From Verrucomicrobiota bacterium (GTDB lineage: Bacteria > Verrucomicrobiota > Verrucomicrobiia > Opitutales > Cerasicoccaceae), in the NCBI GenBank assembly GCA_039818205.1, contig JBCBUK010000014.1:1-64000 (forward strand): 64,000 bases of DNA. Direction: 5' to 3'. This document shows positions 1-64,000 of this stretch, piece by piece. Position 1 is the first letter of the stretch. Each line of letters begins with the position of its first letter. The notes below the pieces were generated by a model. It saw only the letters and a list, made by a program, of their open reading frames with translations. It was not told the origin of the DNA and did not search any database. A program made the position numbers and the translations under genes.

Positions 1-18
1 ATATACAAACAAATCTAG

Positions 19-81
19 ACCGAACCAGCCGGAGTGAGCAACGGAGCCATGCGGCCCCCGCGCTCATCCTCATCGTTAGCT
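19..81 (+). repeat. attC-like integron recombination site 1
   Basis: R'' ACCGAAC (19-25), 5-nt spacer, L'' GGAGTGAGC pairing with L' GCTCATCC with one extrahelical G, 5-nt spacer, R' GTTAGCT (75-81), ATG 14 nt later. Confidence 0.8.
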
Positions 82-94
82 ATCAAGGGAAATT

Positions 95-961
95 ATGAGT
101 ATTGATTCAAGGCAGCGTGAAGTTGCAAGATACAAAAAGGAAATTGCTGACCTTCAAAAGAAAGACTCTGATGAGGCTAAGAAAGAGGTATCTAAAGGTA
201 AAGAAGCCGAAAGAACTTCACGTTCGTTAAACTCGACACGAAGCGAAAGCACTGCCAGAAGCTATCAGAGTAAGTTGATTCGGTTAAGCGATGACATGTC
301 AAAAATATCAGCTAAAAGGGCTGGTATAGCAAAAAAGATAGCGCAAAAAACGACCATACTCCATCGTTCAGAGCAAGCACTCGGAAAAGAGCAGGAAACA
401 GAACGTAAAAAAATAGCAGCTTCAGAAAAAAGAAGAGAGCAAGAACAGCTCTCACATCAACGACAGATAACAAATGAACTTAAGCTTCAAAAAGAGCTTA
501 TCAACTCACAAGAATATAATCTCAGTCAAAATAAAGACTCTGTACAGCATGACGTATTTATTAGCCATGCTAGTCAGGATAAGGATAGTTTGGTTCGGCC
601 TCTTGCAAATGAGTTAACTGAAATGGGGTTTGACGTTTGGTATGACGAAAGTACTTTAAAAGTCGGCGATAGCCTTAGAGAAAAAATTGATCAAGGTTTG
701 TCATCATCAAGGTATGGCATAGTCGTCTTGTCCGAGTCGTTCTTTGCAAAAAATTGGCCTCAGTATGAATTAAATGGCTTAGTTGCAAGAGAGATGCACG
801 GGGTGAAAGTCATTCTTCCAATATGGCATAAGGTATCAAAAGATGAGGTACTTAGCTTTAGTCCAACTTTAGCTGACAAAGTGGCTCTAAACACATCAAT
901 TTCTAGCGTATCTGAAATCGCAAAAGAGCTAGCTGAGGTATTGTCGGAAGATGAAAGCTAA
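95..961 (+). CDS. Coiled-coil + C-terminal TIR-domain protein (TcpB/TirS/AbTir-like, putative NADase); gene cassette 1
   Basis: Charged coiled-coil N-half; TIR motifs DVFISHASQDK, GFDVWYDE, GDSLREKIDQGL, WPQYEL (WxxxE catalytic Glu), ILPIWH. Confidence 0.9.
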   Translation: MSIDSRQREVARYKKEIADLQKKDSDEAKKEVSKGKEAERTSRSLNSTRSESTARSYQSKLIRLSDDMSKISAKRAGIAKKIAQKTTILHRSEQALGKEQETERKKIAASEKRREQEQLSHQRQITNELKLQKELINSQEYNLSQNKDSVQHDVFISHASQDKDSLVRPLANELTEMGFDVWYDESTLKVGDSLREKIDQGLSSSRYGIVVLSESFFAKNWPQYELNGLVAREMHGVKVILPIWHKVSKDEVLSFSPTLADKVALNTSISSVSEIAKELAEVLSEDES

Positions 962-1036
962 CAAGGCAATGAAAAATCGCCCACAAAAAACGTGGGCTAG
1001 ACTCGCTAACGCTCGCCTTTTATTGCGACGTTCGAT
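956..1036 (+). repeat. attC-like site 2
   Basis: R'' AGCTAAC (956-962, contains the TIR stop) is the exact reverse complement of GTTAGCT at 75-81. GCAAT(G)AAAA/TTTTATTGC arms with extrahelical G; inner GCCCAC/GTGGGC stem; R' GTTCGAT at 1030-1036. Confidence 0.85.
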
Positions 1037-1042
1037 GAAGGA

Positions 1043-1459
1043 ATGAAAAAACTGATCCTTAGAGCTATTATCGCCGTCTCACTACTTTTCGTATGCCTGA
1101 TCGCATTCCTGTTCTTGTTTCCTTGGCCACTAGCCACTTCGAGTGAAATCCTTAATCGATATGTTTTGAACCCGACACCGGAGGGAACAGAAATAAAGGA
1201 ACTCTACTACTTCAACCCATCGCTTGGTGATGGTTCTATTCTACTTGAACTCACTCTTACCGAAAATGGAATGAAAGAAGTCCTTGAAAGGTATGAATGG
1301 GAGCATCTCGATTATACATCAGCGCATCTCCTCAGATCATTTGATGTGATAAGCGAAGAAATAGAAAGCGACCTTTTAGGGATAGAGGTAACCGACTTCC
1401 TTCGAATTGAAATTAACCTCAAGGATTCCAACACAGCCATCTTAGCCGCCACAATATAA
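1043..1459 (+). CDS. Hypothetical protein with N-terminal membrane anchor; gene cassette 2
   Basis: ORF with N-terminal hydrophobic helix, bounded by GTTCGAT (1030) and its reverse complement ATCGAAC (1462). Confidence 0.75.
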   Translation: MKKLILRAIIAVSLLFVCLIAFLFLFPWPLATSSEILNRYVLNPTPEGTEIKELYYFNPSLGDGSILLELTLTENGMKEVLERYEWEHLDYTSAHLLRSFDVISEEIESDLLGIEVTDFLRIEINLKDSNTAILAATI

Positions 1460-1461
1460 AT

Positions 1462-1518
1462 ATCGAACTAGCCGGTTCGGATCAACGCCTACGGCGCGCC
1501 CGACTTTGACAATTCGGC
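1462..1518 (+). repeat. attC-like site 3 (degenerate R')
   Basis: R'' ATCGAAC, GGTTCGG/CCGACT arms; R' reads AATTCGGC instead of GTTCGGC. Confidence 0.65.
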
Positions 1519-1527
1519 GAAAGATAA

Positions 1528-1989
1528 ATGAAACTGGAAACATTCACACCCAGACTAAATAGCTTTCTAAAAGAAGCTTCAGCGATTGCCCTAAGATCCT
1601 ATGCACCTTCAAAGGTTCCGACAGTCGGACTGCACATCAATCCGAACGATGGCTATGTTGGACTAGCTACTCATTCCGAAAAAATAGAAGGCAGCGCAGC
1701 TCTTGGAATCCCAGAATTTGACGATCCAGAAGTGCACTACACCCACTTTGACGAATGGGACGAAAACTACTGGAATAAAAAGGAGAATGTATCTTTTGCT
1801 GATAAAGAAGTCAGCATGGAGAGCTGCCAAGGTGACGAAGAATATGCAGAAATCTTTGTAGAATGGTCGATGTCTGTCCTAAAAGATTTTGCACAAAGTT
1901 CAGATTCCCCATTCTCTGGCATTATGCTTTGTGTTCACCCAGTGTCATCAGATCCTTATCGACTTTGGGACCCAAAAATCAAGGCCTAG
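1528..1989 (+). CDS. Acidic hypothetical protein; gene cassette 3
   Basis: 153-aa ORF between attC-like sites; no family recognised. Confidence 0.7.
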   Translation: MKLETFTPRLNSFLKEASAIALRSYAPSKVPTVGLHINPNDGYVGLATHSEKIEGSAALGIPEFDDPEVHYTHFDEWDENYWNKKENVSFADKEVSMESCQGDEEYAEIFVEWSMSVLKDFAQSSDSPFSGIMLCVHPVSSDPYRLWDPKIKA

Positions 1990-2055
1990 CCAGGCGCCCC
2001 TATCAATTCCGTTACAGCTCCGCCTCCACTCCATCGATACATCTCCACGTTACTA
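1984..2055 (+). repeat. attC-like site 4 (degenerate)
   Basis: GCCTAGC (R''-like, AAC>AGC) overlapping the stop; TATCAAT/ATCGATA arms; GTTACTA at 2049-2055. Confidence 0.5.
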
Positions 2056-2146
2056 GCGAGAAAATGCGTGTAGCGAAACGAGCAGAGCGATGTTCCCGAC
2101 TGGGTGAGAGAAGCGAATCGCGGCAATGGAACGGTTCACAGTCAGA

Positions 2147-2491
2147 TTAGATAACGTTGTAAGTGGACTCTCGCTCCTTCGCGTTCAGCTTGGCGATGTT
2201 TTGGGCGGTATAGGGGTTACGTATTTTCCACTCTTGGGCCAATTCGTGAACGGCTTCCACCCTGCCTCGAGGAAAATCTATATCTGATTCGTGAATCATG
2301 TACAGAAGGTGTTCTAGTGCGGCACCAGACTCATTATGATCGATGTAGTCTAAAACGGTAAGCTCTCCATCCATAAGCCCAGCTTGATCGAACGTTGGAT
2401 TTTTCGGATCCCTGTCATGTAGATCACGTATTAATTGCTGCGCTAGAATCGTCGCAGTTCGGATCAGTTGGGTTTGTTCATCAACCTCCAT
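2147..2491 (-). CDS. MafI-like immunity protein (putative)
   Basis: VLDYIDHNESGAALEHLLYMIHESDI resembles the MafI-family helical motif; overlaps the integrase stop. Confidence 0.5.
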   Translation of the reverse strand: MEVDEQTQLIRTATILAQQLIRDLHDRDPKNPTFDQAGLMDGELTVLDYIDHNESGAALEHLLYMIHESDIDFPRGRVEAVHELAQEWKIRNPYTAQNIAKLNAKERESTYNVI

Positions 2492-3587
2492 TGTGTTGAT
2501 TTATGTTGCAGCTCCCACAACTTGGCACAATCTCGAAATACTCCTCAGCATCAGCTGAGCGCCCGGCTCCGTAGTAATGCTCCCAAAGTTCGGTTGCGGA
2601 GCGGTGGGGCATGAGTAGTGCGGTTTTGTCGGCGCTCTGGTGGAGCGTGACGTGATAAGTCGCAAATGAATGACGTAGACCGTTTTTGATATTATCGACT
2701 CCGCAGGCGTCCAGGACGTAGCGCTTACGGTAACGGAACGTTCGATCGGACATGCCCAGGTCCTTACGGGTATCCTCGAGCTTGAGCCATTCCCAAAGGT
2801 TAGGCTCCAGACCTTGCATGATGTGTTTGCGACGCTTCTTCATGATGGCGGCGGGTATGACGATCTCTTGGCGGTCGATGTCGATCATGCTCCAATCCAT
2901 TTTAAATACCGTTTCGGATCGGATGCCGGCGAAGGCCTTGAGCGCCAACAACGGAAGCATGGCGCGGTAGTTGGGATTCGTCGCGTTCTTGCAAAACTCG
3001 AGGAGCGCCCTCACCTCCCCCGGTTTATGAAACTTGATTTCCTCAGGTGGTTGATCCAGCAAGGCGATCTCTTTGACTGGATTGTTCACGACCCACTTGC
3101 GCTGTTTGCAGTAGAGAAAGAAAATCCGCAGGTACGAACGGTAGTTGCGAAACGTCACCGGATGCGTTGTCAGGCCATTCAGAAATGACCGTAATTGATC
3201 CGCGTCAATCTGATACGGTGCCAGGTATGAGAACGCCGGCTCGAACTTCTTCTTAAGAAAGCCAGATAGGTGCGTGTAATAGGATTTGTCTCGGTGTTGC
3301 TTCGTTTCGAGTAACGATTCAACTGCTTCCTGAACGGAGATCGAATGTGTTGGGTAATTCGTTGTGATAAAAGTCTGAACAACCTGCAAAGGATCAAGGC
3401 TTAGGGGCTCACACAGGTCCTTGATTTTCTGCCAGCGATCGAGGTCGTCCGTCGCTCCCTGCTCGTCAATCCAGCGGTCGCGCTCCTGCCGGGTCGCAAA
3501 GAATCGACTTTTCAGCTTCCGATCAACATACCATCGCGCTTCCCATGGCTTATTCCGACCCTCTCGCCTGTGCTTTTTGAAGTTCAT
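2481..3587 (-). CDS. Phage-type tyrosine recombinase/integrase
   Basis: N-terminal arm-binding-like WEARWYVDRKLKSRFF, SAM-like middle, catalytic motifs AGIRSE, NGLRHSFATYH, LMPH and HYY; no IntI-specific insertion recognised. Confidence 0.9.
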   Translation of the reverse strand: MNFKKHRREGRNKPWEARWYVDRKLKSRFFATRQERDRWIDEQGATDDLDRWQKIKDLCEPLSLDPLQVVQTFITTNYPTHSISVQEAVESLLETKQHRDKSYYTHLSGFLKKKFEPAFSYLAPYQIDADQLRSFLNGLTTHPVTFRNYRSYLRIFFLYCKQRKWVVNNPVKEIALLDQPPEEIKFHKPGEVRALLEFCKNATNPNYRAMLPLLALKAFAGIRSETVFKMDWSMIDIDRQEIVIPAAIMKKRRKHIMQGLEPNLWEWLKLEDTRKDLGMSDRTFRYRKRYVLDACGVDNIKNGLRHSFATYHVTLHQSADKTALLMPHRSATELWEHYYGAGRSADAEEYFEIVPSCGSCNINQHNGG

Positions 3588-3590
3588 ATC

Positions 3591-3611
3591 TGCCTTAACT
3601 CAGTTAAGGCA
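3591..3611. promoter_or_regulatory. Perfect palindrome immediately upstream of the integrase start
   Basis: TGCCTTAACT-C-AGTTAAGGCA, 3 nt from the ATG. Confidence 0.5.
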
Positions 3612-3741
3612 TTTTCCCAAATAAGCCATCTCAAACTGTCACGAGTGCCTGAAAACAGCACATAGCAAATCCCCGCGATCCCAGTCATAGTCTGAAATTG
3701 GGCACAAATAAAGGCCTAGCGACGAACTAGACCAAATGTGC

Positions 3742-3831
3742 TGGCGGAGAGGGCGGGATTCGAACCCGCGGAAGGGTTTCCCCTTCGCATCTTTAGCAAA
3801 GATGTGCTTTCGGCCACTCAGCCACCTCTCC
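3742..3831 (-). tRNA. tRNA-Ser(GCT)
   Basis: GGAGAGG acceptor stem, anticodon arm CATCT-TTGCTAA-AGATG, long variable arm, GGTTCGAATCC, encoded CCA. Confidence 0.97.
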
Positions 3832-3884
3832 AAAGCAAAAGGCATAGAAGAATAATCCGATCTTGGGCTGTCAATGCTTTTTGC

Positions 3885-4403
3885 TCAGGATTCACCCGGC
3901 AGCGGAGGTGGATTTGACGAGCGCGATAGCTTGTGCAATTTCCAGCAGACATTGAACTGGGCGACTAACACAATAAAGCCGCCAACCATCGAGCCCCACT
4001 TAAGAATGGCCTTGGACCTCGCGAGCGTGTCACGCCAGAGGAATTCCGGGATGCGCTCACCACGAACCTGCTCGAGAATCTCACGGCTATGGTCCCAGTA
4101 GTCACTCTCGATCGCAAATCGAGCGAAGGTCATCATTGAAATCCAAATCAGAAAACCGAGCGCACCCTGGGTCCAAATGATTCGCCGCCAGCCCCGGACC
4201 GGGTCCAGTGCTGCCAACTTCAAGTTCTTCACGTCGAGAATGCCAACTATCAGGAATGCCATATTCAGAAGGGCTCCCTGCCAGTCAACGGTAACCACGG
4301 AATAGACAAGGCCTGGTACCGCAAAAGCAATAATCACCCATGCAGCGATGCGTATCCAGGTCACCATAGGCTTCCATGATCCGACTTCCTGCAGGGTCGG
4401 CAA
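3885..4403 (-). CDS. Hypothetical membrane protein (about 4 TM)
   Basis: ORF with several hydrophobic helices; TTG start uncertain. Confidence 0.65.
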   Translation of the reverse strand: MPTLQEVGSWKPMVTWIRIAAWVIIAFAVPGLVYSVVTVDWQGALLNMAFLIVGILDVKNLKLAALDPVRGWRRIIWTQGALGFLIWISMMTFARFAIESDYWDHSREILEQVRGERIPEFLWRDTLARSKAILKWGSMVGGFIVLVAQFNVCWKLHKLSRSSNPPPLPGES

Positions 4404-4470
4404 GGCAATCTTGGCCGATAGCCCGAAAAAGTTTTGCGCTCAAGCCGTCGGCCGTTCAAATTCGGGTCCC

Positions 4471-4821
4471 ATGTATGAGCTAACCGGAAAAGTAAAGCTT
4501 GTCATGGACGAGCAAACATTTGGAAGTGGATTCAACAAGCGCGAATTCGTGGTAACCACGGGAGACGATCGCTACCCACAAGACATCAAATTTGAAACCG
4601 TCAAAGACAAAACGTCACTCCTTGATGGCGTGAGCGAAGGTGACGAGGTGACCGTCAGCTTTGACGTCCGCGGACGCGAATGGAAGGGAAACTACTACGT
4701 AAACCTGAATGCGTGGAAAATTGCGGCTGGCGCCGTAAAGTCTGAAGGTGGCAACGAACCGCCCCTTGACTATTATGACAAAAACGCTGAAAACCCCGAG
4801 GAAGAAGACGTCCCGTTCTAA
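4471..4821 (+). CDS. DUF3127 family (SSB-like OB-fold) protein
   Basis: GFNKREFVV, YPQDIKFE, FDVRGREW and acidic tail ending DVPF; start reassigned to ATG 4471. Confidence 0.85.
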   Translation: MYELTGKVKLVMDEQTFGSGFNKREFVVTTGDDRYPQDIKFETVKDKTSLLDGVSEGDEVTVSFDVRGREWKGNYYVNLNAWKIAAGAVKSEGGNEPPLDYYDKNAENPEEEDVPF

Positions 4822-4986
4822 GCCAAGCTCGGGACAGCTCATTGAACCCAATCATAGCCTGGGCGGCGGTCCAAAGAGTTTTGGGGACGCCCGGACGGAA
4901 CGCATTCTTAGGTTGCAAAAAAAACATTGCCAACCCAGTAGAAAGCCGTCAATTTCCACCGCTTTTCACCTTTAGACGATACCACC

Positions 4987-5157
4987 ATGGCACGAGAAAC
5001 CATCATTTTGGAATGCACCGAAGCGCGTAAGGAAAACAAGCCTGTTTCGCGTTACATGAGCACACGCAACAAGAAGCTCCAAACCGACCGCGTCGAGAAG
5101 AAGAAGTATAACCCACATCTTCGCCGCCACACCTTGCACCGCGAGATCAAAAACTAA
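4987..5157 (+). CDS. rpmG: 50S ribosomal protein L33
   Basis: Manual translation [12 protein letters not shown]...TRNKK...[15 protein letters not shown]; below the ORF-track cutoff. Confidence 0.95.
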
Positions 5158-5184
5158 GTCGCGCAAGCAACTCGTTTTTTTTGC

Positions 5185-5219
5185 AAGCCAGCCTCCTTCG
5201 GGCTGGCTTATTTATTTTT
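5185..5219 (+). terminator. Intrinsic terminator after rpmG
   Basis: AAGCCAGCC/GGCTGGCTT stem followed by a T-rich tract. Confidence 0.7.
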
Positions 5220-5526
5220 GGGTAGAGCGGCGAATATTCGGCGGACGCGTGCTGCTGCGTTTACGAGACCGCACGGCGGTCCCCTGCCCTGAGCCACTAA
5301 TCGAGTCCGGACCAGCCGACCGACGAGCCGAGCGCCACTTATCCCGGTGATTCCGGATCCAATCAAGCAAGGCACGCTCAAATCCAATATCGTAACCAAG
5401 CTTTTCCGATTCGATCCACTTGTGACGCAGGATTTCCTCACGCTCAGCCAAAAATTCCTGATACAGGCTTGAGCGCTGTACCAAATCCTCCCCATTTGGG
5501 ACGGTTTTGCGTTCCGGAGTTTTCAT
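5212..5526 (-). CDS. DUF4032-like protein
   Basis: EEILRHKWIESEKLGYDIGFERALLDW motif. Confidence 0.75.
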   Translation of the reverse strand: MKTPERKTVPNGEDLVQRSSLYQEFLAEREEILRHKWIESEKLGYDIGFERALLDWIRNHRDKWRSARRSAGPDSISGSGQGTAVRSRKRSSTRPPNIRRSTQK

Positions 5527-5683
5527 CTGGCTAGTTATGCGCAGAAACTAAACATTTCTGCGAAAGTGCGCCTAAATGCGGCGTGAGTTTCAGTTAGGTT
5601 GATACTAATTAAAACCCTATGCCCTCGGTTTGTAAAGTCCCATCGAGAATAATGGGATTAAATTTATTAACACTATTGCCAGA

Positions 5684-6751
5684 TCAATAACTCTCTATTA
5701 TCCGGGCAGCGATATCTCTAAAACCCTGTGCTGCAGGCCTTTCGGGGTCACTAATAACAATCGGAATTCCTTGGTCACAACCTTCCCGAAGCAATGGATC
5801 CAAGGGTATTTCACCCAGAAATTCAGTGTTCAATGCTGTAGCTGTACGCTTCCCACCTCCCTGGCCGAAGATGTATTGTCTAGAACCATCGGTACCTTCG
5901 AGATAACTCATATTTTCAGCGACTCCAAACAGCGGAACGTTAACCTTTCCAAACATCATCGCTCCACGCTGAGCAACATTCACCGCGGCCGCCTGAGGCG
6001 TTGTTACGATAATCGCCGATTTGAGCGGGAGCGTCTGCACCAGCGAAAGCTGCGCATCGCCAGTGCCCGGCGGCAGATCAACAAACAAGTAATCCAACTC
6101 GCCCCAATCGACATTCGCGGCAAACTGCTGGATCGTCTTCATGATCATGGGCCCGCGCCAAACCACGGGCGTCTGGTCATCAACCAAAAGCCCCATGGAC
6201 ATGACTCGGACATTGAAATTTTCCACCGGCAACAACATCTCGCCTCGGATCTGAGGCTGTTGCGAAATCCCCATCATGAGCGGTGTCGACGGCCCATAGA
6301 TATCGCAATCCATCAAGCCAACACGGCGTTTCTTGCCCTGCTCGGTCAGCACGCGATCCATCGCACACGCCAGGTTAACTGCGAAGGTGCTTTTACCGAC
6401 GCCACCCTTACCACTCGCAATTGCGATAATGTTCTTTACCCCAGGCAACGCCTGCTGAGACGGCCCAGTGACATTGCGTGAATCGCCGGATGCCGGCGGT
6501 GGCGTTTTCGGTGTGCTCACCACAATGCTCACATCGCATTCCACGATGCCCTCAAGCTGCAGCAGCGTGTTTTCAACATCAGCCTTAATCTGAACCGGGA
6601 TGCGAGGATCACCCGTGGTGATCGCGATCTGGACCTTGGGGACACCACCGGCCAATTCGATGTTTTTGATCAGCCCGAACGATACAATATCGCGACTGAA
6701 TCCTGGATACTTGACTGCTTTGAGTGCTTCTTCGATTTGAGATGCTTCCAT
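5684..6751 (-). CDS. mrp: Mrp/ApbC (NBP35) Fe-S cluster carrier ATPase
   Basis: SGKGGVGKST, DIYGPS, WRGPM, DLPPGTGDAQL; start likely ATG 6751. Confidence 0.93.
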   Translation of the reverse strand: MEASQIEEALKAVKYPGFSRDIVSFGLIKNIELAGGVPKVQIAITTGDPRIPVQIKADVENTLLQLEGIVECDVSIVVSTPKTPPPASGDSRNVTGPSQQALPGVKNIIAIASGKGGVGKSTFAVNLACAMDRVLTEQGKKRRVGLMDCDIYGPSTPLMMGISQQPQIRGEMLLPVENFNVRVMSMGLLVDDQTPVVWRGPMIMKTIQQFAANVDWGELDYLFVDLPPGTGDAQLSLVQTLPLKSAIIVTTPQAAAVNVAQRGAMMFGKVNVPLFGVAENMSYLEGTDGSRQYIFGQGGGKRTATALNTEFLGEIPLDPLLREGCDQGIPIVISDPERPAAQGFRDIAARIIESY

Positions 6752-6879
6752 ACGATACCTGGTAAACGGAACGTTAAGTTTCGTCACTATGTCAATCGTC
6801 ATCTGGCTTTCAACGGCCAAGCCACGTTTTTTTTAAAATCCGATTGAACCAGATTGCGGGCATGATTGTCTCATAACCC

Positions 6880-8073
6880 ATGCGAATCTTCCGTAGCATC
6901 GGGTCCGTGTTGGGACTTTTTCTCGTAGCAATCTCTAACGCTCAGGGCCAGGGGCATGAGATCGTTGGCGTGGTGGACAAGAATGTTCGCCCCATCTCGA
7001 TCCAAAGCAGCGATGGGCCAGCCAAAGCCCTCGCCGAGCAGGCCTTTAATACACACGGTGGCTTTCGTGTCGCTAGCAGCGGCCGGGTCGATTTCACGTT
7101 CCGACTGACGCCACTGCCTGGCGATCGTTGCCGCATACAAGTCCTCTCGGGCCAGCCAGCACAAATCGTTTTTGAAGACACCGCAATCGGCACCGATCAA
7201 GCCAACGCCGTGCTGAAAGCCTGCGACGCCGCCGTTCAGCAAACCACCGGGAAGCCCGGCTACTTCGCGGGTAAAATCGCCATGGTCAGCAACCGTTCCG
7301 GGCATTCTGAGATCTACCTGGGCGACCTGTTTTTCCGCAAAGTTCGCCAACTCACCAATGACAAATCCAACGCCCTCAAGCCCTACCTTTCACCCGATGG
7401 CCGCACACTCTTCTATCGCGGCTACTATCGCACGGGATTCCCCGATGTCTTCAAAGTCGATGTCAGCAGTGGACGCCGCACTCAATTCGCTAGCTACAAA
7501 GGCACGAACTCCGGTGGCGCCGTGAGCCCCAACAACCAAAAGGTCGCATTGATACTTTCTAGCCCGGGTGACATGGAACTCTACACGCAAGATATCAACG
7601 GCAATTCAAAACCCCGACGATTGACCCGCAGCCGCAGTGTTGAAACGGATCCAACTTGGTCACCTGACGGAGGCCGGCTAATCATTACCAGTGATCGCAT
7701 TGGCGGCCCGCAACTTTTCGAAATTCCGGCCCAAGGTGGGCCGATGACGCGCCTGCCGACCAACATCAGCCGCTACTGCGCTGAGCCCAATTGGAACCCA
7801 CGAGACGCGAGCAAGGTGGTTTTCACCGCTGCGATGGGCGGCGGCTACGAACTCGCCCTGTTCGAGTATGGCAAGGGCGCGGCCAAGCCATTGACCAGTG
7901 TCGCTGGCAACGCCAAGGAACCCGTCTGGCTCAATGACGGACGACACATCTTGTATACCGAGGAATCCAACGGCTCGAAGTTTCTCGCCATCGTCGATAG
8001 CGAAACGGGTAAGCGAACCCGCGTGTCACCCTCCAAGTTTGGCAACGCCTCCATGCCATCCTACGCTTACTAG
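6880..8073 (+). CDS. tolB: TolB-like periplasmic beta-propeller protein
   Basis: Signal peptide and PD40 repeats (SPDGRTL, PTWSPDGG, EPNWNP). Confidence 0.8.
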   Translation: MRIFRSIGSVLGLFLVAISNAQGQGHEIVGVVDKNVRPISIQSSDGPAKALAEQAFNTHGGFRVASSGRVDFTFRLTPLPGDRCRIQVLSGQPAQIVFEDTAIGTDQANAVLKACDAAVQQTTGKPGYFAGKIAMVSNRSGHSEIYLGDLFFRKVRQLTNDKSNALKPYLSPDGRTLFYRGYYRTGFPDVFKVDVSSGRRTQFASYKGTNSGGAVSPNNQKVALILSSPGDMELYTQDINGNSKPRRLTRSRSVETDPTWSPDGGRLIITSDRIGGPQLFEIPAQGGPMTRLPTNISRYCAEPNWNPRDASKVVFTAAMGGGYELALFEYGKGAAKPLTSVAGNAKEPVWLNDGRHILYTEESNGSKFLAIVDSETGKRTRVSPSKFGNASMPSYAY

Positions 8074-8097
8074 AACCCGACGAGGTCCGCTCGAGAA

Positions 8098-9324
8098 TTA
8101 TTCGACAAGCCACAAGGTAATTCCGTCGCCGACGCCGGGTACATCACTGACGTCGACCTGGAAGCCAAATGCGCGGAGCGCTGCGGCATCTTGCCGTAAG
8201 CGCTCAGCTTGCTCTTCATCGAGTATATCACCATCTTGGAATTCGCTCACAAAGGCGCTCAGGCGCTCCCACTCCTCCATGCCGACCGAGGAAAGGCTCA
8301 TCGTCGGGGATAAATTGGACCCCGACATCACATCAACCGCCTCGACCCAATCCAATAGACCAAAGCCCGACAGCCGGACAGTCTGCAATCCAGCTTGCGT
8401 GGTAAAGTCGCCCGGCGCGTGACCCCGTAGTAAGCCATGGAACTCGACCGCGATACCATGCAGCAGAACCGGATATTGATCATGGCTAATGGAGACCACG
8501 TTACTTTCATCGAGCTGCAAGTTGGGTAGAAAAACATCCTCAAGGCGCGGCGTAATCGAAAAACTAACCGGGCCTGATTCAGCCGGAGGCTGCGATACCG
8601 AAGCCGCACTCGTCGCTGACTCGCGGGGCGATTGCTCAACACCCTCGGCATCCAGCATCACTGGCGGCGCAGGCGCGAGCTGAGTCGCAGCCAACTGCTC
8701 GAGCTCTTCCGGCGTTGGCTCGGCAATGCCCAAGGTGATACGCGTATTCTGGGCAATCATCGGAGACGCCATCCGAACCAAGGAGCGCGGCAAATCATGG
8801 CTGCTATTCGTCGTCCCCGCCTCCGTTTCCAAGGACCCCGAGAACTCATAATCTTCGTTAACCAATGGCGGCTGCGCCAGTGGAGCCAAGAGTGCGGTTG
8901 AGACCCGCATCACATGCTTGAGCGATGGAAGATCACGATCGAGCGCATAGTACCGAACGGTCGCCGGCCCATAGCTGACAATTGAGGCAACGAGAACGAA
9001 GTCGGCCTCCAGCTCGTCAGCCACTTCCAACAACGAAACATCGGAGGTGAGCTTCCGACCAAAATCGTCCACTTCAGTGTCCGTGGTTCCATCAGCGGCA
9101 GCAACTTTCGCTCTGGGGATCACCGAAAAACCCTGCAAGGTCAGGTCAATCTTTAGTTCGTTTTCTAAATAGGCCGCCTCATCCACAAATTCGACACCAG
9201 CCAGGTTAACCACGAATACGGCGATATCACGCCCGCTCGTTTGCGCCATCGCCGAAGCCATGCCCAATAAAAAAGTCAGCAACCCGAGGGATAAATTCCT
9301 GCCCATGGCCATTACACTGTGCAT
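8098..9324 (-). CDS. Secreted hypothetical protein (possible C-terminal PEGA-like domain)
   Basis: Signal peptide, acidic, long ORF. Confidence 0.65.
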   Translation of the reverse strand: MHSVMAMGRNLSLGLLTFLLGMASAMAQTSGRDIAVFVVNLAGVEFVDEAAYLENELKIDLTLQGFSVIPRAKVAAADGTTDTEVDDFGRKLTSDVSLLEVADELEADFVLVASIVSYGPATVRYYALDRDLPSLKHVMRVSTALLAPLAQPPLVNEDYEFSGSLETEAGTTNSSHDLPRSLVRMASPMIAQNTRITLGIAEPTPEELEQLAATQLAPAPPVMLDAEGVEQSPRESATSAASVSQPPAESGPVSFSITPRLEDVFLPNLQLDESNVVSISHDQYPVLLHGIAVEFHGLLRGHAPGDFTTQAGLQTVRLSGFGLLDWVEAVDVMSGSNLSPTMSLSSVGMEEWERLSAFVSEFQDGDILDEEQAERLRQDAAALRAFGFQVDVSDVPGVGDGITLWLVE

Positions 9325-9391
9325 TCACCGCCAGATGACAAAGCCAAACTGACCGGCGACCCCCAACAGGACCTTTTTCGCAATTACTGAG

Positions 9392-9808
9392 CTACGAACG
9401 CTCCAAAAGCGCTACTCGCAATTCATCCTCAAGCGCCTGCTCATCTGGGGTTTCCTCCCCATCACTCAAGAACAACTGATGGCTCAACTGGAATGCTTTT
9501 TCCCGTGTTTCTGTATTCGCAAGGCGATCGGAAATGCGTCCTAAAAATCCCTTGAGCACCTCCTCGTTTCCCAGCAAGTCACGCACTCGGGTGACGGCAC
9601 GGTCGTAATAATTGTCGATGGTTTCAACCGAGTGCCAGTCCATGGCTTCCAGGCGTCGTTGGATGAGCTGGTCCTCCATCAAAGAGACCTTACGGTCAGA
9701 ATACATGCAGTAAACGAGAAGATCGACAAGCGCCTCGCGCTGATCCTGGGTGAGCCCATCCGCTGAGTTTTCACCTGGCTGGAAGAGTTTCTGGATGAAG
9801 GCTAACAT
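9392..9808 (-). CDS. TerB-like protein
   Basis: Two SD..E motifs (YSDRKVSLME, LSDGEETPDE); start likely ATG 9808. Confidence 0.7.
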   Translation of the reverse strand: MLAFIQKLFQPGENSADGLTQDQREALVDLLVYCMYSDRKVSLMEDQLIQRRLEAMDWHSVETIDNYYDRAVTRVRDLLGNEEVLKGFLGRISDRLANTETREKAFQLSHQLFLSDGEETPDEQALEDELRVALLERS

Positions 9809-10045
9809 GGTTGATAAACGGTATGGTTGGTGATTGGCGGGCGAGGAAAACGACGGTTTTAGGTACATTGGAAGGAAAAGGATTGCGAGCCACAAGGCAA
9901 TGCAGCGCTGAATGAAAAGACTTAATCAAGTCTTGTAAGCTATCTGGGGGATTTAATCCAGCTCGAAACAACATTTTCCCGATTTTTCCTGAACGGTTGT
10001 CCAGACTTGCTTCTTTAGGCAGTCCACACACTATAATTACTTGTC

Positions 10046-10546
10046 ATGGAATCGCATGAAGTCGTCAAGGCCTGCTTTCAGGATAAGAGTCCGAAACAAA
10101 TCGCGGAGGAGATCGGCGTGTCCGTTTCCCTGCTCTATAAATGGTCGCAACCCGTTGGTGAAAACCAAAGCGGGGCGGTCAATCCGCTGGACCGCGCGGT
10201 GCAGCTCAACGATGTTGCCCCGGAGAACGATGTCCTGCACTGGCTTTGCCAGCAAGCCGATGGCGTATTCATTCGCGACCCGGAGAACGCAGACGCAGCG
10301 TATCGCTACTTGCCGGCCACCAACGAGATTGTGCGCCAATTTGCTGCCCTACTCTCAGAAATTACCCAAGCCGCGCTGGACAACAAGATTACCGAGCAGG
10401 AGGCTAAAGCCATCCGCCAACTCTGGGAGGGCCTGAAGGCGTTTACCGAAGGCTTCGTCACCGCGTGTGAGGAAGGTAACTTCACCCAAATCCGCCAGCA
10501 GCAACTGCCACACCCAGACCCAGCCAGCGGCATCGATTGCCGGTAG
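10046..10546 (+). CDS. Phage regulatory CII-family (CP76-like) protein
   Basis: N-terminal HTH KQIAEEIGVSVSLLYKW, NPLDR, C-terminal ALDNKITEQEAKAI. Confidence 0.7.
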   Translation: MESHEVVKACFQDKSPKQIAEEIGVSVSLLYKWSQPVGENQSGAVNPLDRAVQLNDVAPENDVLHWLCQQADGVFIRDPENADAAYRYLPATNEIVRQFAALLSEITQAALDNKITEQEAKAIRQLWEGLKAFTEGFVTACEEGNFTQIRQQQLPHPDPASGIDCR

Positions 10547-10567
10547 CCATTGCTAGTCAACGATTAG

Positions 10568-11098
10568 CTACTGATTCCAGGGCATCTTGGAGAGCATTAC
10601 TCCCATGCCACAGGTACCAGTGACACCGGCAAACGTCAGGCCTGCGCCGAAGAACCCGGGAATTAGCAGGTACCATGGGTTCACGAATGCTCCTAGCAGG
10701 GTGCCAACAAACACGAAGCTTCCCGCTACAATTTGAACCTGGCGAAAAAGGGAGATTCCGGTGGCGCAGCTCGCTCCTTGACTACTGTTTGTCGGCCAGG
10801 CGTTCATTCCACCTTCGAGTTCGACGGCATTCTCGAGCCCGGCTTCGGACCAGACTTCCAGGGCCTTCTTGGAACGCCGAGCGGACTGGCAAATTAAAAC
10901 GACGCGACGGTCACCCGCCTCACCGGCCAGCTTGCGGGCAGATTCAACATCAAATCGATCGACCGCGTGGTTGATCGCGCCGTCAATGTGGCCGCTGCGG
11001 AATTCTCCGGGGCTGCGAACGTCAACCAAGAACAGGTCCTGAGACGGGTCACTCAAAGCTTGAGACAGGTGGTTGGGCAAAATGGATGGATAGCTCAT
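10568..11098 (-). CDS. Rhodanese + DUF2892 membrane protein (YgaP-like)
   Basis: VDVRSPGEF..HIDGA, CQSARRS, LEGGMNAW; C-terminal RQVQIVAG...GTCGM..L..MPWN. Confidence 0.88.
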   Translation of the reverse strand: MSYPSILPNHLSQALSDPSQDLFLVDVRSPGEFRSGHIDGAINHAVDRFDVESARKLAGEAGDRRVVLICQSARRSKKALEVWSEAGLENAVELEGGMNAWPTNSSQGASCATGISLFRQVQIVAGSFVFVGTLLGAFVNPWYLLIPGFFGAGLTFAGVTGTCGMGVMLSKMPWNQ

Positions 11099-11196
11099 AT
11101 CTGAGTTCTCAGTCTACTTTCGACGCACAACCTTTCAAGCTAAGGTGTTATTTTTCAGGGATTTATAAATTAGGTTTTCGACTCAAGATAACGAGA

Positions 11197-12516
11197 TTAC
11201 TCTTTAATCTGCCCGTCTCCGAAAACCAAATACTTGTAGGTGCACAGCTCCCGCAGGCCCATCGGGCCACGGGCATGCAAGCGGTCGGTCGAAATTCCGA
11301 TCTCGGCACCGAGGCCAAATTCGAAGCCGTCGGTAAAGCGCGTGCTAGCATTCCAGTAGACCGTGGCCGAGTCCACACCCTGCATAAATACCTGAGCTGC
11401 ATGCTTATCGGTCGTGATGATTGCGTCGGAATGAGCACTCCCATATAGATTAATATCGGCCACGGCGTCTTCGACTGTGTCCACAACTTTCACGGCTAGA
11501 ATGTAGTCGAGGTATTCCTCATAGAAGTCATTCTCAGAGGCGTAGTTGAACTCAATGCCTGGGACTCCATGCGCGATGCCGCCGGCATTAATCTTTTCCA
11601 GAAGCTTCGCGGCCACAGGATCGGCCCTCAGCTCAACGCCTTTTTCTTCCAAAACGCGGGCCAATTGTGGCAGAAAGTCGGGTGCCGCATCCTGGTGAAT
11701 GAACAAATTTTCGATCGCATTACACACGCCTACCCGCTGGGTCTTCGCGTTGACGATGATCGACTCAGCCAATTCTGGATCAAATTCCTTGTCGACATAG
11801 ACCGAGCACACGCCCGTGAAGTGCTTGATAACCGGGATACGGCTGTTCTCAGCCACGAATCGAATAAGGCTCTCGCCGCCGCGGGGAATAATGCAGTGGA
11901 CATACTGGTCGAGCTTGAGCAGCTCGTTCAGCGCCCAGCGATCAATCGTAGGGATCAATTGGACGGAATCGGGATTCAACCCAGCTTCGAACAACGCTTC
12001 ACTCAAGATCTTGGCGAGGGCTTGATTAGTATGAAACGCTTCCTTGCCACCGCGTAGAATCGCGGCGTTACCACTCTTCAGGCAGAGCACCGCACAATCA
12101 ATCGTGACGTTTGGGCGCGACTCATAGATGATGCCCACCACCCCGATTGGGACGCGCACTTTCCGAATATCCAATCCGTTTGGACGCTCGATCTGCTCGA
12201 GTTCTTCTCCGACTGGATCGGGTAAGGCAGCGACTTCGCGCACACCATCGGCCATCTTGGCGATGCGTTCCTCGGTAAAGGTAAGTCGCTCAACCATTGG
12301 CTTGGCGAGCTCCAGGGCTTCGGCCGCCGCGAGGTCCTTTTTGTTCTCTTCCAATAGATGGTCGGTTGCTTCGACCAGCTTGGTTGCCAACATATCGAGG
12401 GCTTTATTTTTCTGGGAAGCGTCAAGGGTAGCTAATTCCAACGAGGCAGCACGCGCCTGTTTGGCAATATCGGTGATGAGTGTTTTCAGGTTTTCCGATT
12501 CGGACATACCCGTCAT
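11197..12516 (-). CDS. proA: Gamma-glutamyl phosphate reductase
   Basis: [43 protein letters not shown]. Confidence 0.96.
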
Positions 12517-12620
12517 TGGAACGAAAAAATCGCGTTACGAAAAGCGCAAATGATAACGACACCAACCGAAACGAGCCGGTGATTGCATTTTTCCCGAAAA
12601 CCACCAAGATCTGGACGATT

Positions 12621-12830
12621 ATGCCAATTTACGAATACCATTGCCCGGAATGCAATAAGGACCTCGAGATCCTTGTGCGATCCACCGAGTCCCAACCCGA
12701 CTGCCCGGAATGCGGTAGCGCGAAGCTCGAAAAGCAATTCTCCACGTTCGCCGCTGGCGGTGCTCCCGCCCCTAGCCAAAGCAGTTGCTGCAGCAGTGGC
12801 GGTTGTGGTTGCGGACCGGGCCAAAACTAG
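12621..12830 (+). CDS. FmdB-family zinc-ribbon protein
   Basis: MPIYEYHCPEC...CPECGS with Cys/Gly tail. Confidence 0.88.
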   Translation: MPIYEYHCPECNKDLEILVRSTESQPDCPECGSAKLEKQFSTFAAGGAPAPSQSSCCSSGGCGCGPGQN

Positions 12831-12888
12831 ACCGCGCCCGATCCGTGGGAACTTATTTGGCTTCCAGCCGTCAACCATTGGCTCACGT

Positions 12889-13809
12889 ATGCTGAATCGA
12901 CTATGGCTTTGTATGTTGTCTACTGCGCTCCTGTCCGGGTGCAGTTGGTTTGACTGGGCGGAAGAAGACGAGGATCGCGCTGAACTCGCACGCCGCGTAA
13001 CCGCGATCCAATCCCCGACCACCGCTCCCGATGTGCCCCAGGGCGAAACCATGGGAGACCGACGATTGCGCGATGTCTACGAGAAGCAACAGTCGCTCTA
13101 TCGCCGTCTGACCACCGAAGGTGATCAACTAAGCGACCCGGAAAATGACCGCGTGATCAATGAGGTCATGACCGAGTATCAAAGCTACTTGGCAGATTAT
13201 CCAGAGTCGGTTTACGGCTTCATCCTCTACGGAAAAATGCTGCGAGACGTTGGTCGAAGCGAGGACGCCAACATCGCCTTTGTGAAAGCCAATACACTCG
13301 ATCCCAACATCGCCGTGGTGAAACAGCAGATCGGCAACTTTCTCGCGGAAGAGGGCGAACCCGCGCTCGCCTTGGCCTACTACATGGCCGCCACTGAACT
13401 CGAGCCTAGCGAATCGGTCTACTTTTATCAGGTCGGCGAGTTACTCTATACCTATCGAAGCGAACTATTGGCGACGGATGCGCTCAATGAATCCATGCTT
13501 GAGCAGCAAATGGTTGAGGCGTTCGCCAAAGCACACCTGCTCGATCCCTACAATCGCCAGCTTAAACAACGCTACGCGGAATCCTTCTTCGACCACAAGC
13601 GCCCCAATTGGGACGCGGCACTCCAGCTTTGGCGGGAGTTAGCCGCCTCGACCAATGACCCCTTTGAGCAGCAGTGGTCCAAGCTCCAAGAGACCCGTGT
13701 ACTCATCGCTCTCGGGCGCGACTCTGAAGCGCGGCAAACCTTGCAATCGATCAACGATCCAAGCCTGCTGGACGCGAAGGCGCTCCTATCCGGCCAGTTG
13801 GGCGCCTAA
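12889..13809 (+). CDS. TPR-repeat lipoprotein
   Basis: Lipobox LSGC and TPR-like helical repeats. Confidence 0.8.
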   Translation: MLNRLWLCMLSTALLSGCSWFDWAEEDEDRAELARRVTAIQSPTTAPDVPQGETMGDRRLRDVYEKQQSLYRRLTTEGDQLSDPENDRVINEVMTEYQSYLADYPESVYGFILYGKMLRDVGRSEDANIAFVKANTLDPNIAVVKQQIGNFLAEEGEPALALAYYMAATELEPSESVYFYQVGELLYTYRSELLATDALNESMLEQQMVEAFAKAHLLDPYNRQLKQRYAESFFDHKRPNWDAALQLWRELAASTNDPFEQQWSKLQETRVLIALGRDSEARQTLQSINDPSLLDAKALLSGQLGA

Positions 13810-13814
13810 ACGCC

Positions 13815-14624
13815 CTAGAGCTCAACGAAGGTTTCGATCGGAACCGGCTCGGCAAACTCCTTGATCTCAATATTCCGAAACTGCATCTCGGCAGTTTCGG
13901 ACTGCATTCCAATCTTCCCCTCGCCCACACTCAGGTTCCGCGCGATATTCACAATTTCGCCGTTGAGCTTGTGGATAGCGTAGCCGTTGCCCATGACGAT
14001 GACCTCGCATTGGTTCCAGCCGAAGTCTTTGTCATTGGAGGTAGTCCCAAGGCGTCCGAGCCGCATCCAACTACCTTCCTTGGTGAGCGTTCCACCCTGA
14101 GCCGGGAACTCAAAGGTCTCCCCATCTTTCGTATACCAAGAAAGCGCATTTCCACCGAGGATGAGGTCGCCCGTATGATTCTGGTCTTCCAGGTGATTAT
14201 AGCGCACTTGATACTCGATGCCCTTGGGCCAAATCTTGTCATCAGTGATGTGGTAGTAGCAACCGGAGTCGTACTGCCAGTCCTGGTAATTGTTCACCAA
14301 GGTCGGCAGCCAACGGTATTCAAAACGTAGGATGTAGTGACTGTAATTGTCGTTGGTGTACATCATGCCGTGGGTCGCATTCTTGTTCTCGTCCGTGCCG
14401 TAGTTTTCCGGAAAACCAGCAAACACGTGTACCATACCATCGTTGATCGTGAAGGCGTCATCCGCTCGCGGATCGCTGGCGTTGTTAAACTTAAAGTACC
14501 AGCCATCAAAGTTCTCCCCGTTAAACAATGGGCGGAAGCCATCATCGGCGGGGTTATCGGCGTTAGCAATGGGAGCGAGCAATAGTGCAAATGCCAGACA
14601 GGCGAAACAGGGTAGAGATTTCAT
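13815..14624 (-). CDS. DUF1080 / 3-keto-disaccharide hydrolase family
   Basis: PLFNGENFDGW, DSG, IEYQ, WNQCEV, IGMQSE..FRNIEIK. Confidence 0.88.
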   Translation of the reverse strand: MKSLPCFACLAFALLLAPIANADNPADDGFRPLFNGENFDGWYFKFNNASDPRADDAFTINDGMVHVFAGFPENYGTDENKNATHGMMYTNDNYSHYILRFEYRWLPTLVNNYQDWQYDSGCYYHITDDKIWPKGIEYQVRYNHLEDQNHTGDLILGGNALSWYTKDGETFEFPAQGGTLTKEGSWMRLGRLGTTSNDKDFGWNQCEVIVMGNGYAIHKLNGEIVNIARNLSVGEGKIGMQSETAEMQFRNIEIKEFAEPVPIETFVEL

Positions 14625-14915
14625 GTCACCTATTCAGGCCGACACCTCCGCAGAGGCAAAACAAAATGAGACCGGTATTTCGAACTCAGACCAATCGAAG
14701 TTCCAAACGCTGACACCGACATAGAATGTATGCTCGGCTAAGCATCTAGCATATTTCGAATGCTGGCTCAATGAGCCGGATACTCTTACCGAAAACTAAA
14801 AACTATCTAAGCAGTTATGCTTCAGGATATTATAGAATTCAGACAAGCACTCCGTCATCAGTTGGCACGGATCGGGTTTGGTGTGGGGCACAACTCATTA
14901 ACCAAGGATAACAAA

Positions 14916-15572
14916 ATGAAGACATGGTTCAAAAGATACCGGATATGCCTGACCAGCCGAATCGATAACGTGCTGGATCGAGTCGAAAACCACGAAGCGG
15001 TCATTGATGCCGCAATTAAAGAAGCCCGGGACCACTCCGCTAAGGCGCGGGTAAAACTCAACCGAGTCAACCGTGACGGTAAGAAGCTTCGCCAACGCAC
15101 GGAACAACTCGCAGAAGAAATGACCAAATGGCAAGAGCGCGCAGTCGGCAGTGCCGAAACCGATCGGGAAAAAGCACGAGAGTGCCTGCGAAGGAGCAAA
15201 CTTGCCAAGGACGAAAAGCTGCGCCTCGACGAGGAAGCCTCCGAACACCTGCGCCTCGAAAAGCAGCTCACAGCCGATCTCAAACGCGTGGAAGAGCGGG
15301 TGCGCGAGTTGCAACGGAGACGCCACACCTTGGCGGCTCGCGAGCAACGTGCGGAAGCCGCGGCGTTAACCACCGATCAGGACATTGGCCTGCTCGAGGA
15401 CATCGAAGACGTCTTCGATCGCTGGGAAGGCAAGCTTACCGAAACCGAGATCCGAGCGGATATCGACACCGACAGCTTCAGCGAATCCTTCGCCAACGAA
15501 GAAGACAACGCGGCTTTTGACGCTGAGCTCGACGAGCTAATCGCGCTGCACAAAACCGAAAATCAGGAATAA
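14916..15572 (+). CDS. PspA/IM30 family protein
   Basis: Long coiled coil with LDRVEN, W..RA and AREC.RR pattern. Confidence 0.8.
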   Translation: MKTWFKRYRICLTSRIDNVLDRVENHEAVIDAAIKEARDHSAKARVKLNRVNRDGKKLRQRTEQLAEEMTKWQERAVGSAETDREKARECLRRSKLAKDEKLRLDEEASEHLRLEKQLTADLKRVEERVRELQRRRHTLAAREQRAEAAALTTDQDIGLLEDIEDVFDRWEGKLTETEIRADIDTDSFSESFANEEDNAAFDAELDELIALHKTENQE

Positions 15573-15591
15573 CCAATCACTCTCGAATATC

Positions 15592-16992
15592 ATGCACTCA
15601 GAAAATTCTTCACCACATCCACGGCGAACGCCGCCGCCCTTACCCAATCGCCCAACTGAAACCACCATGACTGCTGACGTCGAAGTCACGAGTGAAACGC
15701 CCGAACCCAAGCGTGAGTTCTGGCCAGCGTTGCCCGTGCTCCTTCGTTGGCTCGGGGCGATCACTCTGTTGTCGTCGGCTTTCACCTTCATCCTCAAAGA
15801 CTGGATGGGCACTGACCAACTTCTCCGCTATGGTCAATTCGTCGGTTTCACGGTTCTACTAACCGGCTGCGGGTGGTTTTGTATCACCCGCTGGAAAGAC
15901 GACAAAGGCGCCCGAACTTTCTTCGGGCTAACCGCCGCACTCCTCCCAGCTCACTTCGCTCAATTGGGCGGGATGTTTTATGCAAACCGGCGAGGGGCCG
16001 AGGAGTTCGGCGGGTTTCGACAAGCGTTTAGCTTCGAGCAGTTAGACTCCATGACACTATGGGGAACGCTGGGCGGGGCGCTCGCAATACTCATTCCGCT
16101 GACCTACTTTGGATTCTCGGCCATGGCTCGCGGGCATGCTAAGGCACTAACGGGTGTCTACCTGCTGGCCAACTCCATATTGCTGATCACGCTGCGAGAC
16201 CCCAACTTAGTTGCCGTCGTTGGCTTCGTGATGCTGATCGGTCTTTGCTGGGCCGACCATAAACTTTTTGCGCCACACAGCCGGATGCGCACTTGGGATG
16301 GCTACGCCATGCGCACGCTTCTGTTCGCCCCGTTCGCACTATTGGTTGGGCGGAACCTGGTGCTGTATCCAGACACCTCCAACCTGCTATTTAGTCTCAT
16401 CGCGGCAATGGCCTCGGTTCTCTTCTACTTGATTCTGCCGCATTGCACAAAAAGCGAGGGAGTCCGCTCAGGCTTACGTGCGATTGCCGTGGTACCGGCA
16501 GTCGGCGCTTGGTACTTTGCTGCAGAAGCCCTCGTCTTCCAGGGTGCTCCCTTAGGCAACTGGTTGATTCCAATAATGATTCTGCCGGGCTGCGCGATCG
16601 CTACCTTACTCTCAATTCGAATGGGTACTTTGGGAGGCGGGGTTCGCCGTCTCGCCGCGATCACTGCCATAGTCGGAGCTCTAGTCCAGCTCTTAACGGT
16701 CGGGACGGCAACCTCCTCCCTCATTGTCCTTCTAACCTCGCTCGGGGTGATCATTGGGGGTTACTCAATGAAAGACCGCATTTACTTCCGAACAGGACTG
16801 GTTGGGTTCGGGCTCGGCCTGCTTTACCATCTGCGCTACGCCACAGAGATCTGGCATAGCGACTACCTTTGGGTCTCGCTCGCGGCCGTGGGCGTAATCG
16901 TTATCCTCGGTTCGTCCTACATCGAACGCTACGGGCGCAACGGTGTTCGCTGGACCCGAACTTTGCATCAGAAAGTTTCTGAGTGGGATTGA
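15592..16992 (+). CDS. Polytopic membrane protein (12 or more TM)
   Basis: Many hydrophobic helices; 19 nt after pspA-like gene. Confidence 0.8.
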   Translation: MHSENSSPHPRRTPPPLPNRPTETTMTADVEVTSETPEPKREFWPALPVLLRWLGAITLLSSAFTFILKDWMGTDQLLRYGQFVGFTVLLTGCGWFCITRWKDDKGARTFFGLTAALLPAHFAQLGGMFYANRRGAEEFGGFRQAFSFEQLDSMTLWGTLGGALAILIPLTYFGFSAMARGHAKALTGVYLLANSILLITLRDPNLVAVVGFVMLIGLCWADHKLFAPHSRMRTWDGYAMRTLLFAPFALLVGRNLVLYPDTSNLLFSLIAAMASVLFYLILPHCTKSEGVRSGLRAIAVVPAVGAWYFAAEALVFQGAPLGNWLIPIMILPGCAIATLLSIRMGTLGGGVRRLAAITAIVGALVQLLTVGTATSSLIVLLTSLGVIIGGYSMKDRIYFRTGLVGFGLGLLYHLRYATEIWHSDYLWVSLAAVGVIVILGSSYIERYGRNGVRWTRTLHQKVSEWD

Positions 16993-17015
16993 TAGTCCGC
17001 TATAAGAGAGAGAAG

Positions 17016-17051
17016 GAAGGGGAGTCGGTTTCGGCTCCCCTTCTGTATTTT
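17016..17051. terminator. Terminator between convergent genes
   Basis: GAAGGGGAGTCG/CGGCTCCCCTTC hairpin followed by TGTATTTT. Confidence 0.65.
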
Positions 17052-17073
17052 AGAAGGGGATCGATTCCAACCC

Positions 17074-18114
17074 CTACTCGGCTGAAAAGCGGTAGATGGT
17101 TGTTGAGTGGAATTCTTCGTTGGCTTGGAGAATGCCATCGCCCATGTGCGGGGCGTTGACCGTGTTTGGATAGGCCTGAGTTTCGAGGCAAATTCCACTG
17201 AAGGGAACGTAGACACCGGTTTTGCCTTTTTCACCGGCATCCATCATGGCGCTGGTGTAGACCTGTCCGTAAGGCTCAGTCGTCAAAGTCTCCATCACTC
17301 GTCCGCTCGCGGGGTCTTTGAAGCGGGCGACAAAACGCGGCTGCTGGGTGCGGCCATCGCGGAAATAATACCCATCGCCGTGCTTCATGTGAAGGCCATC
17401 GACTCGTTCGCGCAGGATTGCGGGCTCCCGAAAGTCGTTCGCTTGACCGTCCACCGATGCCCGTTGATCGAGCAGCGTCATGTCTTCGTCGGCGAGCGCG
17501 GTTTCATCGGACAAAATCTGAATCTCGTGATCGAGCACGGTGCCATCACCTTCGCCCCGCAGATTGAAATACGAGTGATTCGTCACGGCAAAGGGCGTCG
17601 TGCGATCGGAGGCAAAATGGTAATCGATCACCAATTCGTTCTTAAGCGTCAGCGAGTATTCTACCACGCATTCCATCCTACCCGGATAACCATTGTGGCC
17701 ATCGGGATCCTCATAGTCCAACCGCAGCCGTGGCTCATCCCCATCGCGCACAACGGTCGGTTTCCAGACTACCTTATCAAAACCGACGGCACCGCCATGG
17801 AGGTGGTTTTTGCCATTGTTTTGAATCAACTCATAGTCTTTGCCTTCGATGCTGAAACGTCCATTCGTGATCCGACCAGCCACGCGCCCGGTGATCGCGC
17901 CCATGTAAGGATGTCCGGCAAGATATCCCTCAAGGTCGGGTTTTCCCAAGACCACGTCAGCCAGTTCGCCACTGCGATCGGGCACCTCGATCGCGGTTAC
18001 AATGCCGCCGTAGGTGATCACCTTTACGGCCATCCCGGCAGGGTTGAAAAGCGTGAATACGTCGATGGATTCGCCCGAGGGCAATTTACCGTATGGGTTT
18101 GAATGAATTGGCAT
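17074..18114 (-). CDS. galM: Aldose 1-epimerase (galactose mutarotase)
   Basis: NHLHGG..GFDK, TNHSYFNL, GICLETQ. Confidence 0.93.
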   Translation of the reverse strand: MPIHSNPYGKLPSGESIDVFTLFNPAGMAVKVITYGGIVTAIEVPDRSGELADVVLGKPDLEGYLAGHPYMGAITGRVAGRITNGRFSIEGKDYELIQNNGKNHLHGGAVGFDKVVWKPTVVRDGDEPRLRLDYEDPDGHNGYPGRMECVVEYSLTLKNELVIDYHFASDRTTPFAVTNHSYFNLRGEGDGTVLDHEIQILSDETALADEDMTLLDQRASVDGQANDFREPAILRERVDGLHMKHGDGYYFRDGRTQQPRFVARFKDPASGRVMETLTTEPYGQVYTSAMMDAGEKGKTGVYVPFSGICLETQAYPNTVNAPHMGDGILQANEEFHSTTIYRFSAE

Positions 18115-18147
18115 GGTAATCGAAGGGGGTCAGTAGAAACCCGCATG

Positions 18148-18427
18148 CTAGGCGTTCGAATTTGGGCGTGGCAAGCGCCTAAGTATATCACCTAAATCCA
18201 CGCCTGCGATTTCGACGATCTTGCGCCGGCTGGACTCGCCTGAGACCACCGAAATCCTACGCTTAGGCACACCCAAAGCCTTGGCAAGCAACTTGACCAG
18301 CTTCGGCATTCGCCTGGCCATCTACCGGCGGTGCTGCGATGCGCACTTTGAGCGTATCTTCTTGCCAGCCAACAAACTCGCTTCGGGAAGCCCTCGGAGT
18401 TACCACAATGGCAAGTTTGGCGCACAT
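18148..18427 (-). pseudogene. yggU: DUF167/YggU family gene with a +1 frameshift
   Basis: MCAKLAIVVTPRASRSE...LKVRIAAPPVDGQANAE, then in another frame LVKLLAKALGVPKRRISVVSGESSRRKIVEI. Span is 280 nt (93 codons + 1); shift near 18300. Confidence 0.85.
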
Positions 18428-18496
18428 TAGCCCACCATTGCGAGTCCTCCGCGCAAGTCAACCACCACCCCAGCGCGGCGATATCGGCGAAAAATC

Positions 18497-18625
18497 GGAC
18501 CTGCTCCAGGAATAAACCCACCGGGGGTATCTCTTACCTACGAATGCGCATTTACGCATTCATTCACAATCAGAATAGCAGGTTCAGGTAGGCGGCGGCT
18601 CCTTTTGGGGCCGTCGTCGTTTTTT
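18497..18625 (+). ncRNA. Candidate orphan structured small RNA with its own terminator
   Basis: Closing stem GGACCTGCT/AGCAGGTTC, inner GAATGCG/CGCATTC hairpin, then a 12-bp hairpin and T6; both flanking genes are on the minus strand. Confidence 0.45.
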
Positions 18626-18628
18626 GCC

Positions 18629-19099
18629 CTAAACGGTGGCGACGTCGCTACTCGCCATTTGCTTGATCAGGCCGCTGACGAATGCCTCGATTTGAGAAAG
18701 CGCTTCATCCGGCGTCGCCAAATCAACGTCATGGACATCCAGATACTCAATGGCCTTTTCCCACCCCGGAAACTGATGCTTAATCATGGGATAGTGCTCG
18801 GCCCGCTTCAGGCCGATGATCATGTCCGCGCCCTCCAGATCTTGCCGAGACAACGGCATTCGGCGTTCTCCCGTATGCCGCAAATCGATATCGCGACTCA
18901 CCAGGGCATCCCGCGTGAACGGTGAAATATGGGTGTTATCAATGATCCAGTTAATGTTCAAACCACGCGAGTACGACCACCAAGGCAGATCATGTTCCTC
19001 TGCCAAATGATTAAACAAACCCTCCGCAAAACGGCTTCGGTAATAGTTTCCCGTGCAGATAAACAGGAGTCGACTGGTCTCATGCTTTACACCACTCAT
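18629..19099 (-). CDS. Low-molecular-weight protein tyrosine phosphatase family
   Basis: FICTGNYYRS P-loop (CX5R), SRG, VHDVD. Confidence 0.85.
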   Translation of the reverse strand: MSGVKHETSRLLFICTGNYYRSRFAEGLFNHLAEEHDLPWWSYSRGLNINWIIDNTHISPFTRDALVSRDIDLRHTGERRMPLSRQDLEGADMIIGLKRAEHYPMIKHQFPGWEKAIEYLDVHDVDLATPDEALSQIEAFVSGLIKQMASSDVATV

Positions 19100-19612
19100 T
19101 GGACCCTCAATCCAAAGGCTTTTGTTAATAAGTTACCAGAGAAAGAATCTGCTTAGCGTATTTTTTACATATGATAAAAACATAGAAGGCCTTCGTCGCT
19201 ATTTAGTTCAGATGGAACCCCCCAGAAATAACGAAGCCAATTGATACTGAAAACGCAGAACAATTTGGCTTACGTATGAGCCGCCCTCCAGAGGAGGGCG
19301 GCTCTACACAGACGACAGTTCCTAACTAAGAGGCCTGCCTGATACTTCGGTTGCTATGCTACGCTACTTTGATTGCCACTCTCCACTAGGGAGCGTGAAA
19401 CTACATTGAGTTCGGGTATATAGACGCAATCCCATCCGCTTCGTTCAAAAAGAATCGCGAATAAATAAGGAATATTGGCCCTATTGTGACCTAACCTCAT
19501 CATTACGAGGAGACTCCAGATCCATAATTTTTGTTTATATACAAGAAGCCTCATTTTGAGATGACGCCAATCACGGTAGACGAGTAACCGAGTAACAGGC
19601 CACTACTGGCAT

Positions 19613-19729
19613 CTGTAACACCGATGAAACGTCCCAAGCCTAGATCTCGTATGATTCTGATAAAAAACAACTTAAGCTCAATGAAAGCCCACCAAAAACG
19701 AAGTCACCAAACGGAAACCAGAGCTAAAG
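19613..19729 (+). promoter_or_regulatory. Putative Pho-box-like 11-bp direct repeats upstream of pstS
   Basis: ctGTAACaccg-atGAAAC and aaGTCACcaaa-cgGAAACcaga at 11-bp spacing. Confidence 0.45.
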
Positions 19730-19822
19730 TATAATCCTTATCTCGGCTGTTACCCAATTATCACAAAGGATTGGGGGGATAAGCCTTGCCCCGACGACTA
19801 TTTCCAGAAGAACTCTGGGTCC

Positions 19823-20791
19823 ATGAACCCTTTCCTTCGTTACTTTGCGGCTGGCCTCTTGGCCGTAGCGACGCCGCTCGTTAGCAATGCCAGTGACCTG
19901 CTGGACCCAAAACTTCCGGTCTACAAGAAAGTTGCTGGCGTAGCAGGAAACTTGAACTCCGTTGGGTCCGACACGCTCAACAACATGATGGCGCTTTGGG
20001 CTGAAGAGTTTCAGTCCATTTACCCCAATGTTAAGATCCAGGTTGAGGGCAAGGGGTCTTCGACCGCGCCGCCTTCACTGATCGAGGGCGCTTCTCAACT
20101 CGGCCCAATGAGCCGCATGATGAAGCCCAAGGAAATTGATAAGTTCGAACAAAAGTTTGGCTACAAACCAATGCCAGTTCCTGTTGCCGTGGATGCGCTT
20201 GCCGTATTCATCAACAAAGACAACCCGCTGGACGGTCTCACCATGCAAGAGTTGGACTCCATATTCTCCAGCACCTACAAACGCGGTGGCAACCCGATTG
20301 ACACCTGGGGCGAGCTCGCACTCGTAGGGGATTGGAAGAACCGTCCGATCAGCCTCTACGGCCGCAATAGCGCCTCCGGCACCTACGGTTTTTTCAAAAA
20401 GGTCGCTCTCGGCGGCGGTGACTTCCTTTCGACCGTAAAGGAACAGCCTGGTTCATCGGCGGTTGTCCAAGGGGTTGCCAGCGACCTCTACGGCATTGGA
20501 TACTCGGGAATCGGCTACAAGACCTCTGGCGTTAAAGCGATCGCCCTGGCTTCTGATGATGGCGCCCTTTACCAGCCAACTTTCGAAAACTGCCTCACCG
20601 GTGATTATCCGCTAGCTCGCCTGCTTTACATCTACGTCAACAAGGCTCCCAACAAGCCACTGGACCCGTTGACCCTTGAGTTCATCAAATTCATTCAATC
20701 CAAGCAGGGGCAAGAAGTCGTCGCTAAAGATGGCTATTATCCGCTGCCAGCAACCGCAGTTGAGTCCTCGATGGACGAGCTCACGAACTAA
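19823..20791 (+). CDS. pstS: Phosphate ABC transporter substrate-binding protein
   Basis: GSDTL, EGKGSSTAPP, GRNSASGTY, YPLARLLY. Confidence 0.95.
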   Translation: MNPFLRYFAAGLLAVATPLVSNASDLLDPKLPVYKKVAGVAGNLNSVGSDTLNNMMALWAEEFQSIYPNVKIQVEGKGSSTAPPSLIEGASQLGPMSRMMKPKEIDKFEQKFGYKPMPVPVAVDALAVFINKDNPLDGLTMQELDSIFSSTYKRGGNPIDTWGELALVGDWKNRPISLYGRNSASGTYGFFKKVALGGGDFLSTVKEQPGSSAVVQGVASDLYGIGYSGIGYKTSGVKAIALASDDGALYQPTFENCLTGDYPLARLLYIYVNKAPNKPLDPLTLEFIKFIQSKQGQEVVAKDGYYPLPATAVESSMDELTN

Positions 20792-20816
20792 TCGAAACGA
20801 TTGACTTTCGACAACT

Positions 20817-20850
20817 AAGGCGAAGCGGCTCATAAACGCTTCGCCTTTTT
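20817..20850 (+). terminator. Terminator after pstS
   Basis: AAGGCGAAGCG/CGCTTCGCCTT plus T tract. Confidence 0.7.
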
Positions 20851-20883
20851 CATCCAAGTAGACCGCAAACGCTCGAGAGAAAC

Positions 20884-21462
20884 ATGGGATTCGCAATCAC
20901 ATGGTGCGCCGTTCCTCAATCGGTAGCCAACGACTTTTTCGAGAAAACCGGTTTAGTTCCCACGGGATTGACTGAGGAGATTCCAGAATCCGCAGTCTCC
21001 ATCGCTCATTTGGACACTGGCTGGAGCATCCTGTGGGTCAATGACTTCGATTGTTCCTTTCTTAAGGAGGCGCAACGCCAGAAATACTCCGAAAACCATG
21101 ACCTGATTGTTTGCCAAGTGGAGGAGCATGCCATGACCTCCATCGCCGAGCGTTGGTCCAAAGGCGCATGCCAGTGGCGAATTGCTCACGAAGGGATCGA
21201 TGGCCCCTCAGGTCTCGAAACTTCCGGGGCGCTGCCAGTGGACTTCTCGACGATAAAGGTTGAGATGGAAGATGCCCAGAAAACGGCTGGCGGTGACCAG
21301 GCGGACGTAGATTACATCTTTGAGATCCCGCTCCTGGTCGCCAAATCGATCGTCGGATTCAAGCACGACGAAGACTGCGCGCACTTGATAGACAATACTT
21401 TCCAAGTCATGGAAAGACCACACCGCAAAGGCGGCTTCTGGTCTCGCTTACTTGGAAAATAG
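20884..21462 (+). CDS. Hypothetical protein between pstS and pstC
   Basis: 192-aa ORF with amphipathic C-terminus GFWSRLLGK. Confidence 0.75.
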   Translation: MGFAITWCAVPQSVANDFFEKTGLVPTGLTEEIPESAVSIAHLDTGWSILWVNDFDCSFLKEAQRQKYSENHDLIVCQVEEHAMTSIAERWSKGACQWRIAHEGIDGPSGLETSGALPVDFSTIKVEMEDAQKTAGGDQADVDYIFEIPLLVAKSIVGFKHDEDCAHLIDNTFQVMERPHRKGGFWSRLLGK

Positions 21463-21619
21463 TGGTGAGCCACGAAGATCGAGCCGAGCTCCGGATCGAT
21501 CGCTACACCACATTGACGTTTACAGTTTCGCAACAGCCAAGCTTAAGGGTTGTGCCCACCCTGCTCAAAGCTATGAAACATAGGGCTCAAATTAAAAAGA
21601 CTACCGCGAGACTCTATTC

Positions 21620-23962
21620 ATGGACACAGTAACTGATCAGAAAGCTGACCCCAAGCGCTTCGATGTTTCGAAGGGCACGCTGCGGCTCGACAGTTTTATG
21701 ACCCAGTTCATCAAGATCGGTGGCATCGGGATCATTTTTGCGGTTTTCGCAATTTTCATCTTCATCACTTGGCAGGTCCTTCCCTTGTTCCAATCAGCAA
21801 GCGTTAAGGAAGTCTTTATTGCCGATACCAACAAAACAGATTTTGCCATTATTGGAGTGGACGAATGGGGAGAACTTCCCTTCCTCGCCGACTTGCAGGG
21901 CAATTTCACCTTTGTCGATCTGCTGCGTGAGAAAAACGAAAATCCCGAGATTGGACCGCGGGGAATCTTTACCGAGCGCGCACCGGTTCCCGAAGATGTC
22001 ACTTTTTCTGCCGCCCGCTACCACGCAAAAGCCGAGCGCATTGTTTTCGGTACCGACGACGGTCGCTACACACTGGTAAACGTTGAGTACAGCCCAACTT
22101 TTGACGATCTGGGTCAACGCAAGATCAATGCGTCGCTCAGCGCGGACAAACTATTATCACTCGGCGATGGCCTAAAAACCGTCCGCAAGATCGACTTCTA
22201 CGATGCCGACCGCAAACGCCTGGTTGCCGCTCTGGTCGACAGCGAGAATGGCTTAGTCGTAAGCATCGCAACCTTCCAACGAAAGAAAACTCCTTTCGGT
22301 GTTGGCCCTTGGAAAACCGGAGCAACCTACAACGTCACCGAGCAGGTAAAAGGCACGCCAACGAATGTCTTGGTCACGGGCCAGGGCAATGGAGCCATCA
22401 TCTCGACCCGCGAAGGCAGCGTGTATTTCTTCGAGATCAAGAGTAACGAGATCGAGCTCGTGCAGCAGTTTCAACCTTTCGGCGAATTTGAAGATCCTTC
22501 GATTGGGTCGATGGACTGGCTCCTTGGCAACGAGTCGCTGGTCTTCACCTCGGCAAAGGGAGACAATGTCATTTTCAGTCGCTACCTCGCCGAGTCGACC
22601 GAGGAGTTGGAGGCCGCTGGCGCACAGCCAAAGCGCCTATTCGGACAAATCAACGAACTTCCGCCACTGCAAGGTCCTGCTGACCTTTATTCCAACAGCC
22701 TTCGCAACCGGGCATTCTTGCTCGGCTCGGGCCCAGAAGTTTCTCTCCGCTATGGCACGACTGGAGCAGTCCGTTGGCAATCGGAGCTGAGTTTCACGCC
22801 GGTCACTGGAATCATTGGTGGCCGCTATGAATCCCTGTTGCTCGCGGACGACAAAGGGAAGATTCACTTGTTCTCCGTGAACGACCCTCACCCGGAAGCA
22901 AGCCTCAACGCGTTTTTTGGCAAGGTCTGGTACGAAGGCCGAAACAAACCGGAGTGGGAGTATCAATCCTCCGCGGCCGAGGCCGAAACCGAACCCAAGC
23001 TCTCCATGATGCCGCTCATTTTTGGCACATTTAAAGGGACCCTTTATGCCATGATTTTTGCGGTGCCGATCGCGCTGCTCGCGGCCCTCTACACCTCTCA
23101 GTTTCTAAAGCCAGAATACAAGAAGATCGTCAAACCGACGATGGAGATCATGGCATCGCTCCCCTCGGTCGTCTTGGGCTTCCTCGGAGCACTCTGGCTT
23201 GCCCCGCGCATTGAAGACAAGGTGCCGTCCATTTTCGCAATTTTAGTTTTGGTGCCGATCACGGCGATGCTCGTTGGCTACTCCTGGGGAAAACTTCCGC
23301 AACGAGTTCGCATGTATCTTAAACCGGGTCAGGAGTTCATTATCTTTCTCCCGGTGTTGATCATTATTTCTCTCGTCGGCTGGTATCTGGGTCCCTGGCT
23401 GGAAAGCTGGGCGTTTGTTTACGAGGATCCAAGCACCGGCCAAAAGGTTGCGGACTTCCGCATGTGGTGGCCGCAGGCAATGGGTGTTGATTTTGATCAA
23501 CGCAACTCGCTGATCGTCGGGCTCATGATGGGCTTCGCCGTTATTCCAATCATCTTCACGATCGCGGAAGACGCCATGACCAACGTTCCGCAATTCCTGA
23601 CATCAGCGTCCTTGGCCCTCGGTGCGAGTCGCTGGCAAACAGCACGCCGCGTGGTTCTACCAACGGCATCACCCGGGATATTTTCGGCTATGATGATCGG
23701 ATTTGGGCGCGCAGTCGGAGAGACGATGATCGTGGTCATGTGTACGGGAAACACTCCCATCATGGAATGGAATATCTTCAACGGCATGCGGACGCTTTCG
23801 GCAAATATCGCCGTGGAGCTACCTGAGGCACCGAAGGACTCGACCCACTTTCGCATCCTATTCTTTGGAGCGCTCTTGCTGTTCATCTTTACGTTCCTCG
23901 TCAACACCGTGGCTGAAATCGCCCGGGTTCACTTGCGCAATAAATTTAAAACCGTCGGCTAG
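21620..23962 (+). CDS. pstC: Phosphate ABC permease PstC with large periplasmic domain
   Basis: KPTMEIMASLPSVV, ASLALGASRWQT, GRAVGETM. Confidence 0.93.
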   Translation: MDTVTDQKADPKRFDVSKGTLRLDSFMTQFIKIGGIGIIFAVFAIFIFITWQVLPLFQSASVKEVFIADTNKTDFAIIGVDEWGELPFLADLQGNFTFVDLLREKNENPEIGPRGIFTERAPVPEDVTFSAARYHAKAERIVFGTDDGRYTLVNVEYSPTFDDLGQRKINASLSADKLLSLGDGLKTVRKIDFYDADRKRLVAALVDSENGLVVSIATFQRKKTPFGVGPWKTGATYNVTEQVKGTPTNVLVTGQGNGAIISTREGSVYFFEIKSNEIELVQQFQPFGEFEDPSIGSMDWLLGNESLVFTSAKGDNVIFSRYLAESTEELEAAGAQPKRLFGQINELPPLQGPADLYSNSLRNRAFLLGSGPEVSLRYGTTGAVRWQSELSFTPVTGIIGGRYESLLLADDKGKIHLFSVNDPHPEASLNAFFGKVWYEGRNKPEWEYQSSAAEAETEPKLSMMPLIFGTFKGTLYAMIFAVPIALLAALYTSQFLKPEYKKIVKPTMEIMASLPSVVLGFLGALWLAPRIEDKVPSIFAILVLVPITAMLVGYSWGKLPQRVRMYLKPGQEFIIFLPVLIIISLVGWYLGPWLESWAFVYEDPSTGQKVADFRMWWPQAMGVDFDQRNSLIVGLMMGFAVIPIIFTIAEDAMTNVPQFLTSASLALGASRWQTARRVVLPTASPGIFSAMMIGFGRAVGETMIVVMCTGNTPIMEWNIFNGMRTLSANIAVELPEAPKDSTHFRILFFGALLLFIFTFLVNTVAEIARVHLRNKFKTVG

Positions 23963-25759
23963 ATGAGTGAGAAGCAATCCAGTGGCTTTGACCATAGCAT
24001 GCGACCAGCTGGCGAGATGTATGTCTGGCTGTGCTCAATGGGCTTGGCCGCGGGCATCATTCTGGTCTTGGGTCTTCTCGCGGTCATCGTGGTGAACGGC
24101 TTTGTCGTCTTTTGGCCCCGAGCCGTTTACGAGATCAAACTGAAGCCAGGCCACGAAGTCGCCGGGCAGTCCGTCCTGGCCGCTTCCATTGTCGAAGACA
24201 ACGAGAAGAAGATCCCCGGTGATGACGGCGAACCTGCGAACGAATACAAACTCTTCACGGGCAATAAGGACGTCTACGGCGCTCAGTTTCGCTACGTTGA
24301 TCATAGCGCTATCGAGGATAGAACAAAACCTGAGGAAATATTCGTTGCTGAACGCATCGGCAGTGGAAACGCCATTTTCTATCCGGTCAAATTGACTTTG
24401 GCCGACGGCCAAACCATTTCTGCCGACAGCGTGGAGTTTCTACCGAAACTCGAAGCACTCATCGATGACGCTGCCAAGGTCCGGAAACAGGCAAAGAGCC
24501 TCGATCGTGGCCCCATCGGGCGCTACGCCTATAAGCTAAAGCGGCTTTACCTGGAGAAGGAACTGCTGAAAAAGAAGAATCCGACCGAAGCGAAGGCGCT
24601 TCAATCGATGGATGACCTCTGGGGCGACCTCAACAAGAACAAGGATTCCTTCGACGCCGAACAAACCGCTGAAATCCGGAAACAGTACGAGGAGTATCCC
24701 GGAAAAGGTACCGTATTTGCTGAGCTCGCCAGCATCCACGAGAATGAAAAATCGCTCGATGACGAGTACGCTCCCGTGTTGGCTGAAAGCGCTGCACTAA
24801 AAGATTCTGTCGAGCACGACCTGATCACCTATCGACTCGTTGATGGCACTGAACGTGAGCAACCTATCGGCGCAATCCTGAAGGTCTATCAGCCCAACCA
24901 GTTCAGCGTTTGGGACAAGATCGGATATTTCATCAGCCATTTCTGGATGTTCCTTTCCGAGCAACCCCGCGAAGCCAATACCGAAGGCGGCGTCTTCCCG
25001 GCAATTTTTGGAACCTTCGTGATGACGGTTTTGATGTCCGCCGCCGTGATGCCCTTCGGTGTCCTAGCAGCCATCTACTTACGGGAATACGCTGGCCAAG
25101 GCCCGTTCACTCAATCCGTTCGCATCGCGGTAAACAACCTCGCGGGGGTTCCTTCGATTGTCTACGGTGTGTTTGGCCTCGGCTTCTTTATTTACTTTGT
25201 CGGCTCCAATCTGGACCAATGGCTGTTTTCCGATCGTCTGTTGATCAACGAGCCTACCTTTGGCACCGGCGGTGTCATGTGGGCCTCGTTAACCCTCGCC
25301 CTGATGACCGTTCCTGTGGTCGTGGTTGCAACTGAGGAAGCCCTCGCTGCCGTACCACGTGGCATGCGCGAAGCCTCCCTCGCCTGCGGCGCATCCAAGT
25401 GGCAAACGATCCAGCGGGTGGTTCTCCCAGCGTCGGCTTCGGGAATTTTGACGGGACTCATTTTGGCCATGGCTCGCGGCGCTGGCGAAGTAGCCCCCCT
25501 CATGCTAGTCGGCGTCATCAAATATGCGCCTGATCTTCCGGTCGATGGCACCTTTCCCTTCATCCACCTGGAACGCAAATTCATGCACCTCGGCTTTCAC
25601 ATCTACGACTTGGGTTTCCAATCGCCAGATTCCGAGGCCGCCAAGCCGATGGTTTTTGCGACGACCTTTTTGTTGATTATGCTCGTCGTCATTTTGAACC
25701 TGGCAGCGATTTTGATTCGCGATCACCTCCGAAAGAAATATGCATCCGGAACTTTCTAA
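23963..25759 (+). CDS. pstA: Phosphate ABC permease PstA
   Basis: [37 protein letters not shown]. Confidence 0.94.
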
Positions 25760-25772
25760 ACCTTCCACTAAT

Positions 25773-26594
25773 ATGGCCGAGACCAACGAGCAACCTGCGA
25801 TCGCTACTTCCCCCAACGGAATCGAAACACCGTCTGCTGATGATCGGTATATTCAGGTGAAGGATTTTTCGTTCTGGTATGGATCTTCCAAAGTCATCCA
25901 CAACCAGACCTTCGAGATGCCTAAGCAAAAGGTGACCGCGTTTATCGGACCATCGGGTTGCGGCAAGTCCACCCTGTTGCGTTGCTTCAACCGCATGAAC
26001 GACCTGATCGATGGCATCCACCACGAGGGTGATGTGACTGTCGGTGGCCAAAGTATTTTCGACCCTGCGCTGGAAGTGATCTCGTTACGCAAACGGGTCG
26101 GGATGGTCTTTCAGAAATACAATCCGTTTCCAAAATCGATCTACGAAAACATCGTCTACAGCCTGCGTGTTGCCGGGCGTAATAAAAAGTCGGAGCTTGA
26201 TGAGGTTGTCGAACGCAGCCTGCGTGGATCGGCACTCTGGGATGAAGTCAAAGACCGCCTACAGGATAGCGCACTTGGGCTATCCGGTGGTCAGATGCAA
26301 CGGCTTTGCATTGCGCGGGCAATTGCGAATCAGCCAGAAATATTGCTAATGGACGAGCCCTGCTCCGCACTAGACCCAGTGGCAACCGGCAAGATCGAAG
26401 ACCTCATTCATGAGCTCAAGAAGCAGTTCACGATCGTCATTGTGACGCACAACATGCAGCAAGCTGCTCGCGTTAGTGATCGCACCGCATTCTTCTATCT
26501 GGGTAAGCTGATTGAATATGATGAAACCCAGCAAATTTTCATGAACCCTAAAAATCCTCAAACCGAGGATTACGTTTCCGGGCGTTTCGGCTAA
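25773..26594 (+). CDS. pstB: Phosphate ABC ATPase
   Basis: [34 protein letters not shown]. Confidence 0.96.
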
Positions 26595-26749
26595 GCGCAC
26601 TCACCGGACCAAGTTCATTAGGGGCAAACGGCGGGATTGTTTGCCGCTTGATCTAACGGCTTTTCCCCATCCAAATAACGTTGCCGCACAATTCGCGGGT
26701 GCTAATGTCATTTCCTACAATGCCGATGTTTCAAGAACACCCCTAAGTG

Positions 26750-27439
26750 ATGGCCAACAAAAATTTTTACGAAGCCGAGCTCGAGGATCTCCGACGCAAG
26801 TTCGTCCTGATGGGCGAAAAGTCAATTACGATTGTCCGCATGGCACTCCAAGCGCTCGAAGAGACCGACCTCTCGCTGGCCCAACAAGTCTTGGGTATGG
26901 ATGATGAACTCGATGAACTCGAGGTTCAGATTGATGGTGACGCCGTAAAGTATCTCAGCCTAAGAGCTCCGATCGGTGCCGACGTCCGCTTCCTGACAAT
27001 TTGCATGAAAGGTTGTAGCGACCTTGAACGTATTGGCGATGAGTCCTGCTCGATTGCCAAGCGCATCCGCCGACTCGCCCAGCAAGGCCGGTCAGTGGGT
27101 GATCTCGGCCAGATACCCGACATGACCAAGATCGTGCTCGAACAACTAAGGACCGCAGTTAATTGCTTCATCGATGAAAACTACGAGCAGTCACTTAAGC
27201 TGCCGGAGGGCGACCGCATCGTCGATGACATGAACCGAACCAACTATGACTTGTTGATGGCTCGAGCAACGGATGATCCCGAGTATGTGCCGATCGCCAT
27301 CGAGTTGATTTTCGTTTCCAAGAGTCTCGAGCGCATTGGTGACCACGCCGTCAACCTGGCCGAAGAGGTTGCCTACCTAATCAAAGCCGAAGACATTCGG
27401 CACACCGACGTGACTCGCCGGGCACCACCTCAGCAGTAG
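26750..27439 (+). CDS. phoU: Phosphate signalling protein PhoU
   Basis: Two LERIGD repeats. Confidence 0.94.
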   Translation: MANKNFYEAELEDLRRKFVLMGEKSITIVRMALQALEETDLSLAQQVLGMDDELDELEVQIDGDAVKYLSLRAPIGADVRFLTICMKGCSDLERIGDESCSIAKRIRRLAQQGRSVGDLGQIPDMTKIVLEQLRTAVNCFIDENYEQSLKLPEGDRIVDDMNRTNYDLLMARATDDPEYVPIAIELIFVSKSLERIGDHAVNLAEEVAYLIKAEDIRHTDVTRRAPPQQ

Positions 27440-27472
27440 CTACCTGCTAGACAGCAGAACCGACTACCCAGG

Positions 27473-29011
27473 CTAGATCATTCGCTGCCAGACCCGATCA
27501 GAAACTGGCCGGCAAAACCGATAGCCCTTACCACTACTCGGCAGCCATTCGAGAAAAGCATCCCGCTGCTCAGCATCGCCGAACTCCAAACCAATCAAGG
27601 CGCGGCCAATTCGCTCACCGGTATAGCGGTAATTAAAATAACATAAATTTGCCCGATCTCGGATAGTATTAGACAGGAAATCATGCAGTGCTCCATGGCG
27701 CTCGTAAAACTCGAGACTCAAAAACACGGGGCAATTGAGCAGTTCGGCGTGACACGGGATCGCCCGGTATTCGATGTCTTCTCCACCGGAAACATCCTCC
27801 CAGCGATAGCCATCATTTTCCAAACGCTGCCGAACGGCCTGTAGCTGGTCCGCCGGACAATCGATACCAAAAATCGGCCAAGCCTCACTATTGTCGGTCT
27901 TTCCATAAAGGAAATCGTTGATGCTAAGACCAACCAAAACGTTGTCCAACAACCGGAGCATACTGCCGGGAGATTCTGGAATATTGATGCGTAGAAAGTG
28001 CCGCTCAGTGTTGTTCGCACTAACACTCTCGGCCACCAACGCCAGTTTGCTGAAATCCAAATTCGCTCCGCACAAGATCGACAACACGCGCTTGCCCTCC
28101 AGTTGATGCCTCACTTGCAAGGCACCCGCGAGACCCATCGCACCCGAAGGCTCGGGAATCGCCCGCAGGCCATTCCACATCGTGCGAATGGCTTCGGACA
28201 CCTCTTGGTTCGATACCGTTATGATGTCGTCCAAGACTTCCTCACAAATCTGAAACGGCAAATCTCCCGCTTGCCGAACTGCCGTTCCATCGCAAAAAAT
28301 ATCAATCGCATCTAGCCTCACCGGTTTACCCGCTGCCATCGCAGCCCGCATACTCGCTTGGTCAGTTCCCTCAACGCCAATCAGCTTGATGTCCGGCCAA
28401 AATGTTTTCAGCCAACATCCGACGCCCGCGGCCATGCCGCCACCGCCAATCTGGAGAAAAGCAACGTCGAATGGTCCTTTTCCCGACATGACCACCTCAT
28501 CCGCCAAGGTCCCCTGCCCCGCCATCACATGGAGGTCGTCATAAGCGTGGACGAAGGTCGCCCCCGACGCAGCAGATCGCTCATGGGCGGCGGCAACCGC
28601 TTCATCGTAAGCATCACCAGTCAACACGATCTCAACCCATTCGCCACCCAAGCGACGAACCGCATCCTGCTTAACCTGAGGAGTCGTGCCCGGCATGTAG
28701 ATCTCCGCGCGAACACCGAGAATGCCCGCAGCCAGGGCAACCCCTTGGGCATGGTTACCAGCGGAAGCCGTGACAACTCCAGCCTCCCGCTCCTCCTTGG
28801 TCAGGACCGCCATTCGGTTAAACGCCCCGCGCCACTTGTAGGCTTTGATCGGTGAAACATCCTCACGCTTCACCCAAATCTCACCACCAAAGTCATTGAG
28901 CTCGATCCGCTCTAGCGGAGTCGGCGAACCCGCACGATATATCCGTTGGCGAGCAAACAACACCTCTTGGCGAAGTCGGCGAATCAAGGGCAATGATTCA
29001 TCAGAGTGCAT
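27473..29011 (-). CDS. ilvA: Threonine ammonia-lyase with regulatory domains
   Basis: KRED...[30 protein letters not shown]. Confidence 0.9.
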
Positions 29012-29101
29012 TGGGATAATCTGGATGATGCCCGTTGACAGCGCAAGCGCACGGTTACGTCACCATGCGCTTGCAAACGGGAGCAAATTGATAGCGGAAG
29101 C

Positions 29102-30760
29102 TTAGAGCTCCTCTTCTTCGCTTAGGTCGTCTGGCTGGTTGAACTGCTCGACACCAATTGCAACCAACTCGTTCAAAATGCTGAACTCGGTTGCCCGCGA
29201 AGAATATTGGGCGAGCTGTTCGACCTCCTTGACCACTTCGTCGGAGTCGACCGATACCTCTGGTACTTCTTTCTTAGCTGCAAAAATGATTGTACCTGGG
29301 TCGCTATACTTCCGAAGGTTGATCACCTCGCCTTGATCCATACTGCTGAGAACATCGAGTTCAAAACGGTCCAGACCCGACTGAGAATCAATCAAGGTAA
29401 AGTCAGCAGCAGAGCGAACTGTAAGTCCCAAAGACTCAGCAGTCTCAACAAAAGACTTCCCGTCATTAACTGCGGTTTGAAGTTCATCGGTCAGCTCTTG
29501 GCCTCGCTCATTGTAGCGGATTTTCTTCTCAACCTCAGTGTAATCGGCAAGCACCTGGACCTTCACGTCGGCCAGTGGTGGAATGGTTGTGCCACTTGTT
29601 TCTTTCAAGATCACGATAGCCGCACCATCGTTGGTTGGAATGCCGTCGGAATAGAAACGGTTGTCGTCGAGCGAGAAAACAGACTCCAACGCATCGGGCG
29701 CAAATGGCGAAGGCGTGGGCGGGCTGCTCTGGCTGAAGGGAGGTAAGTCTACGAGCGAGTATTCCTGCTCGCTGAAAAAGGTCGGAATGGAATCATCGCC
29801 CAAACGGATGCTCTTCTGGTAGACGGCATCGTAAATAGCAAATGCTAGGTTGTTCGCTTCGTTCAACGCAAGGCTCTTAGCTTGGTCAAGTTTGTATGCC
29901 GCGAGAACTTCATCCTTAATATCAGCCAACTGCTTGGTTACGCCTTCGTCATTTTTCGGCCACTTCGCACGGTTGCGGTTATAAAACATGAGGAGCTGAG
30001 TTTCGTCTGGCTCGGCCACTTTATCGACCAAATCAGCAGCCTTTATCTCCACATAGCTGGCGACCAACATCGGCTCAGTTTCGTAGCTCGCCTTGTTCTG
30101 CTCGTAGTATTCCTGCAGCTGCTCTTGGGTCGCCGTGATGCTGGGTCTAAAAGTCTCTTCATCCAAGGTTGCCACGTCTGCAGTCCATACGGTTTCGCGA
30201 CGCTTCAACTCCTGCATTGCTTGATAAGGCAAGACATAGCCTGGACCGCCCAACAGCTTACGCACTTGGTCAATGCGATAGTTCTGAGTGAGCGTGGTCA
30301 CCAAGGTTTCCTCGCTGATGTTCGGGTTGTTCTCAAATTGATCCAGGACCTCGGTGTATGCGTTCTGGCTGAACTGTCCGGTCGCACGGTCAATGAAGGC
30401 CGGGCGCTGGCTGACATACTCTTTAAACTGTTCCTCGGTCGGCTCAGGAATTTCAAGTTGCCCGGCAATGAACAACAACGGCGCGCGCTGCATCATGTCG
30501 GCCTCCATGGCATCTTGCGACGGGTAGCGGCCCTCCAAGAGAAAGGTTAAACGAGTCCAGTCGGACAATGCGCCACGGTCACGGCTCGAGTTCAAATTGA
30601 ATCCATAGTATTCACGGCGAACGGTCTGCTGGTTGGCGCCTCCGCCAAATCCACCGAAGTTTCCGATCGTGAAAACGAATGCAATAATGATCAAGACCAG
30701 CAATACGCCAAAGACGACCTTGTGGTGCTTCTGAATATGGGTTTGGAGCCAGGTAAACAT
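29102..30760 (-). CDS. SurA_N/PpiD-like periplasmic chaperone
   Basis: N-terminal TM, LQEYYEQNK..Y, PLADVK motifs. Confidence 0.75.
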   Translation of the reverse strand: MFTWLQTHIQKHHKVVFGVLLVLIIIAFVFTIGNFGGFGGGANQQTVRREYYGFNLNSSRDRGALSDWTRLTFLLEGRYPSQDAMEADMMQRAPLLFIAGQLEIPEPTEEQFKEYVSQRPAFIDRATGQFSQNAYTEVLDQFENNPNISEETLVTTLTQNYRIDQVRKLLGGPGYVLPYQAMQELKRRETVWTADVATLDEETFRPSITATQEQLQEYYEQNKASYETEPMLVASYVEIKAADLVDKVAEPDETQLLMFYNRNRAKWPKNDEGVTKQLADIKDEVLAAYKLDQAKSLALNEANNLAFAIYDAVYQKSIRLGDDSIPTFFSEQEYSLVDLPPFSQSSPPTPSPFAPDALESVFSLDDNRFYSDGIPTNDGAAIVILKETSGTTIPPLADVKVQVLADYTEVEKKIRYNERGQELTDELQTAVNDGKSFVETAESLGLTVRSAADFTLIDSQSGLDRFELDVLSSMDQGEVINLRKYSDPGTIIFAAKKEVPEVSVDSDEVVKEVEQLAQYSSRATEFSILNELVAIGVEQFNQPDDLSEEEEL

Positions 30761-30815
30761 GATGGAAAAGGGTTAGGAAAGGATGAGATGGGATTTCGGG
30801 TAATAAAGGGATGCG

Positions 30816-31559
30816 TTAGTCGCTGAGAAGGGCGGCGTCGATATCGTAGTTGGCCCAGACAGCTTTCACGTCTTCAAGGTCGTCCAAGGTTTCGGTCAGG
30901 CGCAACACCTGTTTGACCACGTCGGCATCGGAAACTTCGACCAGGTTATTGGGCAAATAGGCCAGCTCGGAACTCTCCGGAACGATGTCCTTATCGTTGA
31001 ACGCGGTGGACACGGCGATGAAGTCGCCGATTTCGCAAACAACCTCAAAGTGGTCGCCGTTGTTCTTGATGTCTTCCGCACCAGCTTCGAGAGCGACTTC
31101 CATCAGGGTATCTTCGTCGACCTTTTCAGCATCGATCATAAACTGACCCTTGCGCTGAAAGTTAAATGCCAAGGCTCCAGCACCGGCGAGGTTACCGCCA
31201 CATTTCGTAAAGGTGCTGCGGACTTCCGAAGCGGAGCGATTCTTGTTATCCGTGGCGACTTCCACGATAACCCCGACGCCGCCTGGACCATAGCCTTCGT
31301 AAACCAGCTCTTCGTAAGTCACGCCGGGTAGTTCGCCCGTGCCCTTCTTGATTGCACGGTCGACATTGTCGGCTGGCATGTTGGCCCCCTTGGCTTTCAA
31401 GATGACCATCCGCAGGCGCGGATTGAATTCTGGATCACCGCCGCCATCGCGAGCCGCAATCGTCAGTTCCTTCGAAATAACACTAAAAATTTTGCCACGC
31501 TTGGCGTCGACGACCGCTTTGTGGCGCTTAGTGGTTGCCCATTTTGAGTGTCCAGCCAT
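30816..31559 (-). CDS. yebC: YebC/PmpR family protein
   Basis: MAGHSKW, YEGYGPGG, TDNKNRS. Confidence 0.96.
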   Translation of the reverse strand: MAGHSKWATTKRHKAVVDAKRGKIFSVISKELTIAARDGGGDPEFNPRLRMVILKAKGANMPADNVDRAIKKGTGELPGVTYEELVYEGYGPGGVGVIVEVATDNKNRSASEVRSTFTKCGGNLAGAGALAFNFQRKGQFMIDAEKVDEDTLMEVALEAGAEDIKNNGDHFEVVCEIGDFIAVSTAFNDKDIVPESSELAYLPNNLVEVSDADVVKQVLRLTETLDDLEDVKAVWANYDIDAALLSD

Positions 31560-31624
31560 TTCAATTTTCGGGGTTAACTATTTTTTCTGACAGGCAAATT
31601 GACCAAAGTTCAATCGCAAACCGC

Positions 31625-33547
31625 TTATTTGCGCTTTTTCTTGCCACTTTTCGGGGTTCCGCCGCCTTGAGTCTTCGCGGCCTTCTTTGCCGGTGCAGGA
31701 GCGGAGGTCACTTCAACCGCTGGTGTTTCTTCGCGGCTCCGATTGGTAATCCACTGCTGCAGGATCGAAATACAGTTCTGAACCGTCCAATATAGAACCA
31801 GACCAGACGGGAAGCGGTAACAGAATGCCAGGAAGATAAATGGCATAAACTGGAAAAGCTTCCGCTGCATGTTGTCAGTGGTCGGCGTCGGCGTCATCCG
31901 CATTTGGAAGAACATCGCCAAGCCCATGAGAATCGGCATCAAGTGAAACCAATCCGGCAGGAACGGCAAGGTATCCGGCACCGACAAGTCTTCGATCCAA
32001 AGGAAGGGCGCATAACGGAGATCCGACGAGGTCCGCAGCATGTAAAAGAGCGCAAAGAAAATTGGAATCTGCAGCAAGATGGGTAAACAACCTGCCGCTG
32101 GGTTGACCTTGTTCTCCTTAAAGAGCTTGGCCATCTCCTGCTGGAGCTTCGTTGGGTTGTCTTTGAATTTCTCCTGGATCGCCTTCATCGGCTCCTGGAT
32201 CGTCGCCATGCGCTTGGCGGACTTAACCTGCACCTGGGTCAGCGGCCAAAGGATACCCTTAATAATACACGTGAGCAGGATGATCGCGAAGCCCCAACCC
32301 CAAGTTGGAGCTAGCGGCACGATCACCCCGTGGAGGCTTACCAAGGCCCAAAGGAGCAGCTTGCTGATCCCGCCAAAGAAGCCAAACTGCATAATCTTGT
32401 CCTGGTCCTGCCCCAAAGTGTTCAAGCGGAAGTATTCCTTCGGCCCGACGTAGAAGCTTGCCTGAATCGACTTGCGATCACCGGCAGGTACTTTGCCGAG
32501 ATTGAACTCCATTGCACCAGTCACCCCTTTTTGGAGGTCCGGATCTTCGATCGTTGCACTCAGGTCAACTGGACGGGCAAAAATCCCCGTTCCTTGAACG
32601 CCCTGCGGCGTCAGCACTGAGGCGAAAAACTGATTCTTTATTGAAGCCCAGGTAACGGAACCTTCCAACTGTTGCTTGCTCTCGTAGATGTATTCATTTG
32701 GAGAGCTTCGGCCAATCCCCAGAAAGCCGTTCGAACCGGTAAACTTGGTCATTTTGAGGAAGTCGGCGTCCCCATTGACGTAATACCCGAAGTTCAGGAA
32801 TTCCTTCGTTACATCGCCCTTGGTTGGGGGCGCAGTTCCAGCATTGATATACAATGCCTTGAGCGGAAAGCTCTGGTCACCGGTGTTGACGAAGTAAGTT
32901 TCGTGCTGGATCAAGTAAGGGTCGGAATCGTCCTGCGGCCCGGGAAGCTTGTAGGCACGGACAACTGCTAAACCGCTCGGATCTTTATAGATAAATTGAA
33001 TACGGCGCTCTTCCCGATCAACTTGATCGACCTCGTAGTGTGGTGCCACTTCTTCCGGGCGGCCGTCTTCGTCAGAATCCAGGCTGATCGCCAAGGCTGG
33101 AATGTCCGAACCAGCGCCAAACACATAGGGCTCCGTGGAATCCAGAGTCGCCGGATACTTCAAACGGCCATCACTCGTCTCGTCGATGAATGCCACCGAC
33201 TTAATCGCGCCACCCTTGCTGGTGAAAGTCACTTCGATGAAGTCGTTCTTGAGCAGGTAAGTTTGCTCTTCCTCCTCGCTCTTCTGCGTCAGGCTCGGGC
33301 TGAAGGTAGTCTTGCCCTCAGCGGTCGAAGCAAACACGCTTCCGCCACTCTGCTCCGCCTCGGTCGCATCGAGCTTCTCGATTGCCTCGTCTGCCGATTC
33401 CTCGACCTCCTTCGACTGAGCTTGCTGAAGTTCTTCTAGGGCCCGTTGTTCGTCCGCAGCGCGTTGTGCCTCTTTCGCTTGATGCGACATGAGGAATATG
33501 CCCGCCGCTAACAGCAGAACCCCGATAACTGTATTCTTCTTATCCAT
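31625..33547 (-). CDS. yidC: Membrane protein insertase
   Basis: VNPAAGCLPILLQIPIF, WIEDLSVPD, PSGLVLYW. Confidence 0.96.
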   Translation of the reverse strand: MDKKNTVIGVLLLAAGIFLMSHQAKEAQRAADEQRALEELQQAQSKEVEESADEAIEKLDATEAEQSGGSVFASTAEGKTTFSPSLTQKSEEEEQTYLLKNDFIEVTFTSKGGAIKSVAFIDETSDGRLKYPATLDSTEPYVFGAGSDIPALAISLDSDEDGRPEEVAPHYEVDQVDREERRIQFIYKDPSGLAVVRAYKLPGPQDDSDPYLIQHETYFVNTGDQSFPLKALYINAGTAPPTKGDVTKEFLNFGYYVNGDADFLKMTKFTGSNGFLGIGRSSPNEYIYESKQQLEGSVTWASIKNQFFASVLTPQGVQGTGIFARPVDLSATIEDPDLQKGVTGAMEFNLGKVPAGDRKSIQASFYVGPKEYFRLNTLGQDQDKIMQFGFFGGISKLLLWALVSLHGVIVPLAPTWGWGFAIILLTCIIKGILWPLTQVQVKSAKRMATIQEPMKAIQEKFKDNPTKLQQEMAKLFKENKVNPAAGCLPILLQIPIFFALFYMLRTSSDLRYAPFLWIEDLSVPDTLPFLPDWFHLMPILMGLAMFFQMRMTPTPTTDNMQRKLFQFMPFIFLAFCYRFPSGLVLYWTVQNCISILQQWITNRSREETPAVEVTSAPAPAKKAAKTQGGGTPKSGKKKRK

Positions 33548-33748
33548 GGATGAAAACGCCAGCCCGGTTCAGGGCCGTCGCGAGTGAAAACGGACTAGCG
33601 AAACGCTTTCCGGGCGCGCATCAACGTTATTCTGCACCGATACGACATCGGATTTTTCGAGTTTCTCCAACAAATTGGCGATTTTCCCGGCCCAAATCGT
33701 GCTGTTGTCCAAGCGCAAACGGGCCTTGGGCGACTCCAAACGCCTAAC

Positions 33749-33763
33749 TGCAAAATATTTGCA
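33749..33763. promoter_or_regulatory. Putative Fur/Zur-family operator
   Basis: TGCAAA-ATA-TTTGCA palindrome about 30 nt upstream of the metal ABC operon. Confidence 0.5.
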
Positions 33764-33793
33764 CTTTAAAAAATAGTGGCACAAGATTGCCTG

Positions 33794-34858
33794 ATGTTCC
33801 GTATCCTGATCGCATGCCTCGCCACAGGCCTACTGCCATTTTCCCTCTGGGCAAGGGTGGAAGTCGTCGCGGCTAATGCCATCATCGCAGATTGGGTCGA
33901 GCAGATCGGTGGCGACCAGGTCGCCATCACCACGCTGGTCGAAGCCGGGGAAGACCCCCATCACTTCGAGCCAAGCCCTCGGATGATACGTAAACTCGCA
34001 AAAGCCGATATTATTATCGAGTTTGGCCAAGGAATGGAGCCATGGCTCGAGGATTTGATCGCCGCCAGCGACACATCTGCTCAGATCATTACACTGACCT
34101 ACGGCCTCGACCTCATGGCGACCGGCGACCCCTATTGGTCGGAAATTCCCGAACTGCACCAAGATGCGGAAAACAAGCCACCCTGCTGCAGTGGTGACGC
34201 CATCGAGGAGAACAAAGTCTGGGCAATAATGATTGCCACGCTTGAGATAGAGCACGCAGTCGAATGCGAGGACCACGAACATGGTTACGCCGACCACCAT
34301 GCCCATGAGCACGGCGAATACGACCCTCATGTCTGGCTCGATCCGCAAATGGCTCTCATGATGGTGCTAACCATTGATGGGGCTCTAGCGGACGCCGATC
34401 CCGATTCCGCCGCCACGTTCAGCAAACGTCGCGAGGCTTACCTCGAAGAGTTGATCGACCTTGATGAATGGGCTGCCGCACAGCTCGCAACCATCCCCGT
34501 CGAGCACCGATTCCTGATCAACTACCACGACAATTTACGCTATTTCGGACGACGCTACGGATTTATCACGCCCAAGAGCGTCCTCGGGACCAACACGACC
34601 GAGGCCTCCGATCCGTCAGCCAAAGAATTTGCTACGCTGGTCAAGTGGATCCAAAAGCACCAGGTTCCAGCTCTGTTCGTGGATGCGACTGCGAATGAGA
34701 AACTCACCCGCCAAATCTCGCGAGAGGCCGGACTGCCCGACCCGTACCGACTCTACACTGGCAATTTGTCGCCCGATGCAGAAGCCAGCGACTACCTGAG
34801 CATGATGCGAACCAACGTCAACACGCTGACGGAGGCTTTGGCCCAGCCGCGACCCTGA
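33794..34858 (+). CDS. Zn/Mn ABC transporter substrate-binding protein (ZnuA/TroA family)
   Basis: DPHHFEP, His-rich loop, DPHVWLDP, HDNLRYF. Confidence 0.9.
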   Translation: MFRILIACLATGLLPFSLWARVEVVAANAIIADWVEQIGGDQVAITTLVEAGEDPHHFEPSPRMIRKLAKADIIIEFGQGMEPWLEDLIAASDTSAQIITLTYGLDLMATGDPYWSEIPELHQDAENKPPCCSGDAIEENKVWAIMIATLEIEHAVECEDHEHGYADHHAHEHGEYDPHVWLDPQMALMMVLTIDGALADADPDSAATFSKRREAYLEELIDLDEWAAAQLATIPVEHRFLINYHDNLRYFGRRYGFITPKSVLGTNTTEASDPSAKEFATLVKWIQKHQVPALFVDATANEKLTRQISREAGLPDPYRLYTGNLSPDAEASDYLSMMRTNVNTLTEALAQPRP

Positions 34859-35589
34859 TGTTTTCGGACACCAAACCCTGGCTCCGCTATCATGCGACCT
34901 GCGGCGGGCAGCATTCGATCGATGGCCCGGCCGTCAGCCTGGAAAACGTCACCCTTGGCTATCCGGGAAACCAAGAGCCAATTTTGCAGAGTCTCAATCT
35001 CACGCTCGGGCGTGGACGATGCGTCTCCCTCGTCGGAGACAATGGCGCGGGCAAATCGACCTTGCTCAAGTCGCTCGCCGGGCTCCTCAGTAAGCGTGCA
35101 GGTGAGATGAAGATTCTGGGGCATGCGGTCGGAAAATGTCACCACCAGGTGTCTTATTTGCCTCAACACCGCGAGATCGACTGGAGCTTCCCCATCAACG
35201 TCCGACGCTTTGTTGCCACGGGTGCCTACATTCACCTCGGGTGGTTTCGCCGATCGGGCAAAACGGAGCTAGAACGGGCCGAGGCGATACTCGATAATCT
35301 CCAACTGCTTGATCTGGGAAAAAAGAGGCTCAACGAGCTCTCGGGCGGCCAGCAACAGCGCGTCTTGCTTGCGCGAACACTGCTTCATGGGGCGGAGCTC
35401 CTGCTGCTGGACGAGCCATTGAACGCGGTTGACGCCGAAAACCGGGCGCGATTGATCGAGGCACTCCACGCGCTCAAAGCAGAGGGCAAGACCATGCTGA
35501 TCGCCACTCACGACCTGGATTTCGGCGCTGGGTTCTTCGATGCAAGCTACCGCGTCGGCGAAGGCACGGCAAAGGAGGAGCCCGCTTGA
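34858..35589 (+). CDS. Zn/Mn ABC transporter ATPase
   Basis: GDNGAGKST, IDWSFP, LSGGQQQR. Confidence 0.92.
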   Translation: MFSDTKPWLRYHATCGGQHSIDGPAVSLENVTLGYPGNQEPILQSLNLTLGRGRCVSLVGDNGAGKSTLLKSLAGLLSKRAGEMKILGHAVGKCHHQVSYLPQHREIDWSFPINVRRFVATGAYIHLGWFRRSGKTELERAEAILDNLQLLDLGKKRLNELSGGQQQRVLLARTLLHGAELLLLDEPLNAVDAENRARLIEALHALKAEGKTMLIATHDLDFGAGFFDASYRVGEGTAKEEPA

Positions 35590-36401
35590 TCACTTGGTTA
35601 ACGGAGCCCTTCGAGCTGGACTTCATGCAGCGGGCACTAGTCGCCGGAACGCTGGCCGGGGTCAACTGCGCGGCTATTGGTGTCTATATTGTCCAGCGTC
35701 GGATGTCGTTTTTCGGCGGGGCACTTTCCCACACCGTTTTGCCCGGAATGGTATTCGCCTTCCTGCGCGGAATCGACATCTTCTGGGGAGCCCTCGCGGC
35801 TGCGCTCGCCACGGCCTTCGGTGTTGGCTGGCTAGTGAAGCGGCGTGAAGTCAGCGAAGACGCTGCCATTGGCGTATTCTTATCGGGCATGTTTGCTCTC
35901 GGAATCCTGATGATGAGCCAGGTGAACTCCTTCCGAGATTTCAATGCACTGCTTTTTGGCAGCGTACTCGGAGTCACACCCGCCGACCTCGGACTAACGG
36001 CCATTGTAACCCTCATTACCTTGGGAACACTCTTCGCCTACCACAAGGAGCTGGAGCTGGCTTCAATCGACCCAGAATACGCCCAAGTCATCGGTGCACG
36101 GCCAAACCAACTCCGAACCCTCCTCTTGGCGCTGACAGCCCTGAGCGTCGTGACCGCCGTGCGGGTGGTGGGCGCTCTGATGGCGACGGCTCTGCTGATC
36201 ACGCCCGCCGCTGCGGCTCTGCTTTGGGCCCGCTCCATTGTTGGAGCCATGCTTATTGCGACCGGGATATCAGTGTTCAGTGCCGTTTGCGGGCTGATCG
36301 TCTCCTACCACTACGATTTAAGCTCGGGCGCATCGATCGTACTCACCGCAACGGCTTGCTTTGGCTTGAGCTGGCTGTTACGAGTCGTGCTCAAACGATA
36401 G
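35586..36401 (+). CDS. Zn/Mn ABC transporter permease
   Basis: ALSHTVLPG, SEDAAIG, LLFGSVLGV. Confidence 0.92.
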   Translation: MITWLTEPFELDFMQRALVAGTLAGVNCAAIGVYIVQRRMSFFGGALSHTVLPGMVFAFLRGIDIFWGALAAALATAFGVGWLVKRREVSEDAAIGVFLSGMFALGILMMSQVNSFRDFNALLFGSVLGVTPADLGLTAIVTLITLGTLFAYHKELELASIDPEYAQVIGARPNQLRTLLLALTALSVVTAVRVVGALMATALLITPAAAALLWARSIVGAMLIATGISVFSAVCGLIVSYHYDLSSGASIVLTATACFGLSWLLRVVLKR

Positions 36402-36510
36402 GCGATACCTGGCATAAGAAACGTTCAGGTAAACTTGGGGCGAATCGGCGCTTTACACATTGCCGTTGCGCCCTACCGTAATGCGTTTTGCATAAGTATC
36501 AGCCTAGCCT

Positions 36511-37842
36511 ATGAAGCAACGGACCATATTGCGTGACGCCTCCGTCAAGGGGAAAGCTCTTCACACTGGTGAAGAGGTAACGCTCACCCTCAAGCCAGCC
36601 CCAGAAAACCACGGAATCGTTTTCCGCCGCGTCGACCTCTATGGAAAGCCTGAGCTAAAGCCCAACGTTTCCCTGGTCTCGGACGTCGTTCGCAGCACCA
36701 CGATTTCCAATGGGCACGCCAAGGTCCACACCATTGAGCACGTGTTGAGCGCGTTGCACGGCTGCGCCATCGACAATGCTGTCGTCGAAATGGACGCCTC
36801 CGAGCCGCCAATTCTGGACGGATCGGCAAAACACTACGTGAATCTCATTCAGGAGGCAGAACCCGTCGAACAGGAAGCCGAGCGGGAATACATCGAGCTG
36901 GTCGAACCCGTCAGCGTGACCAAAGGCGCCAGCTCGCTCATTGCCCTGCCCTGCGACCAATTTAAAATCACGTGCACCAGCGCGGATGACCGCGGAATCC
37001 ACACCCAGCACATTTCCCTGGATATCGATCCAGAGTCTTACGTGGCGCAAATCGCTCCCGCGCGGACATTTACTATCTACGAAGATATCGAGGAGCTCCT
37101 GAAACTCGGCAAAATCCAAGGCGGTAGCCTGGACAGCGCAATCGTAATCAAGGGTGACAAAATTCTCTCCAAAGAGCCCCTTCGGTTCAAAGAGGAATTC
37201 GCCCGACATAAAGTTCTCGATGTCGTTGGTGATCTGATGCTTCTCGGCAAACCGATCAAGGCCCACATCGTGGCTGTTCGGCCCGGACACGCCCTGAACG
37301 CCGAGCTCTGCAAGGCAATCAACGAGTCGCTGGAGAAGGCACAGAAACCCAAGAAATCCGCCGCGAAAGGCCCCCAGCAGGTGATGTCTCATGAGACGGC
37401 CCTGGATATTCGCCGGATCCTAGACACACTGCCGCACCGCTATCCATTTGTCATGATTGACCGCGTCATTGACATCCCCAATCAGGATGAATTGACCGCG
37501 ATTAAGAACGTTACGATCAACGAACCCTATTTCATGGGCCACTTCCCTGGGCAGCCGGTGATGCCGGGCGTCCTGCAAATTGAAGCGATGGCCCAAGCCG
37601 CCGGCATCCTGATGCTGCGCCGGATCAGTTCGGAGAACAAAATTGCGTTCTTTATGAGCTGCGATAAGGTGAAGTTCCGCCGTGCCGTCGTGCCCGGTGA
37701 CGTCGTCGAAATCCATGTGAAGCTGACGAAGAACCGTGGCAATAAAATCGGAGTGGCTGCCGGGACCTGTAAAGTGAATGGAAAAGCGGTTTCGTCGGCT
37801 GAATTAATGTTTACGATTGTCGACGCTGGTGGCGATATGTAA
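36511..37842 (+). CDS. lpxC: Bifunctional LpxC/FabZ
   Basis: [16 protein letters not shown]-terminal [20 protein letters not shown]. Confidence 0.96.
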
Positions 37843-37859
37843 GGTGTAAACAGAAGAAG

Positions 37860-38636
37860 ATGCCCGCAGACATTCACTCCACCGCAATTGTCGAATCTGG
37901 AGCGCAAATCGCCGATGATGTTGTAATTGGTGCCTACGCCTACATCGGCGCAGACGTCACCCTCGGACCGGAAACCGTCGTTCACCATCACGCGACCGTT
38001 GAAGGCAAGACCATCCTTGGCGAGAAAAACGAAGTTTGGCCCTACGCGCTGATCGGAGGCAAGACTCACGACCTCAAGTTTGAAGGCGGAAAGCCCGGCC
38101 TCAAAGTGGGTGACCGCAACGTTTTCCGCGAATACGTCACCGTCCACACCGCAACCAAGGCCGACGAATTCACCACCCTAGGCGACGACAACGTCGTCTT
38201 GGCCTATAGCCACATTGCTCACGACTGCCAGATCGGCAACCACCTGATCATGAGCAGCCACGCAGCCTTTGGTGGCCACGTGATCGTGGGAGACAATGTC
38301 AACGTGGGCTGGAATGCCGGAATCCATCAATTTTGCCGCATTGGCGAACACGCCATGATCGGTGCCTGCGCCAAAGCGGTGCAGGATGTCCCACCGCTCA
38401 TGATCGCCGACGGCAACCCGGCGGAGATCAAGACGATCAACAAAGTCGGTCTTGAGCGCTCTGGTTTTACCTCGGAAGACATCACAATCGCCCGAGCAGC
38501 CTTCAAAATCCTCTATCGCGAGAGCCTCAACCGCGCTCAGGCACTGGAGAAGCTACGGCAGCACGACCAGGTAGAAGACCGCGTGATCCAGCTGATTCTA
38601 GGCTTTGCCAAAGGCAGTGTCCGCGGCTGGAGCTAG
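37860..38636 (+). CDS. lpxA: UDP-N-acetylglucosamine acyltransferase
   Basis: Hexapeptide repeats, HIAHDC, HQFCRIG. Confidence 0.95.
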   Translation: MPADIHSTAIVESGAQIADDVVIGAYAYIGADVTLGPETVVHHHATVEGKTILGEKNEVWPYALIGGKTHDLKFEGGKPGLKVGDRNVFREYVTVHTATKADEFTTLGDDNVVLAYSHIAHDCQIGNHLIMSSHAAFGGHVIVGDNVNVGWNAGIHQFCRIGEHAMIGACAKAVQDVPPLMIADGNPAEIKTINKVGLERSGFTSEDITIARAAFKILYRESLNRAQALEKLRQHDQVEDRVIQLILGFAKGSVRGWS

Positions 38637-38785
38637 GGGTCATTAGCCTGGCTCATAGAAAATTGCAGAATCATTAATACTGCCAAGCACTGAGAGATTT
38701 GAGACTGATTTCTTCGGCCTGTGTGAAAATCTCGCAACATAAGCACCTGCCTATCAAAAGATAAGGAATCTTGAGCCAAACTTTT

Positions 38786-38819
38786 ACTTGCTTTGGCAAA
38801 GTGACTTTGCCATACAAAG
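38786..38819. promoter_or_regulatory. Tandem ACTTTG-N5-CAAAG(T)-type operator candidates
   Basis: ACTTGC-N5-CAAAGT followed by ACTTTG-N5-CAAAG directly before ATG 38823. Confidence 0.55.
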
Positions 38820-38822
38820 AGA

Positions 38823-39467
38823 ATGTCCTTTGGCCTGCACAACGCCCTCCGCGAAGTGCGCGAGTTGAAACACCGAATCCTCGCCAAGCAGCGCTTTAAA
38901 GGGTATTCCGGCCGGGCTCGAGCCCTGGGGGGCTGTGTCGCATTCGCGGCTGCCCTGCTCCTACAAGGTGGCTATTTCTCCGTTTCCTTGACCACTTTGC
39001 TCGTAACCTGGGGGCTAGTCCTGGCAGCCAGCCTCGCCCTCAACTACGGTGCGCTGGTGTATTGGTTTCTCTATGACGAGGAGGTCGGGCGCGATTGGTC
39101 CAAGCTCAAGCCAGCTTTGGAAGTCATTCCCACGTATGTAGTTGGAGTATTTGCAACCGTAGCCTGTATCGACCAGCGAGCGCCCGAGCTATTGCCAGGG
39201 ATCTGGATGTCCCTCTACGGCCTGGCGAATCTCGCCTCCCGCCATATACTGCCGCGGCGTATTGGCTGGGTTGGCGCGTGGTATGTTGCGACTGGGGCAA
39301 TATGTCTCGCCTGGCCAACCTGGGCCTGGCATACGCCGCTGGCCATGGGCAGCGCGTTCTTCATCGGAGAATGGCTAGGCGGATTGGTTTTACACTATGA
39401 CGAAGAGGAGGGCCGCACGGTTTGGTCCTTCTTTGGACTCCCAAATTTCAATCAGAACTATGAGTAA
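38823..39467 (+). CDS. Hypothetical membrane protein (about 6 TM)
   Basis: Hydrophobic helices; overlaps the downstream regulator. Confidence 0.8.
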   Translation: MSFGLHNALREVRELKHRILAKQRFKGYSGRARALGGCVAFAAALLLQGGYFSVSLTTLLVTWGLVLAASLALNYGALVYWFLYDEEVGRDWSKLKPALEVIPTYVVGVFATVACIDQRAPELLPGIWMSLYGLANLASRHILPRRIGWVGAWYVATGAICLAWPTWAWHTPLAMGSAFFIGEWLGGLVLHYDEEEGRTVWSFFGLPNFNQNYE

Positions 39468-39831
39468 GAAAGACGAAAATCCCTACGACAAACTCGCCCG
39501 TATTTTCCACGAGCCAAAGCGCCTGGCTATGATCGCAGCCGTGGCCGATTCGGAGAAAGGGCTGAGCTTCAGCGAGATTAAAGAGGCCTGCGGCCTGACG
39601 GACGGCAACCTGAACCGCCACCTGAAAATCTTGGAAGAGGAGAAGATCGTCATCGCGAAAAAGTCACTGGCCGGTAACCGCGCTCGGACGATTGTCAAAC
39701 TGTCTGCCTCTGGCCGCCGCAAATTTGTAAAGTATCTGGAGTCGTTGGAATCCGCACTTAAGCAAGCCGCCCAATCGGTCGGTGCGAAGTCGCCTGGCAA
39801 GACCACACTGCTCAAAGGGCTGACGACCTAA
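39460..39831 (+). CDS. Winged-helix transcriptional regulator (HTH_34/ArsR-like)
   Basis: IFHEPKRL, FSEIKEACGLTDGNLNRHL. Confidence 0.9.
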   Translation: MSKKDENPYDKLARIFHEPKRLAMIAAVADSEKGLSFSEIKEACGLTDGNLNRHLKILEEEKIVIAKKSLAGNRARTIVKLSASGRRKFVKYLESLESALKQAAQSVGAKSPGKTTLLKGLTT

Positions 39832-39875
39832 CCAGCCCTCAACAATTCGGCGCTCGGCGGAGTCTCGCCGGCGCC

Positions 39876-40868
39876 TCAGAAACCGGATCCGGCTGATACC
39901 ATCAATGCTCCGACCAGCAGAACGATGACGAATACCATGATCCAGACGAGCACAAGGGAGACAATCCGGGCGATGATGGCGATTGCGAATGCAGTCCCGG
40001 GCTTTTGAACATCGGTCAGCCCAATAATCAAGCCCATCAAAATACCCAGCTTGATGAAATAGAGGACAAATCCGAGGTGGAATTCAAAGTAGTCCACCGC
40101 GACGTCAACACCGATCGAGGCAATCGCCATGAGTAAGCCGACCAACAGGATCTGCCGCCACATGACCGGGAATCCTTTGACTCCGAAAGCGATCTTTAAA
40201 ACAAGCGTCGTGACGACGAATTCAACGAGGAAGCCGATGGCAAACACGATCAGGAGCCCCCACCAAGGCAGCGGTTCGTCCTCCCAGTCCTCGTCAAACT
40301 CACTATACTCGCCATATTCATCGTATTCGCCGCTATCGATGTCATCGAGCATCTGCTCAAATTCCGCAATAGCATCATCAACCGACGTGTCCTCGTTGCC
40401 AGCCGCTGGCTCGAGTGCCGGCTGCACAACCGGCTCCGCCACCGGAGGAGCGACGGTTTTAGGTGATGGTGGGTCACGAACAACAGCGGGTGCCTGCGCT
40501 TCGGCTTCTTCTCCCTCAACGGGAATGGAGGTCGCGCGATAGTTTTTGTCGACCGAGTCGCCGTTCAAGCGCCACCCCTGGCCGGATCGGTAAGTAAACT
40601 GGCCCGATCCATCAGGCGTCGTATACTCCATTTTGATGCCCTTGGTTTTGAAAACACGCCCATCGCGCAATTCAATGGTATTGCCACCATAGAGCATAAA
40701 GGCGGCGCCTGACCGCGCCAACTCGGACGATGGCGGCCCTAAAGTCTCGATCACCTCCGCGGCGGTCATTCCGCGAAACACGGGCCCCGTTTCACTCTGG
40801 CCAAAGACCTGAGGACCCATTATCGAATAGAACAGAAGTAAGACTAGGGTTAAATAGTTGCGAGACAT
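39876..40868 (-). CDS. Hypothetical membrane protein
   Basis: Signal peptide, acidic/Pro linker, about 4 C-terminal TM helices. Confidence 0.75.
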   Translation of the reverse strand: MSRNYLTLVLLLFYSIMGPQVFGQSETGPVFRGMTAAEVIETLGPPSSELARSGAAFMLYGGNTIELRDGRVFKTKGIKMEYTTPDGSGQFTYRSGQGWRLNGDSVDKNYRATSIPVEGEEAEAQAPAVVRDPPSPKTVAPPVAEPVVQPALEPAAGNEDTSVDDAIAEFEQMLDDIDSGEYDEYGEYSEFDEDWEDEPLPWWGLLIVFAIGFLVEFVVTTLVLKIAFGVKGFPVMWRQILLVGLLMAIASIGVDVAVDYFEFHLGFVLYFIKLGILMGLIIGLTDVQKPGTAFAIAIIARIVSLVLVWIMVFVIVLLVGALMVSAGSGF

Positions 40869-40923
40869 TGTCGATAATCCTTACTGATAGAAATTAAACG
40901 CGCAACGCGTCTTTTTTAGAATC

Positions 40924-42045
40924 ATGACCCCAAACCCCGACGAATTGTACATGCAGCAGGCGATCGATACCGCTATGCGCGCATGGGGCGACACGCATCC
41001 CAACCCGATGGTTGGCGCGTTGATCGTTAAAAATGACGAAGTTATCGCTGAAGGTTGCCACCTTCGCGCCGGTGAATCTCACGCAGAAGTTGCGGCCTTT
41101 ATGGACCTGGGCTTTGAAACCTGCGAAGATTCCACGCTGTATGTCACACTTGAGCCCTGCTCGACCCACGGTCGGACTGGCCCCTGCACGGAAGTCATCA
41201 TCGAAAGCGGCATCCAGCGAGTGGTCGTTGGCGCCATCGATCCGAACCCCAAACACGCGGGCGAAGGCCTGACCATCCTCCGCGAGGCTGGAATCGAAGT
41301 CGCCCATGGCGTTTTGGCGGAAGAATGCGCTGAAATGAACTTCATCTTCAACCATGCGATCGTGAACGACTCCCCGCTGATGGCGGGCAAGGTCGCCATG
41401 ACCATGGATGGAAAAATTGCCACCCGCTCCAGCCACTCCCATTGGGTTACGGGCACCGAAGCCCGAGAAGATGTGATGCGCTGGCGCCGGCTTTTCCCCG
41501 CAATCGCGGTCGGGGCTGGCACCTTGATAGCGGACAACCCGTCGCTGACCGCCAGATTACCCGGAGTCGATCCATTTTGCCACACACGCTTTGTGTTCGA
41601 TCGCCAACTGCTCTCGGTCGATCACCTTGACAAACAGGTATTTAACGACGAGTGGCGGGAGAAAACTGTAGTTATCACCCAATCGGATGCCTCTCCCGAG
41701 GGCCTGCAGAAGCTCAAGGACCACGGTATCGTCTGTTGGCAACCGAGCATCGAACCCTCGGAAGCGTTTTTTCACCAATTCGAACGGAAATGCCTCGATC
41801 TCGGCATCAATGGCGTCCTGGTCGAAGGCGGCAGCGGCTTGCTCAGCGATTTGCTCGCCGAGAAGCGCCTGGACTACCTCCTCTCGTATCGCGCTCCCAA
41901 AATCCTCGCGGACGACCAGGCCCTCCCAGCTTTTCGCGGCATAACTCCCGATAAGATTTCCGACGCAATCACGCTCGAGGAAATCAAACATACTGTTTTT
42001 GGACCTGACGTTCTCACTCGAGGGTACATTGTTTACCCAGAATGA
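40924..42045 (+). CDS. ribD: Riboflavin biosynthesis deaminase/reductase
   Basis: PNPMVG, HAE, TLEPCSTHGRTGPC, VEGG. Confidence 0.96.
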   Translation: MTPNPDELYMQQAIDTAMRAWGDTHPNPMVGALIVKNDEVIAEGCHLRAGESHAEVAAFMDLGFETCEDSTLYVTLEPCSTHGRTGPCTEVIIESGIQRVVVGAIDPNPKHAGEGLTILREAGIEVAHGVLAEECAEMNFIFNHAIVNDSPLMAGKVAMTMDGKIATRSSHSHWVTGTEAREDVMRWRRLFPAIAVGAGTLIADNPSLTARLPGVDPFCHTRFVFDRQLLSVDHLDKQVFNDEWREKTVVITQSDASPEGLQKLKDHGIVCWQPSIEPSEAFFHQFERKCLDLGINGVLVEGGSGLLSDLLAEKRLDYLLSYRAPKILADDQALPAFRGITPDKISDAITLEEIKHTVFGPDVLTRGYIVYPE

Positions 42046-42653
42046 GTCACCAGCCCCGAATCGTTGTCGCCACCGGAAACGCCCACAAAACTGAGGAAAT
42101 CGCTGCGGCCCTCGCTCGCCAAGGATGCGCCGTGACTGTCGTCTCCGCACGCGAGCTCGGAGGAATGCCCGAGGTGGACGAAAACGGCAACACATTTGAG
42201 GCGAACGCTCGGCTTAAGGTCGAAGCTCTCCAAGCCAAAGCGGGCACCTCCGACTGGATACTTGCGGACGACAGCGGCCTAGAAGTCGAAGTTCTAGATG
42301 GCGCACCCGGCATCTACTCCGCCCGCTACGCGGGTCCCAATGCCACCGACGCCGATAACAACGCAAAGCTCCTGCGCGAGCTTGGATGCACCCCCAGCCC
42401 ATGCCGAAAGGCCCGCTTCGTGTGCACTCTGGTGCTCCTGGGCGGAGGGGTCGATGCAGTCTTCAACGGCGTGTGCGCGGGTCGTATGCTTGAGCAAGCC
42501 GCCGGCAACGCTGGATTTGGCTACGATCCATTATTCGTTCCCGACGATTACGAACAAACATTTGCCGAGCTGGGCTCGAGCGTAAAAGACGAGATCAGCC
42601 ACCGGGCTCGGGCCTGCCAGCAACTTGCTGGGTGGCTCAATGCCAGAAAGTAA
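42042..42653 (+). CDS. rdgB: Non-canonical purine NTP pyrophosphatase
   Basis: ADDSGL, GIYSARY, GFGYDPLF, SHRARA. Confidence 0.95.
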   Translation: MSHQPRIVVATGNAHKTEEIAAALARQGCAVTVVSARELGGMPEVDENGNTFEANARLKVEALQAKAGTSDWILADDSGLEVEVLDGAPGIYSARYAGPNATDADNNAKLLRELGCTPSPCRKARFVCTLVLLGGGVDAVFNGVCAGRMLEQAAGNAGFGYDPLFVPDDYEQTFAELGSSVKDEISHRARACQQLAGWLNARK

Positions 42654-42687
42654 ATTCGCTAAAAGCAGCCCAGGAAAACTCGCCTGG

Positions 42688-43248
42688 CTACGCGTCCTTC
42701 GACTTTCGGCGACGCGCTTTACGGAGGCCAACGCCAGCTGCCAACGTTGCCAGTCCAGCGAGAGCAATCGTTGTTGAGGTTTCTGGAACTGTACCCACGG
42801 CACCACCGCCGGAGATAATCGACTGACCCGGAGTATCGTTCCAGGCACCGGCCACATTTGTGATTGGGCCACCGAGGCCACCGAACTGAAGTTGAATCCA
42901 ACCCACCTGATTCGCCGCGGTTATAAAACCAAAATTCGCGGTAAAGCTAGCCCCAGAACTGAAGGAAAAAGCGGTTCCAAAAGCGGCTCCGGTCGAAACG
43001 GTCGCCCCGGGAGCAAAGGAGGCAAAACCCGTAATACCAGCTGCGGTACCAAAACCCTTCACCCCATTATTGATTTCGAAGACTAAGCCTATTGGCGCGC
43101 CGAGTGTGTCAGAAACCGAGATAAAATTACTCGACCCGGTCGCTACAGAGGTGGGGGAGAAACTGAGACTAACTATAGCGGCGGAAGCGGGCGAACCCGC
43201 GATAGCCGCGCTCGCAAGCGCGGCACCGAATTTCACATTGGTATTCAT
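42688..43248 (-). CDS. PEP-CTERM-type surface protein, paralog 2
   Basis: Signal peptide; C-terminal VPETSTT + TM + RKARRRK. Confidence 0.85.
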   Translation of the reverse strand: MNTNVKFGAALASAAIAGSPASAAIVSLSFSPTSVATGSSNFISVSDTLGAPIGLVFEINNGVKGFGTAAGITGFASFAPGATVSTGAAFGTAFSFSSGASFTANFGFITAANQVGWIQLQFGGLGGPITNVAGAWNDTPGQSIISGGGAVGTVPETSTTIALAGLATLAAGVGLRKARRRKSKDA

Positions 43249-43343
43249 AGCAGTTTGGTAGATGAGTGTCCTTAAAAGTAGGTGGCAAATCGGTGATTGC
43301 AAATCGATACCAATCAGCATTCGGAGATGCTTGGAAGTCGATA

Positions 43344-43934
43344 TCAGCTAGCCGATACTGACTTCATCTTGCGGCGACGCGCCTTGCGAATCCCAACGCC
43401 AGCAGCCAACGTTGCCAGACCAGCGAGAGCAATCGTTGTTGAGGTTTCTGGAACTGCTCCCACGGCACCACCACCGGAGATGATTGCGCCGCCAGGCGTA
43501 TTGTTCCAGGCACCGGCCAGGTAAGTAACGGGACCACCAGCACCACCAAAATTAACCCGGATCCAACCCACATTATTCGTTGCGGTGAGGAAGGCAAATG
43601 TACCGGTATCACCAACCGTAGCCCCGATTGAAATCAGAGAAAAGAATGTTGCTCCCGTCGTAATTGGCTGGCCTACGGTGATATACGCAAATCCTGAAAT
43701 TGGCGGCAGGTCGGCTGAGAGGGTCTTTCCATCAGAATTATTGAACTGCTGAAACTGCGCTACCGGAGCAGCCAATGTGTCCGTTATTGAGACCGTTTGA
43801 GTCGGACCGTATGTAACGGGATTCGGCGTGAAATTCAAGCCGACAATGGCGCCAGAAGCCTGGGGAGCCGCAAGAGCGACGCCCGCTAGCGCAGCACTAA
43901 ATTTGGCAGCCGAATCAAGAGCTTTTGTGTCCAT
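43344..43934 (-). CDS. PEP-CTERM-type surface protein, paralog 1
   Basis: Same architecture; shared VGWI...AGAWN.TPG..IISGGGAVG.VPETSTT. Confidence 0.85.
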   Translation of the reverse strand: MDTKALDSAAKFSAALAGVALAAPQASGAIVGLNFTPNPVTYGPTQTVSITDTLAAPVAQFQQFNNSDGKTLSADLPPISGFAYITVGQPITTGATFFSLISIGATVGDTGTFAFLTATNNVGWIRVNFGGAGGPVTYLAGAWNNTPGGAIISGGGAVGAVPETSTTIALAGLATLAAGVGIRKARRRKMKSVSAS

Positions 43935-44137
43935 GTGCAGAAATGTAGTCGTTTAGAGGAGCGGTGTTTCCTCCAGAACTGACCACAAAAAAACGCTGAG
44001 TCAAGGCAAGCAATCAAACACCATCAAAATTAATTAAATATTAATGATACTGTCCGAGGTGGTAGCGTTGCGGGCGTGCAAACGGGCAACGAGCCGAGAA
44101 AACGCGTCCTCAGATGCGACTGAGGGGCCAATCGCAA

Positions 44138-44980
44138 CTACGGCTGATCGTTAATCAGATTCTTGGGCATGTCGGTGATCAGGTTGTCCGACATATCTTG
44201 AATCGGATCCGCCGGCATGTCCTGAATTGGATCCGCTGGCATGTCCTGAATCGGGTTTGGGCTCATGTCTGAGACCAAATTAGTGGGCATATTCGGCAGC
44301 AGATTGGCGTAACCGGTTCCCACGGCATCCTCTGCCTTCTGATTGGTAACGGTGATCTTAACCGAGGCTGGATCGTTATTGAAGACATAGAGGTCAGGAG
44401 AGACACTTGCACCGTCGCGCGAGTGGATCTGACGGCGCATCCCTTCCTGCTCAAAGCGGATAATCAAGTAGCGATTGGGCATGTTGCGCTCAAACAATGA
44501 CGAGGCATCAATTACTTTGATACCGGGCTCCGAGTGGAGGTCGAGCACACGGTTTGCCTGGTGAATCGGCGAGCGTTCGAATTGTGCGGTAAGGCTACGC
44601 TTGGAATCGAGTTCTCCAGTGGTTCCGATATATTCTACACGAAGCGGGCGCGGCTCGCCCTTTACGCCCTCAAGAGCGAAGCTGAGCAGAAGCTTTTTTC
44701 CCTCGGCAGCCTTAATCGCCTGACCGAGCCCATTGGATTGAAGGTCAAAAATCGCGATTCCCTTGCAGGTCAGCGTGCTCCGCTGCACCCAGTTGATCCC
44801 GGTGGATGTGAGGACATCTCCAGCCTCGAAATGGGCGTGGTCAACCGCTCCGAAGCGGTTGTTGGTCCCGAGTTTACCAGTCATTGAGTAGACATGATAG
44901 GCCGGGAAAACTGACTCCGCTGATAGCGAGAGTGAAGTGACAGCAAAAAGCAGAGAAATTGCAGCTAGGCGTAAGGTCAT
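44138..44980 (-). CDS. Secreted hypothetical protein with C-terminal 8-aa repeats
   Basis: Signal peptide MTLRLAAISLLF...; C-terminal DMPADPIQ-type repeats. Confidence 0.75.
   Translation of the reverse strand: MTLRLAAISLLFAVTSLSLSAESVFPAYHVYSMTGKLGTNNRFGAVDHAHFEAGDVLTSTGINWVQRSTLTCKGIAIFDLQSNGLGQAIKAAEGKKLLLSFALEGVKGEPRPLRVEYIGTTGELDSKRSLTAQFERSPIHQANRVLDLHSEPGIKVIDASSLFERNMPNRYLIIRFEQEGMRRQIHSRDGASVSPDLYVFNNDPASVKITVTNQKAEDAVGTGYANLLPNMPTNLVSDMSPNPIQDMPADPIQDMPADPIQDMSDNLITDMPKNLINDQP
44141..44293 (-). repeat. Coding 24-bp tandem repeat (about 6 units)
   Basis: NMPTNLVS DMSPNPIQ DMPADPIQ DMPADPIQ DMSDNLIT DMPKNLIN. Confidence 0.85.
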
Positions 44981-45158
44981 GGTGGGCTGGTTGTTAGGGT
45001 CGAGATTTAATATCACCTTGGGGCCTAGATTGTCGCTAGGCAACCTGAAAAGAGGGATATTGAATCCAGCCGGGGCGTTGATTTATGCTTTACTGTAGTG
45101 TAGGTATTCTCCAATTTTGTGCTTTAACCAGTCTTGTACACAGTTTAGATTTACTAGA

Positions 45159-45461
45159 ATGCAGTCGTCCGACCAAGCAACCCCCGGTTCCGAGCTCAGC
45201 CGGGAATTTACGGTTCAAAATAAAATGGGCATCCACGCACGCCCCGCCGCGATGATTGTGCGTGTCGCAAATAAATTCAACGACGTCGATGTTTGGGTGG
45301 ATAAGGATGACGAGCAGGTCAATGGCCGGAGCATTATGGGTTTGATGATGCTCGCCGCTGGCCAGGGTGCTAAATTGCGCTTCATCGCCACTGGCCCAGA
45401 TGCAGAGTCGCTCCTCGCCGAGCTTGAGGACCTGTTCTCCCGTAAGTTCGAAGAGGCCTAG
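45159..45461 (+). CDS. ptsH: HPr phosphocarrier protein
   Basis: GIHARPA (His15) and GRSIMGLMML (Ser46). Confidence 0.93.
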   Translation: MQSSDQATPGSELSREFTVQNKMGIHARPAAMIVRVANKFNDVDVWVDKDDEQVNGRSIMGLMMLAAGQGAKLRFIATGPDAESLLAELEDLFSRKFEEA

Positions 45462-45479
45462 CGCAATTGGCTAGCAGTT

Positions 45480-46001
45480 TTAAGCAAGCTCCACCCCTAG
45501 GATGGAGGATGCTTTAGTTTTGTCCCCGCCACAGAGATCAACCACGTATCCAACGTAATTCTCCTCGGACAGCTGCAAGTGCTCAGCCAATGTGGGCAGG
45601 TTATTGAGCTCCTTCTCCTTAAGGTTTCCCTTTCGGCTTAAGGCCATTTCGTAGGCATTGTCGACCGCGATCATCAGCGAATCGACTTGGATTGGCTTCT
45701 CAATCACCAAATAGACGCCCGCATCAAGCGCCTCCCGGCTCAAATCTTCGTTGCTAAAGCCCGACATGAGGATGATCACCACATTGGGATCGGTTTCCAA
45801 CAGCCGCTGGCTCAGCTCGATTCCGTTCATCGGCTCCATCGCGTAGTCAATAAGGACAACGTCGAAACGCGTCTGATGATAGCGCAAGAGCGCCTCTTCG
45901 CCGGAGGATGCTCCGGCACAGAGGTAACCCGATGCGCTAATCAAGCTAGTCAGCATCTCATGGATGGCTGGCAGGTCATCAACTATCAATAAACTGGGCA
46001 T
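45480..46001 (-). CDS. Response regulator: receiver + truncated Fis-like HTH
   Basis: IVDD, LIDYAM, KP; C-terminal GGDKTKASSILGV. Confidence 0.85.
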   Translation of the reverse strand: MPSLLIVDDLPAIHEMLTSLISASGYLCAGASSGEEALLRYHQTRFDVVLIDYAMEPMNGIELSQRLLETDPNVVIILMSGFSNEDLSREALDAGVYLVIEKPIQVDSLMIAVDNAYEMALSRKGNLKEKELNNLPTLAEHLQLSEENYVGYVVDLCGGDKTKASSILGVELA

Positions 46002-46031
46002 GAGCGAAAGTAAGCTTATTCGGTAGCGTCC

Positions 46032-47192
46032 TTAGCCACCAACCACGCTGGAAAGTTGGAAGATCGGCAGGAACATCGCCATAACAATACCACCGATGAT
46101 CACACCGAGCACACAAATCAGGATCGGCTCCATCAGCGAGGTCAGCGACTCCACGATATTATTAACCTCAACATCGTAAAAATCCGCGATCTTATTCATC
46201 ATGCCGTCGACGTTACCCGTTTGCTCACCGGCTTTAGCCATGTGCTTAACCATCGATGGGAAGTAAGGCGTATCGGCGATAATTTCCGATAGCTGGCCAC
46301 CTTGACTAATGTGGCGGCTAAAATTGACGCAGGCATTTTCAACAAAGGTATTGTTGGATGCACTTGAACAGATTTCCAGCGTGCGAAGAATCGGAACACC
46401 ACTGCGCAGGAGAATTGCGTAGGTGCGGCAGAAACGGGAGATATTAACCTTTTGGGAAAGATTCCCAATGATCGGCATTTTGCTGAAGAAAACATCCTTT
46501 GCACGACGCCCACGCGGGGTGGCAGTCACTCGCTTCAAGGTCCAGACGAACGCTACGGCCCCCAGAATAATCCAGTGGATGTTGTATTTCAAAAAGTTCG
46601 AAATATCGATCAACATCTGGGTCGGCTTGGGCAGCTCTGCTCCAAAGTCGGCAAACATTTCCGAGAAGACCGGAATCACAAAGATCAGCAGGACGTTCAC
46701 CAGGATGACAGCCAAACCGATGACCGCAATCGGGTAGGTCATGGCACTCTTCACCTTTTTGATCAGCGCCAACGACTCTTCGAAGTAAAGGGCAACCTTG
46801 CCCATAATGTCAGCCAAGGCACCCGAAGCTTCACCAGCCTCTACCATGGAAACGAACAAATTCGGAAATGCCTTCGGAAACTTGCGCACCGCATCGGAGA
46901 ATGAAGTACCACCTGCAATATCGTTTCGGACATCACGGATAATGATCTGAAAAACGGGATTCTCCGTTTGGTCCTGCAAGGCCTCAAGCGCACTCACCAA
47001 GGGGAGGCCGGCCTCAAGCATCGAGGAAATCTGCTGGGTAAAAACCGTAATTTCATCCAGCTTGATTTTTTTGCGGTGAGCCTGCTTTTCGTAGGCCTTG
47101 AGCTTCGCCAGCCGTTGCGATTCCGCAAACGACATTTTCTTTTTCGAGCCGGCAGCCGTGGAACTGGCCGCACTTTGACTTAACATCGCCAT
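46032..47192 (-). CDS. Type II secretion F / type IV pilus PilC family
   Basis: AGEASGAL, AMTYP, GEQTGNV, LMEP. Confidence 0.93.
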   Translation of the reverse strand: MAMLSQSAASSTAAGSKKKMSFAESQRLAKLKAYEKQAHRKKIKLDEITVFTQQISSMLEAGLPLVSALEALQDQTENPVFQIIIRDVRNDIAGGTSFSDAVRKFPKAFPNLFVSMVEAGEASGALADIMGKVALYFEESLALIKKVKSAMTYPIAVIGLAVILVNVLLIFVIPVFSEMFADFGAELPKPTQMLIDISNFLKYNIHWIILGAVAFVWTLKRVTATPRGRRAKDVFFSKMPIIGNLSQKVNISRFCRTYAILLRSGVPILRTLEICSSASNNTFVENACVNFSRHISQGGQLSEIIADTPYFPSMVKHMAKAGEQTGNVDGMMNKIADFYDVEVNNIVESLTSLMEPILICVLGVIIGGIVMAMFLPIFQLSSVVGG

Positions 47193-47309
47193 AATATGTG
47201 CAGGATCAAAAATTCAAGTGGTACAATAGAATCGGGCAAATGACTAAAAGCCATTTCAGAAAATAGCTTGACCTAAAACGCCAAGGAGGTCAAGCCTTCC
47301 AGTTTACAA

Positions 47310-47384
47310 GCGGGCGTAGTACAACGGCTAGTATACGAGTCTTCCAAACTTGGGATGAGGGTTCGATTCCCTCCGCCCGCACCA
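47310..47384 (+). tRNA. tRNA-Gly(TCC)
   Basis: GCGGGCG/CGCCCGC acceptor stem, anticodon arm CGAGT-CTTCCAA-ACTTG, GGTTCGATTCC, ACCA end. Confidence 0.96.
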
Positions 47385-47783
47385 AGTAAGCATTGATATC
47401 GCCAAATCCCCCAAAGATTAAGGCGTTAACAATCAAAACCTTACGAAAGCTATCATTGCCCTGCTAGCGATTGTTTCCCTCTCGAAGTGACGGGTGAACG
47501 TCGGTCTGACCGACCCACGCATTAACATCTTGCTTACATATTTCTGCAATCGGCGGTAGCAACACATACAGCAGCTCAGATCAGCAATTTGCCAATCCCA
47601 AGCCCCAGGGATCATTCGAACAGGGCCACTCCACTACGACAACCCTTGAGCGAAGCCACAAAAGCTTCTGCCCGGAATGCCAGGGTAATCATACAAACGC
47701 AGATTGAACACCGGGGACCAACCACTCTGCCCCACACAATTCTCCCTTGAGATGACTCGATTGGGAGATTACCGTTGGTCATC

Positions 47784-48152
47784 ATGGCTACCCATTACAA
47801 GATGATCGATGATAACGGCACCTCGTCGATTGAGACGCTTGATGCCCCCGTTTTTACCCCTACCGACCATGAAGGCTGGTTTGGCCAAGCCTTTGAAGCC
47901 TCAGGCCTTTTCTGCTTCATTCTCAAAGTCGAATCCGAGGCAGCGGAATTTCCGCTCCACGCGGCGCCCGAGGCCTGGATCGGTTATGTAGTTGCGGGAA
48001 ACGGCACGCTCTACTCCGGCGATGGCGCTGGCGACAAGCTTAAGGAGGTCTCCTATAACACGGGCGACTTCTTTACCTTCGAGCCCAAGACCCAGCACGC
48101 TTGGAAAAATGGCGTAGGCGAATCCAAGATATTTTTTGCTAAAGTTGCTTAG
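47784..48152 (+). CDS. Cupin-domain protein
   Basis: PLH..PE...YVVAGNG and GDFFTFEPKTQHAWKN. Confidence 0.8.
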   Translation: MATHYKMIDDNGTSSIETLDAPVFTPTDHEGWFGQAFEASGLFCFILKVESEAAEFPLHAAPEAWIGYVVAGNGTLYSGDGAGDKLKEVSYNTGDFFTFEPKTQHAWKNGVGESKIFFAKVA

Positions 48153-48328
48153 AATAAATGACCGGACGAACGCTCGAGTGTGATTGGCGAATTAATTCGC
48201 CTAATAACCATTCCAAGGTAAGTTTCTGACTGCGAGTCAGCGTTGCTGAATCCAAGATTTTATTATTTCTAAGCATGAGCCGAGACGGCTCGCTGAAACC
48301 ATTCATTAACCATCACCTTATTGATATC

Positions 48329-48712
48329 ATGAAAGTCACCGAAGCCGCCTTTGTCGGTTACCCTGTTACTGACATCAAACGCGCCCGCGAGTTCTACGAG
48401 GGAGTCCTTGGACTTACCACCGGAGAGTTCGATCAAGAAATCGAGAGCATGCCCGGCAAGTATTGGATCGAATACGAACTCAGCAATGTAACCCTAGCCA
48501 TTTCTAACACGTGGGAACCGGGCAGCGAAGGGGGACCATCGGTCGCACTTGAGGTCGAAGACCTGAGCGCCGCCATGACCAAGCTCAAGGAAGCCGGAGC
48601 CAACATCATCGTTGAGCACATGGAATCTCCGGTCTGCGAATTTGCCCTGATCACTGATCCAGATGGCAATGGAATCACCATCCACAAGCGCAAGGAAGGC
48701 TGCCAACACTAA
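48329..48712 (+). CDS. VOC/glyoxalase family protein
   Basis: VTDIKRAREFYEGVLGL, DPDGN. Confidence 0.9.
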   Translation: MKVTEAAFVGYPVTDIKRAREFYEGVLGLTTGEFDQEIESMPGKYWIEYELSNVTLAISNTWEPGSEGGPSVALEVEDLSAAMTKLKEAGANIIVEHMESPVCEFALITDPDGNGITIHKRKEGCQH

Positions 48713-48738
48713 CGCCTCCAAATCAACTGCTACCAGCT

Positions 48739-49296
48739 ATGAAAACAACTCAAACCATTGCTTTCTGTGCCGCCATCGGACTGTTGTCCAGTGGCGGATT
48801 CACAGAAACTAAAGCCCAAACCGAAGATTCTAACTACATCCTCGTCGATGAAGATTCACTTGTCGATCTGGGTGTTGCTGAGGCCAAGGAAACGATCGCC
48901 GATTTCGACCATGCATTCAAAAACCGAGACGACTCAATGACTGAGTTCGCCGTCAAAAAACCGTTCCCCTATGGAGATGGTAGCCACGAACACATGTGGG
49001 TCGCAGTAACCGAAGTTACCCCGGAAGGATATCAAGGCTACCTAAACAACACGCCATACGATGCGACCTATGTTGAGATTGGCCAGGAGATGTTTGTTAA
49101 GCGCGACGAGATTTCTGATTGGATGTACAACAAAGACGATAAGTTGATCGGCGGCTATACCATCGCGGCGATCGTCTTCGAAAGCCCACCCGAGCAGCGG
49201 GCGGCCTACTCCAAACAAATGGGCATCGACTGGAAACGCTACAAATTCCTCAGCAAACCCATCAAAGAAGAGATGGAAGCCAGGAAGAAAAAGTGA
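48739..49296 (+). CDS. DUF2314 (YegJ-like) protein
   Basis: EHMWV, G.LNNTP, ISDWMY...GGYTI. Confidence 0.85.
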   Translation: MKTTQTIAFCAAIGLLSSGGFTETKAQTEDSNYILVDEDSLVDLGVAEAKETIADFDHAFKNRDDSMTEFAVKKPFPYGDGSHEHMWVAVTEVTPEGYQGYLNNTPYDATYVEIGQEMFVKRDEISDWMYNKDDKLIGGYTIAAIVFESPPEQRAAYSKQMGIDWKRYKFLSKPIKEEMEARKKK

Positions 49297-49310
49297 CACC
49301 TTGAATCGAC

Positions 49311-49344
49311 AAAAAAATCCTCCGACCACATCGGAGGATTTTTT
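49311..49344. terminator. Bidirectional intrinsic terminator
   Basis: A7-TCCTCCGA-loop-TCGGAGGA-T6 between convergent genes. Confidence 0.85.
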
Positions 49345-49368
49345 GTAAAGCGCTCATCGAGAAGTGCC

Positions 49369-51210
49369 CTAATCGGGCGTTTCGGTAAGCAGAACCACAG
49401 AGCTCACGCGACCACCATCGTCCGGAAATACGAGCTTCACGGTGGTCGTCGGCTTGAGGAGATTCGCCGCAAATGGAATCGGGATCGCGCCAAAGAAATC
49501 CTTGCGATTGCCCTGATCATAACCTGCCCAGTTTTTCGGCATTTCAACCTCGGTGCCATTCACATAAACCTTGGGCTCCTTGGACATCTTCGGCTTCCGG
49601 CCGATACTCATCCGCAAGCTTGCAAGTGAGGCGTTGGCAGGAACCTCTTCGAATGTAAACTCAATCGGCTCATTCGCCTTGATCGGCACAAGGTGAGTCT
49701 TCGAGTAGCTGGTCTCAGCGCGAATACCCCGCTTCATCTGAATGGGTTCCGCAAATTCGTAAACAATAACGATCGTCTCGTAGGGCTGAATCGTCACCTC
49801 TCCCAACTCAGCACTCAACAGCTCATCCGAATATTTGGCTGCTTCACGAGGAGGAACGTTCAAGCGACGAATCGAGCCCGACTTCAAATCGCCCTGCCCT
49901 GAGAGCGACTTCAACGAGACAGTTTGTGGAAAATCATCATAATTATTCAGGCAGACAAACGCACGATTGCCATCTACGAAAGTCTGGATCGCGATGTCCG
50001 GGTTGTCAGAAACTGATGCCGTCCGGACACCGCCCACATCCTTCCACAGGTCATAGAACGCAATTTTCTCGGTCGGCAGGTAACGAGTGATCTGACCATC
50101 CACGACAGAATCGGGATCCGGGCGCCAGAGGTCGGCAAGGTATGGCTCCAAGCGGCCCACTTCTTCATAGTACCAAGGCGACTTACTGGTAATAAAGGGA
50201 ACCGAGGTCATGATGCGGTCCTGACGCTCAAGCAACTGGAACAAGATATGGTTGTAGGCGCGGTGCTCCTGAGAGCTCTTCTCGGGCGTGTAGCCCTCGG
50301 GATACCCCTTCGGAATGTCGCCATATTCGGTGATAGCGAGCGGCTTAACCTTGCCCCACTTAATGAAGCTATAGGTTTCAACCAAATCCATAATCGCATC
50401 GGCATTGGACCCCGAGCGGCGATTGTCCTGCCCCGTCACGTTGGTGCCATCGTACAAGTGAATCGAGATACCGTCCATGTAGTCGCCCGCGACATCCATG
50501 AACATTTTCATATTCGTATCCCAGTGCCAGAAGTCATTGAGCTCCATTGATGGCCAGGCACTGGCATAGCCAATGACTTGAACATCGAGGCCGGATTTGT
50601 CGAAGGCGATACCGATATCGCGGTAAAGTTCGGCCATGCGACGTTTAACCGCGTTGTTGTCCTTGCCATAGTCCTTCGCGTGCACGAACGGCTCGTTCAT
50701 CGGCTCATAAAAAAGTGGTCGATCCTCGTCCGTGTAAAAGTGCTTAAAGAAGGCAACGGTCCAATCGGCAGCTGCCTCGGTATCCATATCCATATGAAAG
50801 GTATCGTACGGATGATCGGTCACCACGAGACGTCGATCCCGATAGGGATAGGTCAGCGAGGTGGTGTAAAGATCCGTAATGGCGCGGGACATTGCTGCGG
50901 CTTGGGTTTCCGATGGAAACGGCGCGTCCAACGATTTCTTTCCTGGATAATACCAAAACGGGCCATTGAATCCGCGACCAAAGCCGACATCGAGTTGCCG
51001 GAGCAACTCGTGATCCTCGCGATCAATCGGGTTGTAGGCTGCATTGGTATGGATGTTGAAATACTTATCTCGTTGGAGCTCGGACTCTCCAGCAATCGAG
51101 CGCTGTGTGCTCAGGTCGTAGGTGACCGATGGATTGCTGGCGTCTTTGCCACAAAGGGGCAATGCGGACAACGCGGCAAGGGAGGTGATCGACAATGTCT
51201 TCGAATTCAT
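49369..51210 (-). CDS. GH86-like beta-porphyranase/agarase
   Basis: Signal peptide; ELQRDKYFNIH, YEPMNEPFVHA, SIHLYDG, ITEYG; C-terminal beta-sandwich ending GGRVSSVVL. Confidence 0.8.
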   Translation of the reverse strand: MNSKTLSITSLAALSALPLCGKDASNPSVTYDLSTQRSIAGESELQRDKYFNIHTNAAYNPIDREDHELLRQLDVGFGRGFNGPFWYYPGKKSLDAPFPSETQAAAMSRAITDLYTTSLTYPYRDRRLVVTDHPYDTFHMDMDTEAAADWTVAFFKHFYTDEDRPLFYEPMNEPFVHAKDYGKDNNAVKRRMAELYRDIGIAFDKSGLDVQVIGYASAWPSMELNDFWHWDTNMKMFMDVAGDYMDGISIHLYDGTNVTGQDNRRSGSNADAIMDLVETYSFIKWGKVKPLAITEYGDIPKGYPEGYTPEKSSQEHRAYNHILFQLLERQDRIMTSVPFITSKSPWYYEEVGRLEPYLADLWRPDPDSVVDGQITRYLPTEKIAFYDLWKDVGGVRTASVSDNPDIAIQTFVDGNRAFVCLNNYDDFPQTVSLKSLSGQGDLKSGSIRRLNVPPREAAKYSDELLSAELGEVTIQPYETIVIVYEFAEPIQMKRGIRAETSYSKTHLVPIKANEPIEFTFEEVPANASLASLRMSIGRKPKMSKEPKVYVNGTEVEMPKNWAGYDQGNRKDFFGAIPIPFAANLLKPTTTVKLVFPDDGGRVSSVVLLTETPD

Positions 51211-51455
51211 GGATTCGGGATATTCTTGACTAAGGTTGGATTACACGTGAATAGTCACGGATAGAATTTATATATCGGGATTTTCCTGGATCAAACTGTT
51301 GAATAAGGATTGAAGCACAATCTTAATTCGTACACCCCTACTTAACACGTTAACAATTCTCAAACTATCGATAGATATATGTGCACGTTTTGGTATTACG
51401 ATATAATGCCGCGATTAAGTAAACTTTTTTAGAAACCGCAAACATCACCCTAAAT

Positions 51456-52988
51456 ATGACAACCCACGAACTTGATCACCTTGCTGATAAATATAAGCAG
51501 ATCCGCTCGGAGATGCTCCAGCAAGACATCACAGCCGGCGAAGGCCCCTTTAAGGCCAGCCCTGAATCTTTACAGCAATTCACCTGTCCCGAATGGTTTC
51601 GTGATGCAAAATTTGGTATTTGGGCTCATTGGGGCCCTCAAGGAGGCCCAAAGAACGGTGATTGGTATGCACGTAATCTATACATGCAGGACTTCGATCC
51701 CGGTGATGGACCGCACCGCAATGTCTACGATTACCACTGTGAGCGGTTTGGCCACCCCTCCGAGGTCGGCTACAAGGACGTGATCAAATGTTGGCAGGCC
51801 GAAAACTTTGACCCCGACGCCCTGATCAGCCTCTACAAGCGTGTGGGCGCAAAGTACTTCATGGCCCTAGCGGTCCACACGGACAACGTTGATTGCTGGG
51901 ACTCGAAATATCATCGCTGGAATTCGGTCAACATTGGGCCGAAGAAAGACATCGTCGCCCTGTGGCGCGATGCGGTTCGCAAGCACGGCCTGCGCTTTGG
52001 CGTTTCCGAGCATACCTCAAACTACTACCACTGGTTTGGCACCAGCCACGGTGCCGACAAGACCGGCCCACTTGCGGGCGTCCCATACGACGGAAACGAT
52101 GAGCGGTATCAGGACCTATACAATTCGGTTTACGTCGATAAGAAGGACGAATGGCTGACCCCCGCCGACTATCCAAAGGAGTGGGCCAAGGAATGGTATT
52201 TCCGCATGAAGGACCTGCTCGACAAGTATGAGCCAGACCTTTTCTACAGCGATGGCGCATTTGCCTTGGACGAATACAGCCTGGCCATTGTTGCCTACTA
52301 CTACAACGAGAGCATCCGCCTGAACGGCAAGCTTGAGGGCGCCTACACGCAAAAGAACCACCCTGGTCTGGGCACATTTATCCCTGGAGCCGGCATCTTT
52401 GACATCGAGCGCGGCTTGGCTCAGGGCATCACCGAAGACCCGTGGCAGATCGACACTTGCCTGGGCAATTGGTTCTACGAGGAAGGATTCGAGTACAAGA
52501 CGCCCGAGATGGTGCTTCACTTCCTAATCGATGTCGTCAGCAAGAACGGCAACATGATGCTCAGCGTGCCACTTCGCCCGGAAGGCACCCTCGACGAAGG
52601 CTGCACCCACATTCTCAACGAGATGCAGGAATGGCTCGACACCAATGGTGAAGGTATCTTTTCGAGCCGCCCATGGAAGGTATTCGGCGAAGGCGGCGTG
52701 ACCGCGTATGAGTCGAAGTGCCACAACGAAGCACCCATCGAGGCTCAGGAAAATGAGTTCCGCTTCACAAAGTCTAAGGGCGGTGACACCATTTATGCAT
52801 TTATTATGAAATATCCGGGTGCCAAGGAGATCGCCATAAACTCGTTTGCCAACGAAGAGAAAGTGGGTAGCGTCGAATTGTTAGGCTACGGACCCGTGAG
52901 CTTCTCGCAGGATGCAAGCAGCCTCAAAGTAACCCTTCCAGAGAACGCCCCGTCCAAGTACGCAAGTACCCTGAAGATTCAGTTCTAA
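51456..52988 (+). CDS. GH29 alpha-L-fucosidase family (possible alpha-L-galactosidase)
   Basis: PEWFRDAKFGIWAHWG, YSDG, DIERG, DVVSKNGN; no signal peptide. Confidence 0.9.
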   Translation: MTTHELDHLADKYKQIRSEMLQQDITAGEGPFKASPESLQQFTCPEWFRDAKFGIWAHWGPQGGPKNGDWYARNLYMQDFDPGDGPHRNVYDYHCERFGHPSEVGYKDVIKCWQAENFDPDALISLYKRVGAKYFMALAVHTDNVDCWDSKYHRWNSVNIGPKKDIVALWRDAVRKHGLRFGVSEHTSNYYHWFGTSHGADKTGPLAGVPYDGNDERYQDLYNSVYVDKKDEWLTPADYPKEWAKEWYFRMKDLLDKYEPDLFYSDGAFALDEYSLAIVAYYYNESIRLNGKLEGAYTQKNHPGLGTFIPGAGIFDIERGLAQGITEDPWQIDTCLGNWFYEEGFEYKTPEMVLHFLIDVVSKNGNMMLSVPLRPEGTLDEGCTHILNEMQEWLDTNGEGIFSSRPWKVFGEGGVTAYESKCHNEAPIEAQENEFRFTKSKGGDTIYAFIMKYPGAKEIAINSFANEEKVGSVELLGYGPVSFSQDASSLKVTLPENAPSKYASTLKIQF

Positions 52989-53081
52989 TTCATTCGCTGC
53001 CGGATTCGTGCATATTGCAACGGATTCTACACGTGAACGAATTTTTCGCCTAATTGCGGGCTGGATGGGGTAATTAATAGT

Positions 53082-53618
53082 ATGACCCCTCCCCAGCCCT
53101 CAGATAGTTCCGACAAAACCGAGGTCCTGTTGCGCAGATTCTATGCACAGCAGAGTAAGCTTCGGGGTTATGTGTTTTCGGCAACCCGCGACTATCACGC
53201 GACCGAGGACATCCTGCAGTCGACCGCTATTGTGGTCGCACAGAAAGCCACCGAATTCGACTTTACCAAGCCAGAGACGCCCTGGTTTATTGGCATTGCT
53301 CGAAATTACATCAGCAAGTGGTATCGCACGCAAGGGCGGGCGAATCGCTATGTAAGTCTGGATATTCTAGAAGAATACATGCCGGACTACGAATCTTTCG
53401 AGAGCGAGCCCATATCGGAACGCCGCTATGCGCTCAAAATTTGCATCGATCGCCTCCCCAACAAGCAAAAGGAGGTTGTTCGCTTGCGCTACCAGGACGG
53501 TATGGACTGCCAGAATATTGCTGAGCAGCTGGATCGTCCTATCCAAGGCATCTACTCACTACTAAAACGCATTAAAATCGAGCTACGTAAGTGTGTCGAA
53601 TTTCGACTCGGCACCTAG
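53082..53618 (+). CDS. ECF sigma-70 factor
   Basis: TEDILQ, WFIGIARN, region 4 HTH. Confidence 0.9.
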   Translation: MTPPQPSDSSDKTEVLLRRFYAQQSKLRGYVFSATRDYHATEDILQSTAIVVAQKATEFDFTKPETPWFIGIARNYISKWYRTQGRANRYVSLDILEEYMPDYESFESEPISERRYALKICIDRLPNKQKEVVRLRYQDGMDCQNIAEQLDRPIQGIYSLLKRIKIELRKCVEFRLGT

Positions 53619-53630
53619 AGGAATATCGCG

Positions 53631-54947
53631 ATGAAACCATCAGGAAACAAAGCTGAACAACTGGTCGACGCTTACTTTCTGGGGCAACTCAGTGAAAGTG
53701 AAATCGCTGACCTGCAAGAGCTGCTGAAAACCGATTTTCGCGCGCGCAACTATTTTGCGTCCGCTGCCCGCGACGAATGGCTACTGCACCACCTGCACTC
53801 CGACCTAGACGCTCAACTCGTTGAAGACGAGGGCAGGAGCCGAATTATTTCCGCCCCGATGATGCTGTTCGTTCGCGCTGCGGCCATCATCGTGGTTATG
53901 CTAACCGTCGCTAGCCTATTCATTTACCACGACGGCTCCCATCCCTCCGGGCGCTCACTAGGAGACCGTTCATTCGCGGCTCTTGTGACCGATAACGAGT
54001 CCAAAGCTGTCGCTACCGTGACCGACATCTTTACCCTGGTAAACGACAACATCACCGCGACAATCAACAATGAGTCGCGTAATCTCAATGCTGGCATGCC
54101 ACTTAGAAATGGCGATGAGATCGAGCTTCCTACCGGTGCCCGCCTGACCTTTCAATATGACGGCGAAGAAACCTACGTGAAGATGGGCAGCGGAACACGC
54201 TTCACCCTAGCGGAATCCAATGGCGCTAAATACATTCTCTTGGATACAGGCGAAATGTCTGCCGATGTCGCTCCCCAGCCCGTTGGCAAACCAATGACGA
54301 TTCGCACCAAGGACGCTGAGGCCGTGGTGCTCGGGACGGAGTTTGAGGTCAAGACCGGCGAGGTGACTCGCTTAGCCGTGCTCTCTGGCAAAGTCGGGTT
54401 TCAATCCCCGGACAAAGTGCAGAACATCGAAGTCGATGCCGGACAGTTCGCAACCTCCACCACTGACCAAGACTGGGTCGCTCGCCCATTCATCGAAAAG
54501 GTGCTAACGCCAGTCTTTGACCGCACGCTCAACACCGAGCAACACGATCGCTACATCATTATCGATCCAAAGCGGAATTTCGAGGCCCTCCTTCGCTTTG
54601 ATTTCGGCGATTTAGACGGCTCCTTGATGGAAGCGAAACTTCAGCTGCGAGTCGAAGCCTTTGGCCAAGACTATGGCGGCGCAGGAACGGTTCGTTTATA
54701 CATGGACCCAACAAACGCAACCGACGGTGATCCTGCTCGCGACTCGTTGGTGGAGATCGCTTCCTACTCCGGACGTGTCGACGCGAAGATGAATCTTGAA
54801 TTTGAGATCGATCCTTCGGACCTGAAAGAAGGAATTAACACTTTTATCGTCAAGCTGGACGAAAAGGGAAATGACTTTTGGTTCAGCTCAAGCCGAGGTC
54901 CAAATCCGCCCAAGTTCATTTTGAAGATCGTAAACACCAAGGCTTAA
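53631..54947 (+). CDS. FecR-family anti-sigma factor
   Basis: TM helix, [18 protein letters not shown]-terminal DNRLRE-like domain. Confidence 0.85.
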
Positions 54948-54964
54948 CCCCTCAAAAACCATAT

Positions 54965-57900
54965 ATGCGACCCTGTACTAAAACTCGCCATTTTCTGGCA
55001 GTTGGTGCGATAATATCCGCGTTGTTACAATCAGCAGTTGCTCAGCAGGCCGTGACCTCGCTGACGCTCATGAACGCCGATACCGACCAACCAATTGCTG
55101 GACACGATCCGTTTACCAGCGGAGCCACGCTTGACCTGAATACCCTTCCGACGAGGAATCTAAACATTCGGGCCAACACCAACCCAGATCCGGTTGGAAG
55201 TGTCCGTTTTGCCTATGATGGAAATGCAAATTTCCGCACCGAAAGTACCGCACCCTATGCTTTCGCCGGTGACGGTTCCGGTGACTACTTTGATTGGACA
55301 CCAACAGTTGGCAGCCACAGTGTAATCGCAACTCCCTTTACCGCAGCAAGCGGTGGCGGAACCGCCGGGACAGCGCTAACAGTCAACTTTACTGTCACCG
55401 ATTCCGGCAGCGGAGGCGGGGGTGGTGTAACCCCAACCGAAGACACCGTTGACTGCGGCCAACTGCCACTTTCAATTGCGCCACAGGCTTCCTACACGGT
55501 CAACGTCCCTTATACCGCAACGGAATCACGCGATGTCGTCGTCGAGTTTTGGGATGCGGGTTGGCTTGGCCAATCCACCCAGACTGTTGATCCTGGCACG
55601 GGCACTGCGAGCATCTCGATCACCCTAAATGGTGGGGCACCGACTGCAGGCTCCAACTATCTATGGAAGGCTAGCATTCGCCCCGTTGGCGCGAATTGGA
55701 TGGAGAACATCGACGCCTGTAACTCAACGGCAGTAACCGTCACCTCGGCTGGCGGTGGCGGCGGAGGCGGTGGCGGAAGCACCGGCGCCTGGCTCGAACA
55801 GAACGGCATCGTTGTTATCGAGCCTGAAAATGGTGACTTGCTTTCCGACTGGGTCGCTCGCCCGACCACACATCCCGGTGACCCATCGATGGCCGGTAGC
55901 CTTGGCAACGGTTGGCTCGAATGGACGGGTGCACAATCCTTTGGCAATACTCTAAGTGAGTCTCAGGTAAACGGTATCCTCACCTACAATTTCGTCATCG
56001 AAACCGAGGGCGTCTACTACTTCCGTTGGCGCTCCAAACAATACAATGTCGGCACCTTTGACTCCGGCAACGACAACTTCGTCAACTTCGCTACCGGAAC
56101 TCCAGTTAGTGGTTTCCAAGACTTCGGACAGTTCCACAAGGTCTGGGTTCAAAGCAAGCAAGACTGGTCCTGGAGGACTACCTTTGAGCCTCACCATGGT
56201 GATCACTACGCGGATAACCTAATCCGCCGCTATTATACCCCTGGTGTTCACACGATCCGAATCGCTGCCCGCTCACCTGGCCACTCGATCGATCGAATCG
56301 TCCTTTTCCACGAAAGTGTCGATTTCAACCAATCCGCATTTGAAAGCGCCGCTGAATCGCCGCGCGATGGCAGCGGTGGCGGAGGCGGCAGCGACCTCGT
56401 CTTCGATGCCCGAGAAGATTTTCCGAGCCTGGACTCGGGTGAAGTCCCCTACTACGTCGACAATACCTACAATGCGCTCGCGATCAATGCGGGCAACGTC
56501 AACTACCGCGACAAGTTCGCGCGTGCTGAGTTAACCTTCGATGGCGACTCAGACGAATACGATGTCACCATCACCACAGTCGTCGAATACGACGGTGAGT
56601 CGATCTATCGCCTCTTGATCAACGGCACTCAAGTTGCCACCTACACGAACCCACGCGTGGACGAAGCTGGCGACCTGCAACCAAACACCCACACTTGGTC
56701 AGGTATCACGATCAACAATGGCGACACCATCGCGATCGAATCGAACACCGCTTCCAACGGTTTGATACCGGAAGATGATGCGTTCGCCTGGGCGCGCGGT
56801 CGTTGGCGTCAACTTGAACTGACGCCAACCGTCGGACCTCCTCCACCATCGTCTGCACAAAGCACCACCTCTGCTGGTATCTACGGCGAAGATGATGGCA
56901 ATGGAAACTATAAGAAGTGGCACCGCGTTACCGTCGCATTCGAAGGGCCATCCACTTCGGAAACCGCGAATCCAAATCCATTCACGGACTATCGCCTGAA
57001 CGTTACGTTCACCCATCCGGGCACTGGCAAGTCCTACTTGGTTCCCGGCTACTATGCCGCTGATGGAAACGCTGGTGAAACCAGTGCCACGAGCGGAAAC
57101 ATCTGGCGCGTCCACTTCTCGCCCGACGAAACTGGCACCTGGAACTACACCGCCTCCTTCCGCACGGGAACCAACGTCGCCGTCAATGGCAGCCCTACCG
57201 CGGGCACAGCCACATCATTCGATGGCGCGAATGGATCGTTCGACGTGGTTGCTTCCGACAAGGCCGGGCGCGACTTCCGTGGGAAAGGCCGACTCCAATA
57301 CGACGGCACCCGCTACCTTAAGTTTGCCGAAAACGGTGAACCGTTTTTGAAGACTGGCGCGGATGCTCCAGAGAACTTCCTGAACTGCACTGACTTCGAC
57401 GGCACCTATAACCACGGTGGTACCAGTTACCTGAAGGATTGGGGAGCACACGCCCAAGACTGGAATCAAGGCGACCCAACCTGGAAAGGCGGCATCGGAA
57501 AGGGAATCATTGGAGCGGTGAACTATCTCGCGTCCGAAGGACAGAACGTATTCTCCTTCCTCACCTACAATGCAGGTGGCGACAGTAAAGACGTGTGGAT
57601 GTATACGGCCCACGACAACCCGCTTCGCTTCGATTGCTCGAAACTCGACCAGTGGGAGATCGTTTTCACTCATGCGGACGTCACGGGTATGTATCTGCAC
57701 TTCAAGACCCAAGAGACTGAGAACGATGACCTCAATGGTCCCGGCGGCGCCTTCGCGCTCGACGATGGAAATCTGGGCAATGAGCGCAAGCTCTACTACC
57801 GCGAATTGATGGCGCGCTTTGGCCACCACTTAGCACTGAACTGGAACCTCGGTGAAGAGAATACCCAGACAACCGCTCAGGAGCAAGATATGGCATTGTA

Positions 57901-59665
57901 TTTCCATGACAATGATCCGTATAGCCACCACATCGTTCTCCACACCTATCCGAACCAACAAGATCTACGGTATGTCCCTCTGCTCGGCAACAATTCGGAA
58001 TTAACCGGTGTGTCATTGCAGACGAACTATAGCAACGTTCACGCCCACACACTCAAGTGGCTCTCCCAGTCTGCGAACGCGGGTAAACAATGGGTTGTTG
58101 CCAACGATGAACAAGGCCCAGCAAACTTAGCCAATCCGCCTGACACCGGCTTCGCTGGCTACGGTGGCAACACGACCCCCAGCCAAAAGCAAATGCGTTG
58201 GATGGTTGTCTGGGGTAATCTCATGGCCGGAGGTGCTGGCGTCGAACTCTATGCCGGATATCAAAATCCGCACAGTGACTTGACCCTAACTGATTTCCGC
58301 AGCCGTGATCGCATGTGGGACTATTGCCGCCACGCTCTCAACTTCTTCGAGGACAACCTTCCCTACACGGAGATGGAAAGCGCCAACGCGCTGATCGGCA
58401 ACAATAGCAATAATAACGACAAGTATTGCTTTGCAAAAGACGGCGAAGTGTACGCGGTCTACCTGCCCAACGGTGGAACCACCAACCTCGACCTATCGGG
58501 TGCTACGGGAACGTTTGACGTTCGTTGGTTCAACCCACGCGATGGTGGTGCCTTGCAAACCGGCTCCGTTGCTCAGGTAACGGGCGGCTCGAGTGTCTCA
58601 CTCGGGAATGCCCCATCCGACGCCAACGAAGACTGGGCCATCCTGGTCAAGAAGCTCACCGTAGTTAACAGTCTGCCTTTTAGTGACGATTTCGAGGGCC
58701 ACCAAAATGGCGACGGCGTCTTCCAACAAGACGGCTGGAGCGTTGGTGGTAGCGGAAGCGCAGTTGCGCAAAACACCACCGCTTACGAAGGCGACTTAGC
58801 CATGGAGCTGAGCGATCAGGTTACTGCAACGCAGAACCTGGCGAGCGCGGCGGACGTGATTTGGTGCGACCTGCAGGTGCGTTTCGCTTCAACGGAGACC
58901 GGCACCGAACCAAATCTCCCAAACGATGCGAGTGCTGCGGTCTTCCTCGATGAAGCCGGCCTACTCAATGTCGCCGACGGTTCCAGCTGGACAGTTCCAG
59001 CTGGGCTCCAAGCCGTAGCGCCGACCGAATGGCAACGCGTCACGGTTCGCTTAGACTACGGCGCGCAAACCTATTCGGTGTGGCTAAATGATGTCCGCAT
59101 CGCCCAGGATCTTGCCTTCGCCAACAGTGTGTCTTCGTTCGGTGGCATTGAGTTTATCCACAACTCAGCGAACTCAACCTTTGTCGACAACATCCTTGCC
59201 GAGCTCACGGAGCCGCCGTTGCTCGACAACGATGGCGACCAGCTCACCAACTCCTGGGAGCGGGCGCACGGCTTGGACGAAGAAGACAACGGCAGCACCG
59301 ACCCGAATCAGGGCTTTGCCGGCAATGCCGATGGAGACTTGTTCAACAACTTCCTTGAGCTCGCCTTTGACTTAAACCCATCGATCAATGACTCGGAGAA
59401 GGGCCCCTACCCGCACATGTCGACCGAGAACTCCACCGAATATATTGGCATCGTTTATCGCGAAAGCACGGGTGCCGGTCAGTTCGATTTCGTTCCGGAG
59501 TGCACCTACGATTTGGGTATCGCAAGCTGGAGTCCCATAACCACCGAGCGCATCGTTTTGGACCCTGATCCAGATGGTGATGGCTCCTGCCAGTTGGTAG
59601 AAGTTCGCACCCCGATCGACGCCAATCGCAAATTCATCCGCATGCTTGTTCAACTCAGCCAATAG
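54965..59665 (+). CDS. Large secreted multidomain DUF5060 / putative glycoside hydrolase
   Basis: Signal peptide, Gly-linked beta modules, [20 protein letters not shown] (DUF5060-like), [15 protein letters not shown] domain, DNDGD Ca-binding motif. Confidence 0.8.
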
Positions 59666-59685
59666 CGGCACATCCCATAATTCCC

Positions 59686-60474
59686 ATGCACAAGAAGCTT
59701 ATCACCATCGGCCTTTCAATCGGCCTTGCAACGGCGGCCCATGCGGCCGTCATCATCGACGAAGATTTTGAGAGCTACACGAACGGTGACGGTCTGCAAA
59801 CAATCACCGATTGGTCCGTGGCAACTTCGCCAGCTGCCGGGCTCTATACAATTGCTGGCGGCGCCATAAGCCTCGACACCGGCACTGCCCAAAGAAACTA
59901 CCATGCCGTAAACTCCAACGGCTTCGCGATGAGCAGCGGCGATGTCGCAATCTTATCGGTTGAGTTCCGGTATACCCACACCAGTGGCGGCGATATAACC
60001 ACCAACTTCAATAAGGAGGCTTTTGGGCTCTTGGTTAGCTCAACCCCAAACACCACCGGAGGCACCGTGGCCAAGTTCACCATGACCAACCGCGGCGGCG
60101 CCATTGGAACTCGTCTCCCGATCTCCCCGTGGATTGAAGGTTGGGTCCCCCACACTTCGGTCGGCGTTGATACCACTGCCGGAGGAACCAGTGACTGGGT
60201 CCGGCTGGTGTTGACCTTGACGGACAACGGGACGGACATTCAAGCCCAAGGGGCGGTTTATAACGTCGGCAACAACCAGCTGATTTATACCGGCACTGCC
60301 TACTCTACCGGCATCTCCAGTGGCTCAACCATCTATGCAGGGCTCACCACTGGCTACAATGACGTGGGTGACGTTAGCATCGAGAGCTTCAGTAAATTCA
60401 GCGAAGTCGAATTCGACAATCTCCAGTTCGAGTCAATCGACAATGCCGAAGTATCACTGCTGATTTTCAAGTAA
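59686..60474 (+). CDS. Secreted hypothetical protein (lectin/beta-sandwich-like)
   Basis: Signal peptide, EDFESY...FDNL pattern. Confidence 0.7.
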   Translation: MHKKLITIGLSIGLATAAHAAVIIDEDFESYTNGDGLQTITDWSVATSPAAGLYTIAGGAISLDTGTAQRNYHAVNSNGFAMSSGDVAILSVEFRYTHTSGGDITTNFNKEAFGLLVSSTPNTTGGTVAKFTMTNRGGAIGTRLPISPWIEGWVPHTSVGVDTTAGGTSDWVRLVLTLTDNGTDIQAQGAVYNVGNNQLIYTGTAYSTGISSGSTIYAGLTTGYNDVGDVSIESFSKFSEVEFDNLQFESIDNAEVSLLIFK

Positions 60475-60484
60475 TCAAGTTGCC

Positions 60485-60523
60485 AAACGCCCGTCCGGCA
60501 GCAATGTTGGACGGGCGTTTTTT
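60485..60523 (+). terminator. Intrinsic terminator
   Basis: AAACGCCCGTCC/GGACGGGCGTTT plus T tract. Confidence 0.8.
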
Positions 60524-60552
60524 ATTGGCCCTAGTCGATATCAAATTTTGAA

Positions 60553-61083
60553 ATGAAAGCTATCACACCGATTCTTATCGTCGTCTTTTCCGCGATCACT
60601 GGCGTTGTTGGATTCTTCCTTGGTCAAAAAGTAGCCACCGACAAGTTCAATAGCCAAGCGGACTCACCGCCCGACACCGTACTAGCGGCCGAAGCTTCAG
60701 TTGTTGCCGAAGCACAGGCGTCCCCTGAGCCGACAGCCATCGAGGAGCCTGTAGCGATCGAACCGACGCCAATCGCAGTGGCCCCTTCCGCAGATCCCGG
60801 CAGTAAGTTTACCGAGCGGGCCATGCAAAAGACCTTTACCCTGACCAATAAGCAGGGGGTTTCGATTCGGGCTGCAATTCTCTCCATTTCAAATGATACC
60901 GTGAAACTACGCCGCGAAGACGGCCTGGAAACATCCATCAAAATCGATATCCTCAAGGACGAAGATCAGGAATTTTGCCATTACCTACGGGACAATATGC
61001 TCGTTCCCCAACCTCCGATAACGGCCGACGGCCGTCCTCCCAAAGCGGATGGAATCGATTGGGGAAAAATCTTTCAAAACTAG
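60553..61083 (+). CDS. Membrane-anchored protein with SHD1-like domain
   Basis: TFTLTNKQGVSIRA...VKLRREDG...LKDEDQEF. Confidence 0.7.
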   Translation: MKAITPILIVVFSAITGVVGFFLGQKVATDKFNSQADSPPDTVLAAEASVVAEAQASPEPTAIEEPVAIEPTPIAVAPSADPGSKFTERAMQKTFTLTNKQGVSIRAAILSISNDTVKLRREDGLETSIKIDILKDEDQEFCHYLRDNMLVPQPPITADGRPPKADGIDWGKIFQN

Positions 61084-61107
61084 TCTTCGTAACCCTTCCC
61101 CGGACTC

Positions 61108-63075
61108 ATGGTTAAATTTTCACTTGGTAATCTCAAAGGCTCACCGAGCTTTACACGTGCAGCGTTACTGGGCAGCTTCTTCGCAACCCTTGGCAGTGTT
61201 AGCGCGCAAACGTATATTGATGTCTATCCAGAAGTTACCCGGCAGATTGGCGGCGTTAGTGAGTTGAATCGTTCGGCCTACTTTGGGCTTTCGCACGATG
61301 GGGAATATTTCGATGCCCGGGTTCCCACCGAGGAGATGTATGACTATCTGATTGGAGATTTAAACATCCGCTTCGGGCGCAGCCTTGGACCAATTCGCCG
61401 AGTCGCACCTCTTAGTGCCAGCAATGAAGATCCGAAGCGCCCTGGTTTTGCCGATCCACGATACGTAAAGCAGAGAGCCGAAGGGCGACTCCGGGAAAAC
61501 AGTCGGCAGATGATTCGCGACTTTGGTGACAATCTAGATGTCGCAGGACATGGTCGCGATCGGGAGTTCCCCAGATTCATGGGATCATTTACTTCGGAGC
61601 ATTCGAGTGAAGGCGGCAAACATCACCACCTTCCCCAGAATATCGAAGCGGCCTCGGAGTATGCGCTGCTCGCCATGAAGTATGGCTACGATGACTTTAC
61701 CCGGCCGCGCTATTACGAACCGATCAATGAACCTCACTGGTCTCTGTGGGGTGAGCACCTTGCCGACTGGCATCTGATGGTTCATGAGCTGTTCGAAGAA
61801 GAGCTACCCGACGTCTTAGTGGGCGGCCCATGCAGCTCCGTCGGCTACATGTATCAAAACAATTACCGTACATGGAATGGCTTCCGTGAGTTCATTGATT
61901 TGACCGAGGGCAAACTCGATTTCTATTCCTTCCACGTTTATGACTTCCTGCGCTTCGAGAATGATGACTACATCGGAAACATCCAAAGTGGTCTGCCGCT
62001 GGAGGGAGTCATTGATCTGGTCAACAACTACACGGTCAATCAGTACGGCAAAGAAACCGCAATTGTTCTCAGCGAACACGGCGGCTATGTTACCGGCAAA
62101 AGCGGTAAGAGCGAACAAGACATTCAGAACGAAATCGCCGACAAGTATTTCGATCGTAATGGCGATGACTTTGAAACGGTCTTAAAAAAGCGCTCGATCA
62201 CCAACGGCAACATGGTCCGCAGTGCCATTGGCAACACGCTCGTATTCATGGACAACCCACACACAGTGATCAAGGCCGTGCCGTTCATCCTGCTCGAATC
62301 CTTCGCCTGGGACCCCTACTACTACGCGACCGCCTATGTCATGCAGGATTTCCGAGACCGCTCCAACTGGGTCCCCACCGAAAACTTGATGTTCTATCAG
62401 CTGTTCAAAGACCTGAAGGGCCGCCGCGTATTCGCCGCCAGCGACAATCCAGCGATCCAGGTCCGTGCCTTCGCCGAGCGAGACGAGCTCTACCTCGTCC
62501 TCAACAACCTTGGCGCAACACCCGATCAGCTTAGCATCCGTCTTCCAGAAGCCTCTACATACGAGCTGCAACGCTTCGGACGGAATCGCGATTTCACTCC
62601 CTACCTGGTTGACGAGAGAATCGACAATGCCCAATCGATCACACTCGCGGGCTACGAAACCGTTGTGCTCATGGCAACCTACCCCGGACCTATCCGCGAA
62701 CGCATGGTCATTAATGAGGTCCCTTACTACGCGGATGAAACCGTAGTCGCGATTGCCGAAGGCGAGACTGAAACATTTTCAATCGAACTACCCGATCCCT
62801 ACGACGCGCTCTACGCCACACTGCGCATCGGCTTTCGCAAAGACCCAAGTGCCTCGCGCGAAATCGACGCCACCTTCAATGGCAAAACAATCTCCTTGCC
62901 CATCGAAACGAACGTCGAGCGCTATGATCGTGGGTCCGACTTTGCCACCACCCGCATGGCACATATCGATGCCGACCTGCTGAAAGAGAACAACAAAGTC
63001 AGAATCTCATTCCCCGACGATGAATCAGGAACGATTGGGTCGGTTGTTCTTCGCGTTGTCCGCAAAGTTTACTAG
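61108..63075 (+). CDS. GH86-like beta-porphyranase/agarase (second paralog)
   Basis: SELNRSAYF, YEPINEP, FYSFHVYD, LSEHG, GSVVL. Confidence 0.78.
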   Translation: MVKFSLGNLKGSPSFTRAALLGSFFATLGSVSAQTYIDVYPEVTRQIGGVSELNRSAYFGLSHDGEYFDARVPTEEMYDYLIGDLNIRFGRSLGPIRRVAPLSASNEDPKRPGFADPRYVKQRAEGRLRENSRQMIRDFGDNLDVAGHGRDREFPRFMGSFTSEHSSEGGKHHHLPQNIEAASEYALLAMKYGYDDFTRPRYYEPINEPHWSLWGEHLADWHLMVHELFEEELPDVLVGGPCSSVGYMYQNNYRTWNGFREFIDLTEGKLDFYSFHVYDFLRFENDDYIGNIQSGLPLEGVIDLVNNYTVNQYGKETAIVLSEHGGYVTGKSGKSEQDIQNEIADKYFDRNGDDFETVLKKRSITNGNMVRSAIGNTLVFMDNPHTVIKAVPFILLESFAWDPYYYATAYVMQDFRDRSNWVPTENLMFYQLFKDLKGRRVFAASDNPAIQVRAFAERDELYLVLNNLGATPDQLSIRLPEASTYELQRFGRNRDFTPYLVDERIDNAQSITLAGYETVVLMATYPGPIRERMVINEVPYYADETVVAIAEGETETFSIELPDPYDALYATLRIGFRKDPSASREIDATFNGKTISLPIETNVERYDRGSDFATTRMAHIDADLLKENNKVRISFPDDESGTIGSVVLRVVRKVY

Positions 63076-63133
63076 TCTCTTTTAGTTCCAAAGCATCTCC
63101 CGCTTCAACCATCCAACCCATACGCCCTCTACC

Positions 63134-63787
63134 ATGTTAAAACTCATTTTATCTTACAGCTTGCTTATCGCTTTCGCAGCAACCGCGCAAGCAGCGCCAC
63201 TCTTCGAAGCTAAAGACGGTTTACTAATTATCGAATCCGAATCGACCCGTTCGAAACTCGGAGAGTGGCAGGAAAAATCTGCCCTCGAGGGATTCGCCGG
63301 CGAAGGCTACCTTGAGTTTACCGGGAACCGACCCGAAAATGGACCGCCAAAATCTCCGCTCAAATACCGCTTCCAAGTCGATAAAGACGGCAAGTATAAG
63401 TTGTGGATTCGGGCACACCAACGTCTTGTTGCCGACAATGGTGAAAAGGCTCGCTGGGACCACTGCAACGACTGCTATGTCCGACTCGATGGAAACTATA
63501 AGTCCGGCAATGACGTCCCTGTTGAGCAACTGGAAACCGACACCAAGCTCTACGTTAATGGCAAGGATACTTGGAACAGCACCAAGCAGTTAGACTTCCA
63601 TCATCCAGAAACGCACAAGGCGGTTAAGCGGCAGCCAGTTTATGAGTTGAAGGCCGGACGAAAATACACACTCTACATATCTGGGCGCTCTCAACGATTC
63701 AACATGGATCGCATAATCCTGCATCACGAAAGCATACCCCAATCCAAAACTACCAACCCGGAACTTCCTGAAAGCAACCGGCGCTAA
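63134..63787 (+). CDS. Secreted single-module protein homologous to an internal module of the 54965 protein
   Basis: FEAKDGLLIIESE, GYLEFTG, NDCYV, GRS..FNMDRI. Confidence 0.75.
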   Translation: MLKLILSYSLLIAFAATAQAAPLFEAKDGLLIIESESTRSKLGEWQEKSALEGFAGEGYLEFTGNRPENGPPKSPLKYRFQVDKDGKYKLWIRAHQRLVADNGEKARWDHCNDCYVRLDGNYKSGNDVPVEQLETDTKLYVNGKDTWNSTKQLDFHHPETHKAVKRQPVYELKAGRKYTLYISGRSQRFNMDRIILHHESIPQSKTTNPELPESNRR

Positions 63788-63800
63788 GAATCCAAAAAAC

Positions 63801-64000
63801 ATGCGCGCAACCCTGACATTGTTCTCCACCCTCGCCCTCACCTCCAGCGTCGTATTTGCCGATACCGCGGTCTCAAAGCCAGACACGGAAGAAACGTGGA
63901 CTGTCGTCGATACCACCAACACGTGCACTGCTCGGCACGAAGCCAGCATGGTTACCCTGGGCGATAAATTGTATCTAATTGGTGGGCGCCGCAAGGTGCC
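63801..64000 (+). CDS. Kelch-repeat secreted protein (partial, runs off window)
   Basis: Signal peptide, then ARHEASMVTLGDKLYLIGGRR. Confidence 0.75.
   Translation, partial: MRATLTLFSTLALTSSVVFADTAVSKPDTEETWTVVDTTNTCTARHEASMVTLGDKLYLIGGRRKV

Follow-up and report, generated by a model that had tools for sequence, protein, structure and literature searches.

Introduction

Arrays with at least two attC sites and no integron integrase gene (intI) nearby are termed CALINs in PMC4889954, where they are reported to be as common as complete integrons and, in 95% of cases, to be without an intI pseudogene nearby. Such arrays have been attributed either to decayed or split integrons or to cassette insertion at secondary sites (PMC4889954, 10.1101/2022.09.11.507474), and detection of attI by IntegronFinder is described as limited to class 1 (PMC9024848). 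For the CALINs of Xanthomonas, a general statement of mobilization in trans has been made (10.1101/2025.06.18.660453), and a CALIN with its own attI has been reported from prophage M16-3 of Shewanella (Qi et al. 2023, PMC9892861). Truncated attI sequences inside class 1 arrays, as presented in PMC12901181, are a separate phenomenon; a further paper for comparison is 10.1101/2022.02.06.479319. A literature search, confined largely to freely accessible journals, yielded none that describes attI platforms multiplied across a genome or deals with integrons of Cerasicoccus. The locus described here bears on the origin and status of CALINs because the head of the orphan arrays is identifiable as the DNA that adjoins intI in these genomes.

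We analyzed a stretch of 64,000 nucleotides (the window) at the start of contig C14 in the genome of a marine verrucomicrobium, together with four congeners (G001, G002, G003, and G005). The genome under study (G000) is a draft of 66 contigs, to which all C-numbers refer. By definition (at least two attC sites and no neighboring intI), the cassette array at the start of the window is a CALIN and not a complete integron. It resembles other CALINs in its attC sites, its co-oriented cassettes, and the lack of a nearby intI but differs in that a whole putative attI leader is kept, and in multiple copies, whereas CALINs are portrayed in the sources cited above as cut off from attI and Pc. With the M16-3 CALIN, as reported, it shares an integrase-less array with an attI in a mobile element and the availability of a complete integron; M16-3 is, however, described as a single case with intI on the same prophage, whereas here 5–9 dispersed copies per genome lie away from intI and belong to two unrelated integron lineages in one genus. 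Compared with complete sedentary chromosomal integrons, the leader, the crossover base, and the attC anatomy are the same (as seen in the intI-linked arrays of G000, G001, and G003), but the array is short and has no intI in cis, and the intI of G000 is without its catalytic half. Mobile integrons on MITEs/IMU, transposons, and islands, as described in PMC3575428, likewise place the platform on a mobile vehicle and involve help in trans; here, the vehicle would be a tRNA-Ser island of 6 kb that encodes a tyrosine integrase of its own, and there is neither a class 1 platform nor a resistance gene. Finally, SALINs and attG insertions, in the account of 10.1101/2022.09.11.507474, are similar in that cassettes lie away from intI, and one insert of 114 codons described below may qualify, but the main array begins at what appears to be a true attI copy and not at a chance genomic site.

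An integron cassette array with a decayed distal half

The unit to which the array belongs comprises the following features, numbered by position in the window unless a contig is named.

1–18, forward strand: 3' end of the cassette 0 ORF (88 aa, hydrophobic); the remainder is on C2
C2 346–609: putative attI leader, 264 bp, upstream of cassette 0
C2 2349–2368: candidate attR repeat, beyond the RelA/SpoT-domain gene
19–81, forward strand: intact attC site 1, with the crossover following base 75
95–961, forward strand: cassette 1, N-terminal helical region and TIR domain, predicted NADase (PADLOC PDC-S66, AbTir/TcpB family)
956–1036, forward strand: attC site 2, with intact boxes; competing hairpins prevail in the predicted fold
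1043–1459, forward strand: cassette 2 ORF, 138 aa, hydrophobic N terminus, no Pfam or PADLOC family
1462–1518, forward strand: attC site 3, decayed (G to A at the crossover, L boxes 5/7)
1528–1989, forward strand: cassette 3 ORF, 153 aa; 16 candidates scored, none of them a relative
1984–2055, forward strand: attC site 4, decayed (AAC missing, L boxes 4/7)
2049–2129, no strand assigned: island backbone, 81 bp, beginning at the triplet of the last crossover; identity of 98.8% with the array-end DNA of the paralogous C1 island
2130–2522, reverse strand: insert absent from the C1 paralog, GTT at both minus-strand ends; 114-aa ORF at 2147–2491, MafI-like
2481–3587, reverse strand: island tyrosine integrase, 368 aa, R223, R305, H328, and Y338 conserved; without the IntI insertion
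3742–3761, reverse strand: candidate attL core, 20 nt of the tRNA 3' end; exact repeat at C2 2349–2368
3742–3831, reverse strand: tRNA-Ser(GCT), integration hotspot of the genus

The window contains three co-oriented cassette ORFs (95–961, 1043–1459, and 1528–1989), with spacers of 60–80 nt where an earlier note on this DNA, made from the letters alone, had placed them; their GC content is low (41–44% versus about 53%). We searched the window with a covariance model whose training set comprised 13 attC sites from G001 and G003 and none from G000. In the 64-kb window, site 1 ranked first (E 1.9e-9), site 2 second (E 0.006), and site 4 fourth (E 0.45), and site 3 lay at the bottom of the 18 matches (E 9.4). 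This model is clade-biased: it recovered two class 3 sites that had been held out (at E 0.001 and 0.25) and neither of the two attC sites of a class 1 locus. A second model, a box-and-pairing profile derived from 18 outside sites, gave 28.0 bits for site 1, 22.2 for site 2, and 8.5 for site 4 and did not report site 3; in 1.2 Mb of shuffled DNA, the maximum was 15.6 bits, and 19 scores exceeded 8. Sites 1 and 2 exceed chance on their own, and sites 3 and 4 are credible only through their position, exact boundaries, and context.

The anatomy of the sites follows the same gradient. Pairing of the L boxes around the extrahelical base is 7/7, 7/7, 5/7, and 4/7 in sites 1 to 4, and that of the R core is 3/3, 3/3, 2/3, and 2/3. 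In site 3, the G at the crossover is changed to A, and the layout fits a spacer of 6 nt; site 4 is without AAC, and a 29-nt part of this site is 93% identical to an intact attC on C16. The two ends of the cassette are complementary at 7/7 positions in each of cassettes 0, 1, and 2 and at 4/7 in cassette 3, and the start codon follows R' after 13, 6, and 9 nt in cassettes 1 to 3. Plain folding did not separate these attC sites from chance when compared with shuffled sequences: only site 2 folds better than its shuffles (z −2.8), but into a different structure. Predicted L-box pairing on the bottom strand was 0.73 for site 1 and 0.005–0.017 for sites 2–4, with at least 0.57 in 10 of 11 controls.

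The earlier note had claimed four attC-like sites and had suggested an attC covariance search as a check. Our clade-trained model matched all four at the proposed ends, with site 3 at E 9.4, but sites 3 and 4 are only decayed copies. The claim that these are integron cassettes was upheld by the detection of the sites with a model made from other genomes; the self-complementarity of the ends of cassettes 1 and 2 was confirmed as well (7/7 each). We conclude that the cassette array is real and that its distal half is decayed; by its attC boxes and extrahelical base, it is an integron gene-cassette array in which sites 1 and 2 are full and sites 3 and 4 are decayed.

A putative attI platform at the head of the array

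Upstream of the window, C2 carries cassette 0 and then, at increasing distance, the leader and an AP2-like ORF, followed by a RelA/SpoT-domain gene and finally by a repeat of a tRNA 3' end. C2 and C45 each overlap the start of the window by 77 nt (window 1–77), and the assembly forks just past the GTT of site 1, where either C14 or C45 continues from C2. The search to the left for intI and attI that the earlier note had advised returned the leader on C2, which apparently bears attI, and no intI. With only one more cassette upstream and no intI, the suggestion that the array is the distal end of an integron did not survive; the alternative offered there, an integrase-less CALIN, fits the IntegronFinder definition but overlooks the leader copy that heads the array.

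The window leader is 264 bp long and ends at the crossover. It is 93% identical to a copy on C16, which lies between a truncated intI and an array, and 70% identical to intI-adjacent DNA of G003. The C16 copy is oriented divergently to a gene for an IntI-like product, 72% identical to the G003 IntI; this intI locus of G000 spans C16 to C39, and its product ends after about 180 residues. In G003, the leader stands before a full-length intI with one in-frame stop. The IntI proteins of G001, G003, and G005 score above the TIGR02249 cut-off and, in alignment with IntI1 and IntI3, contain the IntI insertion. Because the leader adjoins intI in G000 and in G003, we regard it as the intergenic DNA between intI and attI, and, judging from its sequence, it is the attI platform that heads the array, with a predicted role in recombination. 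A comparison of the leader with Rfam gave no match, and a sigma-70 scan of the window leader found no promoter in the cassette direction.

The leader is confined to G000 and G003 among the 61 genomes compared from this order. The exact attI motif of the G000/G003 family gave seven matches in a species-level genome collection, all in one record (Cerasicoccus arenae), and none in metagenome contigs. Cerasicoccus belongs to the Verrucomicrobiota, and the restriction of all exact matches to this record agrees with the verrucomicrobial host that had been proposed from the window.

Copies of the leader in the genus

The leader occurs at seven places in G000, whole or partial, five of them nearly whole. 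In G003, there are nine copies (15 matches on nine contigs) and one intI. We aligned 14 copies, namely eight of the nine from G003 and six of the seven from G000. Measured to the crossover G from the 5' edge that they share, 12 of the 14 are 262–264 nt long, and all 14 open at the same G, with GTT in 12 and GAT in two. The mean identity between pairs of copies reaches 0.89 in the attI block and is 0.37–0.44 in the mid-leader; leader blocks upstream of the attI block are also conserved, with 0.52–0.67 in the 5' block. Outside the leader, it is 0.26–0.38 upstream and 0.41 just past the crossover. A start codon comes within about 25 nt after each aligned copy, and no two of the first cassettes that follow the copies are alike. 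Later cassettes are common to arrays within one genome: the intI-linked array of G003 and an orphan array share a cassette (91.5% over the 200 nt up to the contig ends), another is common to two orphan arrays of G003 (92% over 259 nt), and further shared pairs are found in G001 and G002. The window cassettes have no match among these shared later cassettes.

Upstream regions of 1.5–2.8 kb were without an intI remnant in 23 of 24 orphan leaders, and a remnant was present in one. The G003 orphans sit among housekeeping genes, with no tRNA found nearby. Five of their leaders form a clade (98/98) separate from the intI-linked copy of that genome; these five are 82–94% identical to one another and have a common upstream edge without intI, and their first cassettes differ. 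A comparison aimed at empty sites yielded no usable one: in eight of the nine orphan loci in which both sides were testable, the flanks map to different G000 contigs.

Further, a second leader, unrelated in sequence, adjoins the whole intI of G001. It is present in five copies in G001 (one with intI), in four in G002, and at one or two more places in G005, and the G001 copies that were checked each head 1–3 cassettes. Multiplication of attI was seen in one genus only. Outside it, G035 gave one weak extra match, the query from G036 covered attC and not attI, and in G174, an array without intI sits next to an integrase, with an attI-like end and two partial extra matches.

Several routes may have contributed to the spread of the leader. 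First, duplication of whole integrons with decay of intI fits the C1 copy. Second, carriage by tRNA-Ser islands fits three G000 copies. Third, it is possible that IntI excises the leader at its 5' edge: the window leader has GTT at this edge, and its C1 paralog has four extra bases there; this fits the window junction only, as the other copies do not begin with GTT. Separately, a REP-like repeat stands before four G003 leaders and brackets one array. We rejected it as a general vehicle: it has 21 copies in G003 and none in G000, and G003 yielded no Y1 transposase match.

IntI in the genome under study

Nothing in G000 scored over the TIGR02249 cut-off, and the 2.8 kb upstream of the window crossover showed no similarity to IntI. 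The G003 IntI, used as a query in G000, found N-terminal remnants on C39 and C1 and, apart from these, only Xer-like genes. G000 has three intI remnants of this lineage and one of the second lineage (C7); on C1, one remnant lies directly upstream of the leader at 92 kb and another stands alone at 195 kb. A profile of the IntI insertion detected nothing in the six frames of G000 (best E 0.076, with three controls at E 4e-14 or better), and the window integrase (2481–3587) is without this insertion, so that no intI lies beside the array. The IntI reading frame of G001 is whole. We conclude that catalytic IntI is likely missing from G000, which we word as likely rather than firm because the assembly is a draft of 66 contigs with several forks in mobile DNA, some of them near intI. 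Because the G000 assembly contains no catalytic IntI, the array is likely frozen.

A putative tRNA-Ser island carrying the array

An exact repeat of 20 nt links the tRNA-Ser(GCT) of the window with C2, and five other tRNA-Ser sequences match it over at most 12 nt. Because the C2 repeat matches the window tRNA over these 20 nt, we take the two repeats as the limits of an island of ∼6.05 kb, from window 3761 to C2 2368, given the join of C2 and C14. We saw no Rep, relaxase, or packaging gene between the repeats. The window integrase has a 68% identical paralog at a tRNA-Ser(GGA) on C1, where the island has an array of its own that ends at the same 81-bp backbone (98.8%); a leader beside a 19-nt repeat on C39 is probably the far end of this C1 island. 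Pairing by arm sites backs C1 with C39 (16 nt) and barely backs C14 with C2 (9 versus 8 nt). The 3'-end repeat and the integrase with its catalytic residues beside the tRNA suggest that the unit is a tRNA-anchored integrative island, a reading that depends on the C2–C14 join; the earlier note had also placed the array in such an island, and the 20-nt exact tRNA-Ser repeat at the far end speaks for it.

The tRNA-Ser(GCT) site is occupied by other elements in G001, G003, and G005, and other integrases come after this tRNA in three of four congeners. The site is an integration hotspot, and therefore no empty site is available for comparison. With the window integrase as the lone query, no relative was found in viral contigs, and with an alignment as the query, relatives of the island integrase were only 23–35% identical. 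Loci with a single attC match numbered 0 of 80 and 2 of 79 in the neighborhoods of these distant relatives, and 17 genome loci of integrase relatives, with short flanks, contained one partial attC match of 33 nt. We rejected a general link between this integrase family and cassette arrays, attC being rare near the distant relatives; the link is local.

Origin of the array

We consider it probable that the four-cassette array was captured in trans, i.e. that it was loaded at a dispersed copy of the attI leader by an IntI that was encoded elsewhere and whose gene is now truncated. IntI made at one locus would join circular cassettes to every attI copy, always at the same base, and each leader copy would be a working capture site and supply the cassette promoter. 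The 6-kb island would integrate and excise at tRNA-Ser(GCT) with its own integrase, taking the platform along without intI. After the loss of IntI and the decay of sites 3 and 4, the array would now be mostly frozen cargo.

Several observations sit less easily with capture in trans. The sigma-70 scan of the window leader gave no promoter in the cassette direction, and sites 2–4 have low predicted L-box pairing; the C2–C14 join is one of two 77-nt overlaps in an assembly with several forks in mobile DNA; arrays are uncommon beside distant relatives of the island integrase; AbTir is reported to lack anti-phage activity in E. coli; and the three intI remnants in G000, together with the one of the second lineage, fit duplication of whole integrons followed by decay.

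Such a passive origin, in which an integron was duplicated or acquired whole, filled while its own intI was present, and then deprived of it, with the leader left as a passive remnant or only a promoter and with no capture in trans, is the standard account of CALINs as given in PMC4889954, and the intI remnants by the 92-kb leader of C1, at 195 kb on C1, and, from the second lineage, on C7 are in keeping with it. We nevertheless think it unlikely for this array, given that no intI remnant is present in 23 of 24 orphan upstream regions, that the five G003 orphans are alike and have an intI-less shared edge amid unrelated housekeeping neighbors and before different first cassettes, and that conservation is much higher in the attI block than elsewhere in the leader. 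It is very improbable, in our judgment, that the assembly misleads us, so that the end of C2 belongs with C45, which bears a Rep gene, or represents a collapsed repeat, and the left neighbor of the array, possibly intI, is unseen. C2 overlaps C14 and C45 alike by 77 nt, short homologies join truncated genes to one another on C39, C45, and C48, and C9 terminates in a fold-back, but the C2 repeat fits this tRNA-Ser alone (20 versus at most 12 nt), the ends of cassette 0 on either side of the overlap region are complementary at 7/7 positions, and no IntI catalytic region is found anywhere in the assembly. That cassettes were dropped singly at a secondary site (attG) in the island, with the leader an unrelated repeat that happens to be a good target, is hardly tenable: cassette insertion at genomic sites is reported to be efficient (10.1101/2022.09.11.507474) and the insert at 2130–2522 resembles such an event, but the leader is intI-proximal DNA of two integrons without an Rfam match, the pattern recurs in a second family that has a different intI, and the position of the leader beside intI largely refutes this account.

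Because the head of the orphan arrays can be recognized and is most conserved where IntI should bind, service in trans at many attI copies is directly testable, and G001, with an intact IntI and four orphan sites, is suited to the test. If capture in trans is correct, one integrase would keep several cassettes in the first, expressed position simultaneously, and islands that carry only attI would be a route by which capture sites spread between genomes. More tentatively, and stopping short of favoring it, we propose that the genus may have a distributed integron, in which an attI leader of 200–265 bp has been copied without intI to many chromosomal places and to small tRNA-Ser islands, so that a single integrase would have five to nine sites for capture and expression and integrase-less mobile integrons would arise; many CALINs elsewhere might then be live platforms and not debris. 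If so, such platforms would have been missed because attI was not searched for.

Cassette cargo

PADLOC family PDC-S66 covers the entire product of cassette 1 (E 2e-106), and the TIR domain of this product, compared with the AbTir and TcpB structures (PDB 7uwg and 4lqc), matches AbTir at E 1.5e-55. A helical region precedes the TIR domain, which keeps the glutamate of the shared W-x-x-x-E motif. We take this glutamate to be the catalytic residue of the TIR family, and cassette 1 is predicted to encode an NADase of the AbTir family. It resembles the coiled-coil TIR NADases AbTir and TcpB in its TIR domain, its motif glutamate, and its PDC-S66 match and differs in being an integron cassette of a marine verrucomicrobium, with an NADase activity that is only predicted. 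Elsewhere, the TIR domain was found in eight other genomes, with one locus clearly in an array and with a different N terminus. AbTir is placed in a defense-associated family in 10.64898/2026.10.06.757174, which reports no anti-phage activity in E. coli; 10.1101/2024.07.02.601686 gave no hit for TIR, PDC, or Thoeris. By their domains, the TIR protein and the RelA/SpoT-domain gene are likely defense or toxin genes.

No family was found for cassette 2 (in Pfam and PADLOC) or for cassette 3, which has no relative among the 16 candidates. Because the insert at 2130–2522 is missing from the C1 paralog and is bounded by GTT on the minus strand, we read it as probably a fifth cassette, integrated at a secondary site, whose attC has shrunk; its 114-aa ORF resembles MafI immunity proteins (atlas score 0.91, TM 0.72).

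Related islands and leaders in the source genome

The source genome (G000) carries a second island, at tRNA-Ser(GGA) (C1 625555-628459 and C39 5110-7640), which is built like the tRNA-Ser(GCT) island of the window. The integrases of the two islands are 68% identical and the 81-bp backbone that follows the last crossover of the window array is common to both; the second island has an array of its own. Its far end is probably formed by the C39 copy of the leader, the attI-bearing DNA found between intI and array, together with a 19-nt repeat. On contig C9 (209800-211580), a leader is followed by two cassettes, a junction in which a tRNA-Ser(CGA)-type core is flanked by both island arms, and the start of another leader, which terminates in a fold-back.

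Two differing tRNA-Ser(GCT) genes were found in G000, one at window 3742-3831 and one on C43. Synteny around the former is kept in four congeners, with different integrase genes following it in three. The window island also includes a RelA/SpoT-domain gene (L028, C2 1042-2130), matched in part by PADLOC PDC-S33; the gene may encode a toxin or a small alarmone synthetase.

The crossover of attC site 1 (window 75-77) is the exact point at which the assembly forks, the other branch being C45 (L029), with these genes:

142-aa ORF
RHH protein
HTH protein
G2P-type rolling-circle Rep
cut-off paralog of the island integrase

There are three readings of the C45 branch: a third element that also carries cassette 0 (the cassette upstream of site 1), a junction made by IntI, or an artefact.

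N-terminal intI remnants occur at four places in G000 and belong to two lineages; the catalytic half is absent from all, and the C39 remnant has two alternative continuations in the assembly:

C39 7534-8079
C48
C1 92538-92642
C1 195012-195362
C7 95518-95775

Leaders and arrays in other genomes

In the congener G003 (L110, C3 125292-128232), a leader and six-cassette array are flanked on both sides by a REP-like repeat, its two copies in inverted orientation; three more leaders begin with this repeat. The second leader family (L125, L126, L128, L129, L131, L134, and L135) has a 14-bp palindrome ~170 nt upstream of the crossover, exact in five of seven aligned copies and a candidate regulator site. 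Within cassette arrays of G005 (L152-L155), a 200-300-bp sequence occurs in many copies (80-94% identity). In G174, from another family of the same order, a tyrosine integrase adjoins an array with six attC matches (L177, C32 2134-10500); the array begins with an attI-like end, and intI is absent from the 2.8 kb upstream.

Further tRNA-anchored elements

A tRNA-Arg(CCG) island on C5 of G000 (74952-79650; 63-nt direct repeat) carries a short integrase, an HNH/AP2-like gene, and five attC sites, with no match to the leader. C42, C7 (214800-219050), and C48 of G000 hold several small elements anchored at tRNA genes, some of them joined to truncated genes; they encode a rolling-circle Rep or Zot-like proteins, and from these gene families we take them to be inovirus-like.
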